In this document: positions 1 to 64,000 of the stretch, piece by piece
Layout of the letters: every line of letters begins with the position of its first letter
Position numbering within the stretch: the stretch's first letter is position 1
From: Thermoplasmata archaeon
Lineage (GTDB): Archaea > Thermoplasmatota > Thermoplasmata > RBG-16-68-12 > JAJISG01
Length of the DNA stretch: 64,000 bases
Reading direction: 5' to 3'
Assembly: GCA_046759985.1 (NCBI GenBank)
Contig: JBHIDH010000003.1
Location: forward strand, 2,245-66,244
The notes under the pieces: generated by a model
Databases searched by the model: none
What the model was told of the DNA's origin: nothing
Seen by the model: the letters and a program-made list of their open reading frames with translations, nothing else
Program-made: the position numbers and the translations under genes

Positions 1-346
1 CCATCCCGGGCTTCGGCTCGATATCCTGACGATGGAACTCCCGCAGCGGGAAGAGCTCCACGAGCTTCGGGTCGCGCTCGCCCATGCCCTTGTCCGGGGG
101 GATGACCACCTCCTTCTCCTCCCCCACCTTGGCGTCGAGGATCGCCGCCTCCAGTCCCTCCATCAGCCGTCCTCCGCCCACTAAGACAGGCAACGGGCCG
201 TAGGACCGCTTCTCCTCGAAGAGGTCGTTCTCCTTGGCGCGCGCCTCGTCGGTCGTGTCGAAGAGTTGCGGCGGACCGCCGGGCGTCTCGATCCACCCGT
301 CGTACTCCAGGTAGACCAGGTTGCCCACCTTGATGGATTCGGCCAT
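1..346 (-). CDS. FKBP-type peptidyl-prolyl cis-trans isomerase (partial; C-terminus lies beyond the window edge)
   Basis: Absent from the ORF track because there is no stop in the window. Hand translation of the reverse strand from ATG (complement of 346..344) gives MAESIKVGNLVYLEYDGWIETPGGPPQLFDTTDEARAKENDLFEEKRSYGPLPVLVGGGRLMEGLEAAILDAKVGEEKEVVIPPDKGMGERDPKLVELFPLREF. This matches the short archaeal FKBP/SlyD-like pattern. Confidence 0.7.
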   Translation of the reverse strand, partial: MAESIKVGNLVYLEYDGWIETPGGPPQLFDTTDEARAKENDLFEEKRSYGPLPVLVGGGRLMEGLEAAILDAKVGEEKEVVIPPDKGMGERDPKLVELFPLREFHRQDIEPKPGM

Positions 347-395
347 GGGACCCTCACGTCGCAAGTCGAGAGGCCGATAAAACCTTACCGAAGGC

Positions 396-1316
396 CTAGC
401 GGTGGACCTCGTATCCCAGGGCTTCCGAGATGGCCTTGTACCGATTGCGGATCGTCACCTCGGTAACCCCGGCGACCTCCGCCACGTCCTTCTGCGTGCA
501 GGGGCGGCCGTTGAGCATGGCGGCGATGTAGATGGTGGCCGCGGCGACCCCGGAGGGGGCCACGCCGGAGGCGAGCTCCTCCCGCTCCACGGCGTCGAGG
601 ATCTCCAGGGCCTTGCGCTGGACCTCCATGTCCAGGCCGAGCTTGTTGCAGAACCGGGGAATGTAGTCCCGGGGGGACTGGGGCAGGAGCTTCAGCCCGA
701 GGGCCCGGGTGAGGGTCCGATAGGTCCGCCCGATGCTCTTCCGCTCCACCGCGGACTTATCCGCGATCTCGTCCAGGGTGCGGGGGACGCCGCACTGGCG
801 GCAGGAGGCGTAGAGGGTGGCCGCGACGACCTCGTCGATGCTCCGCCCTCGGACGAGGTTCTTCGTGGAGGCCTTCCGGTACAGCACGGCGGCGCTCTCC
901 CGGACGTGCCGGGGCAGCCCCATCTTGGAGGCCATGGTGTTGATCTCGGTCAGTCCCTGGGCGAGGCTTCTCTCCCCCGAGCGGGAGGTGCGGATCCGGT
1001 GCTGCCACTTCCGGAGCCGATAGATCTGGGCCCGGGAGCGGTGGGGAATCGTGCGGCCGTAGGCGTCCTTGTTCCGCCATCCGATCTGGGTGGAGAGGCC
1101 CTTGTCGTGGCTCATGATGGTGGAAGGGGGACCTGCCCTCTCCCGGGCCTCCCGCTGCTCCGAGTCAAAGGCCCGCCATTCGGGACCCTCGTCGATGAGC
1201 TGCTCGTCGAGCACCAGCCCACAATCCTCGCAGATCACCTCCGCCCGCTCGTAGTCGCGGATGAGGTGGGGACTGTTGCATTCTGGACAGCGGGTGACAA
1301 TCTCCACTTCCGCCAT
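396..1316 (-). CDS. tfb: Transcription initiation factor IIB (TFB)
   Basis: 306 aa. It has an N-terminal Zn-ribbon (CPECNS...CEDCG) followed by two cyclin-like repeats, typical of archaeal TFB. The ATG start lies 23 nt from a TATA palindrome. Confidence 0.95.
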
Positions 1317-1338
1317 GAACGGCTATTTACGTAACCCA

Positions 1339-1354
1339 CAATATTTAAATATTG
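1339..1354. promoter_or_regulatory. Perfect 16-bp palindromic TATA element, CAATATTTAAATATTG, serving divergent leaderless genes
   Basis: This is the only AT-rich stretch in the 60-bp divergent intergenic region. It lies exactly 23 nt from the tfb ATG (1316, minus) and 23 nt from the GTG at 1377 (plus). Confidence 0.55.
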
Positions 1355-1376
1355 GCCGAGTAGGTCGGCGGCGCTA

Positions 1377-1814
1377 GTGATTGCTATGGAAGGGCAGACC
1401 ACGCCCGCGCCCCCGACGCCCCCGGCTCCCCCGCCTCAGGAGCCTGCCCAGCCGGAAGTCCCCGGCGGCCGCCTCGTTCAGGGACCGGTTCTCAGGGCGG
1501 GTATCATCGTCATCGGCGTCCTGCTGCTCAGCGCCGCTGTTCTCCTGCGGGTTCTCGGGCTCGTCGACCCGGCATCGTTCCCGTCCGCCGAGGGCCACAC
1601 GAACTTCGTGCGTATCGTGGTCAGTATGTCGGCCATTCTCGTGGACGTGGCGATGTTCCTCCTCCTGATGTTCGCCCTCTTGGTCGGCGTGCAGCGGACG
1701 GATCTGAGCGACTCGACCCGGAAGGCGTTCATGGCCTTCGCCCTCATCCTGTTCATCTCCTGGTTCCTGGTGGTTCTCTTCCAGAGCCGGGCCGTTCCCT
1801 TCTTCTTCCCCTGA
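1377..1814 (+). CDS. Hypothetical integral membrane protein (Pro-rich N-terminus, 3-4 hydrophobic helices)
   Basis: 145-aa ORF with clear hydrophobic segments (IIVIGVLLLSAAVLL, ILVDVAMFLLLMFALLV, MAFALILFISWFLVVLF). GTG 1377 sits symmetrically to the tfb start around the TATA palindrome; ATG 1386 is an alternative start. Confidence 0.5.
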   Translation: MIAMEGQTTPAPPTPPAPPPQEPAQPEVPGGRLVQGPVLRAGIIVIGVLLLSAAVLLRVLGLVDPASFPSAEGHTNFVRIVVSMSAILVDVAMFLLLMFALLVGVQRTDLSDSTRKAFMAFALILFISWFLVVLFQSRAVPFFFP

Positions 1815-1871
1815 CCCGGGGCGCAGCCGGGAAAGGTTGAAGAGCCCCGCCCCGTCTGTCGAGGGGATCCT

Positions 1872-2357
1872 ATGGCCGGTCAACTCCCCGAGGAAGGCCA
1901 GCCCGCCCCCGACTTCACCCTCCCCTCCTCCGAGGGCGGCGAGGTCTCCCTGCGAGACCTCCGCGGCAGGAACGTCATCCTCTACTTCTACGTCCGCGAC
2001 GCGACCCCGGGCTGCACGCAGCAGGCGTGCGACTTTCGGGACAACCTGGTCAGGCTCCGGAGCACCGACACGGAGGTTCTGGGCGTCAGCGACGACGACC
2101 TCGCCTCCCACGACAAGTTCGCCGCCAAGTACGAACTCCCCTTCCCCCTCCTCGCCGACGCGGACCACGCCGTCTCCGAGGCGTACGGCGTGTGGCAGCT
2201 GAAGAAGCAGTACGGCCGGGAGTACTGGGGCATCGTTAGGACGACCTTCGTTATCGACAAGGAAGGGGTCGTCCGGAAGGTCTTCCCCCGGGTCCGCGTG
2301 AAGGGGCATGTGGACGCGGTCCGGGCGTTCATCGAAGAGCAGATGGAAGCCCTCTGA
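1872..2357 (+). CDS. bcp: Peroxiredoxin, Bcp type (thioredoxin-dependent thiol peroxidase)
   Basis: 161 aa. PAPDFTLPS...ILYFYVRDATPGCTQQACDFRD contains the peroxidatic TPGCT motif of the Bcp/PrxQ family. Confidence 0.9.
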   Translation: MAGQLPEEGQPAPDFTLPSSEGGEVSLRDLRGRNVILYFYVRDATPGCTQQACDFRDNLVRLRSTDTEVLGVSDDDLASHDKFAAKYELPFPLLADADHAVSEAYGVWQLKKQYGREYWGIVRTTFVIDKEGVVRKVFPRVRVKGHVDAVRAFIEEQMEAL

Positions 2358-2454
2358 GGCTTCGTTCTCCCTCCCCGAACCGACCCCACAACGCTTATAT
2401 ACGGGCGTATCCTAGCTTCAAACGCAGTTTTTGGCCCTTTTGGGTGAGGGTACT

Positions 2455-3096
2455 ATGCCGGAAACTAACGTAGGGCTGCAGTCCGGGACGACCACCCTCG
2501 GACTCGTGTGCAAGGACGGCGTGGTCATGGCCGCGGAGAAGCGGGCGACGGCGGGCACCTTGATCGCCCATAAGACGACCCGCAAGGTCTTCAAGCTCGA
2601 CGACAACCTGGCCATCACGACGGCCGGGTTCGTGGGGGACCTGCAGTCCCTGACCCGCTACATCACGGCCGAGGTGGAGCTCTACCGCCTCAAGCGGGGG
2701 ATCCCGATGCCCGTGGAGGCGGCGGCGACCCTGACCGCCAACATCCTGGCGGGTCGGCGGTTCGCTCCCTACCTCGTCCAACTCGTCATCGGGGGCGTGG
2801 ACAGCAAGGGGAACCACGTCTACTCCCTCGACCTGGCCGGGGGCTCGATTCCCGACAACTACGTCACCACCGGTTCCGGCTCGCCCTACGTATACGGGGT
2901 GTTGGAGGACCAGTATCGAGAAGGGATGACCGCCAGCGAGGGCACGGATCTCGCCATTCGGGCCATCACGGCCGCCATGAAGCGGGACGCTGCCTCGGGC
3001 GACGGCATCAATGTGGTCCGTATCACCGGGGAGGGCTTCGATGAGGTCTCCGACGAGGAGATCGAGAAGCGCGCGAAAAAGATGAACCTCACGTGA
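2455..3096 (+). CDS. psmB: Proteasome subunit beta
   Basis: A short propeptide is followed by the active-site start TTTLGLVCKDGVVMAAEKRAT. I trimmed the track ORF (TTG 2431) to the in-frame ATG 2455. A TTATATA box lies at 2395-2401. Confidence 0.93.
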   Translation: MPETNVGLQSGTTTLGLVCKDGVVMAAEKRATAGTLIAHKTTRKVFKLDDNLAITTAGFVGDLQSLTRYITAEVELYRLKRGIPMPVEAAATLTANILAGRRFAPYLVQLVIGGVDSKGNHVYSLDLAGGSIPDNYVTTGSGSPYVYGVLEDQYREGMTASEGTDLAIRAITAAMKRDAASGDGINVVRITGEGFDEVSDEEIEKRAKKMNLT

Positions 3097-3128
3097 ACCC
3101 CTTTCACGCAGCTGGGTGCACATAGCCC

Positions 3129-5039
3129 ATGTCGTTGGACGCAACCCTCGGCGCAGCCGAGAATATCGTCAGAAAGATCGTCCCCAAGGACGTCGAACTG
3201 ACCAGCGTGGACCTCGAGGGTCCCGTGGTTGTCATCTACACGCGAAGCATGGACATCTTCGCGGACAACCAGGACCTGGTCCGTCAGCTAGCCCAAGGGC
3301 TGCGCCGACGCGTGGCCATCCGCCCCGATCCCTCGCTCCTCTCTCCCGTCGAGGACGCGGAAGCGGCCATCCGGAAGTTCATCCCGGATCAGGCGGAGAT
3401 CCAGAACGTCCACTTCGAGCAGGAGACGGGGGAGGTCACCATCGAGGCCCTCGCCCCCGGCCTGGTCATCGGCCGCCAGGGGGCGCTCCTGAACGAGATC
3501 AAGAAGCGCATCGGATGGGTGCCCAAGGTGGTCCGGGCCCCGCCGATTCCCTCGAAGACGGTGGACGAGATTCGCCAATACCTGCGATCGGTCCACGACG
3601 AACGGCTGGACTTCCTCCGCCGACAGGGCCGGCGCATCTCCCGGACGATGGCCCCCGGAGAGCAATACGTCCGGGTGACGAGCCTCGGAGGGTTCCGGCA
3701 AGTCGGCCGGTCCGCCCTGCTTGTCATGACCCGGGAGAGCAAGATTCTCGTGGACGTCGGGGTGGACGTGGGCTCCGAGAACAACGGCGGCCCCTACCTC
3801 AACGCCCCGGAGGCGATGCCCCTGGAGGCCCTGGACGCGGTGGTCCTCACCCACGCCCACCTAGACCACTGCGGTCTGGCCCCCGTCCTCTACAAGTACG
3901 GCTACGACGGGCCCATCTACACCACGGCGCCGACGCGGGACCTGGCCTCCCTGCTCCAGATTGACTACATCAAGGTGGCCTTCGGGGAGGGCAAGAAGCC
4001 CCCCTACGAGTCCCCGCAGATCCGCGAGGCGGTCAAGCGGACGATTCCGCTGAAGTACGGGGAGACCACGGACATCGCCCCCGACATCCGTCTCACCCTG
4101 CAGAACGCCGGCCACATCCTGGGCAGCGCAACGACCCACTTCCACATCGGGGACGGCCTCTACAACGTCGCCGTCACCGGGGACATCAAGTTCGAGAAGA
4201 CGTGGCTCTTCAATGCCGCCGTGAACAAGTTCCCCCGCCTCGAGACCCTCATCATGGAGTCGACCTACGGCGGGTACCATGACACCCAGCCCAGCCGGCA
4301 CGACGCCGCCCGCAAGCTCCGGGAGATCGGATCCCGCGTCCTCGGGCGTGGGGGGAAGGTCCTCGTCCCCGTCTTCGCCGTGGGCCGTAGCCAGGAGGTC
4401 ATGCTGGTCCTCGAGGAGATGATGCGGAAGAAGCAGATTCCCAAGGTTCCCGTCTACCTGGACGGCATGATCTGGGAGGCCACGGCCATCCACACCGCCT
4501 ATCCGGAGTACTTGAACAACCAGCTCCGGACCCGGATTTTCCAGACGGGGGAGAACCCCTTCGTCTCCACGGTCTTCGAGCGGGTCGACAGCGTCGACAA
4601 GCGCATCGAGATCACGGATGACCCCGACCCGTGCATCGTCCTGGCCACGAGCGGCATGATGAACGGGGGGCCCATCATGGAGTACTTCAAGGCGTGGGCG
4701 GACAACCCCAAACACGCCCTCATCTTCGTCGGCTTCAACGCGGAGGGCACCCTGGCCCGGCGGATCCAGCGGGAGCGCCGCGAGATCACAATCAACGATC
4801 GGGGCAAGCCCCTGACCCTGAAGGTGAAGTTGGACGTGGAGACCATCGACGGCTTCTCCGGTCACTCCGACCGGCTGCAGCTGCTGAACTACGTGGGGAG
4901 CATGGAGCCCCGGCCGGAGCGGGTCCTCGTCGGGCACGGGGAAGAGCACAAGTGCCTGGATCTGGCATCGACCCTCTACAAGAAGTTCGGGATGGAGACG
5001 CGGGCCCCCTTCAACCTGGAGACCGTCCGGCTGAAGTAG
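3129..5039 (+). CDS. fttA: aCPSF1/FttA: KH-domain beta-CASP metallo-beta-lactamase ribonuclease (archaeal transcription termination factor)
   Basis: 636 aa. N-terminal KH-like region, then the metallo-beta-lactamase motif THAHLDHCG and beta-CASP motifs. Length and architecture are typical of aCPSF1. Confidence 0.93.
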   Translation: MSLDATLGAAENIVRKIVPKDVELTSVDLEGPVVVIYTRSMDIFADNQDLVRQLAQGLRRRVAIRPDPSLLSPVEDAEAAIRKFIPDQAEIQNVHFEQETGEVTIEALAPGLVIGRQGALLNEIKKRIGWVPKVVRAPPIPSKTVDEIRQYLRSVHDERLDFLRRQGRRISRTMAPGEQYVRVTSLGGFRQVGRSALLVMTRESKILVDVGVDVGSENNGGPYLNAPEAMPLEALDAVVLTHAHLDHCGLAPVLYKYGYDGPIYTTAPTRDLASLLQIDYIKVAFGEGKKPPYESPQIREAVKRTIPLKYGETTDIAPDIRLTLQNAGHILGSATTHFHIGDGLYNVAVTGDIKFEKTWLFNAAVNKFPRLETLIMESTYGGYHDTQPSRHDAARKLREIGSRVLGRGGKVLVPVFAVGRSQEVMLVLEEMMRKKQIPKVPVYLDGMIWEATAIHTAYPEYLNNQLRTRIFQTGENPFVSTVFERVDSVDKRIEITDDPDPCIVLATSGMMNGGPIMEYFKAWADNPKHALIFVGFNAEGTLARRIQRERREITINDRGKPLTLKVKLDVETIDGFSGHSDRLQLLNYVGSMEPRPERVLVGHGEEHKCLDLASTLYKKFGMETRAPFNLETVRLK

Positions 5040-5117
5040 GCATCCGACCCGCTGCCCAACCCGGCTCCCTGCATCCTTTCTCCTCAAGCCTTAAGGGGCA
5101 CCCGTCCGTGCCTCCTC

Positions 5118-5708
5118 GTGCGTGCGGAGGGGGCGAGGTCGGCGGGGGAACGGTTCCCCGCACCGGGGCCGCCCCCGAACTCGCAGGCGGCGAGGAGAAC
5201 GCCCTCTCCCAGAGAACTGTACGAACGGGTCAAGGACCTCCTGTCGTGGGAGGCATTCGGGCAGCGTCTCCGCGAGGAGGCGGAGGCTTGGGGGGGTCTC
5301 CTAGACGAGGAGGCCGCGGCGCTCCTCGTGGTCGACGCCCTCGGTCGGAACGAGGTCGCCTTTGGCCGGGTGGCCGACCTGTACGAAGGGGGAGAGGCCC
5401 TTCTCCGAGTGCAGGTGGACCAGGTGGGGCCGGTCCAGGACTTTGAGCGACGGGACGGGGGCGAGGGACGGGTCGTGAAGCTCAACGTCTCCGATGCCTC
5501 GGGCACCGTCCGCCTCGTCCTCCGGGACGAGGAGGTGGAGCTGGTCACGTCGGGGACCGCGCAGGAAGGGGGGAGGATCAAGGTCGTGGACGGGTACGTC
5601 CGGCGGGGACGGCAGGGTCTGGAAGTGGGCACGGGCAAGTGGGGCGTGGTCCTGCCCGGGGATCCGGAGGAAGCGTCGGAAGCCGTCGGTTCTCAGTTCC
5701 GGTTTTGA
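5118..5708 (+). CDS. OB-fold nucleic-acid-binding protein (RPA-related)
   Basis: 196 aa. The C-terminal half (GRVVKLNVSDASGTVRLVLRDEEVELV...GRIKVVDGYVRRG) has the RPA-type OB-fold pattern. GTG 5118 lies about 28 nt downstream of a CCTTAAGG box at 5089-5096. Confidence 0.55.
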   Translation: MRAEGARSAGERFPAPGPPPNSQAARRTPSPRELYERVKDLLSWEAFGQRLREEAEAWGGLLDEEAAALLVVDALGRNEVAFGRVADLYEGGEALLRVQVDQVGPVQDFERRDGGEGRVVKLNVSDASGTVRLVLRDEEVELVTSGTAQEGGRIKVVDGYVRRGRQGLEVGTGKWGVVLPGDPEEASEAVGSQFRF

Positions 5709-5728
5709 CCGTCGTCGTTCCCCGATTC

Positions 5729-5769
5729 GGCGGCGGCTCTGACCGCCGCCCCTTTCCCCTTTTTCTTTC
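5729..5769 (+). terminator. GC hairpin plus T-rich tract downstream of the OB-fold gene
   Basis: GGCGGCGG (5729-5736) pairs perfectly with CCGCCGCC (5743-5750) across a 6-nt loop. It is followed by CCTTTCCCCTTTTTCTTTC, which resembles an archaeal oligo-T terminator. Confidence 0.5.
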
Positions 5770-5914
5770 GAGAACGGACTGTTTGGAATTAGCACGGGCG
5801 TGGCGGAAGAGCGCTGTCAAGAGAGCATTAGCTAATACAGTCCAAAAATCAAGAAAGAGGAGTGACGAACCGCGAACTCATCCCTTCATCGGCCGGACTG
5901 GGCACCCAGTGTTC

Positions 5915-6190
5915 CTAAGGCTCAGTGTGTGGCTTGGGCTCGTGGCGCGGGCAAAGCGGGTTATTGCCTATTGCCTCACCGGCATTGCTGTTCTCGCCCG
6001 AAATACCATTGACAAAGCCTTCATGTCCAGGACTTTCTGGGTCGGCGATGTGGCTGCCGACTGGGGCCCAGGGACCGTTTGCAAGTCCAGGGTGGCTCTG
6101 TTCAGGATGAGCGGCTGCCTGGAACGACACGAAGATGAGGGACATCAGCAGGAACCCGGCAAGGCCCAGCACGACTTTCGTAACTCTCAT
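5915..6190 (-). CDS. Small secreted His-rich protein (signal peptide plus ~65-aa mature part), function unknown
   Basis: I trimmed the track ORF to the in-frame ATG at 6190, which follows a strong SD (GGGGGAGGTGAcgaaaatATG). MRVTKVVLGLAGFLLMSLIFVSFQAAA looks like a signal peptide. The mature part carries 7 His in HP/GH/PH contexts. The gene lies in a lower-GC island. Confidence 0.5.
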   Translation of the reverse strand: MRVTKVVLGLAGFLLMSLIFVSFQAAAHPEQSHPGLANGPWAPVGSHIADPESPGHEGFVNGISGENSNAGEAIGNNPLCPRHEPKPHTEP

Positions 6191-6428
6191 ATTTTCGTCA
6201 CCTCCCCCCACTCTGTGGGCCTCGGGTATTTTTATGGCGCCCCCTCCTCGGCGCAAACCGCTCGCGTGCGAGGGCGTAGCAGGGCCATAAAGGTTCGCGT
6301 AAAATCAACTCTGATAACGAGCCAGCTCGCCTCTCGATGGGCGCCGGTCGTCGGCCCTCCTCCGCTCTCTTCTTTTTTTGAAACGCCACGGGACCGGGTA
6401 GCAGGCCCCCGACGGGAGGCGGGCTGTC

Positions 6429-7112
6429 TTGGCTGAGGACCAGACCTCCCTCGAGGGCTTCGTCGTCCTCCGCCTCGAGGACTTGGAGGATGCCGTGGAG
6501 AGAGTGCTCAAGAAGCACGGGATCCTCAGCCTCGCCAAGAAACGGGTCTCGTGGAACCGCAAGTATTGGGGCGACGAGAACTGGCTGGAGTGCCGGGCCC
6601 ACGCCCTCCGCCTCGTCCGGCGAAACCTCATCGTCGCGTGGGCTGACCTGGATCAGGACCCCTACTTCCACCTGCCCAAGGAGGACGGGGGCGCGGGCTG
6701 GACTCAATCCAATCAGTTGCACCGGGCCATCGACCAGCACTTCCTCCCCAACAGACCCAAGGCCCACGACAGCCCCCAGCTCCGTGCCTTCCAGACCGGC
6801 AAGAGGATGTGCCGCTACCTGACCCTGGACAAGTGGGGGCATTGCGCCGCGCGGGAGGCTTTGCGGGTTGAGGGGCGGGAGAGTCCCGCCACCCTCCGAC
6901 GTCTTCGCGAGAGGTTCGGTTGGACGGAGCCCTGCGAGTTGGATCGCCGACGTTACGACCGCCCCGAGAGGGTTGAAGAGGACCTTCAACTCCCAGTAAT
7001 CGTAAGCGATTCTGGGGAGGAAGTCCCCCCCAGTGACGAGCTAAGCGAGGAGGAAAAGGCCATCGTGGAGGCCGCGATACGTGAATCCAGTAATGAAGGT
7101 GAGGGGAGTTAG
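6429..7112 (+). CDS. Hypothetical protein (227 aa, acidic C-terminus), no family recognised
   Basis: The ORF has protein-like composition and C/G-rich third codon positions. The TTG start is uncertain. The stop codon lies in the loop of hairpin 7103-7121. Confidence 0.45.
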   Translation: MAEDQTSLEGFVVLRLEDLEDAVERVLKKHGILSLAKKRVSWNRKYWGDENWLECRAHALRLVRRNLIVAWADLDQDPYFHLPKEDGGAGWTQSNQLHRAIDQHFLPNRPKAHDSPQLRAFQTGKRMCRYLTLDKWGHCAAREALRVEGRESPATLRRLRERFGWTEPCELDRRRYDRPERVEEDLQLPVIVSDSGEEVPPSDELSEEEKAIVEAAIRESSNEGEGS

Positions 7113-7319
7113 TTACTCCCCAGTAAGTAAGTATAGAGGAGTACTACACCCGAGGGCTCCTCGTCGCCAACCGTGGCCCCTCTTCAGGAGTGCCTCGGGC
7201 CTCCGCGAGGCCCTCGCCCGCCAGCCGACCGGGGCTCTCTCCCTGAGGTTGCTTACGCTTACTGGGACCCCCCGGGCCTGGCCGGAGGGGGTAACCGCTT
7301 CCCGCCTGGGAAGACGCTC

Positions 7320-7326
7320 TTATATA
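7320..7326 (+). promoter_or_regulatory. TATA box (TTATATA) for the VOC-family gene, leaderless geometry
   Basis: An AT-rich heptamer in GC-rich sequence, 23 nt upstream of ATG 7349. Confidence 0.45.
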
Positions 7327-7348
7327 GAAACGTCCAATCGGCACGTCC

Positions 7349-7729
7349 ATGACGAAATCCCAGCTCCGCGACATCGGCCACATCCTCATCGGAGTGGAGG
7401 ACATGGATGCAGCCCTGGGCTTCTACCGCGACCTCCTGGGATTCGAGGTCGTCGGAGAGGTGACCCCCGCCTGGACCGAGGTGCGAGCGGCGGGCGGCAC
7501 CTTGACCCTGTATGGGGAGGAGCCCCTCCCGCCCATCGCGCTCGGGCCCGAGGGGGACCAGACCCCCTACGTCTTCCACGTCGACGACTTCGAGGCGGCG
7601 GCCGACTTCTTGGAAGCCCAGGGCGTGCGGGTGAAGCGGGACGGGCCCCAGGACGGCGTCGTGTGGGACCCCTTCGGCAACGTCATTGGCCTCCACGACC
7701 ATCGTGGGGAGAAGGAAGGCTGGGGTTAG
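7349..7729 (+). CDS. VOC family protein (glyoxalase/bleomycin-resistance/dioxygenase fold)
   Basis: 126 aa. IGHILIGVEDMDAALGFYRDLLGFEV...DPFGNVIGLHD is the classic VOC beta-alpha-beta-beta-beta pattern. Confidence 0.85.
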   Translation: MTKSQLRDIGHILIGVEDMDAALGFYRDLLGFEVVGEVTPAWTEVRAAGGTLTLYGEEPLPPIALGPEGDQTPYVFHVDDFEAAADFLEAQGVRVKRDGPQDGVVWDPFGNVIGLHDHRGEKEGWG

Positions 7730-7790
7730 CCCTCTGCCGCCTTCTCTGGTCAAACGGTAACGGCCACGCCTCGTCACAAACCGCTATCTT

Positions 7791-8072
7791 TCAGCGGCGG
7801 CGGAAGACGCCTATCTTTCTAAGACTCTTTCCCAACTCCTCAAGCTTTTCGTTGGCGGCCTTGAGTGCCGAGACGGCGTCGGCCGCCACTCCCCTCCCTA
7901 TCTCCTCGATTCTGACGCTCGCCTCTTCGAGGTTAAGCTTTTCGTTGGCGGCCTTGAGCGCCGAGATGGTGCGGGTCGCCACTCCGCTCCCTATCTCCTC
8001 GATTCTGACGCTCGCCTCTCCGAGCTTCTTCTTCACCCCTTCGAATGTTTTCTCGATTGGGTCTTCTGCCAT
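7791..8072 (-). CDS. Small alpha-helical protein built from two 31-aa repeats, function unknown
   Basis: 93 aa. EASVRIEEIGSGVATRTISALKAANEKLNLE is followed by EASVRIEEIGRGVAADAVSALKAANEKLEEL. ATG start. Confidence 0.55.
   Translation of the reverse strand: MAEDPIEKTFEGVKKKLGEASVRIEEIGSGVATRTISALKAANEKLNLEEASVRIEEIGRGVAADAVSALKAANEKLEELGKSLRKIGVFRRR
7842..8027. repeat. Direct tandem duplication, 2 x 93 bp, in frame inside the CDS
   Basis: Unit 1 spans 7842-7934 and unit 2 spans 7935-8027. Both begin AAGCTTTTCGTTGGCGGCCTTGAG. I counted about 10 mismatches per 93 bp by eye. Confidence 0.9.
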
Positions 8073-8328
8073 GCCTCCAGGAGATGCTCGGACAAGTATT
8101 TCTCAACTCGCCCCCTCATTGGCAACAGCCGTGCTCGCCCTCCCCGCTCGGACAGGGACACCGGCCGAAGCGTTCTCCGACGGTCATCTGGGAGCGTTCC
8201 GTTCTCAGTTCCGATTTTGATTGTCCACCCCGATTCTGAGCGGTGATTTTCAGGCCCGATGAACGGACCGGCATGTTAAATAGGGCAGAGCCGGGAACAA
8301 GCCCCACGGAGACTGAGAGGTACCCGCC

Positions 8329-8628
8329 ATGAACGACCCTGGCATTCTCGCCATGCCCGAGACCCGCCGGCTCCTGTTGGCCAGCCTCGGCCAGGCTCGC
8401 ACAGGGCGGCAATTGAGCGAGGTCACGGGCATCCCCATCGCGCGGTGCTACCGCCTCCTCCGCGAGCTTCACCTCCTCGAGCTCATCGACGTGGAGGGCG
8501 TTTACGTATCCCCCCGCGGGCAGGGCAAGCTCCTCTTCGGCGCGCGCCTCCCGGGGGTAGAGATTTTTGTCGACGGCACGCGGCTCCGGGGACGGATCCG
8601 GCATCCGTCCATCTCGGAACCTCCCTAG
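8329..8628 (+). CDS. Winged-helix (ArsR/TrmB-like) transcriptional regulator
   Basis: 99 aa. RRLLLASLGQARTGRQLSEVTGIPIARCYRLLRELHLLELI is an HTH plus wing pattern. A TTAAATAG box lies about 45 nt upstream. Confidence 0.65.
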   Translation: MNDPGILAMPETRRLLLASLGQARTGRQLSEVTGIPIARCYRLLRELHLLELIDVEGVYVSPRGQGKLLFGARLPGVEIFVDGTRLRGRIRHPSISEPP

Positions 8629-8731
8629 GGCTGCTATCAATTCCGGTTGTCGGTCTCAGTAATCACAGCAAATAATTTGCGCAAATCGCTTAAATAGACC
8701 GGCCAGGGGATGGTGGAGGGACGGAGGACAA

Positions 8732-10139
<1,408 letters not shown>

Positions 10140-10140
10140 C

Positions 10141-10596
10141 ATGAAGGAACTGCGGGTCACCCCCATCAAGAACGGGACCGTCATTGACCACATCCCGAGC
10201 GGGATGGCCCTGAAGGTCCTGCGGGTCCTCCGCATCGGGGAAGAGGTCAGCTCCACCGTGAGCGCCGTGATGCACGTTCCCAGCGGGAAGGCGAAGTGGA
10301 AGGACATCGTGAAGGTGGAGGATCGGGAGCTCAGTCCCCGGGAGGTGGACAAGATCGCCCTCTTGGCCCCGGAGGCGACGATCAACATCATCCGCAATTA
10401 CGCGGTGGCCGAGAAGTACCGGGTCAAGATCCCCGAGGTCGCCCGGGGGATTCTTCGCTGCGGGAATCCGAGCTGCATCACGAACGGGAACGAGCCGTTG
10501 GAGTCGGAGTTCCTCGTGCGGTCCAAGGACCCCCTGCGGCTCCACTGCAAGTACTGCGAGCGGCAGCTGGAGGACGTGGCAGCTCACCTGCTCTGA
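10141..10596 (+). CDS. pyrI: Aspartate carbamoyltransferase regulatory subunit
   Basis: 151 aa. MKELRVTPIKNGTVIDHIP plus a C-terminal Zn site (CGNPSCIT...CKYCE). It starts 1 nt after the pyrB stop. Confidence 0.95.
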   Translation: MKELRVTPIKNGTVIDHIPSGMALKVLRVLRIGEEVSSTVSAVMHVPSGKAKWKDIVKVEDRELSPREVDKIALLAPEATINIIRNYAVAEKYRVKIPEVARGILRCGNPSCITNGNEPLESEFLVRSKDPLRLHCKYCERQLEDVAAHLL

Positions 10597-10648
10597 GAGG
10601 CGTCCTCCCGCGAGCCGGGTAGAGGCACGATCCTGTCGGGTGTCCGGC

Positions 10649-11076
10649 ATGCGATACGGTCTCACCGTCCCCAACTTCGGGTAGTTCTTCGACCCGCTGC
10701 TCCTGGCGGACCTCGCGCGGACCGCGGAGGCCGCGGGGTGGGACGGCTTCTTCCTCTGGGACCGCATGCTCTTCGACGGGCGGCCCACTGGGACGGCGTG
10801 TTTCCCCTGGTGCGGACAGGAGAAGAGCTGTACGGGTCGCCCACGCCTCGAGACGTGAGAGAAATCTCGGCCTTCGTGAACCGCCACCGGCGGACCCAGG
10901 CCCCCTTCGAAGTCGCCGTGGGGGGTGCGACCCTTCGCGAGGATGCCCAGGCGGATGCCGATTGGGTCGCGGCCTTTGCCGAGGCCGGAGCGACCTGGTG
11001 GCTCGAGGGTCCCGTGGGCGGGGAGGACCGGGACTACCTTCGGGACCTGATCCCTGAGGGGCCCCCGGGCTCGTGA
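10649..11076 (+). pseudogene. Decayed luciferase-like (LLM class, F420-dependent type) oxidoreductase gene
   Basis: ATG 10649 gives MRYGLTVPNFG, then an in-frame TAG (10682-10684), then FFDPLLLADLARTAEAAGWDGFFLWDRMLFDG, a typical LLM N-terminus. The reading frame then switches to HWDGVFPLV...AEAGATWWLE...GPPGS, a typical LLM C-terminus. About 150 aa of the middle of the protein is missing. Confidence 0.6.
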
Positions 11077-11176
11077 GGTTTTCCTCGCGGGGATCGGCCG
11101 GAGGCACGCGCGCCGCCCCTGAGAAACCTTATATAAGGGGGCTCTCCATGCCCACCCTCCTCGGAAGGGATGGGTG

Positions 11177-11458
11177 ATGATGCGCGAAATCTCCGAGTTC
11201 ATTGGCCTCAAGGTGTACACCCAGAACGGGGTGCTCCTGGGCACCGTGAGTAACCTCATCGTGGACGTCGAGCGGGGGCGGGTGGATGGCCTCTTCCTCG
11301 GCGAGACGAACCCCACCCTCGTCGACGGAGGGAAAGCCGTGAGCGTTCCCTATCGCTGGACGCAGAGCGTCGGAGATATCGTGGTCCTCCGGTACTTTCC
11401 CAAGAAGGTCAAGCTCCGAAAGGTCTCCGGCCGGGCGACCCCGCTCGTCCCTCAGTAG
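11177..11458 (+). CDS. PRC-barrel domain protein
   Basis: About 93 aa. ISEFIGLKVYTQNGVLLGTVSNLIVDVERGRVDGLFL...VSVPYRWTQSVGDIVVL is the PRC-barrel pattern. A CTTATATAAG box lies at about 11131. Confidence 0.75.
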   Translation: MMREISEFIGLKVYTQNGVLLGTVSNLIVDVERGRVDGLFLGETNPTLVDGGKAVSVPYRWTQSVGDIVVLRYFPKKVKLRKVSGRATPLVPQ

Positions 11459-11994
11459 CTCGGGCGTCGCTCCTCGACCCCCGCCTCTTGGTTCGCCCCA
11501 AGGGCCATGGCGTGCAACAGGGAGGACAGCCGGTTCAGGTAGCGCAGGATTTCCGGGTTCACCTCCTCCCGTGAGGCCAGGGCCACCGCCCGCCGTTCTG
11601 CCCGTCGCACGACGGCCCGGGCGTGGTGGAGCCGGGCAGCCGCCGGCGACCCTCCGGGCAGGACGAAGGCCTTCTGGGGCCCGATCTCCCCTTCGAGTCG
11701 CGCGATCCCGGTCTCGAGGACCCGGACCCGCCGGGAGTCCAGCGGGGACGCGAGCGGGGGGGATTCCCCTGCGGGCGCCACGGCGAGTTCCGCCCCCATC
11801 GTGAAGAGATCGTTCTGCACCTCGTCGAGCAACCGCGCATCGGGGCCAGCGGGGAGGGCCGTGAGGGCCAGCCCAAGGACCGCATTGAGCTCGTCCAGGG
11901 TCCCCAGAACCTCGATGCGGTGGTGGTCCTTCGAGACACGACTCCCCAGCAGATCCGTCTCCCCCTCGTCCCCACGGCCCGTGAAGAGCGGCAT
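11452..11994 (-). CDS. pduO: ATP:cob(I)alamin adenosyltransferase, PduO type
   Basis: I trimmed to the ATG giving MPLFTGRGDEGETDLLGSRVSKDHHRIEVLGTLDELN, the canonical PduO-type N-terminus. An ACATATAC box lies 23-30 nt upstream on the minus strand. Confidence 0.85.
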   Translation of the reverse strand: MPLFTGRGDEGETDLLGSRVSKDHHRIEVLGTLDELNAVLGLALTALPAGPDARLLDEVQNDLFTMGAELAVAPAGESPPLASPLDSRRVRVLETGIARLEGEIGPQKAFVLPGGSPAAARLHHARAVVRRAERRAVALASREEVNPEILRYLNRLSSLLHAMALGANQEAGVEERRPSY

Positions 11995-12116
11995 CCGGAC
12001 CCCCACCGCGGCGGGCGTATATGTGCTTCCCGAAGGGGGACAGGGCGGCGGGACCACCGCACCCTTTTTAGCGGGGGGCCAGTTCCTCACCCCGGCCTGG
12101 CCGGGGAAGTGGGAGC

Positions 12117-12527
12117 CTGGATGTCACCTTCACCCTCCTCGAGGCCCGCCTCCTGAAGCCCCACGAGGAGTTCCTCCCGGAGCTCTTGGAGGCGACGCGG
12201 AAGGCCATCGAGGAAGACGGTTTCGTGAAGGAGCCCATCCTGGCCGAGCGGGAGCATTACATCATTCTCGACGGCCACCACCGCTACGGCGCCCTGCTCG
12301 AACTGGGTTGCCGATGGGTCCCCGTCTTCCTAGTTGATTACGACGACGAGGCCGTCCGCGTGGAGACCTGGCCCGACGCCATCCTGGACCACGTGACCAA
12401 GCAGGAGGTGGTGGAGGCGGTCCTGGCGGGGCGGCGTTTCCCCCCCAAGACGACCCGACACCGCGTGGATTTGCCCCAGACGGAGGCCCGGGTCAACCTG
12501 GAGGATCTTCGGGACCCCGGGTCTTGA
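12117..12527 (+). CDS. ParB/Sulfiredoxin-like domain protein (start codon unresolved)
   Basis: ILDGHHRYGALLELG is the ParB/Srx core. The same frame upstream of the track start (TTG 12186) reads DVTFTLLEARLLKPHEEFLPELLEATRK, which looks like the conserved N-terminal strand. The only in-frame near-start codon there is CTG 12117. Confidence 0.55.
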   Translation: MDVTFTLLEARLLKPHEEFLPELLEATRKAIEEDGFVKEPILAEREHYIILDGHHRYGALLELGCRWVPVFLVDYDDEAVRVETWPDAILDHVTKQEVVEAVLAGRRFPPKTTRHRVDLPQTEARVNLEDLRDPGS

Positions 12528-13026
12528 TCGCCTTCCCTCGGGCCGAAGGCTGGATCTCGAGGCTTCCCGCGAAGCGTCTGCGCAACCCCTCCCCCTCCAG
12601 GAGGCGGTCGAGGAACACGGCGAGGGCCGCGACCTCGGAATGCGGCTGGTTTCCCACGGCGACGTTGTAGCCCGCCCGCGCGAAGATGTCCCCGGGGACC
12701 TTCTCGGAGCCGACGATGACGAGGAGGTCCTGGTCCCGTGGGAGGCTGGGCAGGACCTCGTCCAGAAGCTCCCCGTACATCGTGAGATGGACCACGGACC
12801 CCTGCCAGGCGCCGAGGGCTCCGCGCGGGGACACGCCCGTTCGCACGGCGAAGGACCCGCCAAAGCGCGCAACCACGTCGGCCACCCGCTTCTCCAGCCC
12901 GCGATCCGCGTGATCCACCCATACCTCGTCCGCCCCGAAGGCCCGGGCGGTCAGGGCCACGTGGGTGGTCATCCGCTGGTCCCGAGCCAGGCGGTGCCCT
13001 ATGCGAAGGACGACAAGGCGGGGCAT
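12493..13026 (-). CDS. trm56: tRNA (cytidine56-2'-O)-methyltransferase aTrm56 (SPOUT)
   Basis: I trimmed to the ATG giving MPRLVVLRIGHRLARDQRMTTHVALTARAFGADEV, the hallmark aTrm56 N-terminus. Confidence 0.85.
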   Translation of the reverse strand: MPRLVVLRIGHRLARDQRMTTHVALTARAFGADEVWVDHADRGLEKRVADVVARFGGSFAVRTGVSPRGALGAWQGSVVHLTMYGELLDEVLPSLPRDQDLLVIVGSEKVPGDIFARAGYNVAVGNQPHSEVAALAVFLDRLLEGEGLRRRFAGSLEIQPSARGKAIKTRGPEDPPG

Positions 13027-13039
13027 CGGCTTCGCGATC

Positions 13040-13534
13040 TCAGCGGTCGAACCGTTCGATGCGATGGCCCCGGAAGTCAAGGCGGAAGGAGCGCTTGATG
13101 ATGCTCTTCAACATGACCTGGCTCATGGCCAGCTCCTCCGCCAGGTCACCGGCGAACTTCCCCTCTTCCCCCACGGTCTCGTAGATCCGGTCCTCCATCT
13201 TGGTGTACTCCCCCTCCGACATCACGGCCACCTGGAGGACGTCGCTGATCTCATGAACCGGGGAGGAGGCGCTGATGTGAAGGCTGGTGTAGAAGGAATG
13301 GTAGGCCTTGACGGGGTCCCCGTCCCCCGTCTGCCACTTCGTCTCCACGAGGCGCATCTTCTCGAAAAGCCGCAGGGCCGTTGTCCCCTCCTTCCCGTAC
13401 CGGTCCTCGATCTCGTGGGCGGTGAGCCAGTCGAGGGCGAGGTTCTTGAAGACCTCCTTCTTCACCTGGGTGTCCACGCAACGGAGGATGGGGACCAAGT
13501 CCGAAGGTTCGTTGATGACCTTGATCCGATTCAT
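13040..13534 (-). CDS. Putative winged-helix DNA-binding protein (ArsR-like), conserved hypothetical
   Basis: 164 aa with an ATG start. KKEVFKNLALDWLTAHEIEDRYGKEGTTALRLFEKMRLVE is a wHTH-like segment. A TTTTTATTC box lies upstream on the minus strand. Confidence 0.55.
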   Translation of the reverse strand: MNRIKVINEPSDLVPILRCVDTQVKKEVFKNLALDWLTAHEIEDRYGKEGTTALRLFEKMRLVETKWQTGDGDPVKAYHSFYTSLHISASSPVHEISDVLQVAVMSEGEYTKMEDRIYETVGEEGKFAGDLAEELAMSQVMLKSIIKRSFRLDFRGHRIERFDR

Positions 13535-13600
13535 CCCTTACCTACCTACATAAGCGTCTCTGCGAATAAAAAGATTCGGCAGCCCGCTCGGGGCCACGCG

Positions 13601-14845
13601 CTAGGCTTCGCCGCGGAGGGCTTCGAGGAAAGACTCGAAATACTTGCGCTCCTCGAGGATACGGCCCCGTTCCAATTCCTCGGAGGCGAGGGACAGGATC
13701 GCGTCCGCTCCCAGGCCGAAGCCCCGCTTCGGGCCTCGCCGGTACCGCCGCGACAGCTCCTGCTCCCGCCGCTTCAGATACGCCCCGACGCGCCGTTCCG
13801 CCAGGCGTGTCAGGGCCGCGGGTGTCAGGTTCTCCCCGTCGGGCAGGGTCTCGAGGGCCAGCTCCTGCTTCAGGGCGAGGGCGGCCTCCGCGCGTTGCGC
13901 GCCCCCTTCCACGGGGTACACCCACCCCCGCCGGTTCTCCCACACCGAGGGCAGCGTCGCCGGACCGACCTCCCGCAGGGAGGGGATCGTGGCCGAGGCC
14001 TCGTACAGGACGTTCAGGGAGAGGTGGCGTCTCCGGCGTCGCGGGAGGACCTTGCGTCGATCCTCCACCATCTCGTGGAGGGCCTGCATGGGGGAGGCCC
14101 CGGCGTCCACGTACTCCTCCCAGCGCTGGAAGCAACGCAGGGGCTCGTACGAGCGGGTGAGCCAGAAGCACGGCGGGCGCGCCGTCCAGACGGCCCCCCC
14201 CGGGAGGCGCGTCCGGGCGAAGGGGAAGTCCATCTCGTCCCCCCGGAGGCGCAGGACGCCGCAGCGGAGGCCGGCCCAGGCGGTTTCCACGGGCAGCTCG
14301 CCGTTCGCTACTGCGAGGTCGCGACGGGAGAGGGGGCCGCGCTCCTGGATGGCCTGGAGGATCTTGCGTCGTCTGGGGTCGGAGAGCCAATGGAACCAGG
14401 CGAGGGGGGCACTCGGATCCCGGAATCGCGGGATGGGGTGGCCCGTCCCAAGGGTCTTCCGGGGGGGCAGGGAGATCTCGCCGTCCGGAACGGCCGGGCC
14501 CTCGTCCAGGGTGATCTCGGGATGCCCATTGTCCTCGACCAGGGCGGGGGCTCGGACGCCGACATCGGAGTTGAGAAAGTAGTAGTACTCCCGCCGGGCC
14601 GTGGACGGAACGAGGAGGCCCAGGTCGACCCCCCGACTGACCACCTTCCGCAGGTTCGCGCGCTTGGCCGCCCGACCCGTGAGGATTTCCAGGTACTGGA
14701 GACGGAGGGGGTGCCCCTCAAGTTCCTTCAGGGTCAAGGGCTGCTGCAGGCTGAGGGCGTAGAGCACGCTGCTCGGTGTCCGCTGGGTCAGGTAGGCCGA
14801 GACGGCGTGCGGGTCAAGGCTTCCGCTTCGCGGATGGAGGGCCAT
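13601..14845 (-). CDS. Hypothetical 414-aa protein with two wHTH-like segments
   Basis: ATG start. VLYALSLQQPLTLKELEG and WLSDPRRRKILQAIQERGPLSRRDLAVANG resemble ArsR/HTH_20 segments. I do not recognise the rest of the protein. Confidence 0.5.
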   Translation of the reverse strand: MALHPRSGSLDPHAVSAYLTQRTPSSVLYALSLQQPLTLKELEGHPLRLQYLEILTGRAAKRANLRKVVSRGVDLGLLVPSTARREYYYFLNSDVGVRAPALVEDNGHPEITLDEGPAVPDGEISLPPRKTLGTGHPIPRFRDPSAPLAWFHWLSDPRRRKILQAIQERGPLSRRDLAVANGELPVETAWAGLRCGVLRLRGDEMDFPFARTRLPGGAVWTARPPCFWLTRSYEPLRCFQRWEEYVDAGASPMQALHEMVEDRRKVLPRRRRRHLSLNVLYEASATIPSLREVGPATLPSVWENRRGWVYPVEGGAQRAEAALALKQELALETLPDGENLTPAALTRLAERRVGAYLKRREQELSRRYRRGPKRGFGLGADAILSLASEELERGRILEERKYFESFLEALRGEA

Positions 14846-14948
14846 GGGTGCATCCCTTCCCTTCGGGCTGGCATGGAGAGGGGCCGTTATAAGGGTTTTT
14901 CCCCCACCCGAAGCTTTTAATCGTGCCTCCCATTAGGCGCCGCCGGGC

Positions 14949-15242
14949 ATGAAGATCAAGGACCTGCGGCCCCGAAACAAGGTGGATTCCATCGACCTGA
15001 CCGTGGTCGAAAAGGGGGAGCCCCGCAGCTACACGAGCCGGGAGGGCGCGACAGGCCAGGTCTGCGACGCCACCGGGCGTGACGAGGACGGGGACACCGT
15101 GACGGTCACCCTCTGGAACGACGACATCGAGCGGGTGAACCCGAACTCCAAGATTCGCATCACCAACGGTTGGGCCACCGAGTGGCAGGGCAACCTGCAG
15201 CTCAGTGCCGGCCGCTATGGCAAGCTCGAAGTGCTAGACTAG
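14949..15242 (+). CDS. Single OB-fold ssDNA-binding protein (SSB/RPA-like)
   Basis: 97 aa. MKIKDLRPRNKVDSIDLTVVEKGEPRSY...GDTVTVTLWNDDIERV...IRITNGWATEWQG follows the short archaeal SSB OB-fold pattern. A CTTTTAATC box lies 30 nt upstream. Confidence 0.7.
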   Translation: MKIKDLRPRNKVDSIDLTVVEKGEPRSYTSREGATGQVCDATGRDEDGDTVTVTLWNDDIERVNPNSKIRITNGWATEWQGNLQLSAGRYGKLEVLD

Positions 15243-15797
15243 GGCCCCCAGGACGGTCAGGGCGATCAGGGGGGCCATGATCATGGCGAAGTCATCATCG
15301 ATCCAGCGGAGCCGAGGGTACTCTGCGGCGACGGCCACGAAGGCGGCGACCAGGGCCAGTGTCAGGACCCCGGGGAGGCCGAAGTCCGTCAGGAGGACGA
15401 GGCCCACGCTGGCGAGGACCAGGTAGGCGATGAGGGGCACGTAGGGGTAGCCCCCCTCGCGTCGTGTGAGGGCACAGAGGGGGTCAATCCAGGCCATGCC
15501 CAACATGGCGACGACGACGAAGGGCGGCGGGAAGAGGGCGAGGCCGAGGAACAGCCCCGTGCCCCCCCAGAAGTACGCGGAGATCTGACCCCGTTCGTAC
15601 TCCCGAATGCCGAGGATCTCGAGGCGGTTCAGGAGCCGGAGGAGCTCGAGGACGAGGGTGGCGAGCCAGAGCCCGGCCGCCAGGAGGAACTTCGGGAGGC
15701 CGACGTACAGGTCATCGGGGAGCAGGTAGTACCCCAGGAGGATCGGGGAGGCGATGTGGATGGCGCGCCGCAGGAGGGACCCTCCTTCCCACTCCAT
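15234..15797 (-). CDS. Integral membrane protein (about 6 TM helices), function unknown
   Basis: I trimmed the 421-aa track ORF to the ATG at 15797 (MEWEGGSLLRRAIHIASPILLGYYLL...). The upstream part of the track ORF is antisense to the asparaginase gene and is Arg/Pro/Ser-rich. Confidence 0.6.
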   Translation of the reverse strand: MEWEGGSLLRRAIHIASPILLGYYLLPDDLYVGLPKFLLAAGLWLATLVLELLRLLNRLEILGIREYERGQISAYFWGGTGLFLGLALFPPPFVVVAMLGMAWIDPLCALTRREGGYPYVPLIAYLVLASVGLVLLTDFGLPGVLTLALVAAFVAVAAEYPRLRWIDDDFAMIMAPLIALTVLGALV

Positions 15798-15900
15798 CCC
15801 GGGACGAATGCGGGCACCCGAACATAAGGCCTCGGAGTGTCCGTCCGTCCGGCCGGGACCCGTCGGGCCTTTTATGCGCCGAGACGGTCCCCGGACCGGA

Positions 15901-16737
15901 ATGGCGATTCTGGTCGTCCATTGCGGGGCCCATTCCGACGACGCCCTCTTGGATGCGGCCGAGGCGGCCCTGGCCGAGGGACTCGGCGTCCTGCGTGCCG
16001 GGGGCGATGCCTTGGAGGCCGTAATCCGGGCCGTCGTGCTTCTCGAGGATGACGAGCGACTGAACGCCGGAACGGGATCACGACTTAACCTCGCGGGGGA
16101 GGCCGAGATGGACGCCTCCCTCATGGATTCCCGGGGCGAGGGCGGGGCCGTTGGCGCGATCACGGGCGTCAGAAACCCGGTTCTCGTGGCTCGGGAGGTG
16201 ATGCGCACCCCCCATCTCCTCCTCGCGGGCGAGGGGGCGGTGCGGTTCGCCCGCCACGCAGGCTTTCCCGCGTACGACGTGGTGACCCCCCGCGCGCGAC
16301 GGGAGCTGGAACGGGTCAGGAAGAGAGTGCGAGAGTCGCCCGACCCACCGAGAGGAGGGAAGGTTCCTCGGGCGGGCGACACCGTCGGGGTCGTCGCGGT
16401 GGACAGCTCAGGATACATGGCCGCCGCCAACTCGACCGGGGGCATCCCCGTCCAGCTCCCCGGCCGGATTGGGGACACCCCCGTGATGGGCGCGGGCATC
16501 TACGTGGGACCGGCCGCCGCCGTGACGGCCACGGGGGTGGGCGAGGAGATCCTCTCGCGCGTGCTTTCGAAGGAGGTGTACGACCAGATCCGGGCGGGGA
16601 CCGCCCCGCAACGGGCGTGTGAACAGGGCGTCGGCCAGTTTCCCGCCCACACGCCCATCGGCCTCGTGGCGGTCAGCCCCTCAGCGGTGGGAGTCGCCTG
16701 CAACACTCGTATGGCGTGGAGGTCCGGTGAGGCCTAG
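15901..16737 (+). CDS. Isoaspartyl peptidase / L-asparaginase (plant-type, Ntn hydrolase)
   Basis: I trimmed to ATG 15901 (MAILVVHCGAH). NAGTGS, the nucleophile context GDTVGVVAVD and GDTPVMGAG are family hallmarks. Confidence 0.88.
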   Translation: MAILVVHCGAHSDDALLDAAEAALAEGLGVLRAGGDALEAVIRAVVLLEDDERLNAGTGSRLNLAGEAEMDASLMDSRGEGGAVGAITGVRNPVLVAREVMRTPHLLLAGEGAVRFARHAGFPAYDVVTPRARRELERVRKRVRESPDPPRGGKVPRAGDTVGVVAVDSSGYMAAANSTGGIPVQLPGRIGDTPVMGAGIYVGPAAAVTATGVGEEILSRVLSKEVYDQIRAGTAPQRACEQGVGQFPAHTPIGLVAVSPSAVGVACNTRMAWRSGEA

Positions 16738-16776
16738 CCCGCCTCCGTCTCTGCGAGGGGTTGCCGGATTGCGCGC

Positions 16777-16807
16777 TACAATGTAACACTAACAGGTTTA
16801 CGTTGTA
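16777..16807. promoter_or_regulatory. Imperfect palindrome, TACAATGTAA-N11-TTACGTTGTA, upstream of a wHTH regulator gene
   Basis: Two 10-nt arms with one mismatch in an AT-rich patch, 42 nt upstream of GTG 16849. It could be an operator and/or promoter element. Confidence 0.3.
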
Positions 16808-16848
16808 CACGTCCGACTTATGCCGAGATTGGCCCTTGGAGGCTCGGG

Positions 16849-17163
16849 GTGCGGACGCTGGCGGACCGGAGCGCGTTAACCGACAGGGTGCGACAGGATC
16901 TCGACCTTCTTCGGCGGCATGTGAACCTCCTTCGGGCGGTGGAGGAGAATCAGCCCATCGGCATCATTCGGCTGTCGGACCTGCTGGGCTACCCGCAGCA
17001 CAAGGTGCGGTACACCCTGCGCGTCCTCGAGCAGGAGGGGTTGATCCGGCCGACCCAGGAGGGAGCCCGCACCACGCCCGCGGCGGCCGGATTCCGGCAG
17101 AAGCTGAAGTCCCTTCTCCGCGACATGCTTGAAACAGTGGAGGATCTGAAGGCCTCCCTCTGA
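16849..17163 (+). CDS. Winged-helix transcriptional regulator (small archaeal HTH family)
   Basis: 104 aa. PIGIIRLSDLLGYPQHKVRYTLRVLEQEGLIRPTQEG is an HTH plus wing pattern. GTG start. Confidence 0.6.
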   Translation: MRTLADRSALTDRVRQDLDLLRRHVNLLRAVEENQPIGIIRLSDLLGYPQHKVRYTLRVLEQEGLIRPTQEGARTTPAAAGFRQKLKSLLRDMLETVEDLKASL

Positions 17164-17211
17164 CCCTCCCGAGACAATCTTTTTGAGGCCTGCGAGGCTT
17201 GGGTCGCCTAG

Positions 17212-17297
17212 GCCGCGGTAGCTTAGTCTGGTAGAGCGCTCGGCTGTTAACCTCGGCAGACACCGAGTGGCCACCGGTTCGAATCCGGTCCGCGGCG
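17212..17297 (+). tRNA. tRNA-Asn (GTT) with a 12-nt intron at or next to position 37/38
   Basis: Hand fold: acceptor GCCGCGG/CCGCGGC, D arm GCTT-AGTCTGGTA-GAGC, anticodon stem CTCGG (17239-43) with CCGAG (17263-67), loop CTGTTAA, T arm ACCGG-TTCGAAT-CCGGT, discriminator G. The mature length is 74 nt after removing about 17250-17261. I did not verify a bulge-helix-bulge splice motif. Confidence 0.8.
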
Positions 17298-17325
17298 CTT
17301 CGCTAGGCCCAGGCCGCCGCTGAAT

Positions 17326-17333
17326 CTTTAAGA
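17326..17333 (+). promoter_or_regulatory. TATA-like box (CTTTAAGA) upstream of tRNA(CAT)
   Basis: It lies 27 nt upstream of tRNA position 1 (17360). Confidence 0.4.
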
Positions 17334-17359
17334 TGGCTCACCCCGTTGCCACGACGGGT

Positions 17360-17452
17360 GGGCCCGTAGCTTAGTCTGGCAGAGCGCCTGGCTCATAACC
17401 AGGTGGTCGCTGGTTCAAAAGGGAAGGCCCCTTGGAAATCCGGCCGGGCCCA
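17360..17452 (+). tRNA. tRNA with CAT anticodon (Met, or more likely Ile2) carrying a 19-nt insertion in the T-loop
   Basis: Hand fold: acceptor GGGCCCG/CGGGCCC, D arm GCTT-AGTCTGGCA-GAGC, anticodon arm CCTGG-CTCATAA-CCAGG, variable loop TGGTC, T stem GCTGG (17409-13) with CCGGC (17440-44), discriminator A. The T-loop region is 26 nt (TTCAAAAGGGAAGGCCCCTTGGAAAT) rather than 7 nt (TTCAAAT). The Ile-like acceptor stem GGGCCCG suggests tRNA-Ile2. Confidence 0.75.
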
Positions 17453-17504
17453 TCCCCTTCCCTCTCAAAGTGACCGTCCGCGGCGGGTCCATGCGGATCC
17501 CTAA

Positions 17505-17690
17505 GGATTCGCCATCGTCGTCTACTGTAGCTTCGTCACAATGACCACGCTGGGATACGGCGACGTCGTCCCCGTCACACGTCTCGCCCGATCCCTCGCC
17601 ATCGCCCGAGCCGCCCTCGGTCAGCTCTACCTCGTCATCGCCCGCCTCGTCGCGTTGCACATCGCCCACCCGATCACCGAAGAGCCGTGA
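17505..17690 (+). pseudogene. 5'-truncated K+ channel remnant (pore helix, selectivity filter and inner helix only)
   Basis: The frame opens after TAA 17502-04 and reads GFAIVVYCSFVTMTTLGYGDVVPVTRLARSLAIARAALGQLYLVIARLVALHIAHPITEEP*. TTLGYGD is the K+ selectivity filter. There is no outer TM helix, because the tRNA ends only 52 nt upstream. The only in-frame ATG (17541) would give 49 aa. Confidence 0.6.
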
Positions 17691-17766
17691 CACTGCCCCG
17701 ACGGAACGCGGGGCGCTGAGGAAACTATTTTCCCTGCGGGCTCCTCCTCGCAACCGGGAGGAGACC

Positions 17767-19602
17767 ATGGCGCCCCAAAGAGGGAAACGGCCCCGCTACC
17801 CTTTCGGTCGGTTTGCCGCCATCCGCCGTTTCTTCGACCTCGAGTTCCTGGGGAACGAGCACGTCGTGTACGCGACGAACATAAGCGGTCAGTACAACCT
17901 CTGGGCCCAACCCCTTGCGGAGAACGCGTGGCCCGTCCAGCTGACGGCCTTCGAGGAACGCTCCGTCCGCTCGATCTTCGCGTCCCGCGACGGCTCAAAG
18001 GTCGCCCTTTTCGCGGACCGGCAGGGGACGGAGAACTTCCAGGTTTACCTCGTGGAGGGGCTGGAAGGCTGGCCGAAGCCCCTAACCCGGAACGAGAAGG
18101 TCCGGCACGAGTGGGGGATCGAGGCCTTTCACCCCCAGGGCACCCGACTCGCCTTCAGCTCCAACGAGCGGGACCCGAGGGACATGGATCTCTGGATTTA
18201 CGACCTGAAGGCCGGGGCGAAGAAGCGGTTCAGCGAAGGGGCGTACATTACAGGTGGCCTCTGGAGTCCTGGGGGGGACCGACTGACCGCCCTTGAGTTC
18301 CGTACAACCACGGATGCCCACGTGCATCTCCTGGACGTCGCAACGGGGAAGAAAGAGAACCTCACTCAGTGGGAGGAGGAGGCACTCCACATTCCTGGGC
18401 CGTGGACTGCCGACGGCCGAGGCTTCTTCCTGCTCTCGGACCGGGGCTCCGAGTTTCTGGGCTTGGCATACTATGACATGGAGGGGGACGGCTTTCGATG
18501 GGTCGAACGGCCATCGTGGGACGTCGAGGCCGTGGACCTCTCCCGCGACGGACGTTTCCTGGCGTGGACGGTGAACGAGGACGGCTACAATCGGATGTAT
18601 GTGCGGGACCGGCAGACGGGGAAGGTTCATGGGCTGAGCCTTCCCGGGGGCCAGCTTCTCTTCCTCACCTTCAGCCCTGACGCCCGGTACCTCGGTTTTG
18701 CCATGTCCTCCCCACGGCGGCCCAACGCGCCCTACCTCCTGGACTGGCGGGCGGACAGATTGTTGCGCCTTTTTGACCCCTTCATAGGCCGGATCCCTGA
18801 GGAGCACATGGTGGAGCCGGACCTGGTCCGTTTCGAGAGCTTGGACGGCCGCCAAATTCCCGCATTCCTCTTCCGCCCCCACGGGGCCACAGCGGAGGCG
18901 CGAGCCCCGGCCGTCCTCTCCATTCACGGCGGGCCGGAGTACCAAGAGCGGCCCGTGTACATCTACTCCGGCCTCTACCAAGTCCTGACCAACCACGGCA
19001 TTGGCGTCCTCGCCCCGAACATTCGGGGGAGCACTGGCTACGGGAAGACCTACCAGAAGTTCATCCACCGTGACTGGGGCGGGGGCGAGCTGCGGGACAT
19101 CGAGGCGGCTGCCCAGTACCTCCAATCCTTGGACTGGGTCGATCCAGAACGGCTGGGGATCTTCGGAGGAAGCTTCGGAGGTTTCGCGACTCTCTCGGCG
19201 GTGACCCGCCTTCCCGCCTATTGGAGGGCTGCCGTGGACATCGTGGGGCCCAGCAACCTCATCACCTTCGCGAAGACCGTGCCGGAGCACTGGAAGCGTT
19301 TCATGGATCGGCTGCTCGGGGATCCGGAGAAGGACCACGACCTTCTGGTGGAGCGTTCGCCCATCACCTACGTCAGCCAGGTGACCGCCGCCCTCCTCGT
19401 CATACAGGGAGCCCACGACCCCCGTGTCGTACAGGCGGAGTCAGACCAGATGGTGGAGCGGCTGAAGGCGAAGGGGCTTCCCGTGGAATACATCGTGTAC
19501 GAGGACGAGGGCCACGGCTTTACGAAGCGGAAGAACGAGCTAAGCGCGTGGCGGGCGACGGTCGAGTTCCTAGAGAAGCACCTCCTCGGGCTCCCGGCGT
19601 AG
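17767..19602 (+). CDS. S9 family serine peptidase (prolyl oligopeptidase / acylaminoacyl-peptidase type) with N-terminal beta-propeller
   Basis: 611 aa. The catalytic nucleophile motif GGSFGGF is present, along with late D and H residues (HDPRV, EGHGF). The N-terminal half has TolB-like propeller repeats. Confidence 0.9.
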   Translation: MAPQRGKRPRYPFGRFAAIRRFFDLEFLGNEHVVYATNISGQYNLWAQPLAENAWPVQLTAFEERSVRSIFASRDGSKVALFADRQGTENFQVYLVEGLEGWPKPLTRNEKVRHEWGIEAFHPQGTRLAFSSNERDPRDMDLWIYDLKAGAKKRFSEGAYITGGLWSPGGDRLTALEFRTTTDAHVHLLDVATGKKENLTQWEEEALHIPGPWTADGRGFFLLSDRGSEFLGLAYYDMEGDGFRWVERPSWDVEAVDLSRDGRFLAWTVNEDGYNRMYVRDRQTGKVHGLSLPGGQLLFLTFSPDARYLGFAMSSPRRPNAPYLLDWRADRLLRLFDPFIGRIPEEHMVEPDLVRFESLDGRQIPAFLFRPHGATAEARAPAVLSIHGGPEYQERPVYIYSGLYQVLTNHGIGVLAPNIRGSTGYGKTYQKFIHRDWGGGELRDIEAAAQYLQSLDWVDPERLGIFGGSFGGFATLSAVTRLPAYWRAAVDIVGPSNLITFAKTVPEHWKRFMDRLLGDPEKDHDLLVERSPITYVSQVTAALLVIQGAHDPRVVQAESDQMVERLKAKGLPVEYIVYEDEGHGFTKRKNELSAWRATVEFLEKHLLGLPA

Positions 19603-19682
19603 GCGGCGCGACGCCCGCAGGTTCGCCGCTCCGGCTCCCCTCTCTGGGGAGGGACTCGCCCGTGATAATGAGCCTTGCTACT

Positions 19683-19690
19683 GTTAAAAA
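19683..19690 (+). promoter_or_regulatory. TATA-like box (GTTAAAAA) upstream of the Lhr helicase gene
   Basis: It lies 29 nt upstream of ATG 19719, which is leaderless geometry. This is why I prefer 19719 over ATG 19668 or the track start at 19221. Confidence 0.4.
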
Positions 19691-19718
19691 GGGGGTAGCC
19701 CGTAGCGAAAAGCGCACG

Positions 19719-22463
19719 ATGGTCCTTGCCGCAGACCCGCGCATCGAGGAGGCGCTGGAAGAGCTCGGGATCCGAGAGCTCACCCAGCCGCAGGTTCGGG
19801 CGGCTCCCGCCATCCGGGAGGGCAAGCACGTCCTCCTCATCGCCCCGACGGGCATCGGAAAGACCGAGGCCGTGATGATCCCCATCCTGGAGGCCCTCCT
19901 GGCCCACCGGCCGCCTCGGATTGGCTGCCTCTACATTACCCCCCTCCGAGCCCTGAATCGCGACATGCTCCGACGGATGGCGTTCTTCGGGGAGTATCTG
20001 GGCCTCGATGTGGCAGTGCGCCACGGCGACACCTCCAAGGCAGAGCGGGCGCGCCAGAGCCGGTCCCCGCCCGAGATCCTAATCACCACGCCCGAGACCC
20101 TGCAGATCATGTTCACGGGACGACGGCTACGGGAGCACCTTCGGCATGTCCGTTGGGTCGTCGTGGACGAGATTCACGAGCTCGCGGGGGACGAGCGAGG
20201 GGCCCAGCTGGCGGTCGCCCTGGAGCGTCTGGAGCGTCTGGCGGACCGGGCGTTCCAGCGGGTGGGCCTTTCCGCGACCGTAGGGAGTCCCGAGCGGGTG
20301 GCCCGGTTCCTGGGAGGCGTCGACCGGGAGGTCGAGGTCGTGGACGTCCGGTCCGCCAAGGAGACGGAGCTCGCCGTGGAACTCCCGCCCATCGGGCCCG
20401 AGGAGGAGGCGCTGGCGGAGCGGCTGACGATCGGCCGGCGGCAGGCCGCGGCCTTGGTCCGAACCCGATCCCTCTTCGAATCCCATCGAAGCACCCTCTT
20501 CTTCGTCAACTCACGGGACGCGGCGGAGTTCCTCTCCTCCCGCTTCCGCCAATGGGAGGAGGACCTCCCCGTCGGGGTCCACCACGGTTCCCTCTCCAAG
20601 CAGGCCCGTGTCGAGGCCGAGGAGCGGTTCAAGGCAGAGGAGCTCAGAGCCCTGATCAGTACCTCCTCCATGGAGCTCGGCATCGACGTGGGCGCCACCG
20701 ACCTGGTGCTGCAGTACAATTCCCCCCGCCAGGTCACCCGCCTCGTTCAGCGGGTCGGGCGGTCGGGCCACCGCGTGGGCCGCCTCTCCAAGGGGGTGGT
20801 CGTGGCCTCGAACGAGGAGGAGCTGGCCGAGGCCGTCGTCATCGCCCGGCGAGGGGCTTCCGAGGACCTGGAGCCGTACGAGGTCCGGAAGAATCCCCTG
20901 AACGTCCTGGCCAACCAGGTCGCCGCCCATCTCCTCACGGAGGGACGGGGGGACGCGAAGGCGTTCTACGAGCTCGTCCGTCGGGCCGACCCCTTCCGGG
21001 ACCTCCCCTGGGCCGTCTACGAGGATGTCCTCAGGCAGCTCACGGACCTGCGGGTGATCCGCTATCGGGACCCATCCTTCTACAAGGCCTTCCAGACCCT
21101 CCCGTACTTCTACGAGAACATCTCCATGATTCCCGACGAGACCACCTACCGGGTCCAGGACGTCTCGAGCCGGAGTTTTGTCGGTACCCTCGACGAGGCC
21201 TTCGTGGCGGGCCAGCTTCACGTCGGCACCCCCTTCATCATGAAAGGCCAATCGTGGCAGGTGGTCGACATCGGCGAGGAGGGGAGGATCATGGTGCACC
21301 CGGCCAAGGAGATGGGGGGCATCCCGAGTTGGGTAGGAGAGGAGATTCCCGTCCCCTTCGGGGTCGCCCAGGAGGTCGGGCGGTTGCGAGGGGAGGGGAA
21401 CCTGCAAGGGTACCCCGTCAACGAGGAAGGGCGGCGCGCCTTTGAGGCGTATGTCCAGAGGCAGGCCCCGCAGCCGGTCCCCACGGACCGGCTCCTCACG
21501 GTGGAGCAGGGAGAGGACCTCGTGGTGGTCAACGCCGCCTTCGGGAGCAAGGTGAACGAAACCCTGGGCCATCTCCTCTCGGCCCTCCTCTCGGCCCGGG
21601 TGGGGCAATCCGTGGGGATCCGGACGGATCCCTATCGTGTGCTCCTCCAGGTCCCCGCCAAGGTGCGGGCAGAGGACGTCGCGGACGTCCTCCGGGGCAT
21701 CGACCCAGAGACGGTGGAGCCCACCCTCCGCATCTCCCTTCGACAGTCCACCCTCATCCGTTGGGTCTTCGTGCAGGTCGCAAAGAAGTTCGGGGCCATG
21801 CGACGCGATGTCAGCTACCGCAACGTCAACGTGGGTCGTGTCATGAAGGCCTTTGACCACACGCCCCTGATGGAGGAGGTGATGGAGAAGCTGATCTGGG
21901 AACACCTGGACGTCCGGCGGACCGAGGAGGTGATCCGGGGCATTCGGGAGGGGACCCTGCGTCTCGAAGTCGGACCCCTTTCGCGCATCGGGCGACTCGG
22001 AGCCGAGCGAGCCTTGGAGCTTCTCCTTCCCCCCCGGCCCGACCACCATACCCTGGGGCTGCTCAGGAAACGGCTCGAGGATCAACGGGTCCTCCTGGCG
22101 TGCCTTTCGTGCAAACGCACCCGCACGGAGAGGGTGGCCGCGCTGAGGGCGCGGGTGACGTGTCCCTCCTGCGACTCGGTCATGCAGGCCGCCCTACGGC
22201 CCTGGCAGCGGGACAAGGCGGCCCTGATTCATCGGAAGAAGCTCACCCCCGAGGAGCGGCGGGAGGTCAAGCGTCTCTACACGAGCGCCAGCCTCGTCAT
22301 GGCCCACGGGAGGAGGGCGGCCATGGCTCTCGTCGCTCGCGGGGTGGGTCCGAACGTGGCGGGCCGGATCCTGCGGGGATACCACGACGACCAGGACGAC
22401 TTCCTTCGCGACATCCTGGAAGCAGAAATCAACTACGCGCGCACGAAGCGGTTTTGGGACTGA
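19719..22463 (+). CDS. lhr: Lhr-family DEAD/DEAH-box ATP-dependent helicase
   Basis: Motif I APTGIGKTEA, motif II VVVDEIHEL, motif VI QRVGRSGHR, and a C-terminal Zn-ribbon (CLSCK...CPSCDS). At about 914 aa it matches archaeal Lhr-type helicases. Confidence 0.88.
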   Translation: MVLAADPRIEEALEELGIRELTQPQVRAAPAIREGKHVLLIAPTGIGKTEAVMIPILEALLAHRPPRIGCLYITPLRALNRDMLRRMAFFGEYLGLDVAVRHGDTSKAERARQSRSPPEILITTPETLQIMFTGRRLREHLRHVRWVVVDEIHELAGDERGAQLAVALERLERLADRAFQRVGLSATVGSPERVARFLGGVDREVEVVDVRSAKETELAVELPPIGPEEEALAERLTIGRRQAAALVRTRSLFESHRSTLFFVNSRDAAEFLSSRFRQWEEDLPVGVHHGSLSKQARVEAEERFKAEELRALISTSSMELGIDVGATDLVLQYNSPRQVTRLVQRVGRSGHRVGRLSKGVVVASNEEELAEAVVIARRGASEDLEPYEVRKNPLNVLANQVAAHLLTEGRGDAKAFYELVRRADPFRDLPWAVYEDVLRQLTDLRVIRYRDPSFYKAFQTLPYFYENISMIPDETTYRVQDVSSRSFVGTLDEAFVAGQLHVGTPFIMKGQSWQVVDIGEEGRIMVHPAKEMGGIPSWVGEEIPVPFGVAQEVGRLRGEGNLQGYPVNEEGRRAFEAYVQRQAPQPVPTDRLLTVEQGEDLVVVNAAFGSKVNETLGHLLSALLSARVGQSVGIRTDPYRVLLQVPAKVRAEDVADVLRGIDPETVEPTLRISLRQSTLIRWVFVQVAKKFGAMRRDVSYRNVNVGRVMKAFDHTPLMEEVMEKLIWEHLDVRRTEEVIRGIREGTLRLEVGPLSRIGRLGAERALELLLPPRPDHHTLGLLRKRLEDQRVLLACLSCKRTRTERVAALRARVTCPSCDSVMQAALRPWQRDKAALIHRKKLTPEERREVKRLYTSASLVMAHGRRAAMALVARGVGPNVAGRILRGYHDDQDDFLRDILEAEINYARTKRFWD

Positions 22464-22471
22464 TCGGCACC

Positions 22472-22705
22472 TCAATCCTCCTCGTTGAGCGTCTCAATCT
22501 TGAACAGGACGCTCATCCCGCGCAGGGCCGCCTGCACTCGATCGGCCAACCACAGGGCATCCTCCACCTTGGCGCTCCGATCCCAGCGGTAGAGGAAGTC
22601 GTAGTTCCCCTTGGTGGGCTCAAAGCCCAAGGACTGGAGGGTAGTGGCAACCTCGGAGGGGCGTGCTCCCTCGGTGGAAAAGGTGACCGTCAGGTAGCTC
22701 AGCAT
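22472..22705 (-). CDS. Small conserved hypothetical protein (77 aa)
   Basis: ATG start. MLSYLTVTFSTEGARPSEVATTLQSLGFEPTKGNYDFLYRWD has protein-like composition. It is convergent with lhr. Confidence 0.5.
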   Translation of the reverse strand: MLSYLTVTFSTEGARPSEVATTLQSLGFEPTKGNYDFLYRWDRSAKVEDALWLADRVQAALRGMSVLFKIETLNEED

Positions 22706-22721
22706 GGCCGATGAGTCAAAC

Positions 22722-23354
22722 CTAGGCTCGTGTATTAAATGTTCCGACGGCGGCCCCCGGCCCTCTCCGTCCCCGGGCGACCAGATAAAGCTCGGCGCTG
22801 CCGCGTGGAGAGGCCGGGGGGGAGAAGTCCTTGCTCCGAGCGAAGGCGTCCCGTACGCGGCGGCGGAAGGCAGGGTAGAGGTCGCCCTGGAAGACCTTGG
22901 TCACGAGGTGGCCGCCCTCCCGGAGGACTTGGTGCGCGACACGGAGGGAGCGGTCCGCCAGGTCCATCGAGCGGGCGTGGTCCAGGCTTCGATTCCCGCT
23001 GAGCCGGGGGGCCATGTCCGAGAGTACCACGTCGGCGAATCCGCCGGCCCGCTTCGCAAGGGAGGCCAGTTCGGCTTCGTCGCCCAGGTCGGCTTGAACA
23101 AAGGTGACCCCCTCAAGGGGTGTCATGGGTTCCTGATCCACCGCGACGACCGTGCTGGCCCCCAGTTCGTGGGCGACCTGGGACCACCCCCCCGGCGCCG
23201 CGCCCAGGTCGATCACGGTGTCGCCCGGATGAATCACGTGGAAGCGGTCCTGGATCTGCAGGAGCTTGTAGGCCGCGCGGCTTCGATAGCCCTCCGCTTT
23301 CGCCTTCCGATAATACGGGTCCCGCTTCCGGTCTTTCACCCAGGCCTTGCCCAC
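22722..23354 (-). CDS. rlmE: 23S rRNA (uridine-2'-O)-methyltransferase RlmE/FtsJ
   Basis: DPYYRKAKAEGYRSRAAYKL...VIDLGAAPGGWSQV is the FtsJ/RrmJ signature. Confidence 0.9.
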   Translation of the reverse strand: MGKAWVKDRKRDPYYRKAKAEGYRSRAAYKLLQIQDRFHVIHPGDTVIDLGAAPGGWSQVAHELGASTVVAVDQEPMTPLEGVTFVQADLGDEAELASLAKRAGGFADVVLSDMAPRLSGNRSLDHARSMDLADRSLRVAHQVLREGGHLVTKVFQGDLYPAFRRRVRDAFARSKDFSPPASPRGSAELYLVARGRRGPGAAVGTFNTRA

Positions 23355-23432
23355 ACCGATAACACCGGGGGCGCTTCCTTAAGGATTTGGGCGGGCGCCA
23401 AAGCTTAATCGAAGGCGGCCCCTCCTCTCCCC

Positions 23433-24449
23433 GTGAAGCCCCGCTCCTACAAGGAGGCCGGCGTCGACATCGAGCGGGAGGACCGTTCCATCGCCGCCTT
23501 GGCCTCTCAGCTCGCCTACACCCGCCAGGGCCTCGGCGCCCCGTTCGGACCGACCGGCTTCTTCACCTCCCTCATCGACTTCGGCGACTGGGCCCTGACG
23601 CTGAACACGGACTGCGTGGGCACGAAGCTCCTGGTGGCCCGGGACGCGGGGCGATGGGACACCGTGGGCATCGACTGCGTGGCCATGAGCGTGAACGACT
23701 GCGTCTGCGTGGGAGCCGAGCCCCTTGCCTTCGTGGACTACTTCGCCGTGGGCCGGTACGACGAGTCCGTGGCCCGCGAGGTGGGACGCGGCCTGAATCG
23801 CGGGGCCGAGCTGGCCAACGTCACCGTCGTCGGGGGGGAGTTCTCCACGGTCCCCGAGATCGTACGCGAACACGACCTCGTCGGAGCGTGTGTGGGGAGC
23901 GTGCGGAAGGAGGATATCGTCGACGGGACCGCCGTGCGACCGGGCCAGGTGATCGTGGGAATCCGGAGCAGCGGGTTGCATGCCAACGGGTACACCCTCG
24001 CGCGCAAGTTGCTGCAGGCGGAGGGAGTCTCCCTGGAGGACCCCGTTCCCGGGGCGGGGGAGACCTACGGGGAGGCGCTCCTTCGGCCCACGCAGATCTA
24101 CGTGCAGGACGTCCTTCGCGTCCTTCGGGCCGTCGAGGTGGCGGGGATGTCCCACATCACGGGCGGCGGCCTCCGCAACCTGGCGCGGGTTCGGCCAGAC
24201 GTGGCCTACGAGGTCGACGACCCCTTCCCCCCTCAGCCCATCTTCGACGCCCTGCAGGCCCTGGGGGACCTCGAGGACCGGGAGATGTACGGGACGTTTA
24301 ACATGGGGCAGGGGTTCGCGTTCTTCCTGGAGGAGGAAGAGGCCGACGCCGCGTTGGAGGTCCTCCAGGAGGGCGGGGGCGCGAAGGTTATCGGCACGGT
24401 TGGCAAGGGGCGGGGCGTCCATCTCCCCTCCCGGGACATTACGCTGTGA
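23433..24449 (+). CDS. purM: Phosphoribosylformylglycinamidine cyclo-ligase (AIR synthetase)
   Basis: SYKEAGVDIE, DGVGTK-like (DCVGTKLL) and NDCVCVGAEPL motifs are present. GTG start. Confidence 0.93.
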   Translation: MKPRSYKEAGVDIEREDRSIAALASQLAYTRQGLGAPFGPTGFFTSLIDFGDWALTLNTDCVGTKLLVARDAGRWDTVGIDCVAMSVNDCVCVGAEPLAFVDYFAVGRYDESVAREVGRGLNRGAELANVTVVGGEFSTVPEIVREHDLVGACVGSVRKEDIVDGTAVRPGQVIVGIRSSGLHANGYTLARKLLQAEGVSLEDPVPGAGETYGEALLRPTQIYVQDVLRVLRAVEVAGMSHITGGGLRNLARVRPDVAYEVDDPFPPQPIFDALQALGDLEDREMYGTFNMGQGFAFFLEEEEADAALEVLQEGGGAKVIGTVGKGRGVHLPSRDITL

Positions 24450-24513
24450 CCGCGACGACACGGATAAATAGCGCCCTGGGCGTGCAACCCTCCGTTCTCG
24501 GGGAGCTTGGAGA

Positions 24514-26187
24514 ATGACCGAGGGGTCCCCCCCGGAGGAGACGGCCGAGGCCTATCGTCGCTGGCTTGAGCAGACCTACCGTGAGGGCGTCGGGGAAGAG
24601 CCCGAGGGCGAGGTTCGGACGGATTCGGGCATCCACGTCCGGCCCGCCTACGGGCCCCACGACATCGACGAGGCCCACTACCTGAAAAGGCTCGGTTTTC
24701 CCGGCCAGCCCCCCTTCACCCGGGGCATCTACCCGACGATGTACCGAGGCCGTCTGTGGACGATGCGGCAGTACGCGGGCTTCGGGACCGCGGAAGAGAC
24801 CAACGAGCGCTTTCGCTACCTCCTCGCACAGGGGCAGACCGGCCTGAGCGTCGCCTTTGACCTGCCGACGCAGATGGGGTACGATCCCGACCACGCCATG
24901 GCCCGGGGGGAGGTGGGCCGCGTGGGCGTTTCGATCGCCACGGAGGAGGACATGGCGACCCTCCTCCGGGAGCTCCCACTGGACCGGGTCAGCACGAGCA
25001 TGACCATCAACGCCACCGCCATGGTCCTCCTCGCCCTGTACCGGACGGTGGCGGAACGGCAGGGGGCCGCTCCGAAGGCTCTCCGCGGGACGGTCCAGAA
25101 CGACATCCTGAAGGAATACGCGGCCCGGGGGACCTACATCTACCCCGTCAAGCCCGCGCTGAAGCTCGCCACGGACCTCATCGCGTGGAGCGCCACGGAG
25201 ATGCCCCGCTGGAACGCCATCAGCATCAGCGGGTACCACATGCGGGAGGCCGGGTGCAACGCAGTCCAAGAGGTCGCCTTCACCCTCGCCAACGGCATAG
25301 CGTACGTGGAGCGCCTCCTGGATCGGGGCCTCCCCGTGGATGTCTTCGCCCCCCGCCTAAGCTTCTTCTTTGCCGCGCAGATGGACCTCCTGGAGGAGAT
25401 CGCGAAGTTCCGCGCCGCCCGCCGGCTGTGGGGGTGGATCATGAAGGAGCGGTTCGGGGCCCAGGAGGAACGATCCCAACGACTCCGCTTCCACACCCAG
25501 ACCGCCGGGGTGGCCCTGACGGCGCAGCAGCCCTACCTCAACGTCGTGCGGGCGACCCTCCAGGCCCTCTCCGCTGTCCTGGGGGGCACCCAGTCCCTCC
25601 ACGTCAACGCCATGGACGAGGCCCTCGCCCTTCCCACGGAGCGCGCCGCCCGCCTGGCCCTCCGCACCCAGCAGATCCTGGCCCACGAGAGTGGGGTCGG
25701 CCATACCGTGGATCCGGTGGCCGGTTCCTACTACATCGAGGCCCTGACGGACGAGATCGAGACGCGGGCCACGCGATACTTGGAGCGAATCGAGCAGCTC
25801 GGCGGAATGGAACGCGCCCTGGAGCGAGGATTCGTACAGAAGGAGATCGCGGACGAGGCCTTCCGATTCCAGCGCGAGGTCGAGGGAGAGGCCCGGCGCA
25901 TCGTGGGCGTGAACGCCTATGTAGAGGAGGAATCGCCCCACGTGGAGATTTCCCGCCTCGACCCTGTCCTGGAGGCCAAGCAGATCGAACGCCTCCGGCG
26001 CGTGCGGGAGGCCCGGGACACCTCGACGGCAGAGAGGGCGCTGGGACGCGTCCAGGAGGCCGCGGAGGAGGGGGAAAACCTCATGCCCCCCATCCTGGAG
26101 GCGATGCAGCGACGGGCCACCCTCGGGGAGGTGAGCGACGCGCTCCGCACGGTGTACGGCACCTTTCGTCCTCTCAGGGAGTTCTGA
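24514..26187 (+). CDS. mcmA: Methylmalonyl-CoA mutase, large (catalytic, N-terminal domain) subunit
   Basis: 557 aa. [57 protein letters not shown] is the canonical acyl-CoA mutase substrate-binding barrel. No B12-binding domain is present. Confidence 0.93.
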
Positions 26188-26589
26188 ATGCGCGTCAGAC
26201 GAATCGACCACATTGGCATCGCGGTCTCCAATCTGAAGGAGGCCATGGAGACCTACGAGGCCCTGGGACTCCGAGTCGCCTCGGTTGAGGAGGTGCCCTC
26301 GGAGGAGGTCAGGATGGCCCTCCTTCCGGTCGGGGAAACCCGGATCGAACTCCTGGAGCCGGTTGGCGAGGACACCGTCATCGACCGTTTCCTCAGAAAG
26401 CACGGCGAGGGGATTCACCACGTGGCTCTCGAGGTTGAGGACCTGGAGGAGGCATGCCGGGAGCTTGCCAGGCGAGGGCTTCGCCTGGTCTACGACACGC
26501 CGCGACCGGGGGAGGCGGGTTCGAGGGTAAACTTCGTGCATCCGGCCTCCGCCCGCGGGGTTCTCATCGAACTCCGGGAGGGCTCCTGA
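26188..26589 (+). CDS. mce: Methylmalonyl-CoA epimerase (VOC fold)
   Basis: IDHIGIAVSNLKEA...IELLEP...FLRKHGEGIHHVALEVEDLE. The ATG directly abuts the mcmA stop (TGAATG). Confidence 0.9.
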   Translation: MRVRRIDHIGIAVSNLKEAMETYEALGLRVASVEEVPSEEVRMALLPVGETRIELLEPVGEDTVIDRFLRKHGEGIHHVALEVEDLEEACRELARRGLRLVYDTPRPGEAGSRVNFVHPASARGVLIELREGS

Positions 26590-26600
26590 CCGCTCACGTA

Positions 26601-26609
26601 TTTATAAAA
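26601..26609 (+). promoter_or_regulatory. TATA box (TTTATAAAA) for the 7-TM membrane protein gene
   Basis: It lies 20 nt upstream of ATG 26629. Confidence 0.45.
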
Positions 26610-26628
26610 CGCCAGGCTAGCCGATTTC

Positions 26629-27360
26629 ATGGCCGTGGGTCTGGGAGCTTCCTTGGCCTTGGGATCCGCCGTCATCGGCGGGGCTTTTGCCGTCCTCGTG
26701 TTCCGTCAGTTCGCCTCGGGTAGGAAGGTCTTCCAGCTCGCCTGGGGGATCGGTCTGGCCCTGTTTGCCCTGGCGTCCGTCCTGGAGTTCGTGTCGGAAC
26801 TCACCGGAGGCTGGACCGTCTCCCTCTACAAGACCTACTTCGCCCTGCATCCAACGTTGGTCGCCGTTCTCGGCCTGGGAACAGTATACCTCCTGGCGAA
26901 CAAGAGGGTGGGACACGTCTTCTTGGCATACATCATAGTCGTATTCGCGATCATCCTCTTCTTCACCGTTACGGCGGCGATTGGGGTATCGGCCTCGGAT
27001 CCAGGTCGCATTGTTTGTGGGGAGGAGGGTGCCGTGTGCGAGCCCGGTCGCGTAGTGGGCGGGACCGCGATGCCCGGGGGCGTAAGGAGCCTCTCTCAGC
27101 TCCTCACATACCCAGGAGCCGTTGCTCTGATCGGTGGGGCTGTGTACTCCTGGCGCAAGACACGGTGGAGTTATAACCTCCTCATCGCCGTGGGAGCCTC
27201 CCTCATGACGATAGGTGGGATTCTCACTCGATACGTCTCCCCAGAGTTTCTCTACATCTTCCTGTTGGCGGGAATTGCGGTCATGTTCGTCGGCTTCCTG
27301 CGAAGCCTGGAGGTCGCACCCGCGCCGAAAGCCGAGGCTGCCCCCAGTTCGGCTCCGTAG
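26629..27360 (+). CDS. Integral membrane protein (about 7 TM helices), function unknown
   Basis: 243 aa. Seven hydrophobic segments are readable by eye. It lies between mce and birA. Confidence 0.6.
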   Translation: MAVGLGASLALGSAVIGGAFAVLVFRQFASGRKVFQLAWGIGLALFALASVLEFVSELTGGWTVSLYKTYFALHPTLVAVLGLGTVYLLANKRVGHVFLAYIIVVFAIILFFTVTAAIGVSASDPGRIVCGEEGAVCEPGRVVGGTAMPGGVRSLSQLLTYPGAVALIGGAVYSWRKTRWSYNLLIAVGASLMTIGGILTRYVSPEFLYIFLLAGIAVMFVGFLRSLEVAPAPKAEAAPSSAP

Positions 27361-27381
27361 CAGGAGTCTCCGAGGTGCCCT

Positions 27382-28101
27382 TTGGCCACGCGGCTCGTTC
27401 GGCTCGACGCGGTCGAATCGACGAACGATGAGGCCAAGGCCCTGATTGCGGAGGGCGCCGAACCCTGGACGGTCGTCATCGCCCAAAAGCAGCTCCGGGG
27501 GAAGGGCAGATTCGGTCGCTCTTGGATCTCTCCCCGGGGGGGCCTGTACGTCTCCATCCTGCTAAGGAAGGAACTCGAATGGTTGCCTGTCATCTCCATG
27601 GCCGCCTCCCTGGCGGTCGGGGAGGCGCTCGCGTCCCTGGGCCTCGTAACCAGTCTGAAGTGGCCCAACGACGTCCAGGTGGGCGGGGCCAAGGTGGCGG
27701 GAATCCTCGTGGAAGGCCTGGTCGGTCCCGAGGCGTACTGGGCCATCGTGGGGATCGGCATCAACTCGGACGTCTCCCGGGACAGACTCCCCGGGGGAAT
27801 CGACACGCCGGCCACCACGCTACGAGAGGAACTCGGGGGAGCCGTCGACAACGAGGAGCTTCTCTCTCGCCTCCTGCGGGTCTTCCGGGGATACGTGGAG
27901 GGCCTGAAGGACCCCGCGGAGATTGTCCAGGCCTATCGAGACCGTTGCGCCACACTCGGTCGGGACGTCGTCGTCGACACGGGAAAGGGGATCGTGCGCG
28001 GTAAGGCCGTGACCATCGGCGAATCGGGCGTTCTCGTCATTCGGCAACCGTCCGGGGCGCACGTCGAGGTCGCCGACGGGACTGTGCGGGATCCGACCTG
28101 A
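27382..28101 (+). CDS. birA: Biotin--[acetyl-CoA-carboxylase] ligase
   Basis: GKGRFGRSWISPRGGLYVSIL and KWPNDVQVGGAKVAGILVE are BirA catalytic-core motifs. There is no N-terminal HTH. TTG start. Confidence 0.88.
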   Translation: MATRLVRLDAVESTNDEAKALIAEGAEPWTVVIAQKQLRGKGRFGRSWISPRGGLYVSILLRKELEWLPVISMAASLAVGEALASLGLVTSLKWPNDVQVGGAKVAGILVEGLVGPEAYWAIVGIGINSDVSRDRLPGGIDTPATTLREELGGAVDNEELLSRLLRVFRGYVEGLKDPAEIVQAYRDRCATLGRDVVVDTGKGIVRGKAVTIGESGVLVIRQPSGAHVEVADGTVRDPT

Positions 28102-28150
28102 AGCACCAAGGGCGGGCCTTCCTCGTGGGCCTAGGGGGCGGGGTCCTCGT

Positions 28151-28384
28151 GTGGGGAATCCCGCCCTCGGCCCTTGCGTCCTCGTCTATCCCCTGGGCGA
28201 AGCCTCCCACCTCCTCCTAGTCATCCTGGGCCTCCCTTCTTCCCTGAGCTCCCTCCCCTTCGCCCTGACCCTCCTGATCTTCGGTCTCACGACGGCCCTG
28301 GGGGCCCTCCTGGGCGCCTGCGCCTACGGCCTCACGAGCACGGGGGGGGGGTTGAGAGCTGGAAGAGGCGCATCGGCCCCCTAG
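28151..28384 (+). CDS. Possible small membrane protein (77 aa)
   Basis: GTG start. It has two hydrophobic stretches and strongly C/G-ending codons, consistent with coding. It contains a G10 homopolymer (28342-28351). The evidence is weak. Confidence 0.3.
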   Translation: MGNPALGPCVLVYPLGEASHLLLVILGLPSSLSSLPFALTLLIFGLTTALGALLGACAYGLTSTGGGLRAGRGASAP

Positions 28385-28414
28385 GAGCGGCCCCCTCGCC
28401 GTGGGAGGCGTTTT

Positions 28415-28894
28415 ATGGGCGTTCCCGCTCCCTCGGCCATGGCTCCCACCCTGGAAGATTGGGAGAAGGTACTCCCGCCCGTTCCGGCGCCCGTCGCGAA
28501 CTATGCCCTCTTCCGGCGGAGCGGCCGAATCGCCTACACGGCCGGGGTGATCCCCCTCGTCGAAGGCCGGCTCCAGGTCGAGGGAAGGCTCGGTGGGGAC
28601 CTCGCCCTCGAGGAGGGGTACGAGGCGGCCCGTACGTGCGCCCTCCTCGCCCTGAGCATCCTGCGGGAGCACCTGAAAGGCCTGGACGGGATCACCCAGG
28701 TCCTGCGAGTCGTCGTCTTTGTCGCCTCGACCCCGGAGTTTCACGAGCAGTCCCAGGTCGCCGATGGTGCGACCGACCTTCTCGTCGAGGTTCTGGGCGA
28801 GGCCGGAAAACCGACACGGGTGGCCGTGGGGGTGGCGGGACTGCCGCTGGGTGCGCCCGTAGAGCTCGCGCTGACGGTGGAGACCCGCCCCTAG
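28415..28894 (+). CDS. RidA/YjgF family protein
   Basis: 159 aa. The overall pattern (RSGRIAYTAGVIP...RVAVGVAGLPLGAPVELALTVE) is typical of the RidA/YjgF-like fold. Confidence 0.8.
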   Translation: MGVPAPSAMAPTLEDWEKVLPPVPAPVANYALFRRSGRIAYTAGVIPLVEGRLQVEGRLGGDLALEEGYEAARTCALLALSILREHLKGLDGITQVLRVVVFVASTPEFHEQSQVADGATDLLVEVLGEAGKPTRVAVGVAGLPLGAPVELALTVETRP

Positions 28895-28948
28895 GCGTCC
28901 CACAAAAGGGATATTGGCAGGTCCCCTTGGCGACCCGGTGGCCCAACG

Positions 28949-30499
28949 ATGTCCACGGAGGACAGGATCAAGGACCTCCGCAAGCGCAAGGAGGCCGCGC
29001 AGGCTGGCGGGGGCGAGGAGAGCATCCAGAAACAACACGACAAGGGCAAGCTGACGGCCCGGGAGCGGCTCGACATCCTCCTGGACCCCGAGTCTTTCGT
29101 GGAGCTCGATCCCTTCGTCGTCCACCGCATCACCGACTTCGGGATGGACGCCCGGCGCATCCCGGGGGACGGGGTGGTCACGGGATACGGGGCCATCGAC
29201 GGTCGCCTGGCCTACGTCTTCTCCCACGACTTCACCGTCTTCGGAGGCTCCCTGGGGGAGATGTTCGCGAAGAAGGTGGTGAAGGTCATGGACACCGCCA
29301 CGAAGGTGGGGGCCCCCGTTGTCGGCCTCAACGACTCCGGCGGGGCCCGCATCCAGGAGGGAGTCCTCTCCCTCGGCGGGTACGCTGACATCTTCTACCG
29401 AAACGTTCGAGCCTCCGGGGTGATTCCCCAGATCTCCGTCATCATGGGGCCGGCCGCAGGCGGGGCCGTCTATTCGCCGGCCCTCACAGACTTCGTCATC
29501 ATGGTCGGCCAGACGAGCTACATGTTCGTGACCGGTCCCGACGTAGTGAAGGCCGTGACGGGCGAGGAGGTCAGCTTCCAGGAGCTGGGGGGCGCGGCGA
29601 CCCACAACGAGCGGAGTGGCGTGGCCCACTTCGCGGCGGAGAACGAGGACGAGGCCCTCTACACCGTGCGTCGTCTCCTCTCCTTCTTCCCCCCCAACAA
29701 CATGGAGGACCCGCCCGTCCTGGACACCGGCGACCCGTCGGACCGGAAGGACCCCGACCTCATTACCGTCGTTCCCGACGACCCGGAGAAGCCCTACGAC
29801 ATGCGGGAGGTCATCCTCAAGCTCGTGGACGGGGCGGACTTCCTGGAGGTGCAGGAGCACTGGGCCCGCAACATCGTCGTGGGCTTCGCCCGCCTGGACG
29901 GCCACCCCATCGGCGTGGTGGGTAACCAGCCCAAGGTCCTCGCCGGGACCCTGGACATCGACTCCTCCATCAAAGCCGCCCGCTTCATCCGGTTCTGCGA
30001 CTGCTTCAACATCCCCCTCCTGACCTTCGTGGATGTCCCGGGTTTCCTGCCGGGGACGGCCCAGGAGTTCGGGGGCATCATCCGCAACGGGGCCAAGCTC
30101 CTCTACGCCTACTCCGAGGCGACGGTGCCCAAGGTCACCGTCATCACCCGGAAGGCCTACGGCGGGGCCTACGACGTCATGTGCTCGAAGCACATCGGAG
30201 GGGACTACAACGTGGCGTGGCCCACGGCCGAGCTCGCCGTCATGGGCCCCGAGGGGGCCGTGGAGATCATCTTCCGCAAGGAGATCGCGGCCGCGAAGAA
30301 CCCGGAGGCCCGGGAGCGGAAACTCGTGAAGGAGTACAAGGAGAAGTTCGCGAACCCGTACGTCGCCGCGGAGGCCGGCTACCTGGATGACGTGATCGAA
30401 CCCCAGGACACCCGTCCCTACCTCATTCGGGCCCTCCAAACCCTCCTGGACAAGCGGGAGACGGCGCCCCTCCGCAAGCACGGCAACATGCCTCTCTGA
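28949..30499 (+). CDS. pccB: Acyl-CoA (propionyl-CoA / methylmalonyl-CoA) carboxyltransferase subunit
   Basis: 516 aa. [28 protein letters not shown] and [11 protein letters not shown] are motifs of the carboxyl transferase family. Confidence 0.93.
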
Positions 30500-30544
30500 G
30501 GGGGATTCGTCAATCAACGAACCCGCCTTCGACGATACGCCGTC

Positions 30545-30553
30545 TTTATATAA
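30545..30553 (+). promoter_or_regulatory. TATA box (TTTATATAA) for accC
   Basis: It lies 25 nt upstream of ATG 30578, which is leaderless geometry. Confidence 0.5.
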
Positions 30554-30577
30554 GGAGGCCGCCTCACGCCTGCGCGC

Positions 30578-32128
30578 ATGTTCGGGAAGGTCCTGGTGGC
30601 GAATCGAGGAGAGATCGCGGTGCGGGTCATGCGGACCTGCCGGGAGTTGGGCATCGCGACGGTCGCCATCTACTCCGGGGCCGACGCGGCCTCCCTCCAC
30701 CGCTTCTACGCCGATGAGGCGTACGAGATCCCCGCCGAGGACCCGCGCCGCAGCTATCTCGACATCGAGGCTATCGTGCGACTCGCCGGACGGGTCGGGG
30801 CGGAGGCCATCCACCCGGGCTATGGCTTCCTTGCGGAGAACGCGGCCTTCGTTCGCGCGTGTGACGAGGCGGGTATCGTCTTCGTGGGGCCCCCCGCCGC
30901 GGCCATGGACGTGTCGGGGGACAAGCTCCGGTCGAAGGCGATCTTGAAGGAGGTAGGCGTGCCCCTGTCCCCCGGTTCCGACCGCCCCCTGGCATCGCCG
31001 GAGGAGGCGGGGGCGGCCGCCGAGGCGGTGGGCTACCCCGTCATCCTGAAGGTTGCCGGCGGGGGCGGGGGCATCGGGATGCAGGTGGTCCGGGAGGAGG
31101 CCGACCTGGCGACGGCCCTGGGGCAGGCCCGGTCCCTCGCCGCGTCGTCTTTCGGTGTTTCCGACATCTTCCTCGAGCGCTACCACCCCCACGCGCGACA
31201 CATCGAGTTCCAGATTCTGTCGGACGGGAGGCGGACGATCCACCTGGGTGAACGAGAGTGTTCCATCCAACGCCGCTACCAGAAGCTGATCGAGGAGGCG
31301 CCCTCGCCCCTCGTGGACGACGCGATCCGGGAGAAGATCGGGGCCCTCTCGGTCCGGGTCGCCGAGGCCTTGGGTTATGCGAACGCCGGGACCATCGAGT
31401 ACGTCTACTCCGAGGGGCACTTCTACTTCAACGAGGTCAACGCGCGGCTGCAGGTCGAGCATCCCGTCACGGAGTGGCTGACCGGCCTCGACCTCGTAGC
31501 GGAGCAGCTCGCCGTCGCCGCCGGAGAGCCCCTGTCCCTGAACCAGGACGACGTGGTCCTACGAGGTTGGGCCCTGGAGTGCCGCATCAACGCCGAGGAC
31601 CCGTATCGAGGCTTCCTGCCCTCGCCGGGCCGCATCACGCACCTAGGGCTTCCTTCGGGTCCGGGGGTGCGCGTGGACACCGCGCTCCAGGTAGGGACGG
31701 AGATTACCACCGCCTACGACCCCCTCGTCGCCAAGATCATCACCCACGGGAGGAACCGGAGGCAGGCGACCCGACGCATGGGAAGGGCCCTGGGAGAGAC
31801 CGTCCTCCAGGGGGTGGCCACGAACGTTCCCTTCCACCGGGCCATCCTGCAGGACGAGGCGTTCGAGGCCGGCGACCTCTCTGTCCGCTTCATCGAAGAG
31901 CGAGGTATCGTCGAGGCCCTGGAAGGGGCGCGCAGGAAGGAGGAACGGGAGCGGCGGACCCTCGTGGCCGCCTTGGCCGCCGCGGCCGTGGCTTCCCGGG
32001 GCACCATCCCCCGTCGGATGGAGGCCTTTCCCATCCGGCCCCGATCCCCCAAGGCGTGGACCCGGGCCGGGCGGGAGGAGCAGCATCGGGGACGGAACCA
32101 TGACCGTGCGCTTCGACGTGGTCTTTGA
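30578..32128 (+). CDS. accC: Biotin carboxylase subunit of acetyl/propionyl-CoA carboxylase
   Basis: MFGKVLVANRGEIAVRVMRTCRELGI plus ATP-grasp motifs. The 3' end overlaps the BCCP gene by 29 nt. Confidence 0.93.
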   Translation: MFGKVLVANRGEIAVRVMRTCRELGIATVAIYSGADAASLHRFYADEAYEIPAEDPRRSYLDIEAIVRLAGRVGAEAIHPGYGFLAENAAFVRACDEAGIVFVGPPAAAMDVSGDKLRSKAILKEVGVPLSPGSDRPLASPEEAGAAAEAVGYPVILKVAGGGGGIGMQVVREEADLATALGQARSLAASSFGVSDIFLERYHPHARHIEFQILSDGRRTIHLGERECSIQRRYQKLIEEAPSPLVDDAIREKIGALSVRVAEALGYANAGTIEYVYSEGHFYFNEVNARLQVEHPVTEWLTGLDLVAEQLAVAAGEPLSLNQDDVVLRGWALECRINAEDPYRGFLPSPGRITHLGLPSGPGVRVDTALQVGTEITTAYDPLVAKIITHGRNRRQATRRMGRALGETVLQGVATNVPFHRAILQDEAFEAGDLSVRFIEERGIVEALEGARRKEERERRTLVAALAAAAVASRGTIPRRMEAFPIRPRSPKAWTRAGREEQHRGRNHDRALRRGL

Positions 32129-32582
32129 GGGGGAGCCCTACCGGGTGGAGGTCGGCGAGGATCTCCGGGTCCGCATCGACGGGGAGGATTTCGCCCCCCG
32201 TGTGCGGGCACAGGAAGACGCCTACCAGGTCTCGCTCGGTCGCCATCGCTACCGGTTCCGCCTGGCCGGTCGGAGCCTTTTCCTGAACGGCATGGCCCTG
32301 GACGTCGCCTTCCGGGGCTACCTCCCGTCGAGCGCCCTCGCTCCCGAACCCACGACGGAAGGGGTGGTCGCCACCCCCGTGCGCGCCCCCATGCCGGGAC
32401 GCGTCATCGCGCTCCTCGTAGAGAGCGGGGCGCGCGTGCGGCTGGGGACCCCCCTTCTCGTCCTGGAGGCCATGAAGATGCAGAACGAGATTCCCTCCCC
32501 CGCCGACGGGGAGGTTCGGGAGATTCGGGTGGCGCCCGGGGACGCGGTCGGCCAGGAAGAGGTCCTTCTGATTCTCCAGTGA
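32100..32582 (+). CDS. accB: Biotin carboxyl carrier protein
   Basis: The C-terminal biotinyl domain carries the EAMKMQNEI biotinylation motif. Confidence 0.88.
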   Translation: MTVRFDVVFEGEPYRVEVGEDLRVRIDGEDFAPRVRAQEDAYQVSLGRHRYRFRLAGRSLFLNGMALDVAFRGYLPSSALAPEPTTEGVVATPVRAPMPGRVIALLVESGARVRLGTPLLVLEAMKMQNEIPSPADGEVREIRVAPGDAVGQEEVLLILQ

Positions 32583-32597
32583 GTCGGATCGGAGACG

Positions 32598-33638
32598 TCA
32601 CGCCAAGCGGGTCAGCTCCTGGCCCTCCCACGTGAACACGTGACGCTTCCTCCGTTGGGGAACGCCCCGCTGCAGCAGGTACCCGACGATGAGGGGGAGG
32701 CCGATCGTGGCCTCCACGTACACCTGGGCCGTTCGCGCTTCAGCGTGAATCTTGCCCCACGATTTGGACTCCTCGAACGTGGCGCCCGAGAGGCCGCCCC
32801 AGTGGGGGACGTCCATGGTGAGCTGGACGGCGTAGTCGAACCCCCCGGGCTCGTGTCCGAGGGTCTCCGCCGTGATCTCCGCCTGTTGAATGTAGTTCTT
32901 GGGCACGCCGCCCCCGACGAGAAACTCGGCCCGCGCCGGGGACTTCCAGAGAATCTGGGCGATCTCGTAGTTGTCCTGCACGAGGTCGATACGCACGGGC
33001 TCTTCCCCCTTCTCGGTCCGCCGCGCCATATGGCTGACCAGGCCAACGCCGATGCCGCTGTCGTGGTAGGTGGGGACGAAGTAGGGCACGCCGTGGGTGT
33101 AGGCCGCCCGGACAATCGAGGTCTCGTCCTCGAGCCGTTCGCCAAGGATGGCCATGAACTCCCGGCTCGAGTAGGCCCGGGGCTCCAAGCCGTCCGCCAC
33201 TTCGGCCATCATCGCGTCAACCTCCCGGAACGCGGCCTCGTCCGCCAGGGTGTCGTAGACGCGATCGATGAAGTGGTGCCGCAGCTGGACGTCGTCCATG
33301 GCGGGATCGCCGCGGTAATGGTGGTAGCCCAACCCCTCGTAGAAGTCGTGGTAGGCAATGGCCCCCGTGGTCACGAGCACGTCCACGAGCCCCTTCCGAA
33401 TCATGTCACTGATGACCTTCCGCATCCCGCCCGGGATCATGGCCCCGGCAAGGCCGAGGAACATCGTGGGGCGCGTCCGATTGACCAACGCATCCTCCAG
33501 AATCGCCGCCGCTGTGCCCAGAGCCCGGCTCTGGAAGGAACCCATGCGAAACTGCTCCACCAGCTCGCCGATAGTGGCCGCGCGCTCCAAATCTACGTGG
33601 CGCAGCCGTTGACTCAAGAGTGCTTCCTTCTCCGCCAT
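32598..33638 (-). CDS. dys: Deoxyhypusine synthase
   Basis: 346 aa. FLGLAGAMIPGGMRKVISDMIRKGLVDVLVTTGA and the overall pattern match DHS. Confidence 0.93.
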   Translation of the reverse strand: MAEKEALLSQRLRHVDLERAATIGELVEQFRMGSFQSRALGTAAAILEDALVNRTRPTMFLGLAGAMIPGGMRKVISDMIRKGLVDVLVTTGAIAYHDFYEGLGYHHYRGDPAMDDVQLRHHFIDRVYDTLADEAAFREVDAMMAEVADGLEPRAYSSREFMAILGERLEDETSIVRAAYTHGVPYFVPTYHDSGIGVGLVSHMARRTEKGEEPVRIDLVQDNYEIAQILWKSPARAEFLVGGGVPKNYIQQAEITAETLGHEPGGFDYAVQLTMDVPHWGGLSGATFEESKSWGKIHAEARTAQVYVEATIGLPLIVGYLLQRGVPQRRKRHVFTWEGQELTRLA

Positions 33639-33799
33639 CCTACCACCGCCGACGCTAGCTTCCCCCGGTATGAGAAGATTTCGCGCGGGGGGCCGCCCGG
33701 ACCGCCTCCGGATCGGATAGGGGCGCCTGCGGACCGCTCTCCGGAAGGCCAGGCTAAACCTTTATTACGCGAGACCGGCATGAAATCGCCCGAGGAGTC

Positions 33800-34138
33800 A
33801 TGCAGGCCGAGCCCACCTTCGAGGTGACGGAACCCGCTGCGGCCAAGCTGAAGGAGCTGGCGGCGAAGCAGGGCTTGAACACGCCCCGGATTCGCGTCAG
33901 GGTGGTCAGCGGAGGCTGCTCGGGGATGAGCTACAACGTGGACTTCGCGAAGGAGGCCGAGGAGAAGGACATCGTCTGGGAGACGCGGGGGGTGAAGGTC
34001 CTCCTCGACCCCATGTCGGCGCTCTACGTGATGAACTCCCAGATGGACTACACGGAGGGCCTCATGGGTTCGGGCTTCAAGATCAAGAACCCCAACGCCC
34101 AGGGCACATGCGCCTGCGGCGAGTCCTTCTATGTGTGA
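33800..34138 (+). CDS. iscA: Iron-sulfur cluster insertion/assembly protein (HesB/IscA/ErpA family)
   Basis: RVRVVSGGCSGMSY and the C-terminal CACGESF motifs are present. A CCTTTATTAC box lies about 33 nt upstream. Confidence 0.9.
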   Translation: MQAEPTFEVTEPAAAKLKELAAKQGLNTPRIRVRVVSGGCSGMSYNVDFAKEAEEKDIVWETRGVKVLLDPMSALYVMNSQMDYTEGLMGSGFKIKNPNAQGTCACGESFYV

Positions 34139-34147
34139 GGGAGGCCC

Positions 34148-34390
34148 ATGAAGGAGGTGTTGGACCTCTCGGAGCTGCTGGGCCTCGTCCGCCTCGACGA
34201 CTTCGTTGCCCGGCTGGAGAAGTTGGACTTCTCTCGCTACGAGGGGAAGAAGGTCCAGATGCGGGGCTGCGTCCCTGTCTGGGCACACCTGGCCGTCGCC
34301 GCCAAGCTGATCGAGCAGGTGGAGGAGCTGGAGTTCCTCGTGGACGACGGCAAGAAGGGGAAGCCCATTCAGATCTACGCCAGAGCGTAG
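34148..34390 (+). CDS. Small hypothetical protein (80 aa)
   Basis: The ATG lies 10 nt after the iscA stop. LDFSRYEGKKVQMRGCVPVWAHLAVAAKL faintly recalls DUF2480-type proteins. That recollection comes from memory and is unverified. Confidence 0.5.
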   Translation: MKEVLDLSELLGLVRLDDFVARLEKLDFSRYEGKKVQMRGCVPVWAHLAVAAKLIEQVEELEFLVDDGKKGKPIQIYARA

Positions 34391-34506
34391 GGTGCTCTCT
34401 TCAAAAGTGATAATTTCGCCCCCGGCCTTATTACCCCCCTCTCTCCTCGTCCTCTTGCATTGGGCTGGAACCAGGCACCGCCATGTTCTAGAGGTGCTTC
34501 TCCTTG

Positions 34507-36798
34507 ATGGCGAACGACGAACAGAGCCCGGAAGCCCAGGTTCTGTGCATCGTCTGTGGAAGCGGCCTGAGGGCCGACGGCCAGTGCTCCTCCTGCGGCA
34601 CGCAGCACGAGACCGTGAATGGCCAGCTGCGCGTCAGTTCCGACGCCGGCGAGGGGCCGCCCGCCGCCCGGACCCCGCCAGACGAGATGGACAAGGAGGC
34701 CCTCGTAGCCTGGCTCAAGGGTGAGTCAGGGAACCTGGAGACGTGGATCAAGGGCGAACCTCCCCCCTCCCCCGATGAGAAGACGCCCCCGTCCGAATCC
34801 CCACCCCCTGCCGAAGCAGGTGACCCGCGGGCAAAGGCCCAGGCGCTCGAGCGCTGGCTGAAGGGGGACGAGACGGGGCTGGACGACTGGCTCTCTCAGC
34901 CCGAGTCCCCCAGCGAGGAGGCCCCGGCGGAAGCGGCCTCGAGAGAGGACGAGGAGAAGGACGTCGATGAGCTTCGCGCAGATCTCGTGGCCATGAAGCG
35001 GGCCGTGAAGGCCGAACTCTCCAAGATCAAACAGGGTCGCATCGACCCGCTGGCCTACCTGGAGGAGATCGCCAAGCTCAACCGGAAGCTCCAGCGGGAG
35101 GTCCGGCAGCGGAAGGAGCTCGAGGGCAAGTTCGAGCACATGAAGAAGTCCTCCGTGGCCGTGGTGAAGTACGTCAAGACCCAGAAGGAGGAGGAGGGCC
35201 CGGAGGCAAGGCGCCGCCTTGCGGAGGAGAGGGAGGCGCGGCGGAACCTGGAGATCGAGCTGGAGAAGGCCAACAACCTCGTGGCCCGGCTGAAGACGGA
35301 GGCCGAGGGCAAGATCGCCGAGCTGCCGAAGAACGTCAGGGCCCTGAAGGAGTCTGAGATCCAGCTGGTGGAACGGGAGGAAGGCCTGGCGGCGAAGGAG
35401 AAGGAGCTCAAAGCCCTCGAAGAGGACCTGCGCACCGACGCGACCGGTGTTTCGAACGCCGAGCTGGAGCGCCGGCTCAAGGCGGAGCTGGCGGAGAAGG
35501 AGCGCGAGTACCTCGACAGGGAAGCCGAGACGAAGAAGCAGGTCATCGACCTGGAGGGGGAGGTCGAGCGGCTCAAGATCGAGGCCAAGCTGAAGGCCGA
35601 GGCCATTGAGCTCAGCGGCCGGAGCGGGACGGACGTCGACGCCGAGCTCACCGAGAAAGCGCGCGAGCTCCAACTGCGGGAGCGGGACCTCATCCTGCGG
35701 CAGCAGGAGGTGGAACGTCTCAAGGGGGACCTGGCGGTCCAACGGGACGAGATGGACAAGCTGAAGGAGCCCCTCTCCTACAAGGAGGAAGAACTCCTCC
35801 GGCGGGAGGAGGACCTCATCTACCGCGAGAAGCTCTTGGAGCAGGAGAAGAAGCGGGTCGTGGCGGCCCGGAGCCAGGCGGGCACCATGGAGGAGGCCCG
35901 GCTCAAGGAGCGCTTGGAGACGCTCAAGGGCGAAATCAACCAGAAGGAGGAGGAGGTCCGGGCAAAGGAGACCTACCTCAAGGCCAAGATGGAGGAGCTC
36001 CGGATGCGGGAGCAGGGGCTCATCGAGGAGGAAATCGAGGCGCGGGAGGAGGAGCGGGCCTTCGAGTTCAAGCAAGAAAAGGTCAAGACGGGGACGCCTC
36101 GGTTGGACGACCTCCTCCTGGGGGGTATCCCCTTCGGCTCCAACGTCTCCGTGTACGGCCCCCCCTTCATCGGCAAGGAGGTCGTTGTCAACGCCTTCGT
36201 GGCGGAAGGCCTGAAGAAGGGCGTACCCGCCATCTGGGTCATCACGGACAAGACGCCGGATGACATCCGGAATGAGATGCAATACGTCGTTCCCGGGTAC
36301 GAGGAGTACGAGAACCTGGGGCTGGTTCAGTACATCGACGCCTACTCCACGGGCATGGGGGCGGCCACGGACGACGAGTACGCGACCTACATCGAAGATC
36401 CCACGGACCAGGCCGCCATTCTCGAGGCGGTGGATCGCGTGGCCACCGAGCTCATGACCAAGCACAAGACGTACCGTCTTGCCTTCCGGTCCATCTCCAC
36501 GCTCATGGCCTATCTAGACCCTGCCTCCACGTTCCGGTTCCTTCAGCCCTTCGCGGGCCGGCGGAAGCGGGACAAGGCCGTCAGCCTGTACGTAATCGAG
36601 AAGGGGATGCACGGGGAGCAAGACATCCAGATGCTCGGCAGCCTGATGGACGGGATGGTCGACTTCAAGGTCGACCAGCTCAAGACCTACCTGAGCGTGA
36701 AGGGTATCTCCGATGCCCAGTCCCGAGCATGGATTCAGTACATGTACTCCAAGCAGGGCATCAGCATCGGTTCCTTCACCCTGGACCACATCCGATAG
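34507..36798 (+). CDS. Zn-ribbon / WLKG-repeat / long coiled-coil protein with C-terminal KaiC-RecA-like domain
   Basis: CIVCG-x10-CSSCG ribbon. Two W(L/I)KGE...W(I/L) repeats. About 400 aa of E/K/R/L-rich heptad-like sequence. A C-terminal domain (from about 36088) reads TGTPRLDDLLLGGIPFGSNVSVYGPPFIGKEVV..., which is typical of KaiC/RadA-like ATPases (COG0467 type). The ATG at 34507 follows the track TTG at 34504. Confidence 0.75.
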   Translation: MANDEQSPEAQVLCIVCGSGLRADGQCSSCGTQHETVNGQLRVSSDAGEGPPAARTPPDEMDKEALVAWLKGESGNLETWIKGEPPPSPDEKTPPSESPPPAEAGDPRAKAQALERWLKGDETGLDDWLSQPESPSEEAPAEAASREDEEKDVDELRADLVAMKRAVKAELSKIKQGRIDPLAYLEEIAKLNRKLQREVRQRKELEGKFEHMKKSSVAVVKYVKTQKEEEGPEARRRLAEEREARRNLEIELEKANNLVARLKTEAEGKIAELPKNVRALKESEIQLVEREEGLAAKEKELKALEEDLRTDATGVSNAELERRLKAELAEKEREYLDREAETKKQVIDLEGEVERLKIEAKLKAEAIELSGRSGTDVDAELTEKARELQLRERDLILRQQEVERLKGDLAVQRDEMDKLKEPLSYKEEELLRREEDLIYREKLLEQEKKRVVAARSQAGTMEEARLKERLETLKGEINQKEEEVRAKETYLKAKMEELRMREQGLIEEEIEAREEERAFEFKQEKVKTGTPRLDDLLLGGIPFGSNVSVYGPPFIGKEVVVNAFVAEGLKKGVPAIWVITDKTPDDIRNEMQYVVPGYEEYENLGLVQYIDAYSTGMGAATDDEYATYIEDPTDQAAILEAVDRVATELMTKHKTYRLAFRSISTLMAYLDPASTFRFLQPFAGRRKRDKAVSLYVIEKGMHGEQDIQMLGSLMDGMVDFKVDQLKTYLSVKGISDAQSRAWIQYMYSKQGISIGSFTLDHIR

Positions 36799-36832
36799 CC
36801 GCGGCCCGCCTGGGCTTTTTCCGCGGGGTCGT

Positions 36833-37246
36833 TCAGGCGACCTCCATCCCGCTCGACTGCTTCCCCCCGCCCTTCAGCTTGATCATGGGCAGCGGAATGG
36901 GGGGCGGGAGTCGCAGGTCGCGTGCGATGACGACGGCCTCCTGGATGCAGAAGGTCATGATGGCCGTGTGAATCTGGCTAGCCACGTCTTCTGGCAGGTT
37001 GCCCGTCTTCTCCCAGACCTGGGGGAGGGTCGCGTCGCCCTCGAACTGTAGGCTTCCCTCGATCTGGAGGGCTCCGACCCCGCCGTAGTTCACGGTGAAG
37101 CGGAAATCCACGCCCGCGGTCTCCTCCAGGGGGTACACCCGCGTGACCGTGCTGTTGTGGGCGACCCGCACGTTCTGGAAACGCTCTCCCATCTTCGCGA
37201 ACCGCTTTCCCTCCAGGGAGGTTAGCTCCATGCTTTTGACGGGCAT
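36833..37246 (-). CDS. Hypothetical protein (137 aa); weak SecB-like resemblance
   Basis: ATG start. The end of the protein (CIQEAVVIARDLRLPPPIPLPMIKL) recalls the SecB-like chaperone C-terminal pattern. That is from memory only and unverified. Confidence 0.45.
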   Translation of the reverse strand: MPVKSMELTSLEGKRFAKMGERFQNVRVAHNSTVTRVYPLEETAGVDFRFTVNYGGVGALQIEGSLQFEGDATLPQVWEKTGNLPEDVASQIHTAIMTFCIQEAVVIARDLRLPPPIPLPMIKLKGGGKQSSGMEVA

Positions 37247-37359
37247 CCTAGGGGCGGAGAGTAGGCCGGCGGTATAAGCGTTAAGCCACCCGCAGGGCCT
37301 CCCGACGACCCCGCCGTCCCTCCTGTCGTTTATAGCCTGGGCGGGATAGCCGTGTCGGC

Positions 37360-38763
37360 ATGACCGTCTTCGTGGGACTCGATGACACGGACTCGCGACG
37401 GGCGATGTGCACGACCTTCCTGGCCACCGAGCTCGTGGCCCGCTTTCGCGAGCTCGGGTGGGACCTGGTGGGATACCCGCGCCTCGTCCGGTTGAACCCC
37501 AACATCCCGTGGAAGACGCGGGGGAATGGGGCCCTTTGCCTGCGTTTCGGGCGGGGAGAGGGGCCCTCTGTGCCGGTGGGGGCGTTTCGGGGGTGCACGG
37601 CCCGAGCCTACGAGGCGGCCCGCGAGGAGACCCCCGAAGACGCCCTGTATCAGGCCGCCCAGGCGGCGGTGCTACACCTGGCCGACCTGGACGACCCGAA
37701 TACCCAGCCGGGACTCGTGGTGACCCGCCAACGTCCCGAGGAATGGCTCTACTGGAGGGCAGTGCGTGAGGTCGTCTCCCCCTCCGAGATCGCGGCGGAC
37801 CTCGACCGCGCCGATTTCTCCTTCGCCCCGAAGGGGCCTCGGGGCCTGATCGGAGCCCTCGCCGCCCTTGCCTGGAGACCGCGCGAACGGACCTTTGAGG
37901 TCCTGGCGTACCGCGACCCCGCCCGCTGGGGAACCCCCCGCCGGCTCGCCTCGCCCGACGTCGCGAGGCTCGAGGAGCGCTTTCCCCGCACCTTCAACAG
38001 CTACGATGGGGAGGCGGATTACGTGGCCATCGCACCCCGCTCCCCGTGCCCCGTCCTGTGTGGGATCCGGGGAGAGGGGCCCGAGGAGCTCCCCGCCGCG
38101 CTGGCCTCGGTGCGCGGCGAGCCCCTGGATCGATGGCTCCTCTTCGAGACCAACCAGGGAACCGACGACCACCTCGTGCCCCGCCAGGTGGAGGACCTCC
38201 GCCCCCACACCTCGGCCATCCTCGAGGGGCGGGTCCATGAGACTCCGCGAACCCTTCCGGGGGGTCACGTCATCTTTTCCCTAAGCGACGGGGCCCGGGT
38301 CGATTGCGTGGCCTACGAGCCCTCCAAGTCCTTTCGCAGCGTGGTGCGTCGCCTCCGTCCCGGGGACCGAATCCGGGTGTACGGCGCCGTTCGCAGGGAG
38401 CCCCGCGCGCTCAACCTTGAGAAGCTCGAGGTGGTGGACGTGGCTGCGGAATCCGTCAAGCGGGGGAATCCTCCCTGCCCGCGGTGCGGGAAATCGATGA
38501 AGTCGCGGGGACACAGCGCGGGCTATCGATGCCGTGGTTGCGGGACGCGAGCGGCCTCCGAGGAGGCTCGTTTCGTCCGCCTTAGGCGGGGTCTGGCCCG
38601 GGGATTCTACGAGCCCCCGGTCTCGGCTCGCCGGCACCTCAGCAAGCCACTCAAGCGCCTCGACCCGCCTCACGAGGCCTTGGCGACCGCCCGAATGGAA
38701 TCCGCCAGGATGTCCATCCCCGTTTCCAGCAGTTCCTCCTCGATGGTCAGGGCGGGGATGTAG
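37360..38763 (+). CDS. tiaS: tRNA(Ile2) 2-agmatinylcytidine synthetase TiaS
   Basis: MTVFVGLDDTDSRRAMCTTFLA...RLNPNIPWKTRGNGA is the TiaS kinase-like N-terminus, followed by an OB-like region and a Zn-ribbon (CPRCG...CRGCG). The last 30 or so codons are antisense to the aminotransferase 3' end. Confidence 0.88.
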   Translation: MTVFVGLDDTDSRRAMCTTFLATELVARFRELGWDLVGYPRLVRLNPNIPWKTRGNGALCLRFGRGEGPSVPVGAFRGCTARAYEAAREETPEDALYQAAQAAVLHLADLDDPNTQPGLVVTRQRPEEWLYWRAVREVVSPSEIAADLDRADFSFAPKGPRGLIGALAALAWRPRERTFEVLAYRDPARWGTPRRLASPDVARLEERFPRTFNSYDGEADYVAIAPRSPCPVLCGIRGEGPEELPAALASVRGEPLDRWLLFETNQGTDDHLVPRQVEDLRPHTSAILEGRVHETPRTLPGGHVIFSLSDGARVDCVAYEPSKSFRSVVRRLRPGDRIRVYGAVRREPRALNLEKLEVVDVAAESVKRGNPPCPRCGKSMKSRGHSAGYRCRGCGTRAASEEARFVRLRRGLARGFYEPPVSARRHLSKPLKRLDPPHEALATARMESARMSIPVSSSSSSMVRAGM

Positions 38764-40001
38764 CGGATCACGGACGTGCCGCTGGGGAGGAGAATCAGGC
38801 CCCTCCGGAGCGCCTCCTCGAGGATCGCGTCGCGTGCCCCCACGGCGGCCTCCCTCGTCTCCCGATCCTTCACGAACTCCGTGGCCTGCATGAGACCGAG
38901 CCCCCGGTTGTCCCCCATGAGGGGCCACTCCTCCTTCAGCTCCTCCAGGCGCTTGTGCATCTTCGCTCCGAGGCGGGCGGCCCGCTCGGGCAGCTTCTCC
39001 TTCTCGAGGATGCGGAGCGTAGCCAGGGCGGCGGCGCAGGCCACCGGGTTTCCGCCGAAGGTATTGCTGTGGGCTCCCGAGACCCCGAAGTCCAGCTCGG
39101 CGTTGAAGACGAGGGCCCCGATGGGGAGCCCCGAACCCAACCCCTTCGCAATGGCCACGGCGTCGGGGATGACCCCCGCGTGCTCCACGGCGAACATGCG
39201 ACCCGTGCGTCCCAGTCCCGTCTGTACCTCATCGGCGATGAGGAGGATCTCGTGCTCCCGCGCGATGCGCGCGATCTCTTCCGTCCACCCGGGAGGCGGT
39301 ACCACGTAGCCCCCCTCCCCCTGGACAGGCTCGAAGACGAGCCCAGCGAGTTCCGCAGGCGGAACCACCGTTCGCAGGTACTGCTCCTCGATGACCTGGG
39401 CACACCAGATCCCACAATCGGGGTAGGTGAGCCCGTAGGGGCACCGGTAGCAGTAGGCGTACGGCACCAGGTTCGCGCCGGGCATCATGGGGAAGAACCG
39501 CTCGCGATGGACGCCCTTGCTTGAGCTCAGCGCGAGAGAGCCCATGGTGCGGCCGTGGAAGCCATTGAGAAAGGCTAGGAACTGCTTCCCCGGGCGGTTC
39601 CATCGGGCCACCTTGATGGCCGCCTCGATGGTCTCCGTCCCGGAGTTCGTGAAGAACACCTTCTTGGGAAAGTCCCCCGGGGTCAGTCGCGCCAGCGATT
39701 CGGCCAGGTCCACCTGGACCTCGTAGTAGAAGTCCGTCCCGGCCATGTGCCACATCTCCCCCAGCTGCGCCTGCACGGCCTCCCGGATCTCGTCGTTCAC
39801 GTGGCCCAGGTTCGTCACGGCCACGCCGCAGGTGAAGTCGATGTAGCGGTTCCCGTCCACGTCCTCGACGACGGACCCCTTGGCCCGCCGGACGGCCAGG
39901 GGTAACGTCTTCGTGGTCGTGGCGAGGAATAGTCCGTCCTTCTCGATGACCTCCCGCGCCTTCGGCCCCGGAGGGGGAACCTGCATATGGGGCGCCTGCA
40001 T
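38670..40001 (-). CDS. Class-III pyridoxal-phosphate aminotransferase (GabT / acetylornithine aminotransferase-like)
   Basis: PGPKAREVIEKD..., DEVQTGLGRTG and AKGLGSG (PLP lysine region) are present. I chose the ATG at 40001 as the first ATG after a CTTTTTAAC box. ATG 39986 and TTG 40016 are alternatives. Confidence 0.88.
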   Translation of the reverse strand: MQAPHMQVPPPGPKAREVIEKDGLFLATTTKTLPLAVRRAKGSVVEDVDGNRYIDFTCGVAVTNLGHVNDEIREAVQAQLGEMWHMAGTDFYYEVQVDLAESLARLTPGDFPKKVFFTNSGTETIEAAIKVARWNRPGKQFLAFLNGFHGRTMGSLALSSSKGVHRERFFPMMPGANLVPYAYCYRCPYGLTYPDCGIWCAQVIEEQYLRTVVPPAELAGLVFEPVQGEGGYVVPPPGWTEEIARIAREHEILLIADEVQTGLGRTGRMFAVEHAGVIPDAVAIAKGLGSGLPIGALVFNAELDFGVSGAHSNTFGGNPVACAAALATLRILEKEKLPERAARLGAKMHKRLEELKEEWPLMGDNRGLGLMQATEFVKDRETREAAVGARDAILEEALRRGLILLPSGTSVIRYIPALTIEEELLETGMDILADSIRAVAKAS

Positions 40002-40138
40002 GCGATCCGCTCGCAAAGTTACCCGAGGCGCGCGTTAAAAAGGCTCGGATGCCCCGCTGGCGTGGTGGAAGGTCTCCCCTGCAACGAGGGGCAGTTGCCA
40101 GGCAGGGTGGCGAGAGGGCAGGGGGGACGCGGTAGGCC

Positions 40139-40279
40139 TTAGCCCCCGATGCGGAAGACGGCCGTGCCACAAACGGGACAGGTTCCCTTGGTGGCGGGCT
40201 TGCCGTTCTTCATGGTGATTCGCTGGGGGTTTTGGACTGCTCGCTTGGCCCTACACTTCACGCAGTAGGCTTCAACCAT
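40139..40279 (-). CDS. Small zinc-ribbon protein (DUF5679-like)
   Basis: I trimmed to the ATG giving MVEAYCVKCRAKRAVQNPQRITMKNGKPATKGTCPVCGTAVFRIGG (CxxC...CxxC). A TTTATACA box lies upstream on the minus strand. Confidence 0.65.
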   Translation of the reverse strand: MVEAYCVKCRAKRAVQNPQRITMKNGKPATKGTCPVCGTAVFRIGG

Positions 40280-40366
40280 AGCTGACCCAGGCACGGCATT
40301 AGCCTCCCCTGTATAAAGCCTTCGGCGATAATTCCGGGTCTGGGCGCCAAAAAGGGCCTTCAAAGG

Positions 40367-40373
40367 TTATATA
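40367..40373 (+). promoter_or_regulatory. TATA box (TTATATA) for the eno-rps2 transcription unit
   Basis: An AT-rich heptamer about 55 nt upstream of the proposed enolase start. GGAGG at 40419-40423 follows as an SD. Confidence 0.45.
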
Positions 40374-40427
40374 CGCGGCCCGATAAGTGGCTCGCGGGAG
40401 GCTCTTTCGACCCTCCTCGGAGGCGGT

Positions 40428-41633
40428 ATCATCACCCTCATCGAAGACCTCGCCATCCGAAAGGTCCTGGATAGCCGGGGCAATCCCACCGTCGAGGTAG
40501 ACGTCCACACCACGAGCGGGCTCGGCCGCTTCGCCGCTCCCAGTGGGGCAAGCACGGGCGTCCACGAGGCCGTCGCCCTGCCAGAGGGGAACGTGGATCT
40601 CGCCCTGGAGCGCTTCGAATCCCACCTGGTGCCCAAGGTCCTGGGGCTCGATGCCGTCTTCCAGGAGGAGGTGGACAACGCCGTGCGGGAGGCGGACGGA
40701 ACGGCCGACTTCTCCTTCCTGGGGGCCAACGTGGCCGTGGCGACCTCGCTGGCGGCGGCCAAGGCGGCCTCCGACGCCCTCTCCCTGCCCCTCTACCGCT
40801 ACCTGGGGGGCATGACCGCCAATCGGCTGCCTCGGCCCTTCGGGAACCTGTTGGGAGGGGGAGCCCATGCGCCGGGGGGCACGGTCATTCAGGAGTTCCT
40901 CAGCGTCGCCCTGGGCCCCACGGTGGCCGATTCGGTGCAGGCCAACGCCCTGGCCCACAAGAAGGTCGGGGAGGCCCTTCGGGCGAAGCTTCCCAAGGCG
41001 GCCATTGGGCGCGGGGACGAGGGGGCCTGGACCGCGGCGATCGAGGACGAGGAGGCCTTACGCATGGTGGCGGACGCCTGTGGCACGCTTCAAGACGAGC
41101 TCGGGTTCCCCTGCCGCCCTGCCCTGGACATGGCGGCCTCCGAGTATTTCCAGGGGGGCAAGTACCGCTACCGGGACCGGGCCCTGACGCCCGCCAAACA
41201 GGTGGACTACGTGGCGGGCCTGGTGGACGCGTACGGGCTGTACGCGGTGGAGGACCCCTTGGAGCAGGAGGACTTCGCCGGCTTCGCCGAGCTGACCTCC
41301 CGCGTGGGAGACCGTTGCCTTATTATCGGGGATGACCTGTTCGTGACAGACGTGGATCGCATCCGGACCGGGGTGAAGGCCGGGGCCGCCAACGCCGTGC
41401 TCATCAAGCCAAATCAGATCGGGACCCTGACGGACACCTGGATGGCCGTGGACTACGCCCACGGGCATGGCCTTCGCACGGTCCTGTCCCATCGGAGCGG
41501 GGAGACCCCGGACGCGACCATTGCCCATCTGGCGGTGGCCTTCCGCTGCGAAGGCATCAAGACAGGCACCGTGGGAGGCGAGCGGACCGCCAAGTTGAAC
41601 GAGCTCATTCGGATTGAAGAGGAGCTGACCTGA
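40428..41633 (+). CDS. eno: Enolase (phosphopyruvate hydratase); the start codon appears non-canonical (ATC)
   Basis: The track ORF starts at GTG 40593. The same frame upstream reads [48 protein letters not shown], the indispensable enolase N-terminal domain. No ATG/GTG/TTG occurs in frame between the stop at 40329 and 40593. GGAGG lies 4 nt before ATC 40428. Confidence 0.9.
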
Positions 41634-41634
41634 C

Positions 41635-42264
41635 GTGGTCGAGGGGGAAGCGAAGGAGAAGGGAGAGGCCCAACCCCTCCTGATCTCGGAGGACGAGTAC
41701 CTCACCAGCGGGATCCACATCGGTACCCAGCAGAAGAGCTCGGACATGAAGCCCTTCATCTACAAGGTCCGGACCGACGGCCTGTACGTCCTGGACATCA
41801 AGCAGACCGACGCGCGGATTCGGGACGCCGCCCGCTTTCTGGCCGCGTTCCAGCCGGAGGACATCCTCGTCGTGGCGGCACGCCAGTATGGCCAGAAGCC
41901 CGCCCGGGTCTTCGCCGAGACGATTGGGTCCAAGGCCTTTCCCGGTCGGTTCGTCCCCGGAAGCCTCACGAACCCCATCCTGCCCCAATATCTCGAGCCA
42001 AGGGTGATTCTCGTGACCGATCCCGCCGCGGACCAGCAGGCCCTCCGGGAGGCGGTCAAGGTGGGGATACCCGTCGTGGCCCTCTGCGACGCGAACAACG
42101 AAACCAAGTACGTGGATTTGGTGATTCCCACTAACAACAAGGGGAGGCGGGCCCTGGCCACGGTCTACTGGGTTCTGGCCCGGGAGTTCCTCAAAGCGCG
42201 CGGCGTCATCTCGGACGACAAGGAGTTCAAGCTAGCCATCGAGGACTTCGAAGCCACGCTCTAG
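41635..42264 (+). CDS. rps2: 30S ribosomal protein uS2
   Basis: [35 protein letters not shown] is the archaeal S2 signature. The GTG lies 1 nt after the eno stop. Confidence 0.93.
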
Positions 42265-42272
42265 GAGGTCCC

Positions 42273-43088
42273 ATGCGACGGCCCGCGGTCGCCGGCCAGT
42301 TCTACGCCGCGGACCCGGAGGGCCTCGTCACGGAGATTGAGGCCTGCTACGCCTCCCCCCATGGACCGGGGCGGTTGCCGGGCCGGCTCGGCACGAAACG
42401 GAGCCTCGCAGGCCTCGTGGTTCCCCACGCCGGCTACATGTACTCCGGGCCCGTGGCGGCCCACGCCTACCTCGCCCTGGCGGAGGATGGACTCCCCGAG
42501 ACCTTCGTCATCCTCGGTCCCAACCACACAGGGTACGGGCTGCCCTTGGCGGTCGCCACGGACGACTTCCAGACGCCTCTGGGAGTCGCCAAGGTGGACG
42601 GAGCCCTGACCGAGGAACTCGTGGGGGGGCTCATCGAGCGGGACATGGAGGCTCATCGCTACGAACACTCCCTCGAGGTCCAGGTTCCCTTCCTGCAGCA
42701 CCTGGGGCGGGAGGTGTCCATGGTGGCCCTCTGTATGGGCCTCCAGGACTACCAGGGGGCCGTCGAGGTGGGTTCCCGGCTGCGGACGGTCCTGCGGGAC
42801 CGCGACGCCCTCATCCTCGCCTCCACGGACTTCTCCCACTACGTGCCCGCCGAGGTGGCAGCGGCCCAGGACCGACGGGCCATCGACCGCATCATGGCCG
42901 GGGACCCCAAGGCGTTCCTGAAGACCGTGGAGGGGGAGGGCATCAGCATGTGCGGCTACGGGCCCGTGGCGGCGGCGCTCGTCGCCCTGGGGGATGCCCA
43001 GGGGGAGCTCCTGAAGTACGGTCACTCCGGCGACGTGGCCCCCATGCGGGACGTGGTGGGGTACGCCGCAATCGCCCTCAGGACGTAG
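42273..43088 (+). CDS. MEMO1 family protein (AmmeMemoRadiSam system protein B)
   Basis: RRPAVAGQFY...VVPHAGYMYSGPVAAHAY...TDFSHY are family hallmarks. Confidence 0.88.
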   Translation: MRRPAVAGQFYAADPEGLVTEIEACYASPHGPGRLPGRLGTKRSLAGLVVPHAGYMYSGPVAAHAYLALAEDGLPETFVILGPNHTGYGLPLAVATDDFQTPLGVAKVDGALTEELVGGLIERDMEAHRYEHSLEVQVPFLQHLGREVSMVALCMGLQDYQGAVEVGSRLRTVLRDRDALILASTDFSHYVPAEVAAAQDRRAIDRIMAGDPKAFLKTVEGEGISMCGYGPVAAALVALGDAQGELLKYGHSGDVAPMRDVVGYAAIALRT

Positions 43089-43386
43089 ACGCGTCGATCC
43101 AGCGGAGGTAGTCCTCGGACCCCGTCTCCATGGCGTAGGCGACGACGCAGGGGACCTCGTAGGAGTGGGCGTCCCGGGCGGCCGCGATGGCCCGTTCCAC
43201 CAGGTCGCGCCGCGTCTTCATGATGACCGCGACCTCCTGCTCCTCCTCGATCTGCCCCTTCCAGCGGTAGATGGACCGGATGGGAAAGATGTTCCCGCAC
43301 GCCACCAGGCCCTCCTCGACCAGGCGGAGGACGATGGACCGGGCCTCCTCCTCGTTCCCTGCCGTCATGTAGAGCATGGCGTACAT
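43078..43386 (-). CDS. cutA: Divalent-cation tolerance protein CutA
   Basis: I trimmed to the ATG giving MYAMLYMTAGNEEEARSIVLRLVEEGLVACGNIFPIRSIYRWKGQIEEEQEVAVIMKT, the canonical CutA1 sequence. The remaining roughly 250 codons of the 350-aa track ORF are an artefactual extension. Confidence 0.88.
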   Translation of the reverse strand: MYAMLYMTAGNEEEARSIVLRLVEEGLVACGNIFPIRSIYRWKGQIEEEQEVAVIMKTRRDLVERAIAAARDAHSYEVPCVVAYAMETGSEDYLRWIDASTS

Positions 43387-43550
43387 GAGGGGGCCAGGCG
43401 AGTCAGGTTCATATGGACTCCCCTTGCCGGTCACGATTATTAGTGCTGTAGACACACCGACGCGCAATCTACGTCTCCGGATCGCCGTGTCTCGCATGGA
43501 ACGGCCTGCGGAGCTTACGAGATTGACCGGATTTGTGCTCGCCAGAACCG

Positions 43551-44048
43551 CTACACACTCTCTCCGGGATGCCTTTCGTGCTTGACGACCACGTCGTAGA
43601 AGAAGGCCGCCACGATCCCGCCGAGCAGGTCGACGTAGACGTCCTGCATCGCGTTCCAGGGGCTGTTGTAGAAAGCGATCAGGTCCAACCGGATCACGAT
43701 CTCTTCGAAGGCTTCCCAGAGGATCCCGACGGTCAACGCGAATCCGATGGGGATGCCCCATGACCATTGCCTCTTCTCGCCCAGGTTGAGGTTGAGGAGG
43801 AGGGCGACGACGGCGATGGCGCTGACGGAGTGCGTGTACACGTCGATCCGAAGATCCGGGTGGGGTGGGTTCCCGTAGAGGTCGAACTGAATCGCCAGGA
43901 AATGGAACGCAGGGGCCGCCGCTGCCAGGGTGAGGGAGATGACGACCCAGAGCATGTTCGTGTCCAGGAACCTGTTGAAAATGACCCGTCCGCGGTGCAC
44001 GTGAATTCCTAACGACGACGGCTCTGTCAATAAGAGTTTCGAAGACAC
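43551..44048 (-). CDS. Hypothetical membrane protein (4-5 TM helices)
   Basis: 165-aa ORF with a GTG start (ATG 43955 is an alternative). Hydrophobic helices are present, and the end DVYVDLLGGIVAAFFY faintly resembles VanZ. It lies in a lower-GC island. Confidence 0.45.
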   Translation of the reverse strand: MSSKLLLTEPSSLGIHVHRGRVIFNRFLDTNMLWVVISLTLAAAAPAFHFLAIQFDLYGNPPHPDLRIDVYTHSVSAIAVVALLLNLNLGEKRQWSWGIPIGFALTVGILWEAFEEIVIRLDLIAFYNSPWNAMQDVYVDLLGGIVAAFFYDVVVKHERHPGESV

Positions 44049-44396
44049 CTCGGGGGAGGGGGGCGGTCTTCAGGAAAGAGCCTGATGGGTAGTTATCGTC
44101 TTCTGGCCACGAGGGATGTTGGGCAATCAATCTCTACTTGGAAGATTTTCAGTCTGCGGAGTACGCTCTCGGCCAATCGAAGGCCTTCGTGATCGCGAAC
44201 AGAGGGGCCTGACGTTCCAGCTCATCGGGTGGACACCACCTGAGGGGGTTGGGCCCAGTTGGAAAGAGATTGCCTAACTCAGCCAGCGATTCATATGCCG
44301 GGCCAGCCCAACGCCACCCGTCCACGCCGGGCGGCGTACATGAGACTCGGCCAGTGAACCGAAACGCACAAAGCTGACCGCGATTCTGACTCCGCA

Positions 44397-44678
44397 ATGA
44401 GCTTCCTTGACGTGGAGACGTGGGACCGCATCCGGATCGCCAACCAGGTGCTCCAGACGCTCTGGGACTACCTGGAGAGTCGTGGCGAGAACGTGGACCA
44501 ACCCCAAGGCGATTCCGGCCTCGCGGGAGCTCTGTATTGGGTGGGCCAATGCCGAAGAGACAGGGAAGAGGGAATCGCCACGGAGAAGCTCGACGGCGTC
44601 ATTTGGGATTCCCGCCAGGCCGGCTGGGTTTGCGAGCGGCACGTCGTCACTCCCAATGAGGGGACCGGCGCTGAATAG
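44397..44678 (+). CDS. Hypothetical protein (93 aa), orphan
   Basis: ATG start. MSFLDVETWDRIRIANQVLQTLWDYLESRG has a G/C-rich third-position bias over the first half. It competes with two minus-strand ORFs, so confidence is low. Confidence 0.35.
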   Translation: MSFLDVETWDRIRIANQVLQTLWDYLESRGENVDQPQGDSGLAGALYWVGQCRRDREEGIATEKLDGVIWDSRQAGWVCERHVVTPNEGTGAE

Positions 44679-45023
44679 CGCGGACATCAGGTCGAGTCCG
44701 TCAACCTCTCCCGCACCGACTGACGTCTGTACATCCTCTCTGGTTCCGAGCATCCCCTCGGATCCCGTCCTTGCGGTTCAGAACCTCCACGGACTCCGAA
44801 GGTAGGGGAGGGACGCGACTCATCCTACCCGCAGGCCAATTGCAGGTCGGTAGAGGGCCTCCGTGGGCCTCTTTTCGGGGACTTTCGTCACGGCGGCGCT
44901 TCATCAGCCCATTTTGGCCGGATGGGCGGCGTTTCCGACCTCGAGCTGGACAATCGAGATTCCCGGGGGAGGGCTCTCAGGCGTGGAAATCGGTCCGAAC
45001 TCAAATAACGGCACCCTCCCATC

Positions 45024-45473
45024 TTGAATATCACTCGTGAGAACAGGCTCGCTACCCTTTTACCGAATCTCGGGGCTAACGCCGGTACGAGACCCTTGAG
45101 CGTCGTCACCTATCGGGAGATGCGGGAGGCCCTCGTCGCCGTTCTCGGACGCAAAGGCATGAGCCCTCCTGAGGTCGGCGAGCTGGCCGAGTACCTCCTC
45201 GGGTTTTTCGGGTACGGCACGGAGGTCGTGGACAACATCCTCCGGCCCGAGGACCGGGACGTGTTCTATATGCTGGAGGAGGAGGGACTCCTGGGGACCC
45301 GCCAGGAGGAGGTCCTGATCACGCCGGGCAAGCTCTGGCGACTCCACTACTGGATTCTCCGGGTGGATCGGGTCCGGGAAGCGCTCCGGGATGGGCGGGA
45401 AGAGAAGGAGGAGTACCAGGCCCTCTACGACAGCGTCGCGGAGGAGGTCTGGGTCCGCCGCGAGGCCTCCTGA
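45024..45473 (+). CDS. Conserved hypothetical protein (start uncertain)
   Basis: 149-aa ORF starting at TTG 45024, with ATG 45120 as an alternative. LAEYLLGFFGYGTEVVDNIL...LEEEGLLGT...KLWRLHYWILR is protein-like. I cannot name a family with confidence. Confidence 0.5.
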   Translation: MNITRENRLATLLPNLGANAGTRPLSVVTYREMREALVAVLGRKGMSPPEVGELAEYLLGFFGYGTEVVDNILRPEDRDVFYMLEEEGLLGTRQEEVLITPGKLWRLHYWILRVDRVREALRDGREEKEEYQALYDSVAEEVWVRREAS

Positions 45474-45513
45474 CTGGACAACCTTTAAGCCCGGACGGGG
45501 GTGTAAGACCGGA

Positions 45514-46842
45514 TTGACTTTCCACGAGATTGGCCTTGTTTTCCTCGCCTTTGCCGGCTGGATTCTCGGCCTCTACGTTCTGGAGCGGCGAGGGCTGCTG
45601 AGTCGCGTGGGCCTCACCCTCATGGGCCCCTTTCTGATGGCCAAGACCACCAGGGGACGCGCCTTCATCGAACGCCTTGCCCAGTGGAGAGGTTGGGGCG
45701 CGGTCGGCCACGGTTTCGTCATCCTGGTGGCGGTGACCATGGTGGGGATGACGGTTCTCCTGACCTGGACGGCCACCCTGGTGTCCCGCATTCCCCCGGA
45801 AGCCGCCCCCTCCCCACAGATGCTGTTGGGTCTGCCGGGGATCAACCCGTTCATCCCCCTCACCTATGGCATCTTCGCGCTGGCCGTGGCCATCGTCGTC
45901 CACGAGTTCTCCCACGGGATTCTCGCCCGGCGCTGGAAGGTCAAGATCAAGTCTCTGGGCATCCTCCTCTTCATCGTCCCCATCGGCGCCTTCGTGGAGC
46001 CGGACGAGGAGGAGATGCAGGCCCTGGACCGGAGGAAGCGGGGGACCATCTTCGCCGCCGGACCGGGGTCCAACGTGGTCCTCGCGGTGATTCTGGCTTT
46101 CCTCTTCTCGTTGGGGATGATGGCGGCCGTGCAGGCCAAGGCCCCTGGCATGGGCATCACGAGCGTCGTCGCCGAGAGTCCGGCGGAGGGCGAAGGCCTG
46201 GCCGTGGGGATGATCCTCACCCACATCGACGGGATTCCCATCGAGGACACCGCGCATTTCCGCGAAATCCTGGGCCAGACCCAGGCCGGACAGGTTCTCA
46301 CCCTGACGCTCTTCCGGGATCAGAGGGCCTTCACAAGACAGGTCACCTTGGCCGACCGCTTCGACTTCACCGGCCAGGAGGACGATCGCGGGAAGGGCTT
46401 CGTCGGGGTGGGCACCGTCAACACAAACCCCGACATCTTCAACCCCTTCGTCTCCAGCCAGCGGCTAGGAGCCGGGGGCGCCTTCCTCCTGTTCCTCCTC
46501 TTCCCCTTCAACGGACTCATGCCTGTCCAGCCCCCTCTCACGGAGTTTTACGCCATCACCGGGGCCTGGTCCCTCCTCCCCGTTCCCGCGTTCTGGGTGC
46601 TGGCCAACAGCCTCTACTGGCTCTTCTGGATCAACCTCATGCTCGGGATGACAAATGCCCTCCCCGCCGTGCCCCTGGACGGAGGCTATCTCTTCCGCGA
46701 CTGGGCCGAGGCGGGCATCAAGCGGTTCCGCCGGGGCATGAAGGCCGAAGCCCGGGCCCGCATCGCCCGGAACCTGTCCTACGTCCTAGCGCTCTTCATC
46801 CTCGCCCTCATCCTCTGGCAGATGATCGGGCCCCGCATTTAG
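45514..46842 (+). CDS. Site-2 protease (peptidase M50) with PDZ domain
   Basis: The HEFSHG zinc motif sits in a TM helix. A PDZ-like segment (GITSVVAESPAEGEGLAVGMILTHIDGIPI) and the distal NxxPxxPLDGG motif (NALPAVPLDGG) are present. TTG 45514 was chosen as the first in-frame start after the upstream gene's stop. Confidence 0.85.
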   Translation: MTFHEIGLVFLAFAGWILGLYVLERRGLLSRVGLTLMGPFLMAKTTRGRAFIERLAQWRGWGAVGHGFVILVAVTMVGMTVLLTWTATLVSRIPPEAAPSPQMLLGLPGINPFIPLTYGIFALAVAIVVHEFSHGILARRWKVKIKSLGILLFIVPIGAFVEPDEEEMQALDRRKRGTIFAAGPGSNVVLAVILAFLFSLGMMAAVQAKAPGMGITSVVAESPAEGEGLAVGMILTHIDGIPIEDTAHFREILGQTQAGQVLTLTLFRDQRAFTRQVTLADRFDFTGQEDDRGKGFVGVGTVNTNPDIFNPFVSSQRLGAGGAFLLFLLFPFNGLMPVQPPLTEFYAITGAWSLLPVPAFWVLANSLYWLFWINLMLGMTNALPAVPLDGGYLFRDWAEAGIKRFRRGMKAEARARIARNLSYVLALFILALILWQMIGPRI

Positions 46843-46858
46843 CGACCACTGTCCGCCC

Positions 46859-47704
46859 TCAGCCCTTCTCCAGGCCTCCCAGGCCAAAGATTCCCTGCGG
46901 GTCGATCCCCCCCGTTCCCTTCCCGGTGGCCATCCGAATCGTCTCGAGGGCAGGCCGAAATCCCAGATTCCCCAGCATGCCCAGGGCCGCCTCGTTCTCC
47001 CCGGGTACGGCCACCGCGACCTGCCGGTCCGGGAAGGCCGCGAATAGGTGGAGGAGGAGGCCCTCCGCGACCTCGGGCCGCTCGGGGTGGGAGACCCAGG
47101 GCGCCACATCCATCCCGCCGGGATACCGGGCTCCCACCACGTACCCCTGGATGCCCTCCTCCTCCCACACAAAGAAGGCGTCGCCGTAGTCATGGTAGAA
47201 CTCCGTCAGGACCTTGGCGCGGTCGTTCCCGAAGTAGGGGCGGTCGAAGGCGCCGAGGGCGTCCAGCTCGGAGACGTGAACCAGCCTGGGTTCGCCCCGC
47301 AGCCGGCCCTTGGCCTTCCCCTCGTAGCGCCACGTACGGCCCCGCGTCCGGAAGCCCATGTCCGCGTAGAAGGACTCCATGCCCGCGTAGGCGTTGAGCC
47401 AGCTCGAATCCGTTCCCTGTGCCTCCCCGTACTCTAGGGCCCGCTCCACGAGGGCCCCTCCGTACCCCTTCCCCCTCTCCTTGGGCTCGACGATGATGCT
47501 GCCGATCCAGGTAGCCTTCTCGTACGCCGTTGCCGTGGCCAGGCCCACCGGCCGCGACCCGACCCTGGCGACGAGCGTCCCTTCCGGGTCCATCCGGCGA
47601 AAGCGGTGGAAGTCCTCGGGGCCGTAGTCCCAGCCCTCGAGGTTCGTCAGGGCCACGGCAAAATCGACGTCCGCCCGCTCCATGGGCCGGATCTCCACGG
47701 TCAC
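46859..47704 (-). CDS. GNAT family N-acetyltransferase (two-domain)
   Basis: IIVEPKERGKGYGGALVERALEY is the acetyl-CoA-binding motif A (R/Q-x-x-G-x-G/A). The GTG start overlaps the stop of the upstream small gene (GTGA). Confidence 0.8.
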   Translation of the reverse strand: MTVEIRPMERADVDFAVALTNLEGWDYGPEDFHRFRRMDPEGTLVARVGSRPVGLATATAYEKATWIGSIIVEPKERGKGYGGALVERALEYGEAQGTDSSWLNAYAGMESFYADMGFRTRGRTWRYEGKAKGRLRGEPRLVHVSELDALGAFDRPYFGNDRAKVLTEFYHDYGDAFFVWEEEGIQGYVVGARYPGGMDVAPWVSHPERPEVAEGLLLHLFAAFPDRQVAVAVPGENEAALGMLGNLGFRPALETIRMATGKGTGGIDPQGIFGLGGLEKG

Positions 47705-47913
47705 AGCAGTCCCCTGGCCCGCAGCTCCACGGGCTCATCGCACGAGTGGCTCCCGTGCGTGACGTACCGCGTGTCCCCCCGGGCGTCCTTGTACTCGCAG
47801 GGCCCGTACTCGTCATCCTCCGCCCCGTACCACCTGTCGCAGTCTTTGCAGTGATGCCAGGCGGGGTGGCGCCTTCGCGCCTCTTCCAGGGCCTCGACCA
47901 GCTCGTCGTCCAT
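47701..47913 (-). CDS. Small Cys/His-rich protein (70 aa), function unknown
   Basis: ATG start. HHCKDCDRWYG...GPCEY...HGSHSCDE suggests metal binding. It is translationally coupled to the downstream GNAT gene. Confidence 0.5.
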   Translation of the reverse strand: MDDELVEALEEARRRHPAWHHCKDCDRWYGAEDDEYGPCEYKDARGDTRYVTHGSHSCDEPVELRARGLL

Positions 47914-47952
47914 GCCTGCACCTCCGTGGGGACGCGCAACCCCCTCGATGGC

Positions 47953-49704
47953 CTACGACCCCCAGAAGGGGTCTTCCTTCCGCTTGATGGCCTTCACCGC
48001 CTCCAGCACCTCGCGGTCGTCAGGCGACAGGCCGCTTCCCTCCAGGAGCCGAACGTGTCCTTCGGGGACATCCACATAGAGGACCTCCCCCAACCTGATC
48101 TGGCGACCGACCGTGGGTCCCTCGATGGCCACCGCGACCTCGCTGCCGGGCCCGACCTCCTGCAGGGAGATTTCCTTGCTCCGAATGCTCCGGATCCGAC
48201 CGACGATCCGTCCGTCGTCCCGAAGGAGGGACTGGCCCACCCGAATGTGACCCGCCAACACCCGGACCCCCACGATGGCGGGCTTGCTCGCCCGGAAGAC
48301 GTAATCCGGCAGTAGGAGGATCTTCCCCGGGTGGACCGCCTCCTTCCTCCGCTTCGTCTCGAGCTCCGCCCGTCGCTCGCCGACCCACTCTTGGTACCCC
48401 TGGATGAGGCGGTAGACTACGTCGTCCTCGAAGACCCGCACGTCGGGCTGCCTCCCCAGCTCCTCCTGGGCCTCGGCGAGGACGGGCACGTTGAAGGCCA
48501 GGATGGCTCGCTTCAGCGGGTCCTGAATCGTCGCGGCCTCCACGATTTCGCGGCGCGAGACGGGGCCGAGCCCCGCCTGGCGGACCTGTAAGTCTTCCTC
48601 CTTCATCTGGAAGGCTAGCCCCTCCAGCGAGCCGAGAGCATCCGCCTTGACGATGAGCCCGTCATCCGACAGCTCGACCTCCAGGCGGGTCTCCTCCTTC
48701 ACCTGGACCTTCGCCTCCTCCAGGTCCGAGCCGGCCACCCGAAGCGGCGCCCCCGCCACGACCCCCTCGACGTCCGCGGCGGCGATCTTGATCCCCGCGG
48801 CCGCCCCGACCTCGGCGATGGAGTCGAACCGGTTTTCCGGGTCGCGGATCTCGTCCAAGGGCCGCGGCTTCAGGAGGGCCTTGACCTTCGTGATGCGAGG
48901 CTCCCCTCCGGCCGTCCCCAGGACGATGGTGTCCCCCCGCTTCACGGAGCCCTTGTAGAGGATGGCGTCCAGGGTCACGCCCAGCCCCTTTTCCTCTTTG
49001 ACCTCGAGGATCGTGCCCGCCCCTCGCCCCTCCTCGAGGCGCAACGCGTCCTCCAGAAACCGCTGGGCCAGGCCCACGAGGACGAGGAGCAGGTCGGGGA
49101 TCCCCTCGCCGTGCTTCGCGCTCGTGGGCACGACGGCGACCACCTTCTGGAAGTCCTCGATCCGGTCGTACCGATCCGCCGAGAACCCCTGCTCGTAGAG
49201 CCGCCCCACGAGGTCGTAGAACCGCTGATTCAAGAGCTCCTGGACGCTCTCCGGTTGGTCGGCGTACGAGGCCAGGAAGGGCTCTCCCGGATGGCGTCGC
49301 CACCCGGGCAGGAGGTCCACCTTGTTCGCGGCGACCACGAAGGGGGTCTTGTACTGCTTCAGGATACGCAGGGATTCCACGGTCTGGGGCCGCAGGCCCT
49401 CGTTGATGTCGATGACCAGGATGGCCAGGTCGGCCAGGGCGCCGCCGCGGGCCCGCAGGGTGCTGAAGGCGTGGTGGCCCGGGGTGTCGATGAAGAGGAG
49501 CCCCGGAACCTCGAAGGACCTGTCCTTGACCAGGTCGCCACACACCCGCAGGATGACCTCGAGGGGGACCTCCGTGGCCCCGATGTGCTGGGTGATGGCC
49601 CCCGGCTCCCGGGCGGCGACGCGGGTCCCCCGAATCCGGTCGAGGATCGTGGTCTTCCCGTGATCCACGTGGCCAAGGACGCTCACGATGGGCTGACGGA
49701 TCAT
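47953..49704 (-). CDS. infB: Translation initiation factor aIF5B (IF2-like GTPase)
   Basis: I trimmed to the ATG giving MIRQPIVSVLGHVDHGKTTILDRIRG. DTPGH and NKVD motifs are present. An ACATATAAT box lies 25-30 nt upstream on the minus strand. Confidence 0.93.
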   Translation of the reverse strand: MIRQPIVSVLGHVDHGKTTILDRIRGTRVAAREPGAITQHIGATEVPLEVILRVCGDLVKDRSFEVPGLLFIDTPGHHAFSTLRARGGALADLAILVIDINEGLRPQTVESLRILKQYKTPFVVAANKVDLLPGWRRHPGEPFLASYADQPESVQELLNQRFYDLVGRLYEQGFSADRYDRIEDFQKVVAVVPTSAKHGEGIPDLLLVLVGLAQRFLEDALRLEEGRGAGTILEVKEEKGLGVTLDAILYKGSVKRGDTIVLGTAGGEPRITKVKALLKPRPLDEIRDPENRFDSIAEVGAAAGIKIAAADVEGVVAGAPLRVAGSDLEEAKVQVKEETRLEVELSDDGLIVKADALGSLEGLAFQMKEEDLQVRQAGLGPVSRREIVEAATIQDPLKRAILAFNVPVLAEAQEELGRQPDVRVFEDDVVYRLIQGYQEWVGERRAELETKRRKEAVHPGKILLLPDYVFRASKPAIVGVRVLAGHIRVGQSLLRDDGRIVGRIRSIRSKEISLQEVGPGSEVAVAIEGPTVGRQIRLGEVLYVDVPEGHVRLLEGSGLSPDDREVLEAVKAIKRKEDPFWGS

Positions 49705-49757
49705 GGTGCGGCTCAAAATCCGGGCCGCGATTATATGTACTTTCGTCCCTCGTCGGC

Positions 49758-50216
49758 TCAGGACTCCCCGAGCCACTCCTCATCGATCCGGGTGTAGGAG
49801 AGGAGTTCCTCGCGAGGGAAGAAGAGGCCAATCTCCCTCTCCGCGCTCGCGTCGCTGTCCGCGCCGTGGACGAGATTGCGGGAGATGTCCATCCCGTAGT
49901 CCCCCCGAATCGTGCCGGGGGAGGCCTCGGTGGGGTCGGTGGCCCCGATGGTGGCACGAGCGATCTCGACGGCCCGCCGGCCCTCCCACACCGTGGCGAC
50001 CACGGGCCCCGAGGTCACGTAGGCCACAAGGCGACGGAAGAAGGCCTTGCCGCGATGCTCGTCGTAGTAGGCCTCGGCCAGCTTCTTCGAGACGTCTCGC
50101 ATCTGCATGGCTACAAGCTTCAGGCCCCGTTCCTCGAAACGGCGAACGATGGCCCCGACAAGCCCCCGCTGCACGCCATCGGGTTTGATGAGGACGAAGG
50201 TCCGCGTTTCCGTCAG
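49758..50216 (-). CDS. ndk: Nucleoside diphosphate kinase; the start codon appears to be CTG, overlapping the rpl24e stop
   Basis: The track ORF starts at GTG 50174 (MQRGLVGAIV). The same frame upstream reads L-TETRTFVLIKPDGV, the conserved first strand and nucleotide-binding Lys of NDK. The only candidate start is CTG (50216-50214), preceded by GGAGGT with 6-nt spacing and overlapping the L24e TGA (CTGA). Confidence 0.9.
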   Translation of the reverse strand: MTETRTFVLIKPDGVQRGLVGAIVRRFEERGLKLVAMQMRDVSKKLAEAYYDEHRGKAFFRRLVAYVTSGPVVATVWEGRRAVEIARATIGATDPTEASPGTIRGDYGMDISRNLVHGADSDASAEREIGLFFPREELLSYTRIDEEWLGES

Positions 50217-50707
50217 GCCGTGACCTCCCTCAGGCGGGCCAGGATCTTCCTCGCCGAGGCGGGGCCGAGGCCCTTAACCCGTGTCAGCTCCTCCTCGGTG
50301 GCCGCCTGCAGTTTCCCCACCGAGGTGAACCCCGCCTCCCAAAGCGCCTCCGCCGTCGCGGGCCCGATCCCGGGGAGCGTGGTAAACGTCCGGAGGATGG
50401 CCTCCCGGTCCTCCGCGCGGGGGGCTTCCCCTCCCTCGGGACTCTCGGGCACCACCTCCTCCGGAGGGGCTTCCTCGACCACCTCGGTCTCCGAGGCGGG
50501 TCGCGGCCGGGAGGCCCGTTGCCGGAGGGCCCGGACGTATCGGCGCGTCCAGCGAACCTTCCTGCCCACGCGGCCCAATCCCAAGAGGTTCTTCTGGCAC
50601 TTGCTGGAGCAGAAGAAGTGGGTTCCCCCGTCCCTCCGCACGTACATCTTGCCGGTGCCCGGCTCGATGTCGTTTCCGCAGAAGGTGCAGGTCCTCGATA
50701 CGGGCAT
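50213..50707 (-). CDS. rpl24e: 50S ribosomal protein L24e with C-terminal acidic linker and (HhH)2 extension
   Basis: The N-terminal 60 or so aa (CTFCGNDIEPGTGKMYVRRDGGTHFFCSSKCQKN...VRWT) are L24e. These are followed by an acidic Pro/Glu linker and LPGIGPATAEALWEAGFTSVGKLQAATEEELTRVKGLGPASARKI, which carries two helix-hairpin-helix motifs. Confidence 0.85.
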   Translation of the reverse strand: MPVSRTCTFCGNDIEPGTGKMYVRRDGGTHFFCSSKCQKNLLGLGRVGRKVRWTRRYVRALRQRASRPRPASETEVVEEAPPEEVVPESPEGGEAPRAEDREAILRTFTTLPGIGPATAEALWEAGFTSVGKLQAATEEELTRVKGLGPASARKILARLREVTA

Positions 50708-50714
50708 CTGTCCC

Positions 50715-50924
50715 TTACCTGACCGAGAGCTTCCGGGCCTCGCGGGCGGTCTCCCGGAGCATGAGGATGTCCCCGACCTGCACGACCCCCTTGACGTTGC
50801 GGGTGATGATGCGGCCCTTGTCCCGGCCCTCCATGACCCGGACCTTGACCTGGGTGGCCTCCCCCGTCATGCCGGTTCGGCCCACCACCTCGACGACGTC
50901 CGCCGGGATGCTGTCGTCCGCCAT
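50715..50924 (-). CDS. rps28e: 30S ribosomal protein S28e
   Basis: I trimmed to the ATG giving [66 protein letters not shown]. Confidence 0.93.
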
Positions 50925-50925
50925 G

Positions 50926-51300
50926 CTACTTCCCCCGGAGTCCCCGGGTCTCGTTCGCCAGCTCGGAAAGCAGGGGCTTGCCCTTCCCCGGATCGACGAC
51001 GCAAGCGGAGGCCGTGGACTTGCCCAGGCCGGCGGCGACCCCCAGCTCCGCCTTGCTCGGCACGTAGCCGTACGGCACATCCCGCTCCTCACACAGGAGG
51101 GGCATGTGGGCCAGGATCTCCTCCGGGGCGACGTCCTCTGCCATGACGACGAACCGCGCCTCCCCTCGCTCCACCAGCTTCGTCACCTCGTTGGTGCCCT
51201 TGCGGACCTTCCCGGTGTCCCGGGCCATCTCGACGAGTTGGTAGACCTTGTCGTACAGGTCCTTGGGTGTCTCGAATCGAACGTAGATAGGTTGTCCCAT
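50926..51300 (-). CDS. rpl7ae: 50S ribosomal protein L7Ae (K-turn binding)
   Basis: [50 protein letters not shown] is canonical L7Ae. A TTTTATAAT box lies upstream on the minus strand. Confidence 0.93.
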
Positions 51301-51404
51301 GGAAGGCCTCCTTTGGTTCAGGGAACCTCAGTCATCGGGCTCTACAAGAGCGCCTTCGCCTACTTCGCGGGCATTATAAAAGGGCTTTGGAGTGCGACCC
51401 GCCT

Positions 51405-52286
51405 TCAGCGGGGAGGGGCAGGGGGTTCCTCGGCCAACGCGAAGGCGGAGAGGGTCAGTGACTCCTTCTCCCTTCGCGCGGGAATCTCCCGCAGGAGGGC
51501 GAGAACCTCGGGTCGTGTGTCCCGGACCGTGGGACGGAACTTGCGCGCCGCGACGACGTCCCGTGGGTCGACGGTACATCTGACCACGTCCTCCTGGAAG
51601 TCCTTAGCCCGACCCAGCTCCTCCCCCCGGGGGTCCACGGCCTGTGTCCCGCCCTGGAACACCATGTTGAGCTCCGTCCCCACCAGGTTGGCGTAAAGGA
51701 AGAAGCAGGTGTTCTCGATGGCCCGGGCCGGGATGACCTTGTCGAAGAACCCCTTGCTCGTGGCGGGGGCGGCCGAGAGGCAGGCCAGGATCTCGGCCCC
51801 CTGGAGGGCCAGGCCTTTGGGGACCTCGGGGAAGAAGGTGTCGTAGCAGATGAGGAGGCCGATCTTTCCGAGGTCAGTGCGCACCACCTTCAACTCGCTC
51901 CCCCGTCGGAAGTACTGGAGTTCCTCGAAGGGGCCAAAGTTGGCGGGATACAGCTTGCGATACGCCACCGCCTCCCCGTCAGGGAACACGAAGACAGAGC
52001 TGTTGTAGCGAAGCCCCGTGTCGGCGTCTCGCTCCGGCATCCCGAAGACGATATGGGCGTTGGCCTCCTGCGCGAGCTGGGACACCCGCTTCACGGAGGG
52101 CCCGTCCAACGGCTCGGCCAGCTTGGGGAACAGGTCTCGGGCCATGTAGCCCGACAGGTAGAGCTCCCCGAACAGGTAGAGCTGGGCCGGATGCTTGCGG
52201 ACGAAGGTCGCCATCTTCCTGAGGTTGGCTGCCTTGTCGCCCACCTTCGGTTCCGCCTGTACAAGGGCCGTCTCAAAGGCCGTCAT
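51405..52286 (-). CDS. Carbon-nitrogen hydrolase (nitrilase superfamily)
   Basis: The Glu-Lys-Cys triad contexts FGELYLSGY, YRKLY and GLLICYD are present. Confidence 0.88.
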   Translation of the reverse strand: MTAFETALVQAEPKVGDKAANLRKMATFVRKHPAQLYLFGELYLSGYMARDLFPKLAEPLDGPSVKRVSQLAQEANAHIVFGMPERDADTGLRYNSSVFVFPDGEAVAYRKLYPANFGPFEELQYFRRGSELKVVRTDLGKIGLLICYDTFFPEVPKGLALQGAEILACLSAAPATSKGFFDKVIPARAIENTCFFLYANLVGTELNMVFQGGTQAVDPRGEELGRAKDFQEDVVRCTVDPRDVVAARKFRPTVRDTRPEVLALLREIPARREKESLTLSAFALAEEPPAPPR

Positions 52287-52437
52287 GCCTGCCGCCTCGC
52301 GCCGCCTCCAAGGGAGTGCGTGGCCTCCTCAGGAGGGCGCGAACCCATAAACCCTTCCTCCCCCGACCGTGTCCGTGGCCCGTCGGTCAAGGGAGACCGG
52401 AACGCTTAGATAGCGGTCCCAGGCCTCCTTCGGCCCG

Positions 52438-53487
52438 ATGAAGATCGAGATCGTGGCCTTTGGCCCCGAGACGGCGTCCCGGGAGGAATGGGCGAGGTAC
52501 CATGCCTACCGCCGGCGACGCCACGGCGAGACGGACCCCGAGGATCCCATCATTGATGACCCGTCCCTGGAGGCCCTATGGAAGCGGGCGGGCCCCCAGT
52601 TCGTGACCTCGCGGTTCGTCGTCGTGAAGGCCGGCGAGCCCGGGACGCAGATCGGACACATCGAGTTCAACGTGTTCCGGGAAGGCACCCCCAGCTACGA
52701 GGGAAACGAACACCTGGCGCAGGCGAACCTCGCCCTGCTTCGACCCTACCGGCGACAGGGCCACGGCAGGGAACTCCTGGCGAAGGTGGCCCAGCTCGCC
52801 AATGCGCACGGCAAATCGCGGCTCATCGGTTCCTCCGACGAGGAGGACGGGAAGGCCTTCGCCCGGGCCCTGGGCGCCGAGATTGCCCTCGAGGGGGTGG
52901 AGAACCGCCTTCAGCTCGAAGCGGTGGACTGGGAGATGGTCGAGGCGTGGGCTGCCGAAGGACCGACGCGCTCTCCCGGGTCGACGATTCACTGGTTCAC
53001 CAACCACATCGACGACGCCCTCCTGCAGGCCTACTGCACGTTCTACACGGAGGTCTTCAATCAGCAACCCTTCGGGCTCCTGGACGTGAAGGACCTGGTC
53101 TTCGATTCCGAGACGTTCCGCGACCGGGAGGCCCGCGTCGCCGACGTCGGCGGTTCCTGGATGACCGGGATGACCACGGAGGGTGGGGGGGACATCTCGG
53201 GCATGACGGAGATGTTCTACCTCCCGGACCGGAAGACGATGATCGGACAGGGTCTGACCGGGGTGAAGGAGGGGTGCCGGGGCCGTGGCCTCGGGAAGTG
53301 GCTGAAGGCGGCCATGCTCCTCCGGGTGCGAGACGAGTTCCCCCAGGTGCGTGTCGTCCAGACGGGGAACGCGACGACGAACGAGGCCATGCTCTCCATC
53401 AACCGGAGGTTGGGCTTCGAGAGGTACCGGGAAGGGGAGAACCTCCAGATCCCCCTGGAGGCGCTGGAAGAGTACCTGGCAGCCTAG
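52438..53487 (+). CDS. Tandem-GNAT N-acetyltransferase family protein (paralog A)
   Basis: 349 aa. It has two acetyltransferase-like halves, with motif A sequences RRQGHGRELLAKV and RGRGLGKWLKAAM. It is a close paralog of 54350-55429. Confidence 0.75.
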   Translation: MKIEIVAFGPETASREEWARYHAYRRRRHGETDPEDPIIDDPSLEALWKRAGPQFVTSRFVVVKAGEPGTQIGHIEFNVFREGTPSYEGNEHLAQANLALLRPYRRQGHGRELLAKVAQLANAHGKSRLIGSSDEEDGKAFARALGAEIALEGVENRLQLEAVDWEMVEAWAAEGPTRSPGSTIHWFTNHIDDALLQAYCTFYTEVFNQQPFGLLDVKDLVFDSETFRDREARVADVGGSWMTGMTTEGGGDISGMTEMFYLPDRKTMIGQGLTGVKEGCRGRGLGKWLKAAMLLRVRDEFPQVRVVQTGNATTNEAMLSINRRLGFERYREGENLQIPLEALEEYLAA

Positions 53488-53674
53488 GGCTCCGTGGTCC
53501 GGCAAGAGGGCCACGGCGGCGAGGCGGCCGAGGAGACGGAGAGGCGTACCGTGCGCCCGTCCCCCGCGGAGGTGAAGGAGGCAAAGGGCGCCCCTGGACT
53601 CCCAGGACCCGTTCTCCCTCCTGATAATCGCCGGCAAAGGCCTAAGGCGGCCCCCTCGTGACTTCGCCCCCACT

Positions 53675-54241
53675 TTGATTCGGGATCTCCAGACGGTCCG
53701 CCCCCAGAGCACTCGCACGAGACTGAAGCTCTGCCTCGCCGGCGAATTCGCAGTCGGGAAGACCTCCCTCATCCGCCGCTTCGTCTCCGGGGAATACAGC
53801 GACCGTTACATCGCCACGTGGGGCACGCACGTCACCTCGAAGGAGTTCGACGTGCAAGTGGGTCCGGAGCACAAGGAAGTGGGCGTGCTCCTGAACCTGT
53901 GGGATATCATGGGGTCCAAGGGCCTGCGGGATTTGCGTCGGGAGACCTACTTTCGCGGGGTCCAGGGCATCCTGGCGGTCTGTGACGCCACCCGTCCCGA
54001 GACCCTCCCTCCCCTGGAGGGATGGCGCCAGTCCATCTTCCGAGTGGCTGGCAGTGTGCCCACCTACGTGCTGGCCAACAAGGCAGACCAAGAGCGGGCC
54101 ATCACCCCGGAGGACCTCGGGCGCTTCTGCGAGGGGTGGGGCTGCCCGTTCCTCTACACGAGCGCGAAGTCGGGCGAGTCGGTGGAGGAGGCCTTCGGGG
54201 GACTCACGCGTCTCGTGCTCCGGTTCGTGCTTCCTCGTTGA
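53675..54241 (+). CDS. Rab/Ras-like small GTPase (paralog 1)
   Basis: G1 GEFAVGKTS, G3 WDIMGSKG, G4 NKAD, G5 TSAKSGESVEEAF. The TTG start is uncertain, with an in-frame CTG at about 53720 as an alternative. A TGATAATC box lies about 50 nt upstream. Confidence 0.8.
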   Translation: MIRDLQTVRPQSTRTRLKLCLAGEFAVGKTSLIRRFVSGEYSDRYIATWGTHVTSKEFDVQVGPEHKEVGVLLNLWDIMGSKGLRDLRRETYFRGVQGILAVCDATRPETLPPLEGWRQSIFRVAGSVPTYVLANKADQERAITPEDLGRFCEGWGCPFLYTSAKSGESVEEAFGGLTRLVLRFVLPR

Positions 54242-54349
54242 AGTGGCACATGGGAGCCGCGAGGGCATCACCCTTGGGGGTCCTCGCCCCGCCCTCGCGA
54301 ACCTTCAGGACCCGTTTCCAGTGGCAAAGCCTTAGGTACGGAGCTGGCC

Positions 54350-55429
54350 GTGCGGAGACGAATGGGCGTGCATCTCCTCCCCTTCGATCCCCGTGAGGCC
54401 TCCCCGAGCCAATGGGCCAGGTACCACGTATTCCGTCGGCTGCGCCACGAGGAGACGGATCCCGACGACCCTCTCCTGGGGGATCAAGCGGTGGAGAGCC
54501 TCATGAGGAGGCATGACCCCGAGTGGGAGTCCCTCTACTTCGCCGCCACGCGAGAGGACGCGCCTGAAGAGGTCGTGGGATGGCTCGACCTCGGCCTGAC
54601 GCGAGAAGGAGCCCTCGCGCACCAAACCAACGCCCATATGGCCTGGGTCGAACTCGCCGTCCTCGCCCCTCATCGCAGACAGGGGATTGGACGGACCCTG
54701 CTGGCCAAGGCGGCCGAGGTCGCCAGGGAGCGCGACCGTTCCTTGCTGATGGGGGGTACCGACGAAGAGGACGGGAAGCGTTTCATCGAGGCCGTGGACG
54801 CCGAGGTAGCCCTTCGTTGGCGGGAGAGCCGGCTGGTCCTGGACCAAGTCGACTGGGGAATGGTCGAGGAGTGGGCGACGGAGGGTCCTCGACGCTCCCC
54901 CGAGGCCACCCTCCGATTCGTGGGCAGCTACGTGGACGCCGCGCTGATCGAGGAATACTGCGATGTGGTGACGGAGGTGGGGAATCAGGAGCCCCGCGAG
55001 GACCTGGACCTCGGGGACGAGTTTCTCACTCCGGAGATTCTCCGGGAGCGGGTGGACAACTTCGTGGAGGCGGGCGGGACCCTTCTCCGGTACCTGACCC
55101 AGCCGGAAGAGGGGAAGATTAGTGGGTATACGGTCATGGGCTACTTTCCCGAGGAGAGGACGATGATTCACCAGTACGGGACCGGCGTACGGGAGATCTG
55201 GCGAGGGCACGGCCTGGGCAGGTGGCTCAAGGCGGCCATGCTCCTTCGGGTTCGCCGGGAGTTCCCCCAGGTCAAGGTCGTCGTGACCGGGAACGCTACC
55301 TCCAACGCAGCGATGCTCTCCATCAACCAGCGGCTGGGGTTCAAACCCCACAAGGAGGGGGTCGAGGCGCAGATTCGCCGGGAGGACGCGGAGGGCTATC
55401 TCGCGGCGAATGCTCCCGAGGGGATTTGA
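54350..55429 (+). CDS. Tandem-GNAT N-acetyltransferase family protein (paralog B)
   Basis: 359 aa and collinear with paralog A (WARYH..RR.RH.ETDP.DP; HRRQGIGRTLLAKA; RGHGLGRWLKAAMLLRVRREFPQVKVV.TGNAT.N.AMLSIN.RLGF). The last 19 nt are antisense to tRNA-Glu. Confidence 0.75.
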   Translation: MRRRMGVHLLPFDPREASPSQWARYHVFRRLRHEETDPDDPLLGDQAVESLMRRHDPEWESLYFAATREDAPEEVVGWLDLGLTREGALAHQTNAHMAWVELAVLAPHRRQGIGRTLLAKAAEVARERDRSLLMGGTDEEDGKRFIEAVDAEVALRWRESRLVLDQVDWGMVEEWATEGPRRSPEATLRFVGSYVDAALIEEYCDVVTEVGNQEPREDLDLGDEFLTPEILRERVDNFVEAGGTLLRYLTQPEEGKISGYTVMGYFPEERTMIHQYGTGVREIWRGHGLGRWLKAAMLLRVRREFPQVKVVVTGNATSNAAMLSINQRLGFKPHKEGVEAQIRREDAEGYLAANAPEGI

Positions 55430-55505
55430 ACCCCTGTCAGGGGCTTTCTCCGGCTCTGCCAGCCACGAGAGGCCCCGATGCTTGACCGGACTACACCACG
55501 GGAGC
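55411..55505 (-). tRNA. tRNA-Glu (CTC) with a 20-nt intron at 37/38
   Basis: Reverse-strand hand fold: acceptor GCTCCCG/CGGGAGC, D arm GTGT-AGTCCGGTCAA-GCAT, anticodon stem GGGGC/GCCCC, loop CTCTCG|intron TGGCTGGCAGAGCCGGAGAA (55446-55465)|A, 4-nt variable loop, T arm AGGGG-TTCAAAT-CCCCT, discriminator A. The mature length is 75 nt. Confidence 0.85.
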
Positions 55506-55548
55506 TAGCGGGCGGATACGGCCGACGTCTTATGGGCTTTTCCCGGCC

Positions 55549-57033
55549 TTACTCCGGTTTAACCAGGCCGAAGGCGTCCTTCATGGCCTCGCCGGTCTCG
55601 TCCAAGAAGAGATGCTTCACCTCGGTGTACTCGTAGAGGCCCCAGATTCCGAGCTCCCGACCGATTCCCGACTGCTTGTATCCCCCGTGGGGGGCCGCAC
55701 AGCTCAGAATGTGGTGCTGGTTGACCCAAACGGTCCCCGCGCGAAGGGCCCGCGCGACCGCCTGGGCTTCCTCCAGGTCGCGGGACCACACCGAGGCAGC
55801 CAACCCGTAGGGTGTCGCGTTGGCCATGTCCACCGCCTCCTCGGGGGTCTCGTACGTCAGCACCGAGAGGACCGGGCCGAAGATTTCCTCCCGCGCGATG
55901 GTCATCTCCGGCGTGACGCCATCGAAGATGGCCGGCTCCAGGTAGAACCCCTGGGGGAAGGCGGCCGGCCTTCGGCCCCCGCATAGGAGCTCGGCCCCCT
56001 CCTCCTTCCCCCTCGCCACGTAGGACTCCACCCGCTCGCGCTGGGACGCGGAGATCAAGGGGCCCATGTCCGTTTCCCAGGAGAGCGTGGGCCCCAGGCG
56101 AAGGGATTCCGTCTGCTCTCGTAAGCGCCGCAGAAACCCCTCCCGCTGGGACGTGGGCATCAGGAGGCGTGTAGCCGCGAGACACACCTGGCCCTGATGG
56201 AGGAAGGCCCCGAAGAGGGCGCCCCGAAGGGCCTCCTCCGGGTCGGCATCCGGCAGGATGATCATGGGGGACTTCCCCCCCAGTTCCAGGGTCACCCTCT
56301 TGACCGTATCGGAGGCCAGCTGCATCACGGTCCGGCCCACCTCGGTGGAGCCTGTGAAGGCGACGCTGTCCACGGCAGGGTGGGCGGCGAGTTCCTCCCC
56401 CACCTCCCGCCCCGAGCCCGTGACGACATTCAGGACGCCTGGGGGGAGGCCTGCTCTCGCTGCCAGCCGGGCGTACTCCAGGGCTGTCAAGGGGGTGTAG
56501 CTAGCGGGCTTCAGCACCACGGTGTTCCCTGCGGCGAGGGCGGGGGCCACTTTCCAGACGGCCATGAGGAGAGGGTAGTTCCACGGGATGATGCCGGCAC
56601 AGACACCGATGGGTTCCCGCAGCACGCGGGTCGTGATGCCGATGTCGGGGAGTTCCACCTCCTGGTCCTCCAGCCGGGAGGCCAGTCGCCCGAAGTGACC
56701 CGTATGCTCGATGGCCATGGGCAGGTCCGCGATGGAGGCCTGCCGAATCGGCTTCCCGGCGTTCCGCGCCTCCAACTCGGCAAGGCGGTCCGCCTCGGTC
56801 TGAAGGAGTTCCGCGAGGCGGGTCAGGATGCGCCCCCGCTTCGCGGGAGGCGTCCGGGGCCAGGGCCCTCCATCGAAGGCCTCCCTCGCCGCGTCGATGG
56901 CAGCCCGGGCATCTTCCCTCGTGGCCCGGGGCACGGAGGCCAACACGGTCTCGTCGGACGGATCCAGGATTCCTTGGGTCGCCCCCGACGAGCTCCCGAC
57001 CCACTCCCCGTCGATGAGCATCTTGTACTCCAC
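55549..57033 (-). CDS. NAD(P)+-dependent aldehyde dehydrogenase
   Basis: 494 aa. LIDGEWV near the N-terminus, ELGGKSP and the catalytic Cys region (QGQVCLAATR) are ALDH hallmarks. The start is GTG 57033 or ATG 57021. Confidence 0.92.
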   Translation of the reverse strand: MEYKMLIDGEWVGSSSGATQGILDPSDETVLASVPRATREDARAAIDAAREAFDGGPWPRTPPAKRGRILTRLAELLQTEADRLAELEARNAGKPIRQASIADLPMAIEHTGHFGRLASRLEDQEVELPDIGITTRVLREPIGVCAGIIPWNYPLLMAVWKVAPALAAGNTVVLKPASYTPLTALEYARLAARAGLPPGVLNVVTGSGREVGEELAAHPAVDSVAFTGSTEVGRTVMQLASDTVKRVTLELGGKSPMIILPDADPEEALRGALFGAFLHQGQVCLAATRLLMPTSQREGFLRRLREQTESLRLGPTLSWETDMGPLISASQRERVESYVARGKEEGAELLCGGRRPAAFPQGFYLEPAIFDGVTPEMTIAREEIFGPVLSVLTYETPEEAVDMANATPYGLAASVWSRDLEEAQAVARALRAGTVWVNQHHILSCAAPHGGYKQSGIGRELGIWGLYEYTEVKHLFLDETGEAMKDAFGLVKPE

Positions 57034-57097
57034 GACCGTCCCCGTCGGACCAACACCCCCCTTATACTTGGTCTTTCATGGCTCGTTGGGGTGAGAC

Positions 57098-58144
57098 ATG
57101 CGAGCGGCCGTGTTCCAGGGTCCCGGGAACCCCCTCCACGTTGTGCGGGTGGACGACCCCGTTCCTGAGGCGAGGGAGGTCCTCGTTCGTGTCGAGGCGT
57201 GCGGCGCGTGCCATAGCGACCTGCACGTCATGAAGGAGCACTTTATCCCCCTGGAGAAGGGGCAGATCCTGGGCCACGAAGTCTCGGGCCGGGTGGCGGC
57301 CTTCGGCCCCCGGTGCCGGAACCCCTGGGGGCTGAAGGAGGGCGACCCCGTCCTGGCTTCCTGGATCGCCTCCTGCGGGGCGTGCCACGCGTGTCTACGA
57401 GGGGAGGAGAACCTGTGTCGTTTCCTGGAGATGCCCGGCCTGACGCCGGGCCGGCAGGGCGGCCTCGCGGAACTCATGGCCGTCCCGGAACACACCCTCA
57501 TTCCCCTCCCCGCGTCCGTCCCCCTGGACGTGGCGAGCGTCCTGAGCTGTGCCTACGGGACCTGCTTCAATGCCCTCAGGAACCGGGCGAGGCTCCGGGT
57601 AGGGGAGAGCCTGGCCGTCTTCGGCTGTGGGGGGCTGGGGTTGGCCGCGATTCAGCTGGGGGCCACCTTCGGGGCGGCCGAGATCGTGGCCGTGGACCTC
57701 CTGGATGCGAAGCTGCGGTTTGCCCGGGACCTCGGGGCGACCCGCGTCGTCAACGCGGCGGAGAGGGACCCGGTGGAGGCCATCCTCGAGATGACCGACC
57801 AGCGGGGGGTGGACGTGGTGCTGGAAGCGACGCCCGAACCCCGACTCGAAAGCTCCCTCGAGGTCGCCCGCCGGGGAGGCCGCGTCGTCGTCATTGGCCT
57901 GCATCCCATGGGGACGCGCGTGCCCCTGGACATGATGGGCTTCTCCATGTACAACCTCACCCTCGTGGCCTGCCTCGGCTACAGCCCGCGACGGGACCTC
58001 CCGCCCCTCGTGGACCTCGTGGCCACGGGCCGCCTGGACCCGGGCCGGATTGTCAGCCGCTCCTACTCCCTGGAGGAGGTCAACGAGGCCTACAGCGCCC
58101 TAGAGAAGGGGGAGGTGGCCCGGGCGATTGTCCGGGTCGGCTAG
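57098..58144 (+). CDS. Zinc-dependent alcohol dehydrogenase (MDR family)
   Basis: VEACGACHSDLH (catalytic Zn), the structural-Zn Cys cluster CGACHACLRGEENLC, and the Rossmann motif GCGGLG are present. Confidence 0.9.
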   Translation: MRAAVFQGPGNPLHVVRVDDPVPEAREVLVRVEACGACHSDLHVMKEHFIPLEKGQILGHEVSGRVAAFGPRCRNPWGLKEGDPVLASWIASCGACHACLRGEENLCRFLEMPGLTPGRQGGLAELMAVPEHTLIPLPASVPLDVASVLSCAYGTCFNALRNRARLRVGESLAVFGCGGLGLAAIQLGATFGAAEIVAVDLLDAKLRFARDLGATRVVNAAERDPVEAILEMTDQRGVDVVLEATPEPRLESSLEVARRGGRVVVIGLHPMGTRVPLDMMGFSMYNLTLVACLGYSPRRDLPPLVDLVATGRLDPGRIVSRSYSLEEVNEAYSALEKGEVARAIVRVG

Positions 58145-58551
58145 GTGCCCGGGAACTCCGTGGGGACCTCGCTGGCCGTCTGGACGAGGATCTTGGCGGC
58201 CTTGGTGTACCGCATCACCTTCATCATGCTTCCCTTCAGGTGGAACTTCCCGGTAAGCAGGCCTCGGATCGGATCAATCTGCCCCTCGATGAGCCGGACC
58301 CAGTTGCGATACGGGCCGGCGTAGGTGAAGGCCGCCTTCACCTCCTCCCCCGGTTCCAGGATGCGCGCCTCGCGGCATTTCCCATGCCACAGGTCCACGT
58401 AGAAGGTGGCCGGTTCGTTCAGATCCCCCTCCGGCTCGACGACGAACAGGAAGTCCCCTTCCCAGTCCTTCGCTGCGGAGGCGTAGGCGTCGTTGGCGTT
58501 GATCTTCTCGCGGAAGGTCTCGATCCACTCCTGGGAGGGGAACGCTACCAT
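58141..58551 (-). CDS. SCP2 sterol-carrier-like domain protein
   Basis: 136 aa. The C-terminal LLTGKFHLKGSMMKVMRY is the typical SCP2 pattern. Confidence 0.8.
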   Translation of the reverse strand: MVAFPSQEWIETFREKINANDAYASAAKDWEGDFLFVVEPEGDLNEPATFYVDLWHGKCREARILEPGEEVKAAFTYAGPYRNWVRLIEGQIDPIRGLLTGKFHLKGSMMKVMRYTKAAKILVQTASEVPTEFPGT

Positions 58552-58690
58552 GGTATCGGGCCTCCATGCGTCTCCCCGACATTAAGGCATCGACGGCCCC
58601 GGCGTCCGAGGCACCGACCGCCTCCGGGCCGGGAAGGGGGCCCTCCCCGACACACAAGCCTTAACCGGAGGCTCCCCCCTGGAACGCCCG

Positions 58691-59557
58691 GTGGAGGGGC
58701 TTCGGACCGTTTCGGCGTATGTCGTCCTGACTAAGCCTCGCATCGTCCTGCTGCTGGTTTTGGTCGCCCTGTCCGCTTACGTCGCCTCCGCCCCTGACGC
58801 CATCGTGGTGGAGACCCTCCTCTTCCTGGCGATGGCCGGGGCGTTGACCTCCGCGGGGGCGTCGGCGGTGAACCATTATCTCGACCTGGATATCGATGGG
58901 CGGATGGCCCGAACCCGAAGCCGACCGCTCCCGGCGGGCGTCATCCGGCCTCCCGAGAAGGCCCTCGCCTTCGGGCTGGGGCTCCTGGCGGCTGGCCTGG
59001 CGATAAGCTATCTCCTAGTCAACCCGCAGACCGCCTTCTTCATCCTACTCGGGGCCTTTGTGTACATCGTCGTCTACACCCTGGCCCTCAAGCGGCGGCA
59101 CCCGAGCAACATCGTGATCGGCGGGTTCGCGGGATCGGCCCCCGCGCTGGCAGGCTCCGCCGCGGCCGTCGGGACGGTCACCGTCCCCGCGCTTCTCATC
59201 GCCCTCCTCGTCTTCCTCTGGACGCCCGGCCATTTCTGGGCCCTCGGCCTGCGACACCGGGAGGACTACCGGAGGGCCCAGGTTCCCATGCTCCCCGCCG
59301 TGGCGGGGGAGCGGGAGGCGGCCCTCGCCATCATCGCCTCCACCCTCATCGTCGCGGCCTTCGTCCCGACCTTCTACTTCTTCGGAAGCGTCCCCCTCCT
59401 CTACCTCCTCCCCGCCCTCCTGGCCGCTGGCTATCTCCTCTACACCACCCTCCGGATCTGGGGGGAGCCCAAGGCCGCCTGGGCTTCCTTCAAGTTCTCG
59501 GGAGTCTTCCTCCTCATCACCCTGCTGGCCGTGGCCGCAGGCCGGGTCCTCGGGTAG
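58691..59557 (+). CDS. ctaB: Protoheme IX farnesyltransferase (heme O synthase), UbiA family
   Basis: YVVLTKPRIVLLL and NHYLDLDIDGRMARTRSRPLPAG (first Asp-rich motif) are typical of CtaB/CyoE. GTG start. Confidence 0.88.
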   Translation: MEGLRTVSAYVVLTKPRIVLLLVLVALSAYVASAPDAIVVETLLFLAMAGALTSAGASAVNHYLDLDIDGRMARTRSRPLPAGVIRPPEKALAFGLGLLAAGLAISYLLVNPQTAFFILLGAFVYIVVYTLALKRRHPSNIVIGGFAGSAPALAGSAAAVGTVTVPALLIALLVFLWTPGHFWALGLRHREDYRRAQVPMLPAVAGEREAALAIIASTLIVAAFVPTFYFFGSVPLLYLLPALLAAGYLLYTTLRIWGEPKAAWASFKFSGVFLLITLLAVAAGRVLG

Positions 59558-59569
59558 CGGTCGGGTTCC

Positions 59570-60511
59570 TCACTCGACCAGAATCGTGTCCATCTCTTCC
59601 CGGGCGGCCATGAGCTCGCGCATGTCTCGCAGGATGTCCCGCTGCTCCTTCGCGTAGTAGATCGTGGAGTGCTCCTGGAGGAGGTGGTGGAGGAGCATCT
59701 TCACCTGCCGGAAGGGGAACACGCCGTGAAGCTTGGCGTAGCTCGTGGCCCGTGCCACCCGGACCCCCCGGGCGCCCCCGGCGAACAGGCCGCCGCCCAC
59801 GTTCCCCTGGGCGTTCTGGGCCCCCACGCCCCCGCCGGCGAAGGCCTCCTCCGCCCCCGTCCCGAGACCGGAGGCGGTGACGGGGATGATGTGCCCGTAC
59901 CGGAAGATGCGCGCGAGGATTCCCTGTTTCGTCTCGAGGTCGGTGACGTTCTCGAAGAGGATGCTCCGCTCGCTCTTCGTGAGGATGCCCGCCCGGAGGA
60001 TCAGGCGGAGGTCCGTGATCACGTAGGTGTGGGTTCGCCGGTACAGGTCGATCATGGCCAACCCCCCGAGGGCCAGGACCACGGAGAACAGCGGGAGGAA
60101 GAAGGGGTTGGCCCCCACCTCGGGTGTCTGGAGGGTAATGTACAGGGCCAGGGCGATGAGGACCACGTAGGTCCCGAAGACGGACCATCGGATGGTGAGG
60201 ACCGAGACTGCGATGCCAAAGACCAGGAGGGCGACGGTCCAGATCACGAACCGGACCGCCACGATTCCCGGGATGTACCCCAGGAAGTCCTCAAAGGAGA
60301 CCCAACCCGAGACGGCGTTGAACAGATACCCCATCCCGAGTCCCAGGGCGAAGAGGTAGAGGAAGGGGGCATGGAAGCTCAGGAAGGAGAGGGGGTGGGG
60401 CTGCAATTCCGCACGGATCTCCTCGTTCCGGAGGAGGTCGTACTTCGGCCTCCACGGGCCGGGGATCCGGCGAAGGGCGTTCCTCAGTCGTCTTGCGACT
60501 CGCGAGCGCAT
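59570..60511 (-). CDS. Membrane protein with bacterial-type PH (bPH_2/YdbT-like) domain
   Basis: I trimmed the 426-aa track ORF to the ATG at 60511 (MRSRVARRL). It has TM helices followed by THTYVITDLRLILRAGILTKSERSILFENVTDLETKQGILARIFRYGHIIPVT. A TGTTTTTAAC box lies upstream on the minus strand. Confidence 0.7.
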   Translation of the reverse strand: MRSRVARRLRNALRRIPGPWRPKYDLLRNEEIRAELQPHPLSFLSFHAPFLYLFALGLGMGYLFNAVSGWVSFEDFLGYIPGIVAVRFVIWTVALLVFGIAVSVLTIRWSVFGTYVVLIALALYITLQTPEVGANPFFLPLFSVVLALGGLAMIDLYRRTHTYVITDLRLILRAGILTKSERSILFENVTDLETKQGILARIFRYGHIIPVTASGLGTGAEEAFAGGGVGAQNAQGNVGGGLFAGGARGVRVARATSYAKLHGVFPFRQVKMLLHHLLQEHSTIYYAKEQRDILRDMRELMAAREEMDTILVE

Positions 60512-60603
60512 CCCAACCCCTTCGGACGGCGCGGATGCCCTTTTCCCGTTAAAAACATTTCCTCTGCGGCATGACGCACCCGTCTCCCCGGGACGGCTGA
60601 GGT

Positions 60604-61356
60604 CTAGGCCTTCAGGCCCTCCCCCCAGACCTGCTGCTTGACCCTCTGAAATCCCATCCCCTCGGTCAGCCTGAGGGAGGGGAGGTTGTCCTCGAAGACC
60701 TCGGCGGCCGCCACCTTCCCCCGGGCGAAGACCTTCTCGCAGGTGGCGGTCGTCACGGTCTTCGCGTACCCCCGGCCCCGGTAGCCCTCCTTCACGTGGA
60801 GGAACCCCAACATCACGACGCGATCGGTCTCGAAGTGGGTCATGTCCCACGCGACCAGCTCGCCGTCGACCTCGATGCCGGACGTGATGCCCTCCTCGAT
60901 ACGGCGCCGCACGTACTCGGACGCATCCCGTTCGGGCGCCCAGAGGGCTGCGATCATGGGCGCCTCGGAAACCGCAACGGGCCGGGTCTCTACCATGCGA
61001 GAGGGGCGGAGGTCTTCGGGTCGCATCCGGTAGAGCCAGACCGGCGCCCGAAAGGTCGTCTGCAAGGCGCGCCTGACGAGTGGGATGAGCTCGACATCGA
61101 CGGAGGTCAGGCGATACGTGCCACGCGGAAGGAGGGCGAGGAGGTCCTCCAACCTGTCGGGCGGCTCGGCCGCGGCCGCCAACCTCCGTGTCTCGGGGCG
61201 AACCGCCAGGACGGCGCGGGGTCGCCGGCCGTCGTCGACCCAGACTCGCACCTGGTCTGCTGGGGTGGAGAGGAGGTGGATGACGTGGGCATAGCGGACC
61301 GGCTCGCCTTCGAGCCAGGCACGCAGCCTGCCGAGGACCGCCTCGGTCGGTTCCAC
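60604..61356 (-). CDS. GNAT family N-acetyltransferase
   Basis: The C-terminal domain carries motif A: LGFLHVKEGYRGRGYAKTVTTA. The GTG start lies 21 nt from a TATA box. Confidence 0.75.
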   Translation of the reverse strand: MEPTEAVLGRLRAWLEGEPVRYAHVIHLLSTPADQVRVWVDDGRRPRAVLAVRPETRRLAAAAEPPDRLEDLLALLPRGTYRLTSVDVELIPLVRRALQTTFRAPVWLYRMRPEDLRPSRMVETRPVAVSEAPMIAALWAPERDASEYVRRRIEEGITSGIEVDGELVAWDMTHFETDRVVMLGFLHVKEGYRGRGYAKTVTTATCEKVFARGKVAAAEVFEDNLPSLRLTEGMGFQRVKQQVWGEGLKA

Positions 61357-61376
61357 GCCGTACCTAGACGCCCCCG

Positions 61377-61384
61377 CTATATAG
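61377..61384 (-). promoter_or_regulatory. TATA box (CTATATAG) for the GNAT gene 60604-61356
   Basis: An AT-rich palindromic octamer 21 nt upstream of GTG 61356 on the minus strand. Confidence 0.4.
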
Positions 61385-61428
61385 GGCGTGATTCCTCTCC
61401 GCGCAACCGCGCCGCAATCGGGAAGGCC

Positions 61429-62703
61429 CTAGATTCCGAGCTTCTCCCGGTAGGCCTTGATGTCCAGCAGGCCGTGACCACTGACGTTGAAGACGATGAC
61501 CTTGTCCTCCCCTGTCTCCTTGCACTGAAAGGCCTCGTCGATCGCCCCGGCGACGCTGTAGGCCGATTCGGGGGCGGGGAGAAAGCCCTCGGTGGTGATG
61601 AAGATCTGCGCCCGCTGGAACACGTGCTTCTCGTCGGCCGGATAGGCCAGCGTGTCGATGAGGCCCTCGCTGCGGAGAAGGCTCAGGATCGGCGCCGCCG
61701 CGTGGTAGCGCAGTCCGTCCCCCATGATGGGCTTCATCTCCGCCTGGTGTCCGAGGGTGTACATCTTGAGCATGGGCGTCAGCTCCGCGTGGTCCGCGTA
61801 GTCGTACCGGTATTCGCCCTGCAGGTTGGGGGCGGCCTCGCTCTGGGTGGCCAGGAAGCGTATGCCCCCTTCGCGGAGGGCGTCGGGGACGAAGGGAAGG
61901 ATGAAGCCGCCGAAGTTGCTGCCCCCGCCCAGACAGGAGATCAGCACGTCGGGCCGCTCGTCCACCCGCTCCAGCTGCGCTCGTGTCTCCTGGCCGATCA
62001 CCGTCTGGTGGAGCAGGACGTGGTTCAAGACGGACCCCAGGCAGTAGATTGTCTCGGAGTCCCGCTGGGCGTCCTCCAGCCCCTCCGAGACCGCGATGCC
62101 CAGGGAACCGGGATGGTCGGGGCTCGCCTTTAGGATGGACCTCCCCACCGCGGTCCGTTCGCTGGGGGAGGCGACCACGTCGGCGCCGTAGATCCTCATG
62201 AAGCCCCGACGCTCCGCCTTCCACGCGTGCACGTTCCGCACCCAGTAGACCACGGCCTTGAGTCCCACCAGGGCCGTGGCGTAGGCGACCGCGGTCCCCC
62301 ACTGGCCGGCCCCGGTCTCCGTGGCGACCCGCTCGAAGCCCTCCTCCCGCGCGTACCACGCCTGCGCCAGGGCCGTGTTGACCTTGTGACTTCCCGTGGG
62401 CGAGTAGAACTCCGCCTTGTAATACAGCCGTGCGGGGGTCCCGAGCTCCTCCTCCAGCCTTCGTGCCCGAAACAGCGGGCGTGGTCGCCCCGCCTGCTCG
62501 TACAGGTCCTGGATGCCATCGGGGATCTCGATCCAACGTCGGTCCGAGCTCTCCTGCTCGCGCGCGTGGCGGAGGAGGACCTCCGCAAGCCTCTTCAGGC
62601 GAGGCTCCCCCTCCTCCGGATCCCGGGGGGGCGGGAGCCGCGTCGGTAGGTCGGGCAGCACGTTGTACCAGGAGCGCGGCCTCTCTTCGAGAGGAAGCTG
62701 AAT
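61429..62703 (-). CDS. trpB2: TrpB2-type tryptophan synthase beta-like PLP enzyme (start codon unresolved)
   Basis: SWYNVLPDLPTRLPPPRDP, TGSHKVNTA (PLP Lys) and GGGSNFGG are TrpB2 hallmarks. The track ORF runs upstream to 63234 through pyrF. After the pyrF stop (62757) there is no in-frame ATG/GTG/TTG before the conserved N-terminus. ATT 62703 lies 11 codons before the conserved Trp. Confidence 0.85.
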   Translation of the reverse strand: MQLPLEERPRSWYNVLPDLPTRLPPPRDPEEGEPRLKRLAEVLLRHAREQESSDRRWIEIPDGIQDLYEQAGRPRPLFRARRLEEELGTPARLYYKAEFYSPTGSHKVNTALAQAWYAREEGFERVATETGAGQWGTAVAYATALVGLKAVVYWVRNVHAWKAERRGFMRIYGADVVASPSERTAVGRSILKASPDHPGSLGIAVSEGLEDAQRDSETIYCLGSVLNHVLLHQTVIGQETRAQLERVDERPDVLISCLGGGSNFGGFILPFVPDALREGGIRFLATQSEAAPNLQGEYRYDYADHAELTPMLKMYTLGHQAEMKPIMGDGLRYHAAAPILSLLRSEGLIDTLAYPADEKHVFQRAQIFITTEGFLPAPESAYSVAGAIDEAFQCKETGEDKVIVFNVSGHGLLDIKAYREKLGI

Positions 62704-62756
62704 GAGTCGTGGTCCCCGCGCCGTAACCGTCCCCGCCCCGCTAAGGGGGGTCCTTC

Positions 62757-63407
62757 TTAAACCATTGCGTCGGCGTCCCGAATCCGCGCGAGAATCGCGT
62801 CGGCCGCCTCGGCGGGATGGGGGCTCTGGGTGATGCTCCGCCCGACGATGAGGTGGTCGGCCCCGTGTCGCAGGGCCTCGACGGGGGACCCTCCCTGGGC
62901 GCCGACGCCGGGCGCGAGGATCAGGAGGGATCCCACGAGTTCCCGCAGCTCCCGGAGGACCGCGGGGCGCGTGGCCCCCGCGATGATGCCGGCGGCGCCC
63001 ACCTCCACGGCCAGCCGGGCCAGGTCCTGCGCCAGCGGAAGGACGAATCGGTCCGCCCCGGGATGGCTCATGGCGGTCACCACAAAGACGTCGCCCTGGG
63101 CCGCCTCCAGGCACGCCCGCAGGGAGTCTTTCCCGGGAAACCCGTGGGCGATCACCCCCGAGGCTCCGTGGTCGAAGACCTGCTCCACGATGAGGCGGTT
63201 CGTGGCGGGGATGTCCGCCACCTTGAAGTCGCACAGAACATCGCCGAAGCGACCCAACGTGTCCACGATGCCCAGTCCCGTGGCGAGGACCAGCGGGTAG
63301 TTGACCTTGAACGCGTCGCAGCGGGAGGCCGTGGCCTTGGCGATTTCCACCGCTCGCTTTGCCTCCAGGACATCCAGGGCGATGATCAGCCGTTTCTCCG
63401 TTCGCAT
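62757..63407 (-). CDS. pyrF: Orotidine 5'-phosphate decarboxylase
   Basis: I trimmed to the ATG giving MRTEKRLIIALDV...FKVNYPL...CDFKVADIPATN. The SD GGGAGGCGGC lies directly upstream. Confidence 0.92.
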   Translation of the reverse strand: MRTEKRLIIALDVLEAKRAVEIAKATASRCDAFKVNYPLVLATGLGIVDTLGRFGDVLCDFKVADIPATNRLIVEQVFDHGASGVIAHGFPGKDSLRACLEAAQGDVFVVTAMSHPGADRFVLPLAQDLARLAVEVGAAGIIAGATRPAVLRELRELVGSLLILAPGVGAQGGSPVEALRHGADHLIVGRSITQSPHPAEAADAILARIRDADAMV

Positions 63408-63494
63408 GCCGCCTCCCGCGGGCAGCGCCACCGTGTCTAGTGAGAACAGTCTCACTACCTTTATGTAGTCGCCGGACCGACCCAAGGAGGGGCG

Positions 63495-64000
63495 ATGGTC
63501 AGCGAGTACCAGATGAAGACCAAGGTGTGCCTGGTGGGGGAGGCCGCCGTGGGCAAGACGAGCCTGATCCGCCGTTTCGTCCAAGACGCCTTCGACGACG
63601 CCTACGTCACGACCCTCGGGGCGAAGGTCTCCAAGAAGGAGATCCAGGTGGAGGTCCCCGAGAGGGACCTGCTCATCCAGATGGACATGACCATCTGGGA
63701 CATCATGGGGGAGAAGGGCGTCCGTGACCTGCTCCGCGAGGCCTTCTTCAGCGGGGCCAAGGGCATCCTGGCCGTGTGCGACCTCACCCGGTACTCGAGC
63801 CTGAAGGAGCTGGATGACTGGGTCCAGTCCGTCTTCCAAGTGGTGGGAGAGATCGCCGTCGTCTACGCCGTGAACAAGGCGGACCTCCAGGACGAGATCA
63901 TGCTCCTCTACGGGGAGAAGGACATCGAGATGTCCGCCGAGGCCTTCGAGGCCCCCTACTTCTTCACCTCGGCCAAGACGGGGGAGAACGTCCAGATGGT
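63495..64000 (+). CDS. Rab/Ras-like small GTPase (paralog 2; 3' end beyond the window)
   Basis: Absent from the track because there is no stop in the window. Hand translation from ATG 63495 (SD AAGGAGGGG upstream) gives MVSEYQMKTKVCLVGEAAVGKTSLIRRFVQDAFDDAYVTTLGAKVSKKEIQV...MTIWDIMGEKGVRDL...AVNKADL...FFTSAKTGENVQM. Confidence 0.8.
   Translation, partial: MVSEYQMKTKVCLVGEAAVGKTSLIRRFVQDAFDDAYVTTLGAKVSKKEIQVEVPERDLLIQMDMTIWDIMGEKGVRDLLREAFFSGAKGILAVCDLTRYSSLKELDDWVQSVFQVVGEIAVVYAVNKADLQDEIMLLYGEKDIEMSAEAFEAPYFFTSAKTGENVQM

Follow-up and report, generated by a model that had tools for sequence, protein, structure and literature searches.

The window analysed here, a 64,000-nucleotide stretch of a Thermoplasmata archaeon contig, contains a gene for a small GTPase, designated GTPase1, that sits between two genes for double GNAT acetyltransferases, GNAT_A and GNAT_B; a second member of the same GTPase family runs off the end of the window. 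The three open reading frames of the locus, all on the + strand, were present where a preliminary description of this DNA had placed them. The features of the locus are as follows.

52403-52413, + strand: promoter-like box CGCTTAGATAG, 25-35 nt 5' of the GNAT_A start codon
52438-53487, + strand: GNAT_A, acetyltransferase of 349 aa with two GNAT halves in tandem
53610-53674, + strand: conserved region 5' of GTPase1, including TCTCCCTCCTGATAATCGCCGGCAAAGGCCTAAGGCG, with an apparent PALP 3' relic and a promoter-like box
53675-54241, + strand: GTPase1, a 188-aa Ras-fold small GTPase with a TTG start
54326-54338, + strand: promoter-like box AAAGCCTTAGGTA, 24-36 nt 5' of the GNAT_B ATG at 54362
54350-55429, + strand: GNAT_B, acetyltransferase with two GNAT halves in tandem, 359 aa when read from the GTG at 54350

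Boxes resembling CGCTTAGATAG (AAgccTTAAgg, cgcTTATATA) were found 25-37 nt before many of the genes in the window that lead a unit, and genes that abut their upstream neighbour have no such box; the CGCTTAGATAG box is therefore described here as a putative promoter. Ahead of the TTG start of GTPase1, which is TTG or GTG in orthologs, a CCTAAGG box is located at a distance of about 30 nt, and the whole of the 53610-53674 region is nearly invariant in five orthologous loci, whichever gene lies upstream. At loci that carry a PALP gene, the PALP stop codon is the TGA within TCCTGATAAT, and the region in the window appears to include a relic of the PALP 3' end together with this stop codon. Likewise, a counterpart of the AAAGCCTTAGGTA box, AAAG(C/G)YTTAGRTA, follows the GTPase stop codon in 5/5 orthologous loci. 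GNAT_A, GTPase1 and GNAT_B would on this basis form three separate transcription units, each with its own promoter-like box. No clear terminator was found in the spacer between GTPase1 and GNAT_B, and co-transcription of these two genes is therefore possible. For GNAT_B, the ATG at 54362 (giving 355 aa) is more likely to be the start codon than the GTG at 54350, since the orthologs and the gene call on an identical contig (L001) begin there.

The preliminary description had recognised that GTPase1 is a small GTPase of Ras/Rab-like type that lacks the catalytic Gln, and our analysis bore this out. Members of the Ras superfamily have a single G domain of about 160-200 aa with the motifs GxxxxGK[ST] (G1), a Thr (G2), DxxG (G3), [NT]KxD (G4) and SA[KL] (G5). 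GTPase1 reads GEFAVGKTS (G1), T48 (G2), WDIMGS (G3), NKAD (G4) and TSAKSG (G5), so that G1, G2, G4 and G5 are intact, and GEFAVGKT, T48, DIMG, NKAD and SAK are near-invariant throughout its family. The Pfam Ras model scored 93 bits (cutoff 21.6), and the AlphaFold model of the protein (pLDDT 88.7) was closest to the structures of Rab35, Rab32, Rab1, Rab7, Ras and Ran, with TM-scores of 0.8-0.93.

The catalytic site departs from this pattern. In a canonical Ras/Rab site, DxxG is immediately followed by a Gln (Ras Gln61), and the residue that corresponds to Ras Gly12 is small. When GTPase1 was aligned with Rab35, Ser81 was found at the position of the catalytic Gln (WDIMGS vs WDTAGQ), and Phe25 at the position that is Gly12 in Ras and Ser in Rab. 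With these two residues in place, GTP hydrolysis by GTPase1 would probably need residues that are supplied or positioned by a partner, or else be very slow. The absence of the Gln is not peculiar to GTPase1, as family members have Q, E, S, T, A or N at this position, which varies freely. Because dN/dS is 0.10-0.20 when compared with five orthologs, Phe25 and Ser81 are unchanged across six orthologs, and the upstream region is conserved, we take GTPase1 to be a functional nucleotide switch and not a decaying gene, judging from the sequences.

GTPase1 has 2,141 homologs, many of them labelled 'Rab family GTPase [Thermoplasmata archaeon]'. More than 557 loci of the family were found in species-representative genomes, with several per genome and tandem arrays of 2-7 copies. 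We conclude that GTPase1 is an ordinary member of a large, paralog-rich and uncharacterised Ras-like ('Rup-type') family that is found mainly in Thermoplasmata.

To place this family among known GTPases, we compared it with MglA, Rup and Rab proteins. The preliminary description had raised the possibility that the GTPase belongs to a described family such as MglA. The G3 motif of MglA is TVPGQ or GTPGQ, with the Asp absent and the Gln present, and an mglB (Roadblock) gene usually adjoins mglA (PMC4316618). GTPase1 is not an MglA because WDIMGS keeps the Asp; there was also no MglA among the top 50 structural matches, and no Roadblock gene in the window. Rup proteins are single-domain prokaryotic proteins of <240 aa with eukaryote-like G1-G5 motifs and a G3 Asp (Wuichet & Sogaard-Andersen 2015); GTPase1 has the motifs and the length of this class, whose definition also rests on a clade in a reference tree. 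[quoted passage not shown] However, Group 1 is bacterial and Group 2 limited to a few Crenarchaeota (PMC4316618), whereas the family of GTPase1 is centred on Thermoplasmata; moreover, 0/121 Rup sequences showed gene coupling to MglB/Roadblock (PMC4316618), whereas about a fifth of the loci of the GTPase1 family adjoin a longin-domain protein.

The best sequence and structure matches of GTPase1 are with Rab35, Rab1, Rab7 and a Thorarchaeota Rab (PDB 7ezb), a likeness to archaeal Rab-like and Asgard proteins, although Ras and Ran structures match it about equally well and the catalytic Gln is absent. In the Rab35 alignment, the sites that we take to be the RabF positions are poorly kept (WGTHV for IGVDF, LLNLW for KLQIW and GLRDLR for RFRTIT). 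A Rab in the strict sense, with RabF1-F5 and a prenylatable Cys, could thus be rejected: the RabF positions mostly differ, and the C-terminal tail (…LVLRFVLPR) has no Cys. Prenylation cysteines are likewise missing from other archaeal Rab-like proteins (PMC4915359), single examples of which were reported earlier from a Thermoplasmatales archaeon and from Aciduliprofundum (Surkont & Pereira-Leal 2016, PMC4915359).

GTPases of this family have as recurrent neighbours either large membrane proteins with a single pass or receiver-domain proteins, in both cases with a Mon1/Fuz-type longin as the final domain. A profile of this tail matched at 20/96 GTPase-anchored loci, about a fifth, vs 1/80 control loci (Fisher p = 3e-5), and the neighbour cluster was on the GTPase strand in 32 of 35 cases. 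The tail is cytoplasmic, is about 120 aa long and has a transmembrane helix just ahead of it in 17/23 tail proteins; its family comprises about 6,400 representative clusters. Pfam Fuz_longin_1, which models longin domain 1 of FUZ, MON1 and HPS1, scored a marginal 27.9 and 26.2 bits in two tail proteins (cutoff 26.1), one of them fused to Response_reg, and six others gave sub-threshold matches to Robl_LC7. An AlphaFold model built from 15 sequences has the topology bb-a-bbb-a-a, which is the longin order, and the top 50 Foldseek matches of the tail were all longin or Roadblock proteins (E 1e-3 to 2e-2), MglB, Mon1-Ccz1 and GATOR1 among them. We assign the tail, weakly since the scores are marginal, as a predicted longin domain.

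Two close relatives of GTPase1 have such a neighbour: at locus L002, a gene for a longin-tail membrane protein lies directly before the 86% identical ortholog, and at L086 one lies directly after an 81% identical partial copy. A crude NJ tree, calculated without support values, places the GTPase1 clade, with two longin-adjacent members, among longin-adjacent lineages. No tail profile match was obtained among the six-frame ORFs of the 64 kb window, and 0/20 of its small ORFs had a Roadblock or longin Pfam match, in keeping with the earlier statement that the window holds no recognisable GAP or GEF partner. A partner of the class that is missing here does, however, appear to exist family-wide, as a longin-domain protein encoded beside many relatives, and we consider the longin link a lead worth following.

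It might instead be argued that GTPase1 is a constitutively GTP-bound pseudo-switch, like Rnd and RhoH, that needs no GAP or longin partner and whose control lies in its expression or binding instead of a cycle of hydrolysis. The Phe and Ser fixed under purifying selection at the Gly12 and Gln61 positions would fit with this, as would the lack of a regulator within the window and the strongly conserved upstream region of the gene, which could carry transcriptional control. We regard this as unlikely, given the longin-tail proteins that directly adjoin the L002 and L086 copies. Loss of the Gln is, moreover, commonest in longin-adjacent paralogs (the Gln is kept in 4/29 of these vs 42/98 others, counts that are uncorrected for phylogeny), which fits partner-assisted catalysis. 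Rap and Group 1 Rup proteins also lack the Gln yet are thought to cycle through GAP-supplied residues; for Group 1 Rup, a GAP that supplies a Gln in trans was proposed (PMC4316618).

The pairing of a longin domain with a Rab/Ras-like GTPase recalls eukaryotic longin regulators such as Mon1-Ccz1, GATOR1 and the FLCN-type GAPs, Mon1-Ccz1 being a longin-domain GEF for Rab7/Ypt7 (PMC5216073). These are soluble multi-longin heterodimers, whereas the tail is one longin with which a prokaryotic surface protein terminates on its cytoplasmic side; its link to the GTPase is known from gene neighbourhood alone, and it is absent from the GTPase1 window. In the bacterial polarity switch MglA and its Roadblock GAP, MglB, too, a small GTPase is genomically coupled to a regulator of the Roadblock/longin superfold, and MglB was among the top matches of the tail, but the partner in the present family has the longin element order and is fused to a membrane receptor or receiver domain instead of being free-standing. 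In functional terms, the sensor-longin-GTPase loci most resemble the actinobacterial conservon, which encodes together a sensor kinase (CvnA), a Roadblock protein (CvnB), CvnC and an MglA-type GTPase (CvnD) (PMC4316618); as a signalling unit, it too unites a membrane sensor with a Roadblock-superfold protein and a small GTPase. The archaeal loci differ in that the sensor is not a histidine kinase, the longin is fused to the sensor, and the GTPase is of Ras type.

Turning to the flanking genes, GNAT_A and GNAT_B proved to be paralogous double GNATs, as had been proposed: they share 48% identity across 349 residues (E = 1e-114), with GNAT matches in both halves. Pfam Acetyltransf_1 scored 45 bits (the N-half of GNAT_A) and 53 bits on the two proteins (cutoff 20.7), and the C-halves gave further GNAT matches, weaker in GNAT_A. 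The GNAT fold and acetyl-CoA motif A (R/Q-x-x-G-x-G/A) that mark a tandem GNAT are present in both halves, the motif being kept as R-x-x-G-x-G (R109-x-x-G112-x-G114 and R285-G-x-G288-x-G290) in 36 family members. The family of GNAT_B comprises about 120 clusters, labelled 'GNAT family N-acetyltransferase [Thermoplasmata archaeon]'. Among solved structures, the best relative is PDB 2wpw 'ORF14', which the family profile matched in two stretches (E = 2e-22); like MshD, it is a single chain of about 340-350 aa that combines two GNAT folds. Distant relatives carry the label mycothiol synthase (MshD); the matches to the MshD model were weak, and because the scores (21.9 and 30.5 bits) are far below the NCBIfam TIGR03448 equivalog cutoff of 163.1, we do not assign this identity. 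GNAT_A and GNAT_B are probably small-molecule N-acyltransferases that lie among genes of amino-acid and aldehyde metabolism.

The preliminary description had suggested that the locus reveals a new functional association between a GTPase and acetyltransferases, and had regarded the adjacency as likely fortuitous should it be unique to this genome. We found it to be nearly as limited as that. A GNAT gene was present within 10 kb of the GTPase in 0/80 more distant GTPase loci, and a GTPase gene near the GNAT in only 1/80 GNAT loci (619 kb of flanks surveyed), where the two are 9 kb apart. The adjacency is confined to one shallow clade of close relatives in which the GTPases are 79-93% identical, with neither recurrence in distant genomes nor an independent origin among the loci surveyed, and the proposed association is not supported.

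Even within the clade, the GNAT-GTPase-GNAT arrangement holds as a direct trio in the window, but elsewhere GNAT_A is usually split off by PALP. The usual order is GNAT_A-PALP-GTPase-GNAT_B (L174, L084 and L085); at L002 it is GNAT_A-PALP-receptor-GTPase-GNAT_B, the receptor being a 1,018-aa membrane protein, and L175 has a PALP 3' relic. GNAT_A has orthologs of 75-82% identity in L084, L174 and L175 and of 67% identity in L108, a syntenic but more distant relative that reads CN-hydrolase, GNAT_A-like, 96-aa membrane ORF, GNAT_B-like and has no GTPase. Five further loci have directly adjacent GNAT pairs without a GTPase. From L108 and these tandem pairs, the GNAT pair appears to predate the insertion of the GTPase. 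We infer that GNAT_A and GNAT_B are an older tandem duplicate pair, that a PALP-(receptor)-GTPase segment arrived between them in the ancestor of the shallow clade, and that the lineage of the window later lost PALP, which would have produced the direct 'sandwich'.

GTPase and GNAT_B are neighbours on 7/7 contigs of the close clade, on the same strand and with spacers of 47-120 bp, although synonymous divergence reaches about 1.1 and the upstream side has been rearranged several times. This persistence, with the lack of a strong terminator in the spacer, would fit a clade-specific functional module of GTPase1 and the flanking GNATs, especially GNAT_B, in which the GTPase gates the acetyltransferase or a GNAT acetylates the GTPase, rewired after loss of a receptor; weak selection for the pair would also give retained adjacency. 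We consider such a module improbable. The adjacency is absent from 80/80 more distant GTPase loci and 79/80 GNAT loci, the GNAT pair is the older element, the GTPase and GNAT_B each have their own conserved promoter-like box, and the close relatives at L002 and L086 adjoin longin-tail membrane proteins. Synteny this shallow is, moreover, expected without functional coupling.

A further explanation is that the CN-hydrolase, GNAT_A, PALP, GTPase, GNAT_B and the aldehyde and alcohol dehydrogenases constitute one metabolic cluster, in which one of the enzymes relies on the GTPase as an accessory or maturation factor. All of the neighbours encode enzymes that act on small molecules, and synteny of the CN-hydrolase, GNAT pair and aldehyde dehydrogenase does reach into relatives. 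However, GTPase1 has the Ras fold and is not among the GTPase classes known to mature metalloenzymes, the genes are on both strands with separate promoter-like boxes, and the enzymes occur together at L108 without the GTPase. This explanation is very unlikely and already largely refuted.

We conclude that the position of GTPase1 between the GNATs is a recent local rearrangement and not a new partnership, and that the GNAT link is probably fortuitous. Overall, we favour the reading that GTPase1 belongs to a Thermoplasmata Ras-like family that has longin partners elsewhere, and that its adjacency to the GNATs involves no functional coupling; we put the probability of this at roughly 0.6. On this reading, the sensor part of the neighbour protein would alter the state of its longin domain, which would then promote either nucleotide exchange or hydrolysis by the GTPase, the role that longin and Roadblock domains have with Rab7, Rag and MglA.

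More tentatively, the Thermoplasmata Ras-like GTPases, both copies in the window among them, may serve as output switches in an as yet undescribed system of transmembrane signalling in archaea. In such a system, the adjoining GTPase would be loaded or unloaded by a cytoplasmic Mon1/Fuz-type longin that is borne by a large glycosylated surface receptor or by a receiver domain; many of the GTPases may have dropped their catalytic Gln because the active site is completed by this partner. The regulatory pairing of longin and Rab-like GTPase is a hallmark of eukaryotic membrane traffic, and it would, if this is true, occur widely beyond the Asgard archaea as a gene-linked module. A variant in which the GTPase was rewired to GNAT_B in the close clade is less likely, and we give it little credence.

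The second GTPase gene is found at the end of the window, next to a pyrF-like gene.

62757-63407, - strand: pyrF-like gene, divergent from GTPase2
63495-64000, + strand: GTPase2, second paralog of the GTPase1 family, cut by the window end

GTPase1 and GTPase2 are the 'both GTPases' of the preliminary description. GTPase2 is 44% identical to GTPase1, reads WDIMGEKG, and falls in a clade of its own, apart from GTPase1; the members of this second clade have the pyrF neighbour in common, and the wider layout there is pyrF, GTPase-a, GTPase-b and a longin-tail protein.

The three open reading frames of the trio were found as in the preliminary description, the sole correction to its coordinates being that GNAT_B probably starts at the ATG at 54362. 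The host is a high-GC (~67%) archaeon; aIF5B, NDK and ribosomal proteins L24e, S28e and L7Ae are among the neighbouring genes, and the close homologs all come from Thermoplasmata metagenome-assembled genomes. The genes flanking GTPase1 are indeed paralogs, 48% identical over their full length and each with two GNAT halves, and family-wide the acetyl-CoA motif is retained in both halves of these double-GNAT proteins. The features considered are as follows.

52438-53487 (+), GNAT_A, double-GNAT acetyltransferase
53675-54241 (+), GTPase1, 188-aa small GTPase
54350-55429 (+), GNAT_B, double-GNAT acetyltransferase
60604-61356 (-), third GNAT protein, single domain, 250 aa, with Acetyltransf_1 and FR47 matches
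62757-63407 (-), pyrF-like OMP decarboxylase gene, forming a divergent pair with GTPase2
63495-64000 (+), GTPase2, cut at the window end, 44% identical to GTPase1, WDIMGEKG with Glu at the Gln position

GTPase1 was assigned to a class using Pfam, rankings of PDB sequences and structures, and diagnostic motifs. Its Pfam scores are 93 bits for Ras, 70 bits for Roc and 33 bits for Arf, and its motifs read GEFAVGKT, T48, WDIMGS, NKAD and SAK. The AlphaFold model (pLDDT 88.7) has a canonical Ras fold, and the top 50 structural matches to it are Rab35, Rab32, Rab1, Rab7, Rab27, Sec4, H-, K- and N-Ras and Ran, with neither MglA nor Arf among them. [quoted passage not shown] MglA, in most cases coupled to MglB, has TVPGQ or GTPGQ as its G3 motif and so lacks the aspartate; the motifs of Rup are eukaryote-like, and Group 1 Rup has no G3 Gln (PMC4316618). 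The G3 motif WDIMGS rules out MglA membership and agrees with the Rup/Ras-like side. Nor is GTPase1 a true Rab, since it has no C-terminal cysteine and the RabF positions are poorly kept; Rab-like proteins have been described in a Thermoplasmatales archaeon and in Aciduliprofundum by Surkont and Pereira-Leal (PMC4915359). We conclude that GTPase1 is a Ras-like, probably Rup-type, GTPase of prokaryotes whose gene stands beside ordinary GNAT genes.

Alignment with Rab35 bears out the reported absence of the catalytic Gln, Ser81 being found in its place, and puts Phe25 at the position of Ras Gly12 or Rab Ser. Both residues are fixed among the orthologs compared and dN/dS is 0.10-0.20 against five orthologs, which argues that the gene is not a decaying relic. 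Across the family the position after DxxG is filled by Q, E, S, T, A or N, and so the absent Gln, a feature shared with Group 1 Rup, is a family trait and not an oddity of this gene. GTPase1 is thus a conserved protein with a Ras fold whose active site departs from the canonical one.

The family is large, with at least 2,141 homologs of GTPase1, many of them carrying the name 'Rab family GTPase [Thermoplasmata archaeon]'. With each species represented by a single genome, more than 557 family loci were counted, almost all of them from Thermoplasmata and a genome often having several, and two or more copies are present at 26 of 95 GTPase loci, in arrays of up to seven genes. Small Ras-like GTPases beyond Asgard are numerous in Thermoplasmata, with the 'catalytic' position freely varying. 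One-strand arrays of 3 to 7 such genes were seen in Thermoplasmata metagenome-assembled genomes at L067:625-6599, L006:8366-10804 and L017:10001-12417 (L numbers denote homologous loci in other genomes), and further ones at L005, L010, L012 and L018. Their spacers are 75-118 bp, but about 350 bp in L067, and this tandem expansion recalls Asgard archaea.

The functional association between GTPase and acetyltransferase that had been proposed from the GNAT-GTPase-GNAT arrangement is unsupported. In locus surveys from the GTPase side and the GNAT side, the arrangement recurs solely in one shallow clade, in which the layout is variable.

Gene order at loci of GTPase1 relatives, with identity to the window's GTPase
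L174, 93%, GNAT_A-PALP-GTPase-GNAT_B
L084 and L085, 85%, GNAT_A-PALP-GTPase-GNAT_B
L002, 86%, GNAT_A-PALP-1,018-aa membrane protein-GTPase-GNAT_B
L176, 81%, PALP-GTPase-GNAT_B
L175, 81%, GNAT_A-(52-codon PALP relic)-GTPase-GNAT_B-Aldedh
L086, 81% (partial), GTPase-1,664-aa membrane protein

Where the GTPase is 54-68% identical to GTPase1 the neighbours are another GTPase, a TPR protein or unknown proteins, and none of the 80 loci whose GTPases are at most 51% identical has a double-GNAT gene within 10 kb. The double-GNAT family itself is widespread in Thermoplasmata, and just one of 80 double-GNAT loci (619 kb of flanks surveyed) has a GTPase, 9 kb off and of the other (pyrF) clade. Nor is PALP a general GNAT partner, as it had no match in 80 GNAT loci outside the close clade. 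At its end the 187-bp spacer before GTPase1 keeps TCCTGATAAT, the context of the PALP stop codon, and then comes the conserved GTPase upstream region. L108, a more distant locus syntenic with the window through CN-hydrolase, is GTPase-free and has GNAT_A-like (67%) and GNAT_B-like (56%) genes with only a 96-aa membrane ORF between them; directly adjacent GNAT pairs occur at five loci besides L108. The simplest history is one in which the tandem GNAT pair existed first, the two copies were then parted by a PALP-(receptor)-GTPase segment, and PALP was later deleted in the window's lineage. As the sandwich is best explained by insertion and later deletion inside an older acetyltransferase pair, it gives no evidence for a GTPase-acetyltransferase pathway and, as first proposed, carries little weight. 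The 96-aa ORF of L108 (9363-9653) has two predicted hydrophobic segments and is a putative gene or remnant.

When every ORF within 4 kb of a family GTPase was clustered, one neighbour type dominated, namely large proteins (median ~900 aa, longest ~1,670 aa). They share the GTPase strand in 32 of 35 cases, usually at a distance of 58-430 bp. From the N-terminus on, they have a hydrophobic segment, a long stretch with many N-x-S/T sequons, a single transmembrane helix and, on the cytoplasmic side, a conserved tail of ~120 aa. With a profile built from this tail, matches were obtained at 20 of 96 GTPase-anchored loci and, among the GNAT-anchored controls, at 1 of 80 (p = 3e-5). Searches of PDB sequences with the tail, by single sequence and by profile, gave noise only, plus a 0.52 match to TRAPPC1, and fold prediction was therefore needed. 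The AlphaFold model of the tail has the element order beta-beta-alpha-beta-beta-beta-alpha-alpha, and its 50 best PDB fold matches are all longin or Roadblock proteins, including Sec22b, AP and COPI small subunits, MglB, Mon1-Ccz1, GATOR1 and an Asgard Roadblock. Pfam placed Fuz_longin_1 above the curated cutoff in two tail proteins and Roadblock/LC7 below threshold in six others. The predicted fold and these marginal domain assignments point to the tail being a longin domain. At L051 it comes after a response-regulator receiver domain (fusion at 4387-5208), so that more than one kind of sensor module carries the domain.

A word-indexed homolog search with the tail profile gave 18 proteins only, whereas an exhaustive search reached 6,419 representative clusters with E <= 1e-3, 928 of them with E <= 1e-30. 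In most cases the domain is C-terminal, in proteins 900-2,400 aa long, and all named members seen are 'hypothetical'. This unannotated family ends in a Mon1/Fuz-type longin domain, and most members are single-pass surface proteins with sequon-rich ectodomains; some representatives have two or three copies of the domain. Tail proteins were seen at L002:1192-4248 and L086:909-5903, and at L024, L027-L030, L035, L037, L045, L056 and L061.

Relatives of GTPase1 are gene-linked to sensor-longin proteins, whose genes are repeatedly adjacent. A neighbour-joining tree lacking support values nests the clade of GTPase1, two members of which (L002 and L086) are longin-adjacent, among longin-adjacent lineages, and the clade of GTPase2 has the layout pyrF, GTPase-a, GTPase-b, longin-tail protein. 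The Gln is kept in 4 of 29 longin-adjacent GTPases versus 42 of 98 others (p = 0.004, a statistic that ignores kinship). No description of a GTPase-longin association in Thermoplasmata was found in the searchable literature. Small-GTPase genes of the Asgard strain MK-D1 reportedly do not, as a rule, lie in operons with Roadblock or longin genes (PMC10933270).

The window itself has no longin-type partner, as the preliminary description had noted: the tail profile had zero matches within the 64 kb, and the large neighbour proteins had zero matches by tblastn. The partner of GTPase1 must therefore be encoded outside the examined 64 kb or have been lost from the genome. That of GTPase2 may lie just past the window end, because several of the pyrF-GTPase loci, a layout seen in at least 11 Thermoplasmata loci, extend to GTPase-a, GTPase-b and a longin-tail membrane protein. 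We propose that, in response to the sensor, the longin domain would control which nucleotide state the GTPase is in, as exchange factor or activator of hydrolysis, and that residues supplied or positioned by the partner could stand in for the missing Gln; the GNATs would be independent small-molecule acyltransferases. The family-wide longin link, drawn from neighbourhood statistics and marginal domain assignments outside the window, is a lead of real interest. If functional, the pairing would offer a tractable prokaryotic model of longin regulation of Ras/Rab-type GTPases and bear on whether longin-GTPase pairing predates the Asgard-eukaryote lineage. The tail domain is also a concrete search handle for the missing regulator of this genome's GTPases.

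A bacterial-model scan of 52200-55700, uninformative for an archaeon, gave no sigma-70 sites and one terminator at chance level; in its place the upstream regions of the trio were read directly and compared across orthologs. Archaeal promoters have a TATA box ~26 nt before the transcript start, and leaders are short or absent. An AT-richer box lies 24-36 nt 5' of the start codon of each trio gene (CGCTTAGATAG, AAAGGCCTAAGG and AAAGCCTTAGGTA), and those 5' of GTPase1 and GNAT_B are conserved in all orthologous loci. Many unit-leading window genes have a similar box and genes abutting an upstream neighbour have none. Together with the archaeal promoter architecture, these boxes suggest three separate promoters, with read-through possible. 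The ~65 bp before the GTPase1 start (53610-53674, …CCTGATAATCGCCGGCAAAGGCCTAAGG…) are more conserved than the flanking coding sequence in five orthologous loci, which suggests a putative regulator-binding site besides the promoter.

The best solved relative of the GNAT_A/GNAT_B family is PDB 2wpw 'ORF14', and identity with the mycothiol synthase MshD was ruled out by score. At L123:909-3059 and L126:10001-12151 two complete double-GNAT units share one uninterrupted frame of more than 717 codons, apparently encoding a four-GNAT fusion protein, and at L116 the two units are divided by stop codons. The GNAT at 60604-61356 is of an architecture unrelated to the tandem pair. ORFs 5118-5708, 6429-7112, 1377-1814, 36833-37246 and 43551-44048 had no Pfam match at E <= 0.01 and have good codon-position GC signatures. 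The divergent genes at 396-1316 (-) and 1377-1814 (+) are separated by a 60-bp intergenic region, and at 1339-1354 within it stands a perfect 16-bp palindrome, CAATATTTAAATATTG, which the two genes probably share as a bidirectional TATA or operator element.
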